DNA of 64,000 nt from assembly GCA_002269645.1 (NCBI GenBank), contig NIVC01000645.1, positions 231,719 to 295,718 on the forward strand, given 5' to 3'. The notes under the pieces were generated by a model. That model had not been told where the DNA came from. It saw only the letters and a program-made list of their open reading frames with translations, and searched no databases. Shown in pieces: positions 1-64,000 of the stretch. How positions within the stretch are numbered: position 1 is the stretch's first letter; each line of letters starts with the position of its first letter. The translations under genes and the position numbers were made by a program. The DNA is from Macrostomum lignano (lineage: Eukaryota).

Positions 1-7407
<7,407 letters not shown>

Positions 7408-7811
7408 CTTACTATCTTTACAATGTAAGATGGTTCAAAACATTGAGACGCTGCAAAATACGATTGATAAATTTAATTTAAAAAACGTGGTTACTACACT
7501 GCCACTTTAAAGTTGTAATCAAGACAAAGAAAATCAGACGTGAATATAAATAAAAGTAAATTTAGGGCTATTTAAAGAAACACCTTCGCTTAAAAGATTC
7601 TGAACATCTAATAAAAGTTTGCACTTGTTTTAACCATCATTATTAATAATACGGGTCGGGCGAAAATTCAAATTCCTATGCATTTTTGCACACTTCGCCT
7701 ACTTCTACTTCTTTACCTGTCACCCTACGGCCTACACCTGTTACTGTAATAACTATTCACGCATTTTGTATTTTTATCTGTACCTAGAAACTTGCTGAAC
7801 GAAATTCGAAA
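7408..7811. promoter_or_regulatory. Probable bidirectional promoter between divergent CFAP210 and CCT3
   Basis: Only 404 bp separate the two ATGs (7407 on minus, 7812 on plus). The gap is AT-rich and non-repetitive. Confidence 0.75.
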
Positions 7812-10800
7812 ATGTCTGGAGGCACTCCCGTTATCGTCTTGAGTAAGCATTTCTACTTATGACATTATCCTATTGAAATTTTATATTATATACTACATTT
7901 TTTATTCTTTTCCAAAGCACAACTACTTTTAAGTTATTCACAAAAGTCTAAGATTATAAAGAAGAAATAGGATGGGCATTAAAGCAATTAGCTATAAATA
8001 GAATTTGTCATCAAATAGCTGAAGAGCTAATAATCAAATGTATTAACAAGTTAGTTGTTAATTTTTAACAATAAACTTATTTAGAATTTTAAGCCATGCC
8101 CATTAAAATATACAATAAAGTGCAGCATATTCATCAGAATAAAAACATCTGAATCTGTTGCTGTATGCTATGCACTGCTAAAACAAAGGTGCCACCAAAT
8201 TTGTCAACTCTATTGACAAATCCAGTTTACCCCACACTCCAGATCATGTAGGCCTAGTATACGCCCCAAAAATTTGGGCATGCATTGGCCTTGCATGCCA
8301 AAAGTAGGCGTGCACAGTTGGCATGCATCACTTCTATGAAAATACACCTGGCATGCACTTTATAGAATCACACAGAGGTGAGAGGAGTTATTGTAAAGTA
8401 GAAAAAAGGTAAAAAAGTTCATTCTTAAGTGTAAATTTCCCACTTTCTGGGTTTTTAAGCTTGTAATAAGGCATTTAAAGAAATCTTTGCATGTATCAAT
8501 TTTCCATTGTATATAGGCATAGTATTGCCAAAAAGGCAGAAAATTAACCAAATTATCTGTCAAAAATGGTCTATTATGCAATGAAAAGAGGTATAAATTT
8601 ATTCTTACAATATAAGAAAGTCATTTATTGTTGCAACATTGGCAAAGTTTTAAGAATGAAAATGCACTCAATTTTTTTTTGGTGTGCATTTGTACCTATC
8701 AATTTTTGTTTAGGTGTGCACCTAGCATGATCCAGACTATAGAGTTTACCTTACTATGCACTGTTGACAAATTCAGTTTACTTGACAATACATATGCTAT
8801 TTATTAGTATATTTATTTACTATACACTAAAAACTGAAAGACAAAGCCTATTGAGAAGATACATAAAATATAACAAAGGAAGAATGGTTTTCTTATTAAT
8901 TTTTTATAAGCTATTAATACCCACAGATTTTAAACCCTTTGATTTTAAATATTAAATCCCTGAAACTTTTTTTGCACACATTTTGAAATCTGAAGTCCAA
9001 AACCTTGTTAATGGTTAAGATAACTAAAACTTGGGATTAAATTTGAATTAAAATGACTTACTTCACTCAAGAGATGCAATAAAGCATACATGTGCAACTG
9101 CTAGCTGACCTGGCCGATCTGGCCACCATAAATTGTGGTGGACCAGGGGTAAGTCGCTAAAATGCCACCCCAAAGAATATGGACATAGTACTAATTAGAT
9201 GCCAAGGCATTTTGGCCTGATAGGACAGTCAGAGTTACTCCTGCCATTTACATAAAAATTTTAATTTTGCTTTAAGGTTTCCTTCACAGGTAAGTTGCAT
9301 TTTTGGTCAAAAAGTAAGTCGCATGGCCAGTGTAAATCAGGGAGGTTGCGCATATATGTAAAGTGTAATAAAGCATATGTAGCACATAAACCACTGATAG
9401 ATAGTCTCCCCCATTTTTTAAGTAGGAAAGCATCAATGATACTTGACAAATCTTGCTTAAGACATTTTTAGTTTCAATATATCTCAAAAATAAAAAAAAA
9501 CTTGTATGTATCATATGCCATTGCATTATTCCTACTGCTTGAGTAGACACTATAATTAATTTCTATTGGTACTTATAAATTCTCTTAATTAGTTTATTTT
9601 AACTTTTAAACAATAATTCTGGGCCTATAATCTTTCTTGTGTTTATTCTGGAAGAAAATTGATGAATTTTCATTATTTATGCCAGAGTTTTGATGGTGGC
9701 TACACACTTGGTGCAATAGACCAGCTTGATGGTGGCTACACATTTGGTGCAATGGACCAGGTTGATGCTGGCTATGAATTCAGAATAAAAACTAGCAATG
9801 GCATTGTATACATGCATAAATAAAAATGAATGAAATTTTTAAAAGTTACAATTGAAAATGATTTGTGGACAATGGCATCAGATAGTTAATTTACAAAAAA
9901 TCTGCCAATAAAGTCAATTTTTTAATTAAAAGTGCTTATTATTACTAAGAGTATTTTGATTCCTAGTGTTTTATACAGCATTAAAAAACTAACATCAGAG
10001 CTTAAGTTATGTTTGTTATCAAATGAATAAAAAATTCAAATTCCAACATGTATTGTGTTTGCTGCATATTCAACCCTGCACTGCAGTTCCAACCCCATCT
10101 GTCCAACCCCACCCCAATAACTAGATCAAAACACCAAACGCGAGCAAGGTCGCAAAGTTCAACTGACCAACATCCAGTCTGCCAAGACTGTGGCTGATGT
10201 CATTCGTACATGCCTGGGCCCCCAGGCTATGCTCAAAATGCTCATGGACCCCATGGGCGGCATTGTCATGACCAACGATGGCAATGCCATCCTGCGCGAG
10301 ATCACCGTGCAGCACCCGGCCGCCAAGAGCATGATCGAGATCGCCCGCACCCAGGACGAGGAAGTGGGCGACGGCACCACCTCCGTGATCATCCTGGCTG
10401 GGGAGATCCTGGCCGTGTCCACCGCTTTTCTGGAGCAGAGCATCCATCCTACCATTATCATCACCGCCTACAGGCAGGCGCTGGAGGATATGCTCGAGAT
10501 GGTGAGCAGTACTAACTCAAATACTGGCTGGTTTAATGTCACCCCCTGAATCTCAATAATCTCATCCCTGAATCTCAATAATCTCATCCCTGAATCTCAA
10601 ATATCTCACCCCTGAATCTCAACTATCTCACACCTGAATCTCAACTATCTCACCCCTGAATCTCAACAATTACATCCCCGAATCTCAACTATCCCACTCC
10701 TGAATCTCATAAATCTCATTTTAACTATCTCATCCTTGAATCTCAATTATCTCACCCTGAATCTCACAAATCTCATCCCTGAATCTCAACAATCTCACCC

Positions 10801-12213
10801 CTGATTCTTAACTATCTTATCCCTGAATCTCAGCAATCTCACATCAGAATCTGAATTATCTCATCCCTGAATCTCAAAAGTCCCTCCCACCCCTTAATCT
10901 CAACTATCTCATTCCTGAATCTCAGAAATCTCACCCCAGAATCTGAATTATCTCATCCCTGAATCTCAACAGTCCTTCCCACCCCAGAATCTTAACTATC
11001 TCATCCCTGAATCTCAACTTTCTCCTGCCTGAATCTCAGCAATCTCACCCCTGAATCTCAACTATCTCATCCGTGGATCTGAATTATCTCATTCCTGAAT
11101 CTGAGCAATCTCATTCCTGAATCTCATCCCTTAATCTCAACAATCTCGCCCCGAACCCGCAGGCCTCCAGTCGCTACTCCGTAGACGTGGACACCAACGA
11201 CACGGACAAGATGCACGAGCTGATCCGCACCTGCCTCGGCACCCGAGTGCACACCCAGTGGAACCAGGTGGCCTGCCGCATCGCCCTGGACGCGGTGCGC
11301 ACGGTGCACAAGGAGAGGGGGTCGGACGGCCAGGCCCAGGAAATCGACATCAAGCGCTACGCTCGCATTGAGAAAATTCCTGGCGGCAGCATCGAGGACT
11401 CCTGCGTGCTGGACGGCATCATGATCAACAAGGACGTGGTGCACCCGCAGATGCGCCGGCGCATTGCCAATCCGCGCATTGTGCTGCTGGACTGCGACCT
11501 CGAGTACAAGAAAGGCGAGAGCCAGACCAATGTGGAAATCCGCCAGGAGGAGGACTTCACGCGCCTGCTGCAGCTGGAGGAAGAGTACATCAAGACCGTC
11601 TGCCAGGCTGTGCTGGCCGTCAAGCCCGACCTGGTCATCACCGAGAAGGGCGTCAGCGACCTCGCCCAGCACTACCTGGTCAAGGCCGGCGTGTCCGTGC
11701 TGCGCCGCCTGCGCCGCACCGACCAGTGGCGAGTGGCCCGCGCCATCGGGGCCACCATTGTTAACCGGCCTGACGAGCTCAAGGAGGAGGACATTGGCAC
11801 TGGCTGTGGCCTGTTTGAGGTCTGTGAGCTGTCTGTGTGCCTGTCTGTGTGCCTGTCTGTGTGTCTGTCTGTGTGTCTGTCTGTGTGCCTGTCTGTGTGC
11901 CTGTCTGTGTGTCTGTCTGTGTGCCTGTCTGTGAGCTGTCTGTGTGCCTGTCTGTGTGCCTGTCTGTGTGCCTGTCTGTGTGCCTGTCTGTGTGCCTGTC
12001 TGTGTGTCTGTCTGTGTGCCTGTCTGTGAGCTGTCTGTGTGCCTGTCTGTGTGCCTGTCTGTGTGCCTGTCTGTGTGCCTGTCTGTGTGCCTGTCTGTGT
12101 GCCTGTCTGTGTGCCTGTCTGTGCCTGTCTGTGTGCCTGTCTGTGTGTCTGTCTGTCTGTCTGTCCGTGTGCCTGTCTGTCTGTCTGTCTGTCTGTCTGT
12201 CTGCCTGTCTGTA

Positions 12214-12258
<45 letters not shown>

Positions 12259-12293
12259 GCCTGTCTGTATGTCTGTCTTAGTGTCTGTCTTAG

Positions 12294-12368
<75 letters not shown>

Positions 12369-12369
12369 G

Positions 12370-12402
<33 letters not shown>

Positions 12403-13817
12403 GCCCCCAGCTAACCCAGTCCCGCTCCCCACCCGCAGGTGCGCAAGATCGGTGATGAGTACTACTCGTACCTGGTGCAGTGCCGCAACCCGAAGGCCTG
12501 CACCATCGTGCTGCGCGGCCCCAGCAAGGACATCCTGAACGAGATGGACCGCAGCCTCAATGACGCCCTTAACGTTGCCCGCAACATCGTCTTGAAGCCG
12601 AAGCTCTGCCCGGGCGGCGGCGCCTTCGAGATGGCCATCGCCCACGCGGTGTCGGAGAAAGGCAAAGCGCTCACCACGGTGCACCAGGGCCCCTACCGCG
12701 CCCTGGCCGCGGCCCTGGAGGTGATCCCGCGCACCCTCATCCAGAACTGCGGCGCCAACGTCATCAGGACTTTGACGGCGCTGAGGGCGAAGCACGCGGG
12801 CACGGAGCCGGAGGACTGGATGTGGGGCGTGGACGGCGAGACGGGCAAACTGCGCCACATGAAGGCTGACGGCATCTGGGAGCCGCTCAGCGTTAAAAAT
12901 CAGGTGCTCAAGACCGCCACTGAGGTGAGGAGCTGCGGGATTTTACATTATTTTTTTGTGCTGAAATGTGCACCGGGTCAATATTCTCCAGCCTTTAAGA
13001 CCGGCTACAATCCTCACCTGTTCACCTGAGAATCCTCACCTGTTCACCTGAGAATCCTCACCTGTTCACCTGAGAATCCTCACCTGTTCACCTGAGAATC
13101 CTCACCTGTTCACCTTAGAGTCCCAACCTGTTCACCTGAAAATCCTCACCTGTTCACCTTAGAATCCTCACCTGTTCACTTGAAAATCCTCATCTGTTCA
13201 CCTGAGAATCCTCACCTGTTCACCTGAGAATCCTCACCTGTTCATCTGAGAATCCCACCTGTTCACCTTAGAATCCTCACCTGTTCACCTTAGAATCCTC
13301 ACCTGTTCACCTGAGAATCCCCACCTGTTCACTTGAGAATCCTCACCTGTTCACTTGAGAATCCTCACCTGTTCACTTGAGAATCCTCACCTGTTCACCT
13401 TAGAAATCCCCACCTGTTAACTTTAGAATCCCCACCTGTTCACCTTAGAATCCCCAGCTGTTCAGCTTAGAATCCCCACCTGTTCACCTTAAAATCCTCA
13501 CCTGTTCAGCTTAGAATCCCCACCTGTTCACCTTAAAATCCCAGCCCGTTCACCTTAAAATCCTCACCTGTTCAACTTAGAATCCCACCTGTTCACCTTA
13601 TAAATCCCCACCTGTTCACCTTAGAATCCTCACCTGTTCACCTTATAAGCCTCACCTGTTCTCAAAACCGCCATGTCCCTCGCAGACGGCCATCCTTCTG
13701 CTCCGCATTGACGACATCGTGTCGGGCACGAAGAAGGGCGGCGTTGAGGGCGCCGCCGCCGCGGCCAAAGCTGCCGCTAACGAAGCTGCGCAGCCAGCTG
13801 CCGGAGGCGACGAGTGA
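7812..13817 (+). CDS. CCT3: T-complex protein 1 subunit gamma (chaperonin CCT/TRiC), 560 aa
   Basis: Exons 7812-7842, 10125-10501, 11163-11819, 12439-12924 and 13686-13817 total 1683 nt in frame. Motifs: MSGGTPVIVLNQNTKREQGRKVQ, RTCLGPQAMLKML, TNDGNAILREI, EVGDGTTSV, EYKKGESQT, KIGDEYY, TAILLLRIDDIVSG. Confidence 0.98.
10545..11150. repeat. ~23-bp degenerate minisatellite (ctgaatctcaactatctcatccc), CCT3 intron 2
   Basis: Tandem array filling the intron. Confidence 0.93.
11820..12402. repeat. 12-bp (tgtgtgcctgtc) grading into (TGTC)n, CCT3 intron 3
   Basis: The array begins at the donor GT. Confidence 0.95.
13009..13660. repeat. 22-bp minisatellite (aatcctcacctgttcacctgag), CCT3 intron 4
   Basis: Tandem array. 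Confidence 0.95.
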
Positions 13818-13855
13818 AGACTGAACTACTGCTGACAAGCAATGCACCGTTTATT

Positions 13856-13869
13856 GTTGCCATGGAAAC
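13856..13869. promoter_or_regulatory. RFX X-box (GTTGCCATGGAAAC)
   Basis: 13/14 match to the palindromic consensus GTTGCCATGGCAAC, about 40 bp after the CCT3 stop codon. Function not shown. Confidence 0.55.
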
Positions 13870-15074
13870 CGTTATGATAAAAAGCAGAACTCACTCACCG
13901 AAATCGGCCTCCCCTCGGTCCGCCGCCCACACAAAATTCTAGCAAAATGCATAGTAGTATATGTAGTAGTATGCTTTGGTAGGTTTGCTACAATACCGTT
14001 GGTTTTTTCTACACACAGCAAGCTGCTGTATGGATATACGCTCGTATACTACTTATGAAATAATAATTTTCAATTTATTCTTTTTTATTGCTTTTTTGTG
14101 TCTTTGTTTTCTATCCATTATTGTTATAATCCAGCTTGTTTTTCTACTGTGCGCTGCTTCCTGTTTGTTTGTTTGCTGTGTGTCAGCTGGAGAGAGAGAG
14201 AATCAAACTAAAAAACACAGCAGACTGGGAAAACACTCAAAATTAATTAGCAAAACTTAATAGTTTTATAATAGCATATTTAATCAGACACTAATGTGCG
14301 CATTTTGCTACTGCTTGAATAGCTGATTTAAAGTAGTATCATTGGGTAATATAAGCAGCAGATTTGCTTTTTCGCTATGAAAGTTATCAGTTGTACTTTT
14401 ATTTGCAATTTGGCTTAAAACATTCAGCACTTCAGCCGACAGTTTAATATCCGGTTGCCCGCCGTGCCATCTTCGTTTTACTGGTTTATTAATATTTCCT
14501 ATTTTAATAAAATTAATCAACAAGTGCTGCATCCATTCAAAGCCCTAGCATTTGCCTCTGCTTTTGCTAGGACTTGCTGTTCAACTTTGGTTTTAGAATT
14601 GCTATATACTCTTCTCGGACAACTGCATCCTGTATTTATAGGCAAGTTTGTTATTAATTATTCAGCAATAATTCCTCCCCCCCAGCAATGTCACTGCAGT
14701 TTGAAAGCAGCTCTCTGATGATTTCAATTCTTTCTTTTTCTGCGAAGGATTTAAGCTTAAACTGTAAGCCGCCAGTGCTTCTCCTCTCTCTGGTTTGCCT
14801 TGTCCAAGTGATTGAGGGTGACGTAATAATATATTGAAGACGGCAAGTCTTGAAATAAACAGTTTAATTATTGGAGAAAATAAATTTGAAAAAAATGCAA
14901 TTGAATTGTATCTGTTTCCAGTGTTTTTTACCTTAATATTAGGAAATTTACGGAGGAAAATATTAAGTTAGGGTCAGGGATATCTCCATTATTTGCATAG
15001 AACTGTTAGCTTGCATATACCATTCGCTATACATGTAGATCTTGTATGCATAGATAACTTAGATAACTGAGTGC

Positions 15075-15615
15075 GTGTACATTAAGGTTGGGATAAATTG
15101 GCGTGTGTACATTGGGGCAAAGATGGCTGGGTGTGTGTACATTGGGGCAGAGATGGCTGGACGTGTTTACATTGGGGCAGAGATGGCTGGGTGTGTGCAT
15201 TGGGGCAGAAATGGCTGGGCGTGTGTACATTGGGGCAAAGATGGCTGGGTGTGTGTAAATTGGGGCAGAAATGGCTGGGTGTGTGTACATTGAGGCAGAG
15301 ATGCTCGGTGTGTGTACATTGAGGCAGAGATGCTCGGTGTGTGTACATTGAGGCAGAGATGGCTGGGTGTGTGTACATTGAGGCAGAGATGCTCGGTTGT
15401 GTACATTGAGGCAGAGATGCTCGGTTGTGTACATTGGGGCAGAGATGGCTGGGTGTGTGTACATTGGTGCAGAGATGCTCGGTGTGTGTACATTGGGGCA
15501 GAGATGGCTGGGTGTGTGTACATTGGGGCAGAGATGGCTGGGCGTGTTTACATTGGGGCAGAGATGGCTGGGTGTGTGTACATTGGGGCAGAAATGGGTG
15601 GGCGTGTGTACATTG
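15075..15615. repeat. ~30-bp minisatellite (gtgtacattggggcagagatggctgggtgt)
   Basis: Tandem array. Confidence 0.93.
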
Positions 15616-15974
15616 TATGAGTACATAGGCATCTTCTTGCATGTGCCTAAAGTGACTAAAAGTGCACCGCGCGGAGAAGAATTCATTCTCTTTACAGAAG
15701 AATCCTCAGTGTATCATCAACTTGAAATGCCCTGAGGCTGTCAATGAAACCTGCCAATCAGACTGCAGACAGTTTTTAGTTTGATCCTCAACGATTGAAT
15801 ATTCAAACATCTCTCTATCTCTACAGCTCCCTGGCAATTGCATTTTTCTACTGTGAAGTACTTTAGATGCCTCATCTCCGGCTTCACGATTGCTTTTGGT
15901 AGCAATTTAGCTGTTGCAGTCTAAAATTATCATGCGTTTGTCTGCTGATCTCATTTCATCTCATTATGCTCGAG

Positions 15975-18300
15975 AATCTCACCCAGTTAGCTTTCATTAT
16001 CTCACCCAGTTAGCTATCATTATCTCACCCAGTTAGCCATCATTATCTCACCCAGTTAGCTATCATTATCTCACCCAGTTAGCCATCATTATCTCACCCA
16101 GTTAGCTATCATTATCTCACCCAGTTAGCCATCATTATCTCACCCAGTTAGCTATCATTATCTCACCCAGTTAGCTATCATTATCACACCCAGTTAGCTA
16201 TCATTATCTCACCCAGTTAGCTATCATTATCTCACCCAGTTAGCTATCATTATCTCACCCAGTTAACTATCATTATCTCACCCAGTTAGCCATCATTATC
16301 TCACCCAGTTAGCCATCATTATCTCACCCAGTTAGCCATCATTATCTCACCCAGTTAGCCATCATTATCTCACCCAGTTAGCCATCATTATCTCACCCAG
16401 TTAGCCATCATTATCTCACCCAGTTAGCTATCATTATCTCACCCAGTTAGCTATCATTATCTCACCCAGTTAGCTATCATTATCTCACCCAGTTAGCTAT
16501 CATTATCTCACCCAGTTAGCCATCATTATCTCACCCAGTTAGCTATTATTATCTCACCCAGTTAGCTATCATTATCTCACCCAGTTAGCTATCATTATCT
16601 CACCCAGTTAGCCATCATTATCTCACCTAGTTAGCTATCATTATCTCACCCAGTTAGCCATCATTATCTCACCCAGTTAGCTATCATTATCACACCCAGT
16701 TAGCTATCATTATCATACCCAGTTAGCTATCATTATCACACCCAGTTAGCTATCATTATCTCACCCAGTTAGCTATCATTATCACACCCAGTTAGCTATC
16801 ATTATCACACCCAGTTAGCTATCATTATCTCACCCAGTTAGCTATCATTATCTCACCCAGTTAGCTATCATTATCTCACCCAGTTAGCTATCATTATCTC
16901 ACCCAGTTAGCTATCATTATCTCACCCAGTTAGCCATCATTATCTCACCCAGTTAGCCATCATTATCTCACCCAGTTAGCCATCATTATCTCACCCAGTT
17001 AGCCATCATTATCTCACCCAGTTAGCATCATTATCTCACCCAGTTAGCTATCATTATCTCACCCAGTTAGCTATCATTATCTCACCCAGTTAGCTATCAT
17101 TATCTCACCCAGTTAGCCATCATTATCTCACCCAGTTAGCCATCATTATCTCACCCAGTTAGCCATCATTATCTCACCCAGTTAGCCATCATTATCTCAC
17201 CCAGTTAGCCATCATTATCTCACCCAGTTAGCCATCATTATCTCACCCAGTTAGCCATCATTATCTCACCCAGTTAGCTATCATTATCTCACCCAGTTAG
17301 CATCATTATCTCACCCAGTTAGCTATCATTATCTCACCCAGTTAGCTATCATTATCTCACCCAGTTAGCTATCATTATCTCACCCAGTTAGCTATCATTA
17401 TCTCACCCAGTTAGCCATCATTATCTCACCCAGTTAGCTATCATTACCTCACCCAGTTAGCCTTCATTATCTCACCCAGTTAGCTATCATTATCTCACCC
17501 AGTTAGCTATCATTATCTCCCCCAGTTAGCCATCATTATCTCACCCAGTTAGCTATCATTATCTCACCTAGTTAGCTATCATTATCTCACCCAGTTAGCC
17601 ATCATTATCTCACCCAGTTAGCCATCATTATCTCACCTAGTTAGCTATCATTATCTCACCCAGTTAGCATCATTATCTCACCCAGTTAGCCATCATTATC
17701 TCACCCAGTTAGCCATCATTATCTCACCCAGTTAGCCATCATTATCTCACCCAGTTAGCCATCATTATCTCACCCAGTTAGCTATCATTATCTCACCCAG
17801 TTAGCTATCATTATCTCACCCAGTTAGCTATCATTATCTCACCCAGTTAGCCATCATTATCTCACCCAGTTAGCTATCATTATCTCACCCAGTTAGCTAT
17901 CATTATCTCACCCAGTTAGCTATCATTATCACACCCAGTTAGCTATCATTATCTCACCCAGTTAGCTATCATTATCTCACCCAGTTAGCTATCATTATCT
18001 CACCCAGTTAGCTATCATTATCTCACCCAGTTAGCTATCATTATCTCACCCAGTTAGCTATCATTATCTCACCCAGTTAGCTATCATTATCTCACCCAGT
18101 TAGCTATCATTATCTCACCCAGTTAGCTATCATTATCTCACCCAGTTAGCTATCATTATCTCACCCAGTTAGCCATCATTATCTCACCCAGTTAGCCATC
18201 ATTATCTCACCCAGTTAGCTATCATTATCTCACCCAGTTAGCCATCATTATCTCACCCAGTTAGCCATCATTATCTCACCCAGTTAGCCATCATTATCTA
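15975..18300. repeat. 23-bp minisatellite (tatcattatctcacccagttagc), about 100 copies
   Basis: Highly homogeneous array with two main variants. Confidence 0.98.
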
Positions 18301-19195
18301 ACTCAGCTGCGCCTTTAACGTCACTCAACTGCACTTTAATCTCAGTAATGATTCATGTTTCATGCGCAAAATCTTCATCTATTTGCAAAGATCTCTGCTT
18401 CTAGTTTTCTGCCCCCCAGCAGCAGCAGCTGTGCGGGTAGCAACCCAAATGACGTCAATAAACTGTATGCGCAATATTGCCTAAGCCAGCAATTTGTGGG
18501 ACTTCGGTTCTTCAGACAGGCCTGCAATACGAGCTATTGTCTCTGCTTTTTATAACTGCAGTCCAGAATTCTCTGGTTTGTATTTTTAAAAATTTAAACA
18601 TCTGTGCTCAGCTCATTCTCCTGAGCACAGTAAGAGAAGAAGAATGCAGGGGCCGGTATCTGAGCGGTCAGCCAAGCGCGCAAAAAGGAATTGAAAGAAG
18701 AAAAAAACGGACGGAGGGAGTGACAGACAGACAGAGTTGAGAATGAGGCTGATATAGGGCGGTTTGAAGTGGCATTGGGCAAGGAGTGCTCAGTCCAGAA
18801 GCAGGCTGAGATCTCAGTGAAACAGGGCTGTCGCTGTCCTGTCGACTTTTCCCCTCCGGAGCTGCCGTAGTCAGGCGTAGGCGGCAGTTCATCCGCAAGG
18901 AGGCAAGCAGTGGCTTTTCATTCCGCTGAGCACCCGCGCGCTCACACAGGCTGTACAGCAGGCCGAAGTTCTCAACGTCTCAGCTCGGTGAGAACCGCAC
19001 GACAGGCCCCCGTCCAGTCTGGCACACCGCTCCAGACCCCTGCTCTAGCAGTCCTTGGCTCCCAGAGCCCAATTGTGCATGGCAGAGAAAAACAATTCTG
19101 CTTTAAAGAAACAGACGCGCTTGCTTTTTTCCTAGAGAAGCAAACAGCTCGGCAGAAAGGAAATCAAAGAAATCCGCAGTTGCTGTACCATTCGA

Positions 19196-20469
19196 ATGTC
19201 GGTCCCGCAGCAGCAGGCCGAAGGTCCAAGCCGCCGCGGCGGCCGCCGCCTGACAGCCAGCAGCAGCAGCGGCGGCGGCCTGAAGACCGGCTGGCTCCGC
19301 CATCGACTTCGCCGACTGTCGCTGCCGTCACTCCTTGCCGGAGGCTTCAGCAGCGGCGGCGGCGGCGGTGGCGGCAGGAGGCGGCGGCGACGGCCTCGAA
19401 GTCCTGAGCAGCCGCTGACGCAGAAGCCGCAACAGACGCTGCAGCCGCCGATCTCTTCGACACCGAAGACACCTGAAATCCGAGTCGTGCCGCCTTGGCG
19501 ACCGCTGAGCAATGCGGAGCGGCACCGCATCAACCTGCTGTACCACCTGCTCCGCGACCACACCGATGCACTGCGGCTCTGTTCGCTGAGCACCGCGGTT
19601 GAAGGCGAGGAGGACACCGTGGATGCCGAGCTGCTCAGCTCCTGGTTGGGGGTTGCGGCGGATGAGCTGCTGGACGAGTTCGGCGATGATGACGAAGTCT
19701 GGACGTCGGGCGGCAGCGAGTGCGACTGCGAGTGCGACTGCGAGGAGGAGGACGAGGACTGCTTTAGGCTGAAGAGTGAGCTCGGTTTGCTGTATGGATA
19801 AACTCACTCCCGATAAACTCACTCCCGATAAACTCACTCCCGATAAACTCACTCCCGATAAACTCACTCCCGATAAACTCACTCCCGATAAACTCACTCC
19901 CGATAAACTCACTCCCGATAAACTCACTCCCGATAAACTCACTCCCGATAAACTCACTCCCGATAAACTCACTCCCGATAAACTCACTCCCGATAAACTC
20001 ACTCCCGATAAACTCACTCCCGACAAACTCTCCCGATAAACTCACTCCCGATAAACTCACTCCCGATAAACTCACTCCCGATAAACTCACTCCCGATAAA
20101 CTCACTCCCGATAAACTCACTCCCGATAAACTCACTCCCGATAAACTCACTCCCGATAAACTCACTCCCGATAAACTCACTCCCGATAAACTCACTCCCG
20201 ATAAACTCACTCCCGATAAACTCACTCCCGATAAACTCACTCCCGATAAACTCACTCCCGATAAACTCACTCCCGATAAACTCACTCCCGATAAACTCAC
20301 TCCCGATACTGCAGAGTGCAAATGCGACTCGGACTCCTGCCACAGCGGGCACTCGGGCTGCTCCAAGCGGTTCAAGCACCAGCGTCGCACGGAGCGCTGG
20401 AACCAGGAGTACGACAGGGAATATCGGAAGACTGTGGGACTGTGGGACCGCAACTGGCACATCAAATGA
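19196..20469 (+). CDS. Uncharacterised 244-aa protein with acidic/Cys-rich C-terminal half
   Basis: Exon 19196-19775 (A|GTGAGC) joins exon 20315-20469 (ctgcag|AG) in phase 1, giving ...EDCFRLKKCKCDSDSCHSGHSGCSKRFKHQRRTERWNQEYDREYRKTVGLWDRNWHIK*. GC-rich codon usage. No family recognised. Confidence 0.7.
19797..20308. repeat. 15-bp minisatellite (gataaactcactccc), near-perfect, filling the orphan-gene intron
   Basis: About 34 copies. Confidence 0.98.
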
Positions 20470-20899
20470 TGAATATGATGATGACCTTGATTTCGATCCA
20501 TTCTCTGACCCATCGATTCTACCTTGACCTATTTTTAAACCCATCTATTCGACCCACTCTGACCCATCAACTTGCTGATCTCTGTGGTGTTCAGCATGTA
20601 CTTTCTCGCTCGAACGAAAGCGCCCACGTGTAAATAGTATGTATCACAAGAAAGTGCATTAGTTTTAAGCGCCTGCACACACAGTGTAGTCACGTGTAAA
20701 AATGGTGACTTATTATAAAGTTTTATAAAATTTTAATACCGGAACTTTCTACTTCCGCAGCTTCTTATAATTGTGTCTTAATTATCGCCGCGTACTCGAG
20801 CGGTGCTGCGCTGCGGCGTTGTTGATTTCTGCTCTTCCTTAAGTTTTCTTTGTTTGTTTTGAGACTGCACTCGTGTTAGCTCGTATTAAAGAAATTGGT

Positions 20900-21590
20900 C
20901 CCTCCTCTCGGTCAAGCCCTTCTTACAAATGTACATTATCTACCCCCCGTTTCTCTGTCTCTCCTATCGGTCAAGCCCCTTTTTACAAATGTACATTATC
21001 TACCCCGCCCCGTTTCTGTCTCTCCTATCGGTCAAGCCCTTCTTACAAATGTACATTATCTACCCCGCCCCGTTTCTGTCTCTCCTATCGGTCAAGCCCT
21101 TCTTACAAATGTACATTATCTACCCCGCCCCGTTTCTCTGTCTCTCCTATCGGTCAAGCCCCTTCTTACAAATGTACATTATCTACCCCGCCCCGTTTCT
21201 GTCTCTCCTATCGGTCAAGCCCTTCTTACAAATGTACATTATCTACCCCGCCCCGTTTCTGTCTCTCCTATCGGTCAAGCCCTTCTTACAAATGTACATT
21301 ATCTACCCCGCCCCGTTTCTCTGTCTCTCCTATCGGTCAAGCCCCTTCTTACAAATGTACATTATCTACCCCGCCCCGTTTCTCTGTCTTTCCTATCGGT
21401 CAAGCCCTTCTTACAAAATGTACATTATCTACCCCGCCCCGTTTCTCTGTCTCTCCTATCGGTCAAGCCCCTTCTTTCAAATGTACATTATCTACCCCGC
21501 CCCGTTTCTCTGTCTTTCCTATCGGTCAAGCCCTTCTTACAAAATGTACATTGCCTACTCCCCTGTTTCTCTGTCTCTGCTCCCGGTCAA
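20900..21590. repeat. 60-62-bp tandem repeat (tcctatcggtcaagcccttcttacaaatgtacattatctaccccgccccgtttctgtctc)
   Basis: About 11 copies. Confidence 0.95.
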
Positions 21591-22192
21591 GCCATTCTTA
21601 TTGCAGTTTTAATAAAAGTACATTTAGTCGAAAAAACGCTTTGGAATTAAAAATCAGTACGCAGAAAACAAACTGCTGTTTTAAGGGTTGAGCTCTGGTT
21701 GGTAAAACTGCTATTTAACACGGAGTTCTGTATTTCAAATGCGGAATAGTTTGCACATGCTACAGCTAAGGCACGCGAAACACAGCGATGAAATTAATGG
21801 GATCAGCAGAGTCCGTATTGCGTCTAAAAGGGACTAAATTTAGCGGCAATGACAGAGACAGTGAAGCAAGGGAAAGCAAATAAGAAATTTAGAAGCAAAT
21901 AAGCCTTCTAAAAAACTAACTACACAGAATCGGGATTGAGAAGCAATGCAGTTTTTAAAAGCGGGATAAAGCAAACGTTCTTCCTTTGGAGACCTCAGCA
22001 CACGGACTAAATGAATGATGTTGCATATTCACGACTCCATGCTTGATAACTGTGATTTTATCGATTTTATCAAAAACTTTAATAGTATACGCTTTGAAAA
22101 ATTCTTCTCTTATTAATACCAAAAAGTCATGCAGCTTACCTTAGCCACTCACCATCCAGCAACAGACTCCGGTCAACTTCGGTAACTAACAA

Positions 22193-22646
22193 TTAGCCAA
22201 AGCCCTCACCAACAATGCCAAAGATTTTGATCTCGCAGATGGTAAGCACGTCGCCTGCTCGCGTCTGAACTCGCAGTCTCCGGCCTCCAGCACCGCAGGA
22301 AACGTTAAACACGGACTCGGGAGTTGATGTCGAGTAGCTGGCGCACTCGGTGCCGTCCATCAGCAGCTGGAAGTTACCCAGCCTGTGCGGGCAGCAGTCG
22401 GCCCGATTCCACAGGGAGACGAAGTCGACTCGAACCGTGACGTCGAACTGAGCCTCCCACCAGCCATTGTTGTCGTCTGTGGCGGTGCAGCTCCCGCCGT
22501 TCCAGTTCCGATTTGTGTTGCCATCGATTGCTTTGCCGCAGACACTGCCGCTGCTCCAGTCCGAGGACTGCGAACAGGAATTGGCTGACAGCTGGGCTGA
22601 TGCAGCTGAGAGGCTGGGCAGCAGCAGGGCTGCTAGAGTCTGCAAC
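22193..22646 (-). CDS. F-type lectin (fucolectin/FTP domain) exon with signal-peptide-like N-terminus; first exon not located
   Basis: KAIDGNTNRNWNGGSCTAT, WWEAQF, NRADCCPHRLGNF and LTICEIKIFG are typical of the FTP domain. The ORF 'start' is a TTG next to acceptors (actcag|G, ttgcag|A). A phase-1 donor at 22209 could splice to a candidate exon at 21765-21647. Confidence 0.85.
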
Positions 22647-23425
22647 CTGAGTTGTATAGTAAGGGTTTATCAGCAGTGACCTACAGAAATTGTAGATGGT
22701 AGTAGTTAAATTTTAGTAGCTTTTACAGGATGCTACACTTCAAAATGATGCAAATTCGGTGAGTCTTATCAAACTGACGGGAAAAATATTGAGTGGCTTA
22801 GGGCCATAGTCTATAGATAGTAATGTGTTATTGGGTGGTGTAGGCCATAGACTACAGAAAATAATCGGTTAGGTTTACAAAACCGAGTTTCTTGTTCCTT
22901 CTGTTCATGGGACCGGTATAATACGTCAAGAAGAAATTTCTTTTCTACAGTAAATGAGAATGAACAGCGTCAGAACACGTCATTTGATGTTCATTCGTCT
23001 GTTCAGAAGCGTCCTCGCATGACAGCAAGATCGACTGTATGCTTGACTTGACCTAAGCTCTTCTAAAAGAAGTGAGATATGAGGGTCTGGAGTTAGATTG
23101 GGAAGTGGATGTGCTATCCCATGGAAGGGCCGTGATGAAATGCCTCAGTGCACATTTTCTAGTCAACTAGCGTGACAAGTTATCCACTGATATCGAGAAC
23201 AGACAGTTTGCATGGATGAGCCTCAAATTATAAGCCCAAGAGACCGCAAGCAAGGTTTATATTCGTATGAGTCGTATGAGTCAATTAACCAATGCTTAGA
23301 AACTGCGGCGTCAAAATACAACTCCCAAGACAAAAAAGAGCTCTAAGCCATTAGGAGCTTGGAGGAAATGTATCGAAGCATCAGTTTACACCATAGACAG
23401 ATTGAGTTGTTGAAAGCCAGATAAG

Positions 23426-24017
23426 CAGGATGACTCATCCCTGCTCACCCGCGCGTGAAGTGTATTGGCTGCCTGGAGGGAATAAACCGGATGACTCATC
23501 CGCCCAAATATATTTTAGCACACTAAAGCACGTGACTGCGCACGCATACGGTGCGTGGCATCTGACCTTAAGTCACGCCACTGTTGCCTGGCAGGATTGC
23601 CTTATTTGAAAGTTGGCCTTGAAGCACGCCTCTCTTGCATGACTCTGAGGCATGAAACTCGCGTGACTTTTGGGGGTCGCTCGGCTATAAATACGGAGCA
23701 CCTGGGAGCTGTTTTTCCTCAGACGCGTTCCCCGGAGGACCGGAGTTTCCTCCCTGCCTCCGCCTGCAAGGAGCTCCACTTCTCTCATTTCAGGCTTACA
23801 AGTTTTCAGGTTCGAGCAGCAATTTTAGGAACTTTGCCGATCAACTGTCGAGACATTTTCAGATTTGCCTTGCTCCGAGCGACTTCGTCATTTTCTTTCA
23901 GGTTACGGAAAGACAACTCAACCGACAAGTCGAGTCCGCAAACCAAGGTGGCAGCAACCTTACCAAGTCAAAGGCTAACGTTTTAGGTTTCTTTTAGGCA
24001 AATCGATAGGTAGTACA
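23426..24017 (+). mobile_element. LTR fragment homologous to the 3' two-thirds of the solo LTR at 29259-30108
   Basis: Alignable by eye from gcaggatgactcatc through ggctataaatacggagca to ggcaaatcgatagg. The 5' end and TSD were not identified. Confidence 0.7.
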
Positions 24018-24837
24018 GAGGTACTATCTAGCAATTTCCGGAGCAGCGAGTTCATTTTAGGTACACTGACAGAACTCGGGAAGGAGCGTAACAAATTCGA
24101 GAAGATCATAGTGAGGACAGAAAGCCGGAGCACTTTATCCAGTTCATCAGCCACTTTAGTCGTACTGACGATGACGACGTCATGTCAGTGGAGCTGCCTG
24201 CCGACAGTAGATTGTGACAATGCCAATGTGAACGCTTCAACTTGTTGCTAGGGAGAGCGGTCCGGTCGATACGATGTAAATTGATTCTCTGCCTAAAGTC
24301 AACTCGAGAACAAATTGAATTGCATGGGCAAAGGTTCTCTGAATTTACGATGCTTAAGCTGGGTTACTCAGTGAAGTCTGAAACTGGATATGGTTCTGCA
24401 TGCGGATCAGTGTTAAATAGTTTAAAAAAACAATTGGATTTTGCAACGTTCAGCACTTCGACCGGTCTAATGGTGAACGACTGCGAGAAATGACCACATT
24501 CACTCTGCTGTACGCACTGGATGAAAGAGGACACGGACATCCCAAGCAGTTACGCGGTAAATATAGTCTCATTGAAAAGACCAATAGTTACGGGAAGTCG
24601 TATTACGAATTTCAATCCTCGGCGTTTCAATCCTGGGAAGACCCTGTCAGGTCTGTATCCATTGGCCTTTGCCATCTGTAACTGAAGATGACGCCAGCAT
24701 CTATTCTCAAGTAAGCAAGTACTGCGACATAAACTGGCGAAACACGTTCGTGCAGCCGATCACTGTGCAAGGTATACAACCGAAGCATGCTGTATTCAAG
24801 CCACTGTTACTCGCAGTTCCGATCTAAAAGATGCAGG

Positions 24838-25827
24838 TGAAATAGAATGGGTTTTCTCGGGGTTTAGGCGCTTAAGATTACCTTAAGACTCGAGCCTCTT
24901 CAGTGGGAAATTCTCTCAACTCTCAGTAGCGTAGGTAGTGCTGCCACCAGTTCCTTCAGGTCTCGGCCTTCGATGAGGTGAGCTTCCCGTCGGAACGAAA
25001 TAAACAAGTCAACGAACTCAGCACAGCGTGCAGATTTGCAGATTAATGAACAAGGCGTCCTGATCAGCAGATCCCCGCCGGGCTCAGGGGTGGCTGGGAA
25101 GGTAGTGTTAGCCTCCCTTAGGCTTGGGCTTTAGTGGGGTCTCAGTCAGACCAGTACAAACGGATTCAGTACGCAAAGGGCACTTAGTTAGACACTGACG
25201 CACACGGGATCTTAGTGAATTCTCCGCAGATAAGAAGCCAATCCTTGACGGAAACAAGGGGAGAGGGGTCCTATTTATAGCCGGGAAACACCCACGCACA
25301 AGACCTCGTGACTTGTTCTATTTTTAGAACTGACGTCACTTGAGGTCTCGGGGCAGGGTCTCAGTGCGCGCAAGACCTCGTGACTCGTTCTATTTTTAGA
25401 ACTGACGTCACTTGAGGTCTCCGGCCAGAGTACACGCGGCTGTGACTCAGTTGCTATTTTTAGCAACATGAGTCACTCCTCTCCTTAGAGAAGGGAGGGT
25501 TCCGAAAGCACGTGATTCTCCCGGTAAACAGGGCCAACGAGTGCAGTAAACATGTTTACTGCACTTTAGGACTCGAAGAACGCAGAGTCTGTCATGTGAC
25601 TTGCTCACATGACAGAGGAAAACGGGACGGGAACGAAACAGAGACAGCCCACAGCAGATAAGCTAAGGGCTGAGAACAGAGACGCAGAAGGGCAGAACAG
25701 GCCAAGGGCAGCAACAGACGGGCCAAGGGGGGCGGGAAGCTGACCAGCGGCAGACAGCAACCCAGGGCGAGGGCGAGGGAGACTGCTGACAAGTGGGATG
25801 CCTAACATCAACTAGTGGATCACTACA
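24838..25827 (-). mobile_element. LTR-like element of a related family (about 1 kb)
   Basis: On minus it begins TGTAGTGA, the same 8 nt as the solo LTR, and carries ggctataaata at 25282-25272. A candidate TSD CAGG flanks 24838/25827. An alternative left end (TGTTA) lies at 24805. Confidence 0.55.
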
Positions 25828-26189
25828 CAGGGTACAAAGTTTCCGACATTATAGGAGCATTACTGGCCAGCAAACGGGATCTACAGTGCGGTGGTATCTC
25901 TCTCGGAAGCGTGACAATGCCACTCGAGACATGGCAACCAGTGTGGGTGCTACATGTGGGTGGTTCGAAGGCCTGAAGCAGTGATACTACCGTCTCAACT
26001 AGCATCAGTAAAAGTGTCATCAACCGAGAGACAAGGACTATTCATGAGAATGCAAGTGCTTCACTGCTCTCCAACTGACAGTTCTTAAATACACTATTGG
26101 TTTTATCTAGGAGTGAGGTTTGACATGACATTAATAAGTGCGTATATCAATAGTTGGAGTTGGTCTGTTTTTTACTACAGCTGCTCTAA

Positions 26190-26396
26190 TTGGGCAGATG
26201 TGCAACCGACAGCTCAGCCGCAGCTATTGCGTGGCGCATTTGAAGGCTGCGTACGGCTGTTCAGTCCGCAATGACTGGGGCCCGGGGTCGCCACCCTCAC
26301 CCTCAATTACCCCCAGCTAATGCTGGCACCCATTTTACAGCTGGGTAAACTGAAGCAATGCAGTGTTAAGTGTCTTGCTCAAGGACACAAATTGTT
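26190..26396 (-). mobile_element. 5'-truncated copy of the same SINE
   Basis: Near-identical to 36408-36600 (gcagatgtgcaaccgacagctcagccgcagc...gacacaaattgtt). The tRNA head is missing. Confidence 0.8.
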
Positions 26397-28189
26397 CACG
26401 CCTTGTTTCAGACAAGAGGTTTCCGTTTCTGTCCAGTTCTTCACTATTTGTCTAGTCCAATTCTACCTGTTCGCTACTGAATTCTATCTTTCAACTGTGT
26501 GGCTGAACTTGTGCAACCAATAGCAACTAAGTTAACGAGAAACTAGCACAGATCCCAATACCCGGCACTGTACCCGGCAGGATCTGCTGACAGAGCGTGC
26601 ACCGGTGCGAGCTGTCAAATCTGCACGGAGTGCTGAGTTCCCGCGTCTCGTTTATTTGCTCAATCTGGAGTCTCCCTCATGGAAGGCCAAGCCCCGAGTG
26701 AGCTGGTGGCACCTACGCTACGAGTAACGATTTCTAAGAAACGGGTCTCTCTAGAAGGCGCCGATTAGGGCTCAGGAGATCTACCGAGTCATTCCAAGCG
26801 AGAAGCCTGTACAACATTGGTGGCAACGGCCGGAGCCTGAGACTGGCCATTCAACGACCTGGGAACCACAAGCACTTCAGAAGAGTAGATCAAATTGACG
26901 CTAGCGTAAACAATGAGAGGCCCTGAGCCCGCTTCATCATTTCAGCCAGCCAGCCTCACCCTGGCCCGGGATCAACAACGGCTGCGGACCCCCTCCCCCC
27001 ACCCCCTGGCAATGGGATCAAGCCGGCCGGGAGACAACAGGGAGCTGGAGAGAGGGCCCAGACCCCTCCGGTAGATGAGCAGAAAAACAAACGTACCGTT
27101 GACGGTGAAGAACTAAGAGTACTGAGAGACAGAAACTTTGAAAATGGGAGAACTGCATATCGTAACTCAACCAATGCGGTAAACCCCCCCTCTGCCACCC
27201 CTGCGAGGGGAGAGAGGATCCCCCTAGCAACTAGCTAGTTTATCGCTTTTGGGCTACACTTTATCAGGGGCTGCGTCCCAACTCAAAAACATTGCGAGTG
27301 GGTACTGTGGAAAGACACACCAAGGATGATATATAACAACTATATTATAGTTGGGACGACTTATACGAGCCTAAGGCTACTAAAAATGCGTTTATGAGAC
27401 AATGTGCTTGTGCATATGGTTTTGTCATAGACAATGATTAATTTTAGTCTCTCGTGGCCACTCGTCAAAAATTAATCATTCTCTACCTCAAAACCGAAAC
27501 CTATATATACAATCTATACCAGTATTATCATTATTATCATCAGTTATTCCAAGCTGAGCTGGCTATCCCAGCTGCACCCAAGTGATGGAGCGAATCACGA
27601 GCCGAGCCACAATAGCCGGAATCCGCCTACCTTTCTGCGATGAGCATTCTGTGGAGACAATAAAAGCCATGAGTCTTCACATGCTTGCATCCTTAGTTAG
27701 TGCTTATCATGGATCTCGAGTGACTCATTCTAATGTGTTCATGTGAATCGACTTTCACACTGAAGGCATTCTCGTTTGTTAGTAGTTTCTACTGTTCATG
27801 ACTCCGTTGTATTTTCCCGTGATGTTCACGTTAGTGCTGTTAGTATTGGAATTTTGCTAATGAGGAGTTGATTGCCTAGTGATTGGCGGAACATGTCGCT
27901 TCTATAATAATATGAACAACTTTTAGTTATTACAGTTCCTCACGTTTGCTGTGTATATCCTTCATGTCATTTATAGCGTTATACAGTCGAATAGGAGGGA
28001 TCGGGAATCTCCAGGACTCATTTGACAACAGCGCAACGCTTCACACTACTGAAAAGTTTTTACTGAAATTATTTTTCACTACTGCATTTGATTCTATGGC
28101 TTTGCCTATATTCACTCAGTGGCCCATGTGGAGAATATAGGATCTATGATGACTCAAAATAAATAGCACCCAAGTGGTCGAACTTCTAA

Positions 28190-28680
28190 CAAGTATTGGG
28201 TAGTGTAAACTACAGATATTCATGGAGTATTGGGTGGTGTGGGCCATAGACTACAGATATTCATGGGTTATCGGGTGGTGTGGGCTATAGACTACAGATG
28301 TTCATGGGTTATCGGGTGGTGTGGGCCATAGACTACATATATTCATGGGTTATCGGGTGGTGTGGGCCATAGACCACAGATATTCATGGGTTATCGGGTG
28401 GTGTGGGCCATAGACTACATATATTCATGGGTTATCGGGTGGTGTGGGCCATAGACTACATATATTCATGGGTTATTGGGTGGTGTGGGCCATAGACCAC
28501 AGATATTCATGGGTTATCGGGTGGTATGGGCCATAGACCACAGATATTCATGGGTTTTCAGTTGTTGTGGGCCATAGAACACAGATATTCATGGAGTATT
28601 GGGTGGTGTGGGGCCTAGACTACAGATATTCATGGGGTATTGGCTGGTGTGGGCCATAGAGTGCTGATATTAATGGAATA
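28190..28680. repeat. 41-bp minisatellite (gggccatagactacagatattcatgggttatcgggtggtgt)
   Basis: About 11 copies; related monomers at 22795-22865. Confidence 0.93.
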
Positions 28681-29258
28681 GGTTTACACCATGACCCACT
28701 GCATGGGATGTCAAATATTTCACCGAATCATCTTACCATAGCAGTTTTATAATTTTCAAGCGCGAAGCCATTCTTTCTGCCGATTTCTATAATAAGTTAA
28801 ATTTTACTCCCATCCTAAAAGCGCTCAAATCTTGCACGAAGCAGGCAGGAATTTTCAAGAAATAGGAATTAGAAAGTGGATGGCTTTGGATTGGCTAATC
28901 CAGATCGCATCCAACAGCAATGAGTGAGTGATCATTTTACGCACAACTGACAGGCAAGGTCTGGAGCGCCATCCTATTTGGAAAAATATCCTGCTTGAAT
29001 CTGAAGCTAAACCAAATTCTACAGCCTCAAATAAATGTTATGCAATCGAATTTTATCTTCAATCTTTAGACCATCACTAGCAATCTTCGCCCCCCCGATG
29101 GGGGACATCTAGATAGAATTTCTGTTCTCTACAAGTAACATAAAGACAGCAAAATAAAGCCTTCACAAATACAACAGACATTCCCTCTAAACATAAAACA
29201 TCCCAAGACGGCAAGCATCCCCCAAATAGCAAGCACCCCCTCTAAATACAATAGCAAG

Positions 29259-30108
29259 TGTAGTGACTGGCTGCTAACTGGCTATTCAGCAGCATTCACT
29301 AGCTTCCCTTAAGAGTGCTGTGATCCGCTGCACAGTATCTCAGTCCACCTGAGCTAGTGAGAGAGTTACCCTGTGCTGGGCCTAAGTGTTTACTGCCCGA
29401 TGACTCATCGCCTGAGCGGGCGCGGGCAGCCACACTCAATGTCTTCCCACTCGCGCTGAGGAGGCGTAGCAGGATGACTCATCACCTGAGCGGAGTGTAA
29501 GGGCTGCCTAGAGGGAGTAAACAGGATGACTCATCCGCCCACGGTTCTATTTTTAGCACAGACTAAGCACGTGACTGTGCACGCACACTGTGCGTGGCCA
29601 CTGACCTTGAGTCACGCCACTGCTGCGTGACAGGGTTGCCTTATTTGGAAGTTGGCCTTGGATCACGCGTCGTTCGCATGATTCCAATGCCCAAATAAGG
29701 AAGTTTCACGCGCTCACCGCATGAAACTCACGTGACTTTTGGGGGTCCGCTCGGCTATAAATACGGAGCATCTGCGAGCCATTTTTCTCCAGACTGCGTC
29801 GTCTCGCGGAGCATTGTGGCTAACTCGTGAAGCCTCTGCCTCCGAGCTCTCCTCTCTCATTTCAGGTTTTTCAGGTTTTCAGGTCCGAGCAGCATTCAAC
29901 TAAGACGATTGACTGTCGAGACATTTTCCAGATTTGGCCTTTGCTCCGAGTGTCGTCGTTAATTTTATTTCAGGTTACGGATAGACAACTCTGCCGATGC
30001 GTCGAGTCCGCACACCAAGGTGGCAGCAACCCTACCAAGTCAAGGCTAACGTTTTAGGTTCATTTTCAGGCAAATCGATAGGACCGAAGCAAAGGGCGGA
30101 TCTTTACA
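29259..30108 (+). mobile_element. Solo LTR (850 bp), TGTA...TACA termini, 4-bp TSD CAAG
   Basis: Left junction atagCAAG|TGTAGTGAC; right junction tctttACA|CAAGcacc. Internal TATAAATA at 29756. It interrupts a ccccagatagcaagcat-type repeat that resumes on the right. Its 3' part is homologous to 23426-24012. Confidence 0.8.
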
Positions 30109-30109
30109 C

Positions 30110-30600
30110 AAGCACCCCAAATACAATAGCAAGAAGCACCTCCCAGATAGCAAGCAACACCCAGATAGCAACCCCTCCCCCCAAGATAGCATGTACCCCC
30201 CTCCTCCAAGAGCAAGCCTCTTTGCCTCCCCAATATCAAGCATCCCCAGACAGCATGCAAGCGTCCCCCAGATAGCAAGAATCCCCCAGATAGCAAGCAA
30301 CCCCAGATAGCAAGCATCCCCCAGATAGCAAGGATCCCCCGATAGCAAGCATCCCCCAGATAGCAAGCATCCCCCAGACAGCAAGCATCCCCCGATAGCA
30401 AGCATCCCCCAGATAGCAAGCAGCCCTGGATACAAAGAATCCTTATAGATAGCTATAGCAACCCCCTCTCAGATAGCAAGTACCCTCCACCCCAAGCATC
30501 ATCCAATAGCAAGTTACCCCTGATTGCAAGCATCCTTCCGATAGCAAGCATTCCCCTGATAGCAATAATCTATCCTTAAATAGCAAGCATCCACCAAGAC
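30110..30600. repeat. 18-19-bp minisatellite (ccccagatagcaagcat)
   Basis: Tandem array; units also occur at 29200-29258, left of the solo LTR. Confidence 0.9.
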
Positions 30601-30649
30601 AAGAAATAGCTAGTGCAACAATATCCTTAGCATTATAGTGGCTCCATTA

Positions 30650-31500
30650 TGTTTGACATGGCGGCTCTTTTAGGTTTGAGATGGTAGCTCTTTTATGTTT
30701 GAGATGGTAGCTCTTCTATGTTTGACATGGTAGCTCTTTTATGTTTGAGATGGTAGCTCTTTTATGTTTGAGATGGTAGCTCTTCTATGTTTGACATGGT
30801 AGCTCTTTTATGTTTGAGATGGTAGCTCTTTTATGTTTGAGATGGTAGCTCTTTAATGTTTTACATGGTGGCTCTTCAATTTTTGACATGGTGGCTCTTC
30901 AATTTTTGACATGGTGGCTCTTTTATGTTTGACATGGAGTCACGTATATGTTTGACATGGAGTCACGTATTTGTTTGACATGGAGTCACGTATATGTTTG
31001 ACATGGAGTCACGTATATGTTTGACATGGAGTCACGTATATGTTTGACATGGAGTCACGTATATGTTTGACATGGAGTCACGTATATGTTTGACATGGAG
31101 TCACGTATATGTTTGACATGGAGTCACGTATATGTTTGACATGGAGTCACGTATATGTTTGACATGGAGTCACGTATATGTTTGACATGGAGTCACGTAT
31201 ATGTTTGACATGGAGTCACGTATATGTTTGACATGGAGTCACGTATATGTTTGACATGGAGTCACGTATATGTTTGACATGGAGTCACGTATATGTTTGA
31301 CATGGAGTCACGTATATGTTTGACATGGAGTCACGTATATGTTTGACATGGAGTCACGTATATGTTTGACATGGAGTCACGTATATGTTTGACATGGAGT
31401 CATGTATATGTTTGACATGGTAGCTCTTCTATGTTTGACATTGTTGGCTCTTCTATGTTTAGAATGATGGCTCTTTTATGTTCGACATTGCGCTTCTTTT
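30650..31500. repeat. 23-bp minisatellite (atgtttgacatggagtcacgtat core, ..gtagctctttt flanks)
   Basis: Tandem array with a homogeneous centre. Confidence 0.95.
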
Positions 31501-31684
31501 ATGTTTAGCATTTTGTGTTTTTAAGGCGTTTTAATAATAAAAAATTTTACACCACTAAGATTCGAACCCAGGTCGCTACATTAGCAGTCTAGTCTGTTTG
31601 CATCTAGGTTATCTCTTTTCAATTGGAGAACATGAATTGTGGCCCTTATAATTCAATACTTACAGCAAGTCAGTTAGAGTACAA

Positions 31685-31850
31685 CTAGCAATCTTCGCCC
31701 CCCCCCCCGATGGGGGGCATCTAGATAGAATCTCTGGCTCTCTACAAGTATCAAAAAGACGGCCAAAAAAGTCTTCACATAGACAATAGAAAAACTGCTC
31801 AAATGAAGTGCAATGCAAAAAGAAAACATCCTAGGACAGCAAGCAACCCT
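31685..31850 (-). mobile_element. Second copy of the Helitron-like 3' end
   Basis: a|ctagcaatcttcgccccc..gatggggg..catctagatagaat..tctacaagta aligns with 29076-29230. Confidence 0.45.
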
Positions 31851-32433
31851 TTAACATTGAGCGATTTCTTAGCAGAGATGCATGTACCGTCCCAGGAAAA
31901 TTCTGATCGAATGGTGCAAGTTGGAAGAAAATCGGTTGAGCCTCCTATAGGAAGGAAGACTGTGTTTGATGTAACTGAGACGCCATTGCAGATTAAATCA
32001 AATGAAAAATAACTAATGTTTTGACTGCAGAAGTTGCATAAACATTAGTGCGCTGGGTCATCATAAAGAACTCCCTAACCTAGGACTGCAGCTGGAGAGG
32101 TCCTTGACCAGATCAGATTAAACGGTGTCCACAATGCTATACTGACGCACAGCGAGAGCCCCAATTAGTTTGAGTGCCCTCAAGCCTGGAGCATCCATGA
32201 GCAGGCCGCTCAGGCCACTTCCATTCCCTGGACTGCACCCGTCACAAAGCAGCCGAACTGAGACAGGGAAGGGGACTCCGGTCAAAACATTGACAGGTTT
32301 ATTAAGTTTATCAAGCTGTTTCCTCATAAAATGCTGCCGGAGAACCTCATCTGCAGTGCATGCAGTATACTACCGATAGTAATGCGATGCGAAAATGCAT
32401 TTCCAGACCTATTGAAAGCGTTACATACGGATC

Positions 32434-32767
<334 letters not shown>

Positions 32768-33813
32768 GCACTTCCCCAAAGCCCAGAGCAGCCTGAGCTC
32801 AGTGCAGCTGAATTCCATTGTCCCTGCCAGTGAGCTACAAATGCAAGGTTTTCTGCCTTCCAAGCCCCTTCAGTTCAGCCTGTGCAGAAATTCCCAGAAG
32901 AAAAAAGAGATACACAGGTTTTGAGATGCTGGGGACTCCCCATCACATTTCCGCAGGCTTTCTCCCCAGCAGCACTCAGTCTCCATGCATTCTTCCAGCA
33001 GCTGCAGTGCTGAGTGGCTGCAGGTAGCCTCAGAGGGCAGCGCAGCTCCTGACAGTTCCAGAATTTTCATTCTTTTTTTCGCTTTTCATACCGGCCTCCG
33101 CGGCTCCAAGTTGTGTTCTGCTGGCAGCTGCGGACATAGATGCCGCTCTGCTCTCAGTTCTTTTCTACTGTACCATCTACCTACTCTACTGTAATATCTA
33201 CCTAATCTACTGTAATATCTTTCTACTCTACTGTAATATCTACCTACTCTACTGTAATATCTACATAATCTACTGTAATCTCTACCTAATCTACTGTACT
33301 ATCTACCTAAATCTACTGTAATACGAGTTTCTACCTAATCGACCGTAAACTTTACCTAATCTACTGCACTTTTACTACTAAAGTTCTCTAATAGGTTATT
33401 TGCACCACTAATCCGTGGTGACAGTACTTTACTTACATAAAACCCACGGCGATTGCTCATGCTAAATGGTCTCCAATCAGTCACATCGAGCCGTTATACT
33501 CGCTGAGCCCCTTTATCAGTCACGAACGGCGAACTCAATCCACCTCCCCTAACAAAACTAAGCAAAGAAATCAAAATCCAATGTTAATTTGCAGCAGATA
33601 GAACAAGCTTTATTCAAGCTTATCAAAACATATTACAGAGAGAAGTTTATCAGAAACCGGAGACGTGCAAAGTTCATAATTTTTCACCAGATTGTCTCAA
33701 CAATTAGTGCAGCTCACTTTTGGCAAATTAGTGTATTATTACACTCGACAGCAGTTCAAAACAAGGAATATTAAATTTTGTCTTTTAGGTCAGATTTGGA
33801 CAATGCCGTGCCG

Positions 33814-34713
33814 TTACTTTGAGTAGTATGAATTCACCAGCTCCTCCAGTGAGTTGCCCTGCTGGCCACCGCTAGGCAGCGCCGCAGGCGGCACGTAGCG
33901 CCTCTTCCAGGCGCTCTTGCGTTCCAGACTGTCAACCAGGCGTAAAAAGCGCGGATCTAACTGGGGTAGGCGGAGAGGACTCGTGATTGGCTGGGCAGTT
34001 TGGTCGACTCTCATTGGCTGGGCGGCTAGATTTCTTCTCATCGGCCAGGAGGCTAGATCGTTTCTTATTGGCTGGGCGGCTAGGTCACCTCTCATTGGCT
34101 GAGCGGCTTGATCGCTTTTCATTGGCTGAGCGGCTTGATCGACTCTAATTGGCCGAGGCGAGTTTTTCTCTCGGTCTCTGATTGGTCGAGATGTCATCGA
34201 TGAGGACAAAGACGGAAATTTGCTATCGCCAGCCCCAAAGCTGCTGGAAAGCGAATCCAGACCGCCGCTTTCACCTCCGTTACTGCCTTCGGCGTCTGTA
34301 GCAGTTGTTTTCGTGAGCAGGTCGCTGCCGCCGCTGTAGCCCAGAGACACCGATCGTCTGATGCCTTCTCGCTCTCGCCGGAGCCGCTTCTGCTGCTGAG
34401 ACAGGGCCGCAATTCGCCCTAGCAATGGTTGCTTAGCAACGCTGATCAGGCTATCCCCGTAGCCGGTGAGCAGGCAGTCCGGCAGGATGTCCAGCGACCT
34501 GCTGTACCCGAGTCGGTGCAGACTCTGAAGGTGCAAAGTCTGACGTATGGCGAACTGCTTCATCCAGGTGGTGTCGGAGGCCTCCTGGCTGAGCTGCTGC
34601 TGCTCCAGCTGGGCCAGCGACAGCCGCAGCCGCTGCTCCTCCTGGCTGTTGGGGCCGGAGATCACGGCTGGCACCCTGCTGACCAGCTGCGCCTTGCGCT
34701 GCCGCTGACTCAT
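33814..34713 (-). CDS. Uncharacterised 299-aa protein (N-terminal coiled coil, internal 9-aa repeats)
   Basis: Uninterrupted 900-nt ORF with gccATG start and non-repetitive coding-like composition (EEQRLRLSLAQLEQQQ, LPQLDPRFLRLVDSL). Family not recognised. Confidence 0.65.
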   Translation of the reverse strand: MSQRQRKAQLVSRVPAVISGPNSQEEQRLRLSLAQLEQQQLSQEASDTTWMKQFAIRQTLHLQSLHRLGYSRSLDILPDCLLTGYGDSLISVAKQPLLGRIAALSQQQKRLRREREGIRRSVSLGYSGGSDLLTKTTATDAEGSNGGESGGLDSLSSSFGAGDSKFPSLSSSMTSRPIRDREKNSPRPIRVDQAAQPMKSDQAAQPMRGDLAAQPIRNDLASWPMRRNLAAQPMRVDQTAQPITSPLRLPQLDPRFLRLVDSLERKSAWKRRYVPPAALPSGGQQGNSLEELVNSYYSK

Positions 34714-34714
34714 G

Positions 34715-35120
34715 GCAGGTGCCTGTCTGTGTCAGGTGAGCCTGTCTGTGTAAGGTGCCTGTCTATGTCAGGTGAGCCTGTCTGTGTCAGGTGCCTGTCT
34801 GTGTCAGGTGACTGTCTGTGTCAGGTGAGCCTGTCTGTGTAAGGTGCCTGTCTATGTCAGGTGTACCTGTCTGTGTCAGGTATGCCTGTCTGTGTCAGGT
34901 GACTGTCTGTGTCAGGTGCCTGTCTGTCTCATGTGCCTGCCTGTCTGTCTCAGGTGCGTGTTTATGCCAGGTGAACCTGTCTGTGTCAGGTGACTGTCTC
35001 AGGTGCGTGTCTGTGTCAGGTGCCTGTCTGTCTGAGGTGCCTGTCTGTGTCAGGTGACTGTCTCAGGTGCGTGTCTGTGTTAGTGCCTGTCTGTCTGAGG
35101 TGCCTGTCTGTCTCGGATAC
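34715..35120. repeat. Degenerate tgtcaggtgcctgtctg repeat immediately upstream of the 299-aa ORF
   Basis: Tandem copies. Confidence 0.88.
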
Positions 35121-35639
35121 CTGTCTTCAGAAGGTCTTCAGGTACTTATTTTCAGGAGTCTGTCTCAGGTGTCCGACAGAGTTCGTCCCAACACACGGCT
35201 CAAATAAACTTTTGTCAATTGTAAAAAGCAATTCTGCCTGTCCGACTGTCTCCTCTCTGACAGGTCGGGGTGGGTTGTGAGCCGCTTGGCCGTGATGCTG
35301 ACTTGGCTTCTGAGAAAAAAATAACTCTTCCCGCGCCACTGGATCTGTTGCTATAGTGAATGGGGCGAGGCTGGGGGATGGGGGATGCTGCATTTGTAAG
35401 CGCCAATGAGAGAAAATGCCCGGATGCTGATTCGTGAGAGAGAAGTACTGATGAAGAGAAGGAAGATTCTGGGAGGGGCCAGGTGGGGCTGATGAGGGAC
35501 AGCCTCGCGGGGCTTTGGGTGGGATTTGACTAGGAAAAATTCCCCAGCCTCCCAGAACCTGCGGTTTATTAAAGAAGTGACAATTGTTGTGGAAAGCTCA
35601 GTGAGAGTTGTCAGCTGGCGATAGCTGACGGATGGCAGA

Positions 35640-35900
35640 TCAGACAGCAGGTACAACAGATGTAGACAGCAGGTACAACAGGTGTAGACAGCAGGTACAA
35701 CAGGTGTAGACAGCAGGTACAACAGGTGTAGACAGCAGGTACAACAGGTGTAGACAGAAGGTACAACAGGTGTAGACAGCAGGTACAACAGGTGTAGACA
35801 GCAGGTACAACAGGTGTAGACAGCAGGTACAACAGGTGTAGACAGCAGGTACAACAGGTGTAGAAAGCAAGTACAACAGGTGTAGACAGCAGGTACAACA
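35640..35900. repeat. 22-bp minisatellite (gacagcaggtacaacaggtgta)
   Basis: About 11 copies. Confidence 0.95.
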
Positions 35901-36357
35901 GGTTTAGATAGCAGCTGTTGCGTTGCACAGCAAATGTAAAAAGCAATCAGCAAAAGAAGAAGCCAACTCCTGTCGTCGTGGCAACCAGCAATACTTGATG
36001 AATGCTGAGGTTGGTTTATTTAAAAAAGGCGACACCGCCAGCTCATGAATATTGACAGACAAAACAGCGCTGGAGTTGCTGCCAGACTGACTCAAGCAGC
36101 GGCAGGTGCGCAGCTAAATACTCAGCATTTGCCCTCACGCAATCAAACTCTGCTCACAGCCAAGCAAAAATTGTTTCCCAGTCCGATTTTGGAGAGTTTG
36201 GAGACTACAGAATGTGCAGTTGGGAATTAAAGTGATTGGGTATTATCATGCAGACCGGCACATTGAAGGCAATTTATATTATTGTAACATCGATTAGTGC
36301 ATCGAGGTTGTATCAGTGTACATCGGTCCGTACGTAGAAAGTGCATTATAGTTCACA

Positions 36358-36361
<4 letters not shown>

Positions 36362-36394
<33 letters not shown>

Positions 36395-36675
36395 ATGATT
36401 ACACTTGCAGATGTGCAACCGACAGCTCAGCCGCAGCCATTGCGCGGCGCATCTGAAGGCTGCGTACGGCTGTTCAGTCCAAGGACTGGGGGGTCGCCAC
36501 ACACACCCTCAATTACCCCAGCTAATGCTGGCACCCATTTTACAGCTGGGTGAACTGAAGCAATGCAGAGTTAAGTGTCTTGCTTAAGGACACAAATTGT
36601 TTCCGAGTGAGTCGAGAATCGAACCCCCGACCTTTCAGTCGTGAGTCCGACGCTCTGACCACTGGGCTGCAACCC
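36362..36675 (-). mobile_element. tRNA-derived SINE with CORE-like central domain, full length, (TTA)n tail
   Basis: Minus strand reads tRNA-like head (A-box tggtcagagcg, B-box ggttcgattc), then gtgtccttaagcaagacacttaac..tgcttcagttcacccagctgtaaaatggg (resembles the MIR CORE), then a tail ending in (TTA)n. Confidence 0.8.
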
Positions 36676-36975
36676 CTTTGTGACTAGAGTACCGGTACAT
36701 CGAAAGTACATTTGTGTACATTGAAAGTACAGTAGAGTACATTGGTTGTGTACATAAGAGTTATAGTCTAGATGTACATCAACGTGATTATATGAAAAAA
36801 GTACATCACTATGTACGACTAAAGTACACTTGAAGTGCATCGGTAGGAACTATGAATGTACATTTATAATATATTTTACGGCAAAAAGAACTTTCGAATG
36901 TACTAATAGACAATACGTACACAAAGACAAGTACATTGTGCACCAGTTATTGTTATTAAAAGTACCGCTTGTACT

Positions 36976-45541
<8,566 letters not shown>

Positions 45542-45769
45542 ACCTGTGCTCGGCTGGTCTGTGTCAAAATTATGGCCGGCCACGAATGACAGCCGGGTGA
45601 AATACGATTTCCGGACAGGGGCCGGGGGGGGGGGTTAACAGAGGACTCCGGCCAGTGCTTGAGATGAGGCGAAATTCGCTTCCATTGGATGGGACGAATA
45701 TGCAGGCTCGGTGTGCGGAGGCTGGGGTTGGCCAGTGTAGCGGCGAATAGATGAAGGCATCAAAAGGAG

Positions 45770-46420
45770 GGTGACGATGATGAAGTTTCTGATGATTCTG
45801 GAGGGTGATGATGATGAAGCTTCTGATGATTCTGGAGGGTGACGATGATGAAGCTTCTGATGATTCTGGAGGGTGATGATGATGAAGCTACTGATGATTC
45901 TGGAGAGTGACGATGATTAAGCTTCTGATGATTCTGGAGGTGATGATGATGATGAAGCTACTGATGATTCTGGAGAGTGACGATGATTAAGCTTCTGATG
46001 ATTCTGGAGGGTGACGATGATGAAGCTACTGATGATTCTGGAGGTGATGATGATGATGAAGCTACTGATGATTCTGGAGGGTGACGATGATGAAGCTACT
46101 GATGATTCTGGAGGTGATGATGATGATGAAGCTACTGGTGATTCTGGAGGGTGACGATGATGAAGCTACTGATGATTCTGGAGGGTGACGATGATGAAGC
46201 TTCTGATGATTCTGGAGGTGATGATGATGATGAAGCTACTGATGATTCTGGAGGGTGACGATGATGAAGCTTCTGATGATTCTGAGGGTTGATGATGATG
46301 AAGCTACTGATGATTCTGCAGGTTGATGATGATGATGAAGCTACTGATGATTCCGCAGGCTGATGATGATGAAGCTACTGATGATTCTGCAGGCTGATGA
46401 TTCTGGAGAGTGATGATGAA
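45770..46420. repeat. ~33-36-bp minisatellite (gatgatgaagctactgatgattctggagggtgac)
   Basis: Tandem array. Confidence 0.93.
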
Positions 46421-46520
46421 GCTTTGGAGAATCGTCAGTTTGGAGAATTTGCAAATGTCAAAGCTGCTTTTTGAATTGCTTGAGCGCTCGATTTTGCAAG
46501 TTGCAGAAGCAGCCATTTAG

Positions 46521-46752
46521 AAGGTCGGGGGTTCGATTCTCGACCCATTCGGAACAATTTGTGTCCTGAGCAAGACACTTAACTCTGCATTGCTTCAGTT
46601 CACCCAGCTGTAAAATGGGTGCCAGCATTAGCTGGGGTAATTGAGGGTGTGTGTGGCGACCCCCCAGTCCTTGGACTGAACAGCCGTACGCAGCCTTCAG
46701 ATGCGCCGCGCAATAGCTGCGGCTGAGCTGTCGGTTGCACATCTGCCCATTA
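46521..46752 (+). mobile_element. 5'-truncated copy of the same SINE (retains B-box)
   Basis: Reverse complement of 36408-36640; starts at aaggtcgggggttcgattctcgac. Confidence 0.8.
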
Positions 46753-47486
46753 GAACAAGTGAAATCAATTAATTTATTATTATCTTAAAACGGAACTCTT
46801 TAAATAGTGACAATTTGCACTGGCTCTGACACGTTCTGCTGCTCAGAGGCTTGAGACTACGGAGAACCCCCCCCCAGTGAGAAGGCACAGAAACCATATT
46901 TTTCCCCGTCATTCGAATTTTCATTATCAAAAGTTGCTTCAACCCAATTCTGATATTTCCTAGCCGACCGAGTGCTCCCAGCAGTGCTGGAGCGCCGCCC
47001 ACTCACCGCAGCCTGGCTGCTCTGTGTAACAGAAATGCCACGGGAGGGGGGGGGAGAGACGAGACGGGATCAGAGCTCAAGACACTCCCTAACTCAGTCC
47101 TCGCCTATTGATTTTCGTCTTGATCAGCGATTTGCGGCTGTTCCCAGCTCACCGCGCTTGACAACCACCCCCTCCTTCCCAGTCCTGTGCCCCCGGCATT
47201 CATGGAGTTTCCAACTGCAGCAGTGCTGGGTAGGCGGGAGCCCACAGCCCCGCACGCGGGAATCAATATATATCGATTCTGCGTTCCCAGCGCTCCCTGT
47301 CTTGCACAAATCGATTCCAATATTTGATATTTTCCCAACTGGAAATATTCGCGCTGAGAAGCTTGGGCTAGAAGACACATACACAATTTTTTAAATAAAA
47401 TTCCTGATATTTTCCGCGCAAAAAAACAGCGAAATGCCGCAACAGCCCCAGCTCGCACTGGAACGCTAGACCGCAGTCAAACTCTG

Positions 47487-47500
47487 GTTACCATGGCAAC
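47487..47500. promoter_or_regulatory. RFX X-box (GTTACCATGGCAAC) overlapping the SLC17 start codon
   Basis: Full match to the GTTRCCATGGYAAC consensus. The central ATG (47493-47495) is the first codon of the transporter ORF. Confidence 0.5.
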
Positions 47501-50500
47501 CGAGGAGGCCAAGAAAGAATCTTCCTCGCCGCCGCCAGACGAAGGCGACGACAAGGCGAGACTGATGGACCAGCTGGACTCCAAGTGCGTCATCCGCAAG
47601 CGCTACGTTGTCTGCCTCCTGTGCTTCCTCGGCATGGTGATCATCCACTCCATGCGGGTGAACATCGCCATCACGGTCGTCACCATCCTGGACAAGGCGC
47701 CGCACGAGAAGGTCGGCAGCAGCAAGCGGGCGCAGGAGCTGCCGGACGTCGACTGGACGCCCACCATGGTCGGCGTGCTGCACTCCGTCTTCTACGTCGG
47801 CTTCCTGATCACCCAGGTGCCCGGCGGTTACCTAGCAACGAAACTGCCGACCAACCGGTGGGCCTGGCATGACATTCATTTGCTCACCTGCACCACTCGC
47901 TCGCGTCTTCGCTCAGCTGTTGCAAGCATGCACGGGCTTGTGCGATGAGTCTGTCTAAGCCCTCCCCAAATCTCCATCTGCTTCTCCCTCTCCATCTCCC
48001 TCTCCCTCTCCCTCTCCCTCTCCCTCTCCCTCTCCCTCTCCCTCTCCCTCTCCCTCTCCCTCTCCCTCTCCCTCTCCCTCTCCCTCTCCCTCTCTCTCTC
48101 CCTCTCCCTCTCCCTCTTCCTTCCTCTCCCTCTCCCTCTACATCTCTCTCCCCTCTACCTCCTCCCTCTCCCTTCTCCCTCTCCCTCTCCTTCTCCTTCT
48201 CTCTCTTCTCCCTCTACCTCTCCCTCTACCCCTCTCTCTGTCTGTCTGTCCCTCTCAGTTTCCTACTCCCTTTCTTTCTTCCTCCCCCTCTCTCTCCCTC
48301 TCCCTCTCCCTCTTCCTCCCTCTCCCTCTCCCTCTACATCTCTCTCCCCTCTACCTCCTCCCTCTCCCTTCTCCCTCTCCCTCTCCTTCTCCTTCTCTCT
48401 CTTCTCCCTCTACCTCTCCCTCTACCCCTCTCTCTGTCTGTCTGTCCCTCTCAGTTTCCTACTCCCTCTCTTTCTTCCTCCCTCTCTCTCTCTCCCTCTT
48501 GAACAGTCTCGTTCCCCTTGTCTCCCAATCCATCCCTATATTGCACTCGTAAGCAGCAGTAAGTCAAGAATGCTTCGCCATCTCCCTGAGCACAGATCGC
48601 CTTAAAGCAGACATGCGCAGTGCAAGGATTTGCCGTCGCCTATCGATTGGCAAATTCTTTAGAATCTGAGCTCCTATAACCCGTGAACTCGAAACTCAAG
48701 CCCACGAGTAGGTTTTATCGAGCGTCAGTACAGAGCTGTGTGTGCAGGTAGACTTGGCTTCAGTGGCTTTTCGAGCTCTCTAGGCGGGGGAAAGACGGAC
48801 AGGTACGGACGGGGGCACTCACGGGAGCAGTCTCAACTGATATGGGTGCCTAATCCGTTGAGACGGATCAAGCATTCGTGCACTTTTGTCAATCCCTGAT
48901 CTCGGTAATCCGCCGTCCCCCCATCCGCGATAAACAGGATATTCGGGCTGTGCATCTGCCTGTCCTGCGCACTGAACCTCCTGCTGCCCACCGCCATCGC
49001 CAATGTGGGCTTCATCTTCACCTGCTCTGTCAGGGTTGTGCAGGGACTGCTGGAGGTGAGGCTGCGGCTGTGTCAGCAAATGCGTCAGCGAATGTGTCAG
49101 CGAATGTGTCAGCGAATGTGTCAGCGAATGTGTCAGCGAATGCGTCAGCAAATGCGTCAGCGAATGTGTCAGCGAATGTGTCAGCGAATGTGTCAGCGAA
49201 TGTGTCAGCGAATGCGTCAGCAAATGCGTCAGCGAATGTGTCAGCAAATGCGTCAGCGAATGTGTCAGCGAATGTGTCAGCGAATGTGTCAAATATACGT
49301 CAGCAAAAATATCAGTGGGCCAGCAAATGTCAGTGAATCCGTTAGTGGATGTATAAGACAATGTGTCAGGCAATGTGTGAGCTAGCGTATCCGTGAATGT
49401 GTCAGTGAATCTATCAGGAAATGTGTCAGCTAGTGTATCCGTAAATGTGTCAGTGAATCTATCAGGGAATGTGTCAGCTAGTGTATCCGTGAATGTGTCA
49501 GTGAATCTATCAGGGAATGTGTCAGCTAGTGTATCCGTAAATGTGTCAGTGAATCTATCAGGGAATGTGTCAGCTAGTGTATCCGTGAATGTATCAGTGA
49601 ATCTATCAGGGAATGTGTCAGCTAGTGTATCCGTGAATGTATCAGTGAATCTATCAGGGAATGTGTCAGCTAGTGTATCCGTGAATGTGTCAGTGAATCT
49701 ATCAGGCAAGGTGTCAGCTAGTGTAACCGTGAATGTGTCATTGAATCTATCAGGGAATGTGTCAGCAAGTGTATCCATGAATGTGTCAGTGAATCTATCA
49801 GGGAATGTGTCAGCTAGTGTAACCGTGAATGTGTCAGTGAATCTATCAGGGAATGTGTCAGCTAGTTCACCTACACAAACATGAACAACCTAAATGAACA
49901 ACCTCGCAGGGAGCCGTGATCCCCACCATGTACAAAATCGTGAACGACTGGTCGCCGAGAATGCAGCGCAGCTCCTTCGCGTCGTTCTGCATCACCGGTG
50001 AGCACTGCAACGCTTTTGAATTGTAAAATCATCAATATTTTGATATTAGCAATATATAAGCACTCTTTGCTACTGTCAGTAGGCGGAAACGCATCAGAGA
50101 ATTCAGATGGATCCAAGGATCCCAAACTGATTCGAATCTGAAATAATGTTTCAAAAATGCACAAACGACCTGGGCTCGCGCACCCCGCAGGCATGTACGC
50201 CGGCGCCATCATCGGGTTTCCCCTGGACGGCATGATCACCCACTACGCCAACTGGCAGTACATGTTCTACATCCACGCCGTCTTCGGCTTCGTCTGGTTC
50301 TTTTTTTGGTTCCTGTTCGTCTACGAGCGTCCCGAGTTCGATCCCTCGGTAAAGGACGACGAGAAAAAGCTGATCATGGCGGGCAGAGACCAGGTGGTCG
50401 AGCTGGACAAGGTGCCTTGGAAAGCAATTTTTACCAGCTTGCCCGTGTGGGCGGTGATGGTGTGCCACTTCGTGCGCAGCTGGATGTTCTTCTTCCTACT

Positions 50501-52031
50501 GACAAATGAGCCCGCTTTTCTGAACATGTTCAACTTCTCCATTGTGGAGGTGCGTTTGCCTTTGCTGCAATTTTATTAGTCTATTAAAATTAGTCTAGTC
50601 AATTTTATTAGCCAGCCATTCGCCAACCACCCCACTCCGCCAACCACCCCACTCTGCCAACCACCCCACTCCGCTAACCACCCCACTTCGCCAACCACCC
50701 CACTCCGCTAACCACCCCACTTCGCCAACGCCTCACTCCCCCAACCACCCCTCTCTGCCAACCACCACCTCCGCCAACCACGCCACTCCGCCAACCACCT
50801 GTCCACCTCACTCCGTTGTTAAACTTTTGCACAAAACAGAACGGCATATTCTCGGCCACGCCGCACCTGCTGAAAGTTCTCTGCTGTATTCTGGGCGGGA
50901 TAGTGGCCGACATTGTACTGCTAAAGTCGCCTTGCTCGCTCACGAATGTCAGAAAGATGTTCACCTGTTTCGGTAAGTCAGGAAATTCGATTGACAAAGG
51001 CTAACTTTTCTTTTTCTGTCAAATCGTCACTGCTACCGATCCTGCAGGCTTCGGCATCGAGGCGATGTGCTGCTACGCGCTGTCCCGAGTGCAGCAGGGC
51101 TACGTCGCCATTGTGTTCCTCAACCTGGGCGTTGGCTGCTCCGGTCTCACCGTGGCCGGCTGGCAGGTAAATCACCTGGACTTGGCGCCCCAGTTTGCGT
51201 CCGTTTTGGCCGGCATTTCGGCCAGCTTTGGCACCATTGGCGGCATTCTGTCGCCCATTGTTGTGGGCATCATTACGCATCCGCAGGTGAGTTGGCAACC
51301 TGGATGTTACTGTTATTAACTTGAAAGTCAAGGCCGCTGTTCGCCCTGTGTGAGCAAGTGAATGCTTGCGTATCCATGTGCATTTAAGTCTGCGTGCTCA
51401 GGGCCATGACTGCTGGCCTCTCAAAAGCGCTCCTGCAAACTAAACTGTCACTCACTCTTCGGACATTCACTAACATTCGCTCATGAATAAATGTTAAGTT
51501 CATTGCGAAAATCACCATTTTAGACACTTTGGAACTGGCAAAAGTCGTTCATTCTCACTGGAACCGTGCTGGCCGCTGGAGTCATATTTTATTTCTTTCT
51601 GGGGTCTGGTAAGTACATTCTAGATGGCTGTTTGACCTAGTCAATGTACTTTAATAGATCGATTCGATCTATAGCAAGTGTACAGCCATCCATCTGTTCT
51701 TAACCCAAGCCCAGCCAATCACAGATTAGAGCTTTCTCACCCGCTGACTAGCAAGTGTACAATAGAGTCATACTCCTAGCCTCCTAGCCCACTACTGACT
51801 AGCAAGTGTACATCACCAGAGTGTACATTAGCCCGCCCCACCCACCCCCCGATCAAAGGCGAGCTTCAACCGTGGGCTGCTGCTAAAGTCGAGTCGGGCG
51901 AGGAGAAATCAAAGCCGCCAGACGTCAAAGAGGGCGATGAGTCGCAGCAGCTCAAGGGGGGACCGGCGGTGACAAATTACAGCAGCGTGGACCCGTCGCC
52001 GCCAGCCCAGCAGCAGGAGAGTGAGACTTGA
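47493..52031 (+). CDS. SLC17-family MFS transporter, vesicular glutamate transporter-like (519 aa)
   Basis: Exons 47493-47857, 48938-49055, 49910-49997, 50191-50549, 50840-50972, 51048-51286, 51524-51608 and 51859-52031 total 1560 nt in frame. Motifs: MRVNIAIT, TQVPGGYLA, RVVQGLLEG, VPWKAIFTSLPVWA, FVRSW, NHLDLAPQFASVLAGIS, GSGELQPWA. Confidence 0.92.
47990..48500. repeat. (CTCCCT)n / pyrimidine-rich low-complexity tract, SLC17 intron 1
   Basis: Direct inspection. Confidence 0.92.
49068..49865. repeat. 12-bp (gtcagcgaatgt) array followed by 48-bp higher-order array, SLC17 intron 2
   Basis: The 48-bp unit contains the 12-bp motif gtgtcag..aat. Confidence 0.95.
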
Positions 52032-54719
52032 GAATTGATACGAGTAACAATCAATCAAAAACAGTCTCACAGGGTCATATAATCTGCGTATATTTTGTAC
52101 TTGCATAAACCGGTACGAGTATTCGACGATGATGATGAAAGTTCCTTGTCAACATCAATAGAGCTGGACAGCATTAAATATTTTATTTTTCAAGATATTC
52201 TTTACACTGCATGCTGGTGAAATGGGAATCAGGGTTGCACCTTATTTGACCCGTTAGAAAACTTCATCTAATCGTCATTCGGATGTCAAATTATTTTTTT
52301 CTTCGTCTATTTCTGCCGCTGGCATATCCATGCAACTTAAAAGTACAAAACTTAAAAATTATTTAACTCTAGGTATTTTTCATTTGGAGATTAGTGCTTG
52401 TGCACTAATCTGTAGTTTTGCGTCGTGAGCTTTTGTGATAACATTGCTGCAGATTCGATATTTCTATTGCCTCTTTATTTGCCACTGTCCGATTGTTGCC
52501 AGTTAATTACCAATACATACTACTTACTGGCTTGACAAGACTGCTGCAGGCCTGGAGTCCTTTAATTGAAAATTTAATGTCTATGGCAGTCCTCCGGACC
52601 TCCTCTCCCTCAGGACCGTCGCAAACTCCCGTCAGTCCCCTACTAGCACCGTTGCAACCCTCCCTCAGTCCCTCAGGACCGTCACTACCCTCCCTCACTC
52701 TCTCAGGACTGTCGCTACCCTCCCTCACTCTCTCAGGACCGTCGCTACCCTCCCTCACTCTCTCAGGACCGTCGCTACCCTCCCTCACTCTCTCAAGACT
52801 GTCGCTACCCTCCCTCAGTCTCTCAAGACTGTCGCTAACCTCCCGTCAGTCCCTGAGTACCGTCGCTACCCTCCTATCCCCTCTCTCAGTGCTGTCGCTC
52901 GCCTCTCAAGCGACAACTCCATACTAATAGTTGACAAAAACTCCACCCAGCTCTTAAGCACTGGGGTCTTGGCGGGCGCTTTCTCCCAATCGATTTTCTG
53001 TCCCAAACGCAGCTACTCTGCCCCCTCTACTTCATCACCTGGCGGACCGAGAGACAATGGAATGCGGCGACTATGCGAGAGGAATTTCTCAACTTCCTTT
53101 CAGAAATGAAGAGTTTCGGGAAATTATTTTTAGCAAAAATCTTTAAAGTCCTGCCCTACCAGAGTTAAAAAAGGAACTTTTTTCTCCCCTACCATCGGTC
53201 AGGCTGAGTTGTCAACGGCAACAGGGAATTTTTCTTGGCGACTGAAAAGCTGGGAGTTAAAGGTCTAGGACTGGACTCCGCTCTCAGCTTCCCAGATCCC
53301 AGATTTCTCAGCACGAGGCTATAATGCAGACTCAACGGGACCTCTTCCAGCAACTGTTGCCATCTTTGAGCATACAAGGTGCTCAGCTAACTCAAGCGAG
53401 TCTGCAGCTGAGCAGGAGCTCAGTGTCAACGGAATTGCGCGCAGAAGTCGAGAAGCAACAACTATTGCGGGCAGCATTGGTGGTTGCCACAGTGACGGAG
53501 GAGGGTAACGCTATTAATATCTTTAGATTTTAGAGTCATAAATTGCATGAAAATCGGGATTGAGCCGTTTTTTTCTGAAATCAATCTCATATGCACGGGC
53601 AACTCATTTTCGGTATATAGGATTGTTGGGGAGGCAACAAAAAAGGAAATATATATTTTTCTGAATAAACGACTTTTATGAACGACTATAGCTCTGAAAG
53701 CCAGCCATCTTGCCTAGGATATCAGCACCCCTGTGAGCTTTGGCTCAAAGCATCTCTGAGTAGCTCATGAGGCACAGCATTTTAGCAAGTCCCCCCATGA
53801 GCCTTGAAATCTCAGCAATTCCCCATGAGCACTGAGCCACAGCATTTCAGCGACCCCCCTCATGAACCTTGACATTTCCCTCATAAGTCTTATGGTTAAA
53901 CCGTGACCCAAATCCTAACCCGGCTGAGAGTCACAGCATTTCAGTAATTCCCCCATGAGCCTTGAGTCTTGACGTCCTAGCAATTCTTCTGTGAGACTTT
54001 TATGGCTGACAGGGCTAGCCATATCCATATGCGATCTCTTAACACGATTTTTCTAGACAGCCATCAAAAGATAATTCAAGTAAAAACTCCATAAACTTGT
54101 GTTGAGGGTTAGGATCTACAATAATAATAATTAGTTTATTATTATATTATGTAAGCTCTTATATTCCTATAATGCAAACCAGAAAGGATAGGATTATCAC
54201 TTATTACGAGTATAGCATAGTGCGAGTACGAGTATCAGTAATACGAAGCTAGATTAATCTGGGGGGGAATAGATCAAGTGTACACTTGCACAAATGTACA
54301 CTGGCGCCACGGGGGCAGGGGTAGGACCAAAGAGGCGCGAATAAGGAAAGACAAGGAAAACAATGTACATTTAACTGTACAGCCAAGGCTATTTCTTTGC
54401 TTACTCACTCAACGTTTCTGTCCGCGCGCCGCCGCGTGACTCAACCCCCCCTCACCCCCAAAAAGCCATTTCAACTATAGCAGCCTCCACCCCTCCACAC
54501 TAGGCCCTTGCTTATCTATTTCACACTTCCTGACTCGCAGGTCACGATTTGTTAAACAGTCTCAACTAGTTCAACTTTATTTATCACAAAACAACCACGA
54601 TACACTTAAACGTTCAAAAGCGAGACTGTGAACGAAACTACAGACAGACCTACGAGGCACGTTTCTAAATACTGGTTTAAATTAACCGAAGGCGGCAGCC
54701 GGAACCAGAGCCATCCACA

Positions 54720-57700
54720 ATGCGTCTTACTCGTCGAAAAGTACTATTATCGCTTCTACTTCTAATCGGAGCTGCGCTGTTGTTTTTCTATTACGCATTT
54801 GCGCACAGCGGCTTAACAACGGAGCCGCGCCTGTCGGCCAGGGATTTTCACAACTATCATGGCGAAGACCGCCAGCAGCATGGTGGACGGGGCCAACAGG
54901 AGGACGAGAGCTTCGAGTCAATTCGTCAGCAGCTGGACTTGCTGGAGCACGACAGCGGATTGAAGCAGCTGGCTGGCTTAGCCGCAGGACTGGCCACCGC
55001 CCCGGTGCCGACTCGCCGCCAGCCGCAGGTGGTGCACCGATTCGCTGACGGGGCAACCATCAGAGTGGCCGGCGAGTCCGCTGCGGCTGCATCGCTGAAG
55101 CTCGACTCCAACTCCAAGCTGGAAGACGCGGAGGAGGTCTGGGCTACCGCGCTAGGAGGCGGCCCTTCCAGCCTGCTGACCGCCAGCTGCCACCCCTACA
55201 GGCGCTTCGGGCCGAAGGGCGACGGCGGCTGGTCCGTCTGTCTGGCCGGACCGTTCCGGCCGAGTCCCGGCCACTGCCTGTCCGTGTCGTTCGGCGTTGA
55301 CAAGGTGTGGAGCTACGATGACCAGGTGAGCGGGAGTGTCGATATGGATTTGTTGGACGATTTTTAAGCCCTCTTAGTGTCGTTTGAGGGTTGAGGCTCT
55401 CAAAATCGTTCGACGCCTCTCAAACTCATTCGGAACCTCTCAAAATAATTAGGCGCCTCTCAAAATCATTCGGAACCTCTCAAACTCACTCGGAGCAGCC
55501 TCTCAAACTCATTCGGCGCCTCTCAAAATCATTTGAAACCTCTCAAAATCATTTGAAACCTCTCAAAATCATTTGAAACCTCTCAAAATCATTTGAAACC
55601 TCTCAAAATCATTCTGATCCTCTCAAAATCATTAGGCGCCTTTTGAAATCATTTATTTAGCACATTCGGCACCTCTGAAAAGAACTTTAGCACTTCTCAA
55701 AAACAGTTTCTTGAAAATGATTTTGACCCCTCTGAAAATGATTTCAACCCCTCTGAAAATGATTTCCCTCGCAGGTCGCCCAGCAGCTGCAGTGCCGCAG
55801 CCTGGCCTTCGACCCCAGCCTCACCCACCTGGGCAATCACACTCGAACTCTCAGCGGAGTGAAGTTCTACCGCATCGGTCTCTACTCCAAGCCCGGGCTC
55901 CTGCCCGGCACCAACTGGACTGTGGACACCCTCGAGCACCTGCTGGACACCCTAGCCGGCGGTCCAGACACCGTCGTGGACATCCTGAAGCTGGACATCG
56001 AAGGCGCGGAGTGGCCGGCGCTGACGGCCGCGCTGGACTCGAACTGCCTGCAGCGGCGGGTCCGCCAGCTGCTGGTGGAGCTGCACAGCAGGGAGTCCCG
56101 GCCGCGCCCCAACGAGGACAGCGAGGTGTACGACTACGCTGCCTACCTGAATGTGCTGGGCCGCCTGCGGCACTCCGGCTTCCAGCTGTGGCGAGTGGAG
56201 CCAAACTCAGCGGACGGCAGCTGGTTCTACAGCCGCGCTGGGCTGCGAAAGCGGCGCCTCTGCTGCTACAATGCCTACTTCATCAACACCAGATTCCTGC
56301 CCAGTGTCAACAGCAGCCAGGCTCTGATGGAGGACCAGCTGATGAGGGATTTGCACTCGGTGAGGCTGCGGCTGCCTCTGAAGCTGCTGCCGGATGCCAG
56401 ACAGCTGGCCGCCGCCGCAGCCAAGTCGCCAGCGATCGCCGCCGAGCTGCTGTACTTCGACAGCTTGATGCCGGCGGTGCACGCCGACTGTCCCGACTGG
56501 AGGCGGCTGGGCCCGGCCACCGGGGACGGCGGCTACGACGTCTGCCTGACCCCGCCGTTCGGGCTCAGCAGGGACAGCTGCCTTGTGCTGTCCTTTGGCA
56601 TCGGAGACCAGTTTGGCTTCGAAGATGCGCTGGCAGGTTGGTGGCGTCCTGATGGGCCTGACTCCTACTCACCCATCCCTGACCCTGTCATCCCATCCCT
56701 GTCTTCCCATCCCTGTCTTCCCATCCCTGTCTTCCCATCCCTGTCTTCCCATCCCTGTCTTCCCATCCCTGTCTTCCCATCCCTGTCTTCCCATCCCTGT
56801 CTTCCCATCCCTGTCTTCCCATCCCTGTCTTCCCATCCTTGTTTTCCCATCCCTGTCTTCCCATCCCTGTCTTTCCATCCCTGTCTTCCCATCCCTGTTT
56901 TCCCATCCCTGTCTTCCCATCCCTGTCTTCCCATCCCTGTTTTCCCGTCCCCGCCTTCCCATCCTGTCTTCCCATTCCGCATCTTCCCATCCGTGTCTTC
57001 CCATCCCCGCCTTCACATTCCTGTCTTCCCATCCCTGTCTTCCCATCCCCGTCTTCCCATCCCCGTCTTCCCATCCCTGTCTTCCCATCCCTGTCTTCCC
57101 ATTCCTGTCTTCCCACCCCTATCTTCCCATTCCCCATCTTCCCATTCCCCATCTTCTCATTCCCGCCTTCACATTCCTGTCTTCCATTCCTCCTGTATAT
57201 CTTCCTGATGGGAAGGCAGTCAGGGATGGGATGGGAAGGCAGATCAGAGATGGGAAGGCAGATCAGAGATGGGAAGGCACATCAGAGATGGGAAGGCAGA
57301 TTAGAGATGGGAAGGCACATCAGAGATGGGAAGGCAGATTAGAGATGGGAAGGCAGATCAGAGATGGGAAGGCAGATCAGAGATGGGAAGGCACATCAGA
57401 GATGGGAAGTCACATCAGAGATGGGAAGGCACATCAGAGATGGGAAGGCACATCAGAGATGGGAAGGCAGATCAGAGATGGGAAGGCACATCAGAGATGG
57501 GAAGGCACATCAGAGATGGGAAGGCAGATCAGAGATGGGAAGGCAGATCAGGGATGGGAAGGTAGGTCAGGGATGGGAAGGCAGATCAGGGATGGGAAGG
57601 CAGATCAGAGATGGGAAGGCAGATCAGAGATGGGAAGGCAGATCAGAGATGGGAATGCAGATCAGATTGTCTCGAACCCGCAGGCCGCGAGTTCGGCTGC

Positions 57701-58176
57701 CGAGTCCGCATGTTCGACCCGTCGCTCACGCAGCTGGGCGAGCACAAGCGCGGCCCGAGGCAGTGGCTGCACCTGGTGGGCCTCGGCGGCGAGGACTCCG
57801 TGCGCAAGGACACGGGCTGGGCGGTGAACAGCCTGCAGACCATTCTCAGCCGCTACGGTCACTCTGGCGACATTGTCGACTTGCTGAAGATCGACATCGA
57901 ATTCGATGAATGGGAGGCCTTGGAGGCGGCTGCGAAGGACGGCTCGCTGAGCCGGGTCAGGCAGCTGATTCTGGAGACTCACACGATGGAGCTGCGAGAC
58001 GAGAGCACGGGGGGCAGCGACTACCTGAGATTTGCTCGGTGTGGCTCGGTCTCTACAGGCTGGGATTTCGGCAGTGGCGCAGCAGGGAGAACGGCAGGAC
58101 TCACTTTCTAGGGCCCAGCGGCCGGAGCAGGGCCTGTTGCCATGAGCACTCGCTCATTAACATCAACTTTATGTAG
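54720..58176 (+). CDS. Type-II membrane-anchored methyltransferase with two tandem METTL24/FkbM-like (Methyltransf_22) domains; 1-nt frameshift near the C-terminus in this sequence
   Basis: Exons 54720-55325, 55775-56636 and 57684-58176. N-terminal TM: KVLLSLLLLIGAALLFFYYAFA. Domain 1: GDGGWSVC..SFGV..FDPS..LKLDIEGAEW..QLLVELH..CCYNAYFIN. Domain 2: GDGGYDVC..SFGI..FDPS..LKIDIEFDEW..QLILETH..CCHEHSLIN. The exon sum of 1961 nt is one short of a multiple of 3; the frame changes at about 58038. Confidence 0.85.
55395..55770. repeat. ~20-bp repeat (ctctcaaaatcatttgaaac) plus complementary gaaaatgattt units, methyltransferase intron 1
   Basis: Direct inspection. Confidence 0.88.
56685..57665. repeat. 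14-bp array (ccatccctgtcttc, 56685-57185) followed by partly complementary 19-bp array (gatgggaaggcagatcaga, 57205-57665), methyltransferase intron 2
   Basis: Direct inspection; cttcccatc is the reverse complement of gatgggaag. Confidence 0.95.
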
Positions 58177-58289
58177 ACACCAGTTTGAGCATTTGCATAT
58201 GACTGGCATTTCTGAGCCTTCATTTTGAGGAGTTATGAGGACCTTTGAATTTGAGATAAACGTTGAGTGAGGGTTTGGAATACAGATAC

Positions 58290-58930
58290 TGGGGATTTGG
58301 GATTAAAAATGGGGATTTGGGATTAATAATGGGGATTTGGGATTAATAATGGGGATTTGGGATTAATAATGGGGATTTGGGATTAATAATGGGGATTTGG
58401 GATTAATAATGCGGATTTGGAATTAATAATATGGATTTGAGATTAATAATGGGGATTTGGGATTAATAATGGGGATTTGGGATTAATAATGGGGATTTGG
58501 GATTAATAATGGGGATTTGAGATTAATAATGGGGATTTGGGATTAATAATGGGGATTTGGGATTAATAATGGGGATTTGGGATTAATAATATGGATTTGA
58601 GATTAATAATGATTTGGGATTAATAATGCGGATTTGAGATTAATAATGATTTGGGATTAATAATATGGATTTAAGATTAATAATGATTTGGGATTAATAA
58701 TGCGGATTTGAGATTAATAATGGGCATTTGGGATTAATAATGAGGATTTGGGATAAATAATGGGAATTTGAGAATAATAATGCGGATTTGAGATTAATAA
58801 TGGGGATTTGGGATTAATTTTGGGGGATTTTGGATTAATAATGAGGGTTTGGGATACAGAATGGGGATTTGAGTTAATAATGAGAAATTGAGAATAATAA
58901 TGGGGATTTGGGATTAATAATGCGGATTTG
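58290..58930. repeat. 20-bp minisatellite (gggattaataatggggattt)
   Basis: Tandem array. Confidence 0.93.
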
Positions 58931-59679
58931 AGATTAACAAGGGGGTTGAAATATTTATCTGTAGACTAACCTTTAAGTAATGTATATTCTGCTTCCATTA
59001 TCAGTAAAAATTTTTATTAGTTTAATATGATTACCCTGTATTCCCAGTGATGAATAAAAGATGATTTTTCACTAACAATTTACACAATTGCACTTCCTTT
59101 TGCACCGATTTTGAAATAGCCTCTATTGACAATTGTTAATTATTTATACGCTGTTATTGTGAGTTTTTTAGCTTTTTAGTTTAATTTTTACTTGTTTTAT
59201 CTTTAGCTCGCTACTAATTCAGTAGCGCACTGCGGATGTTTTCACTCTAGCAGGTTGTTGTAGGGTGAAAACGCCGAACAAGCGGCAAGTCAAAACTGCT
59301 GGAAATCCAGGACTGGAATTCCTGTTGCTGTCGCGGCCTCTGGGAGACAGCCAATCCAGTTCTGGGTTCCAGTTATCTTATCAGTTAGTGAGGCTTGATA
59401 CCCCTGCTAGGCCGTTTTCTCTCTCCCTCTCTCTCCATTCACGCAAAAAACAAATGGTTTTCTAGCCTGCGTGCAAAGTCTGCAGCGCAGTTCTTAGCTG
59501 CCCGCGTGTGGCTGGCTGTTCTGGCGCGAAAATAATCGCATTTGAAAGTTCAAATACTGCGTTTTGCTGTGTGGCAGAATGCTGAATTTGCAAGCCTGTG
59601 TTGTCTGTGCGAGAACATTAAATCTGAGTAGAATTTTAATGATTCTGTATGGAAACTGACTGACAGCAAGGATTGCAGA

Positions 59680-60310
59680 GTGACTGACAGAGTGAGGTCT
59701 GCAGAGTGACTGATAGAGTGAAGTTTGCAGAGTGACTGGCAGAGTGAGGTCTGCAGAGTGACTGGCAGAGTGAGGTCTGCAGAGTGACTGGCAGAGTGAG
59801 GTCTGCAGAGTGACTGGCAGAGTGAGGTCTGCAGAGTGACTGACAGGGTGAGGTCTGCAGAGTGACTGATAGAGTGAGGTCTGCAGAGTGACTGGCAGAG
59901 TGAGGTCTGCAGAGTGACTGGCAGAGTGAGGTCTGCAGAGTGACTGGCAGAGTGAGGTCTGCAGAGTGACTGGCAGAGTGAGGTCTGCAGAGTGACTGGC
60001 AGAGTGAGGTCTGCAGAGTGACAGATAGAGTGAGGTCTGCAGAGTGACAGATAGAGTGAGGTCTGCAGAGTGAGTGGCAGAGTGAGGTCTGCAGAGTGAC
60101 AGAGTGAGGTCTGCAGAGTGACTGGCAGAGTGAGGTCTGCAGAGTGACAGAGTGAGGTCTGCAGAGTGACTGACACAGTGAGGTCTGCAGAGTGACTGAC
60201 ACAGTGAGGTCTGCAGAGTGACAGATAGAGTGAGGTCTGCAGAGTGACTGACACAGTGAGGTCTGCAGAGTGACTGACACAGTGAGGTCTGCAGAGTGAC
60301 TGACACAGTG
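59680..60310. repeat. 26-bp minisatellite (agagtgaggtctgcagagtgactggc)
   Basis: Tandem array. Confidence 0.95.
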
Positions 60311-60960
60311 AGGTCTGCAGTGACTGACAGCAACCGCAGGAAATGAGTCTGTGTAGCCAACTAGCAGTCCCTGACTCTACCCCTTCATCCGCAGCACAGT
60401 CGGTGCGAACTACATTGTAGAAGCAATCAAACTGAAAGCAGGCACGCAGACTTAGGAGAAGCTGAGCTGCTTGCTGCTGTATTACGTAATCAACATTTGA
60501 GTTTGTCTGTCACAGCCAGCTCTCTTGAAACTCGCTAGAGCCGTAGAATTTCAGTTCTGAGTTAGGGGGGGGGCTTAAAAATCGATAACTTGGGGAACGC
60601 CGAACTGCTGCATGCAGAGGGAGCAAATATTATGCAATCTCATGGATTCCCAGTTCTCTCCATCTCTGCAACACTGGGGGTGATTTTCAAAATTGCTGTA
60701 TTCAAACCCCCGAAGTTTCTTCATACCAAAATTCGCCTGCAAATCGCATTTAAAATAAATAAGCGAAAAACAGTTGCGCTAATTTTGTCCTTTGATCTGC
60801 CGGCCGCGCGGTGCCTGCAATTCAATTTCGATGCGCTGAAAGATACTTGATTGATAGATAGGGATCTTCATATAGGATACTCTGAGCTGGAGCGGTCTGG
60901 ATTAGTTCGTTTGTGGCTTTGCTGTGCTGTGCATTTTCGAGGCTAATTGCTTTTTTGCGA

Positions 60961-63526
60961 TCATTCCCAGCTCAGTGAAGGGAGTGAAGTTTCGTTATAG
61001 AGAACGATCGAGCTGGGATACTGAGTGCACTGCTGGGCTGCGGCCAACTCTGCTGATGGGACAGGAAATTCGCCTTGGCTGAGAGCGAGGTGAATGCGGA
61101 TTAGATAAGGGGAGAGATGATGGAGAGTGAGGGGAGTGGGGGAGAGAGTGAGGGCGAGTAAAGAGGAGAGTGTGAGAGAGAGTGAGGGAGAGATTGAAGG
61201 AGAGCGTGGGGGTGAGGACAGTGATGAGGAGTGAGGGGAGTGGGGGAAGTGAGGAATAGAGTGAAGGGAGTGAGGGAGAGAGTGAGGGGAGTGAGGGAGA
61301 GTAAGGGAGAGAGTGGGGGAGAGAGTGAGGGAGAGAGTAAGGGAGAGAGTGAGGGAGAGAGTAAGGGAGAGAGTGGGGGAGAGAGTGAGGGAAAGAGTAA
61401 GGGAGAGAGTGGGGGAGAGAGTGGGGGAGAGAGTGAGGGAGAGAGTGGGGGAGAGAGTGAGGGAGAGAGTAAGGGAGAGAGTGAGGGAGAGAGTGAGGGA
61501 GAGAGTGGGGGAGAGAGTGAGGGAGAGAGTAAGGGAGAGAGTGAGGGAGAGAGTGAGGGAGAGAGTAAGGGAGAGAATGGGGGAGAGAGTGGGGGAGAGA
61601 GTGAGGGAGAGAGTAAGGGAGAGAGTGAGGGAGAGAGTGGGGGAGAGAGTGAGGGAGAGAGTAAGGGAGAGAGTGAGGGAGAGAGTGAGGGAGAGAGTAA
61701 GGGAGAGAATGGGGGAGAGAGTGGGGGAGAGTGAGGGAGAGAGTGGGGGAGAGAGTGGGGGAGAGAGTGAGGGAGAGAGTGGGGGAGAGAGTGAGGGAGA
61801 GAGTGGGGGAGAGAGTGAGGGAGAGAGTGAGGGAGAGAGTAAGGGAGAGAGTAGGGGAGAGAGTGAGGGAGAGAGTAAGGGAGAGAGTGGGGAGAGAGTG
61901 AGGGAGAGAGTAAGGGAGAGAGTGGGGGAGAGAGTGGGGGAGAGAGTGAGGGAGAGAGTGGGGGAGAGAGTGGGGGAGAGAGTGAGGGAGAGAGTAAGGG
62001 AGAGAGTGGGGGAGAGAGTGAGGGAGAGAGTAAGGGAGAGAGTGAGGGGACTTAGCAAAAGACGTGTCCCGAACGAGAATTGAGAGTCGCTCACAGAGGG
62101 ACGAAATGAACGATTTTAAGTGCAGCAGTACTTTCTCTTCATATAATAGATTTGTACTCAAATAAGAGCTCAAAAATATATCCCGTCACCATTGCGTGAC
62201 CCGGCATTCGTGTCTTAGCGTATACTTTATGAAATTCCCTATAGGGGGCTGTCAAGTTCTTAAGCGGCTTCACCCCCCCCCGATCTCTGAGCCTCGCTTC
62301 CGCCTCGCGGCGCTCGCCTGCTCAAAATGCTCCATCAAATCTCAGACAAGATTTTTGGCATCGCTCTCAACAGTGCTCACCTTGACAGCGCACTTGAAAT
62401 TATTGAGAAGAATTGCGTGATAGAGTGCTTCGTATGCAGCCTGGCCACTGCAGATTGTGTTGCTGGTTGCCAGGTAGCTGGTCAAGCTTTAATGCCTTAA
62501 TGTGGACTTTATAGGGAGGGAAATTTGAAGCGAAACTAATTCGAAAGAGTGACCTTCTGTGAGACTGGAGTGACTCACGTGCTGGGGCTGGAAAAGAAAT
62601 GAGAGAAAAGGGAGAGGCAAGAGAAGGGAGAGGCAGAGAGAAGAGAGAGGGGGAGAACGGAGAGGGTGAGAGGTAGAGGACAGAGAGGGTGAGAGGTAGA
62701 GGACAGAGAGGGGTGAGAGGTAGAGGACAGAGAGGGGTCAGGTAGAGGACAGAGAGAGGTGAGAGGTAGAGGACAGAGAGGTGAGAGGTAGAGGACAGAG
62801 AGAGGTGAGAGGTAGAGGACAGAGAGGTGAGAGGTAGAGGACAGAGAGAGGTGAGAGGTAGAGGACAGAGAGAGGTGAGAGGTAGAGGACAGAGAGAGGT
62901 GAGGTAGAGGACAGAGAGGTGAGAGGTAGAGGACAGAGAGAGGTGAGAGGTAGAGGACAGAGAGAGGTGAGAGGTAGAGGACAGAGAGGTGAGAGGTAGA
63001 GGACAGAGAGAGGTGAGAGGTAGAGGACAGAGAGGGGTCAGGTAGAGGACAGAGAGATGTGAGAGGTAGAGGACAGAGAGAGGTGAGAGGTAGAGGACAG
63101 AGAGGGGTCAGGTAGAGGACAGAGAGAGGTGAGAGGTAGAGGACAGAGAGAGGTGAGAGGTAGAGGACAGAGAGAGGTGAGAGGTAGAGGACAGAGAGAG
63201 GTGAGAGGTAGAGGACAGAGAGAGGTGAGAGGTAGAGGACAGAGAGGGGTCAGGTAGAGGACAGAGAGAGGTGAGAGGTATAGGACAGAGAAAGGTGAGA
63301 GGTAGAAGGCAGAGAGGGTGAGAGGTAGAGGACAGAGAGGTAGAGGACAGAGAGGTAGAGGACAGAGAGGTACATAAAATATCTTTCTTAGCGTTGGGCA
63401 GCCATCCAAGGCCCATACATTCTTGTGGTGCAGCAGACCACGGCTGCAATCCAGTGCCAATTCTTGGCACGCAAAAGTACCTTCACCGACCCGAGAATTA
63501 GCCGAACTGGAATCAACTTGTCTCAT
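60961..63526 (-). CDS. Possible 3' exons of an unidentified minus-strand gene extending past the right edge
   Basis: Candidate exons 63526-63481, 62392-62381 (12 nt) and 61073-60961 have GT/AG flanks and compatible phase 1. The spaces between them are filled with repeat arrays like the other introns here. No homology recognised. Confidence 0.25.
61100..62050. repeat. 12-bp purine-rich repeat (gggagagagt[g/a][a/g])
   Basis: Tandem array. Confidence 0.95.
62660..63370. repeat. 22-24-bp purine-rich minisatellite (gagaggtagaggacagagagaggt)
   Basis: Tandem array. Confidence 0.95.
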
Positions 63527-64000
63527 CTGGCAGCTGCGCAGGGTGCAAAGCGAACCCGCTAATTTGCACTTTGAAAGCAGCGTAGACAGCTAAAAGCAAC
63601 AAGTGGTCCTGAAAGAAATCCAAAAAGCAAACTCCACGTCCCCGCCGCATGTAGCTGCTGATAAAGTGCCGCGCGGTTGCAGCAAGGCGGGTTGGCAATG
63701 AAAGCGGCCATCATGACTATTTAAAAAGAAGAGAGTAAACAGTTTATGAAAAACCCGCTTGTGTGTATTGCGGGGCAGGTATATTTATGATTTATTTATA
63801 CAGTGGGTTCAGTTGGGCTGACAGCGATCTGAGCTGCTGCAATGACGGATGATTATGGCTTTTTGCGTAACGGTTTTGTGCAGAAGCAAGTCATCAACAC
63901 GCTTTTGAATGCTTTGCTGATGGTTACTAACATTCTTTGCTTCAGAGCCAGCTTGAAGACTCAACAGCGTCACCGGCTGTACCTGCATCAGCTGTCGTTT

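Follow-up and report, generated by a model that had tools for sequence, protein, structure and literature searches.

Stress-responsive LTRs have been described in the flatworm Macrostomum lignano, and signal- or regeneration-linked retroelements in several other animals; what follows on cited sources refers to the excerpts of them that were available. For M. lignano, 137 LTR families have been catalogued, and heat-shock elements (HSEs) are necessary for heat induction of one LTR (PMC12801592). Two families whose LTR has one HSE showed no induction, so carrying a motif is no proof of it (PMC12801592). Mouse VL30 LTRs use AP-1/Ets sites and require MEK activity (PMC5923290). Gypsy-1_Hg and Gypsy-2_Hg rise about 54- and 26-fold in Holothuria glaberrima regeneration (PMC3575433), and transposable elements (TEs), including Gypsy elements, rise in Hydra regeneration (PMC13465017).

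Here we describe an 850-bp solo LTR in a 64-kb stretch of DNA (the window), which carries AP-1, MEF2, CArG, CACGTG E-box, and Forkhead-type sites. It shares host (judged by its homologues), superfamily, and stress-site logic with the M. lignano Ty3/Mdg4 HSE LTRs (Mlig-id115, Mag; id36 and id55, CsRN1; id38, Gmr1/Osvaldo), for which HSEs and heat are the only motif and stimulus analyzed, and regeneration is not covered, in the excerpts available (PMC12801592). The window family has the site types listed above and no canonical three-unit HSE. Four words of the window LTR are absent from the available supplements of that study, which give sequence for only 6 of the 137 families, and the window family is probably among the 137. 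The VL30 LTR (U3 class I, AP-1/Ets/Elk) is likewise a retroelement U3 with AP-1 sites and subclass-specific site sets (PMC5923290), and zebrafish regeneration enhancers likewise combine AP-1 sites and E-boxes, some of them TE derived (10.1101/2022.05.06.490982). However, VL30 is a mammalian gammaretrovirus-like ERV with demonstrated MAPK-dependent function, and the zebrafish enhancers are of SINE/MITE origin, use CAGCTG/CACCTG E-boxes, and have been validated in transgenic animals, whereas the window family has CACGTG E-boxes and a predicted activity. For VL30, the excerpts available mention neither MEF2 sites nor paired CArG boxes, both of which the window LTR has (PMC5923290). The sea cucumber and Hydra reports give Gypsy expression without a cis-mechanism in the portions available (PMC3575433, PMC13465017), whereas the window family offers a candidate cis-mechanism read from its sequence. 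Avian and deltaretroviral LTR enhancers also have CArG/SRF and AP-1 sites, according to the excerpt available, but these are vertebrate retroviruses of unrelated sequence (PMC7601775). A literature search, with subscription journals mostly outside its range, found no description of the AP-1/MEF2/CArG site set in flatworm LTRs. Signal-responsive LTRs are thus already known; what we add is evidence of selection on the element, a toolkit of sites shuffled across a clade, and an allele test at a lectin gene.

A young solo LTR beside an F-type lectin gene

The insertion and its neighborhood comprise the following features:
29255 to 29258, plus strand: left copy of the 4-bp target-site duplication CAAG (flank comparison, empty site)
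29259 to 30108, plus strand: solo LTR of a Ty3/Gypsy retrotransposon family, 850 bp, TGTA...TACA (termini, target-site duplication, empty site in G000:C801)
30109 to 30112, plus strand: right copy of CAAG (flank comparison, empty site)
28737 to 28771, minus strand: coding exon 1 of an F-type lectin gene (FTP/F5-F8 type C), head-to-head with the LTR, its ATG 488 bp away
22193 to 22646, minus strand: lectin coding exon 2, 6 kb from exon 1
23424 to 24010, plus strand: older, truncated, decayed copy of the window LTR family in lectin intron 1 (77% identity)
24838 to 25827, minus strand: sister-family solo LTR with target-site duplication CAGG, three MEF2, two AP-1, and two CRE sites, and E-box and Forkhead sites, in lectin intron 1

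The stretch from 29259 to 30108 is a solo LTR, as originally called, of a young, recently active Ty3/Gypsy family. It has TG...CA termini and is flanked by the CAAG duplication. The locus is present in three genomic copies: the window contig (C645) and C3812 carry the LTR, and C801 is an empty site with a single CAAG. The same LTR sequence is found as paired LTRs in full-length elements elsewhere; at the window locus the internal domain is absent, and neither a primer-binding site (PBS) nor a polypurine tract (PPT) was found at the LTR copy.

Searching the host genome with the window LTR gave 261 candidates, of which the 40 scored are 94 to 100% identical. Several matches are paired about 8.8 kb apart, marking full-length elements. 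These partners are about 9.6 kb long, with a PBS, TGGTGGCAGCGG, after the 5' LTR, which we take to match tRNA-Leu, and a PPT, GGACGGGGAGAG, before the 3' LTR. One of them (L033) encodes a gag with a zinc knuckle and an open 1716-aa pol in the order protease-RT-RNase H-integrase, the protease matches being weak (below the Pfam cut-off, E about 0.002). The best solved (PDB) relatives of the family's RT are Ty3 RT, and the domain order, the Ty3-type RT, and the positions of PBS and PPT are those of Ty3/Gypsy elements. A third, proline-rich ORF (384 aa stop to stop, L033 7282-8436) is present in several copies and had no Pfam or Atlas matches. The LTR pairs of three elements are only 2, 7, and 1 substitutions apart, a sign of recent movement of the family. 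Its closest RT homologues are labeled Macrostomum lignano (78-79%; the next is at 47%), as is the 95% homologue of the neighboring lectin, so the host is almost certainly this flatworm, in keeping with the proposed regenerative host. Six of 30 close copies (L013, L014, L021, L025, L026, and L030) have a PPT before and a PBS after the LTR, i.e., tandem elements with a common LTR. Sense-strand AATAAA/ATTAAA is absent from the window LTR (29259-30108) and the sister types L104, L132, L134, L144, and L148; an AATAAA stands just upstream of the PPT in the full-length element (L033 8761-8766).

An exact family 17-mer occurs 163 times in the genome (control, 0), a lower bound on LTR copies in an assembly that is partly redundant. 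Genome-wide, the AP-1 word GATGACTCATC occurs 2,114 times (control, 383) and the CArG word CCAAATAAGG 1,220 times (control, 565); 163 LTRs with three of the former and two of the latter apiece would supply roughly a quarter of each total. Of the idea that the family spreads regeneration enhancers, the spreading is supported by these at least 163 LTRs; a host role of the spread copies so far is not.

The enhancer side of the LTR is nearest the lectin promoter, and three LTRs of its clade lie in or beside the lectin gene, two of them in the first intron. The LTR-less C801 copy of the gene has an annotated product with an identical first exon. The lectin gene therefore has its own promoter and can do without the LTR, which may nevertheless add an effect. 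With one locus copy lacking the LTR, the locus offers a natural allele test; 20 fixed differences in 22140-22645 separate the LTR-bearing copies (C645, C3812) from the LTR-less C801. In runs X2, X5, and X9, the lectin-exon contigs are of the LTR-bearing haplotype type; at 92.7% identity the LTR-less copy falls below the 95% contig-match threshold, so the alleles are not comparable in these contigs. The lectin gene id does not appear in the heat-stress table in the available part of PMC12801592, where ids may differ. The F-type lectin domain family is large in this genome (728 candidates, 150 of them scored).

Sites of the LTR and their conservation

Site retention was scored in two sets of copies. 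Among 30 close loci, 25 have all nine sites, 3 lack one, and 2 were unscored (TATA anchor missing). The second set adds 40 copies, drawn from the 17-mer matches by their order along the genome; the 17-mer of CArG box 1, on which they were ascertained, was left out of the substitution test below, and each other site is kept in 32 to 38 of the 38 to 40 scorable copies. Motif names are standard consensus definitions; we take GTAAACA to be Forkhead-type and the E-box context CACGTGAC to be USF/TFEB-like. Retention in the list refers to the second set, and 7/7 to diverged representatives:
29387 to 29393, minus strand: Forkhead-type site GTAAACA, kept in 37/38
29399 to 29409, unstranded: AP-1 site 1, GATGACTCATC, kept in 36/38
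29473 to 29483, unstranded: AP-1 site 2, GATGACTCATC, in a repeat with site 1, kept in 36/38
29517 to 29523, plus strand: second Forkhead-type GTAAACA, immediately upstream of AP-1 site 3, kept in 34/38
29525 to 29535, unstranded: AP-1 site 3, GATGACTCATC, kept in 36/38
29547 to 29556, unstranded: MEF2 consensus CTATTTTTAG, kept in 35/39
29568 to 29573, unstranded: E-box CACGTG in the context CACGTGAC, kept in 32/39
29608 to 29614, unstranded: AP-1 site 4, TGAGTCA, kept in 32/40
29639 to 29648, unstranded: CArG box 1, followed by AAGT, invariant in 7/7
29691 to 29700, unstranded: CArG box 2, reverse complement of box 1 and 52 bases downstream, followed by AAGT, kept in 36/40
29729 to 29734, unstranded: second E-box CACGTG, kept in 33/40
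29756 to 29763, plus strand: TATA box TATAAATA (TATAAAT at 29756), invariant in 7/7, kept in 38/40
30019 to 30027, plus strand: PBS-like word GGTGGCAGC in the 3' part, common to LTRs of the wider clade

Every motif of the original prediction was found in its place; the GTAAACA sites had been overlooked. The 64-kb window has no CArG match besides these two boxes. When the 497 bases before the TATA box were put through 10,000 dinucleotide shuffles, four AP-1 sites were never reached, two CArG boxes once, one MEF2 site 31 times, and two E-boxes 157 times, and no shuffle combined AP-1, MEF2, and CArG sites. Together with the conservation masks described below, these shuffles reject a chance origin of the motifs. 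AP-1 sites 1 and 2 lie within a 21-base repeat of 95% identity and hence likely arose by one internal duplication, not independently, so a count of four overstates the independent origins.

Measured against known enhancer types, the LTR has the two conserved CC(A/T)6GG boxes of a serum response element and the AP-1 component (four sites) of a regeneration-responsive enhancer. In the c-fos serum response element an ETS site stands beside the CArG box; here, an ETS-like GGAAGT overlaps the final GG of both boxes and is conserved, a geometry unlike the c-fos arrangement. The EGR motif marks the acoel type of regeneration-responsive enhancer. The window LTR has no EGR and no CRE site, and its conserved E-boxes are CACGTG rather than a CAGCTG/CACCTG cluster (there is a single CACCTG at 29348 and another at 29483). 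To call the enhancer grammar "complete" was therefore an overstatement, and the proposed link to EGR is without sequence basis in this LTR. We also considered and rejected a heat-shock reading: the nGAAnnTTCnnGAAn triple unit is absent, though present in a control LTR (L158). In the 3' part of the LTR (29849-30070), there are several polypyrimidine-TTTCAG/G words that resemble splice acceptors, within blocks conserved as well as the enhancer sites; they could be cis- or trans-splice acceptors.

The expectation that the motifs are conserved among copies was upheld. In seven representatives of 73 to 89% identity, the fraction of positions that match the window copy is 0.918 within motifs versus 0.819 in the rest of the U3; shifted masks do as well in 2 of 338 cases and random masks in 88 of 20,000. 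The CArG boxes are the most conserved sites, and their 52-base spacing is constant while the spacer diverges. The substitution test used 76 insertions (97 loci reduced by unique left flank), with three decayed window-type copies (L037-L039) excluded from the conservation tests. Shared substitutions, present in at least two copies and mostly inherited via replicating lineages, number 12 over the 74 motif bases and 162 over the remaining 281 (ratio 0.28, p=4e-7), whereas singletons, mostly later changes, number 28 versus 140 (ratio 0.76, p=0.11, nonsignificant); these p-values are approximate, since copies are related, which overstates their independence, and since assembly errors occur among the singletons. 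The depletion of shared substitutions persists for A/T and G/C non-CpG positions separately (A/T-only non-CpG ratio, 0.15).

Shared substitutions avoid the motifs and private ones do not significantly do so, which shows purifying selection on the replicating element and not on inserted copies. On this reading, the motif sites would matter for the replication of the element. No host-level constraint on inserted copies shows in the singleton ratio, and, in agreement, the older copy in the lectin intron (23424-24010) has lost MEF2, one AP-1 site, and both CArG boxes.

Sister LTR types in the host clade

We sampled 40 RT/integrase loci from top HMM hits, 24 with a usable LTR and 16 without a usable LTR pair. 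In the RT tree, the window family and three other LTR types form a host-specific clade (support, 100/97). The integrase lies downstream of the RT in the window family, presumably unlike the true Gmr1 order. Although the four clade LTR types do not align over the enhancer, the sister types reuse the same site types in shuffled order: MEF2 and CACGTG occur in 4/4, AP-1 and CArG in 3/4, order and number vary, and one sister type adds two CREs. MEF2 matches in L136, L140, L146, and L150 were dropped from this four-type count as AT-rich chance matches (expected, 0.19-0.63). In comparison, 13 LTRs from outside the wider clade (4,264 bases) have two AP-1 sites, no MEF2, no CArG, and one E-box; these are shorter (156-858 bases) and a nonrandom sample, from top HMM hits.

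Two types, L132/L134/L144 and L097/L138/L148, have nearly identical RT, but their LTRs, only about 72% alike in the first 150 bases, carry different site sets. The enhancer seems to turn over fast while its repertoire of site types persists; a swap of enhancers could also account for the difference. The sister solo LTR in the lectin intron (24838-25827) is present on C645 only among the three locus copies, being absent from the two sister loci, and is very young, the best 40 of 925 candidates being 98 to 100% identical. In it, a MEF2-CRE unit is tandemly duplicated, and MEF2 stands between two AP-1 sites.

The PBS-like word GGTGGCAGC followed by a CTACC-type word, 90 to 300 bases inside the 3' end, is found in 12/12 LTRs of the wider clade and 0/14 LTRs outside it. 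The bearers include the window LTR, L104, L132, L134, L136, L138, L140, L144, L146, L148, and L150. The word persists even at 51% RT identity, and some LTRs of the wider clade have extra full PBS copies.

What the sites may respond to

Factor families cognate to the sites are present in the host, whose genome encodes MEF2-like (several genes) and SRF-like MADS domains and Jun-like, Fos/ATF3-like, and CREB-like bZIPs; we take these subfamily labels from characteristic signatures. AP-1, SRF, and MEF2 are established integrators of MAPK/JNK, Rho/actin, and calcium signals. We consider it probable that the motifs are the element's own promoter-enhancer, predicted to respond to MAPK/JNK and calcium-type signals in growth, stress, and probably injury. 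Jun/Fos, SRF, and MEF2 would bind the LTR sites and integrate the three kinds of signal at the U3, with Forkhead and CACGTG-binding factors as further inputs. The TATA box would set the start, transcription presumably beginning about 30 bases downstream of it, and induction may aid copying of the element when cells are activated. Wounding triggers these pathways in many animals, so injury induction of the LTR is plausible, and a role of the family in wounding or regeneration is a hypothesis that the site set suggests. Its far-reaching form, that a clade-wide, reshuffled AP-1/MEF2/SRF/Forkhead wound sensor fires in regeneration to give access to the stem cells that rebuild the germline, and places one lectin allele under injury control, we regard as doubtful. 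Contigs from seven runs (eight mappings) cover the LTR family, as they do other repeats; as contigs they convey neither level nor strand nor start, and the runs are not labeled by condition.

The same sites invite other interpretations. CCAAATAAGG and CTATTTTTAG are classical muscle-gene sites, and MEF2 with SRF also marks muscle and neuronal modules; the LTR could accordingly be a tissue enhancer of muscle or neurons, constitutive through MEF2 and SRF and amplified by AP-1, with an injury response incidental or absent. MEF2 in all four clade types and the several MEF2-like genes of the host fit this, but four AP-1 sites with optimal flanks are retained, the E-boxes are not of the myogenic type, and a promoter active in somatic muscle only would presumably bring the element no heritable gain, so we think it unlikely. 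The two conserved GTAAACA and two CACGTGAC sites, which we take to be targets of FoxO and TFEB/USF-type factors, could with AP-1 instead sense starvation or general stress rather than wounding, and sister LTRs have up to three upstream Forkhead sites and TCATGTGA/TCACATGA words. That the CArG boxes are the most conserved sites and the E-boxes among the least retained (32/39 and 33/40) makes this distinctly unlikely.

It is very unlikely, in our judgment, that the window insertion has been co-opted as an injury-responsive lectin enhancer and that the family generally seeds host regeneration enhancers. TE-derived regeneration enhancers are known in zebrafish, in the excerpts available (10.1101/2022.05.06.490982), the LTR turns its enhancer side toward the lectin promoter at 488 bp from the ATG, three clade LTRs are in or beside this gene, and the window copy retains all sites; yet intact motifs are expected in a young copy, and this one is missing from one of three locus copies, where an annotated lectin protein shares the first exon. 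Moreover, the motifs show no significant shortage of singletons, the older copy in the intron is decayed, and the heat-inducible M. lignano LTRs yielded only two solo LTRs near mildly induced genes, in the excerpts available (PMC12801592). A structural role is conceivable for the CArG-like 10-mers: instead of being SRF sites, they may owe their conservation to an RNA or DNA hairpin in the U3, of which they would form the arms. They are exact reverse complements, folding predicts that they pair with a probability near 1 (z = -2.95 relative to 200 shuffles), and of 53 distinct natural variants, 46 preserve full pairing. However, complementarity does not extend beyond the 10-mer, many subfamilies break the predicted inner stem without compensating for it, the arms show no compensatory change among the 45 of 53 variants listed, and the sister LTR L132 has one CArG box only, which differs in sequence. 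The end of complementarity at the 10-mer, the lost inner stem, and the kept 52-base spacing (about five helical turns) favor protein binding, and a hairpin is highly improbable.

If the promoter-enhancer that we prefer is injury inducible, it would supply a cis-mechanism for the repeated, unexplained rise of Gypsy elements in regeneration; if not, it would be an ordinary LTR promoter with well-chosen sites. Selection on the element would in effect have optimized a compact AP-1/SRF/MEF2 readout, usable as a wound reporter. The host flatworm is accessible to transgenesis, a heat-shock LTR has already been reporter tested there, and the lectin locus with and without the insertion gives a direct, allele-resolved test of whether an LTR rewires host genes.

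Elsewhere in the window (10121-13029, 960-1802, 47358-47948, and 54681-57909), we take the genes to be a CCT3-like chaperonin gene, a coiled-coil ciliary-type gene, an MFS-transporter-like exon, and a methyltransferase-like gene. A high-copy, SINE-like 200-bp repeat lies at 26191-26397, and minisatellites are very dense.
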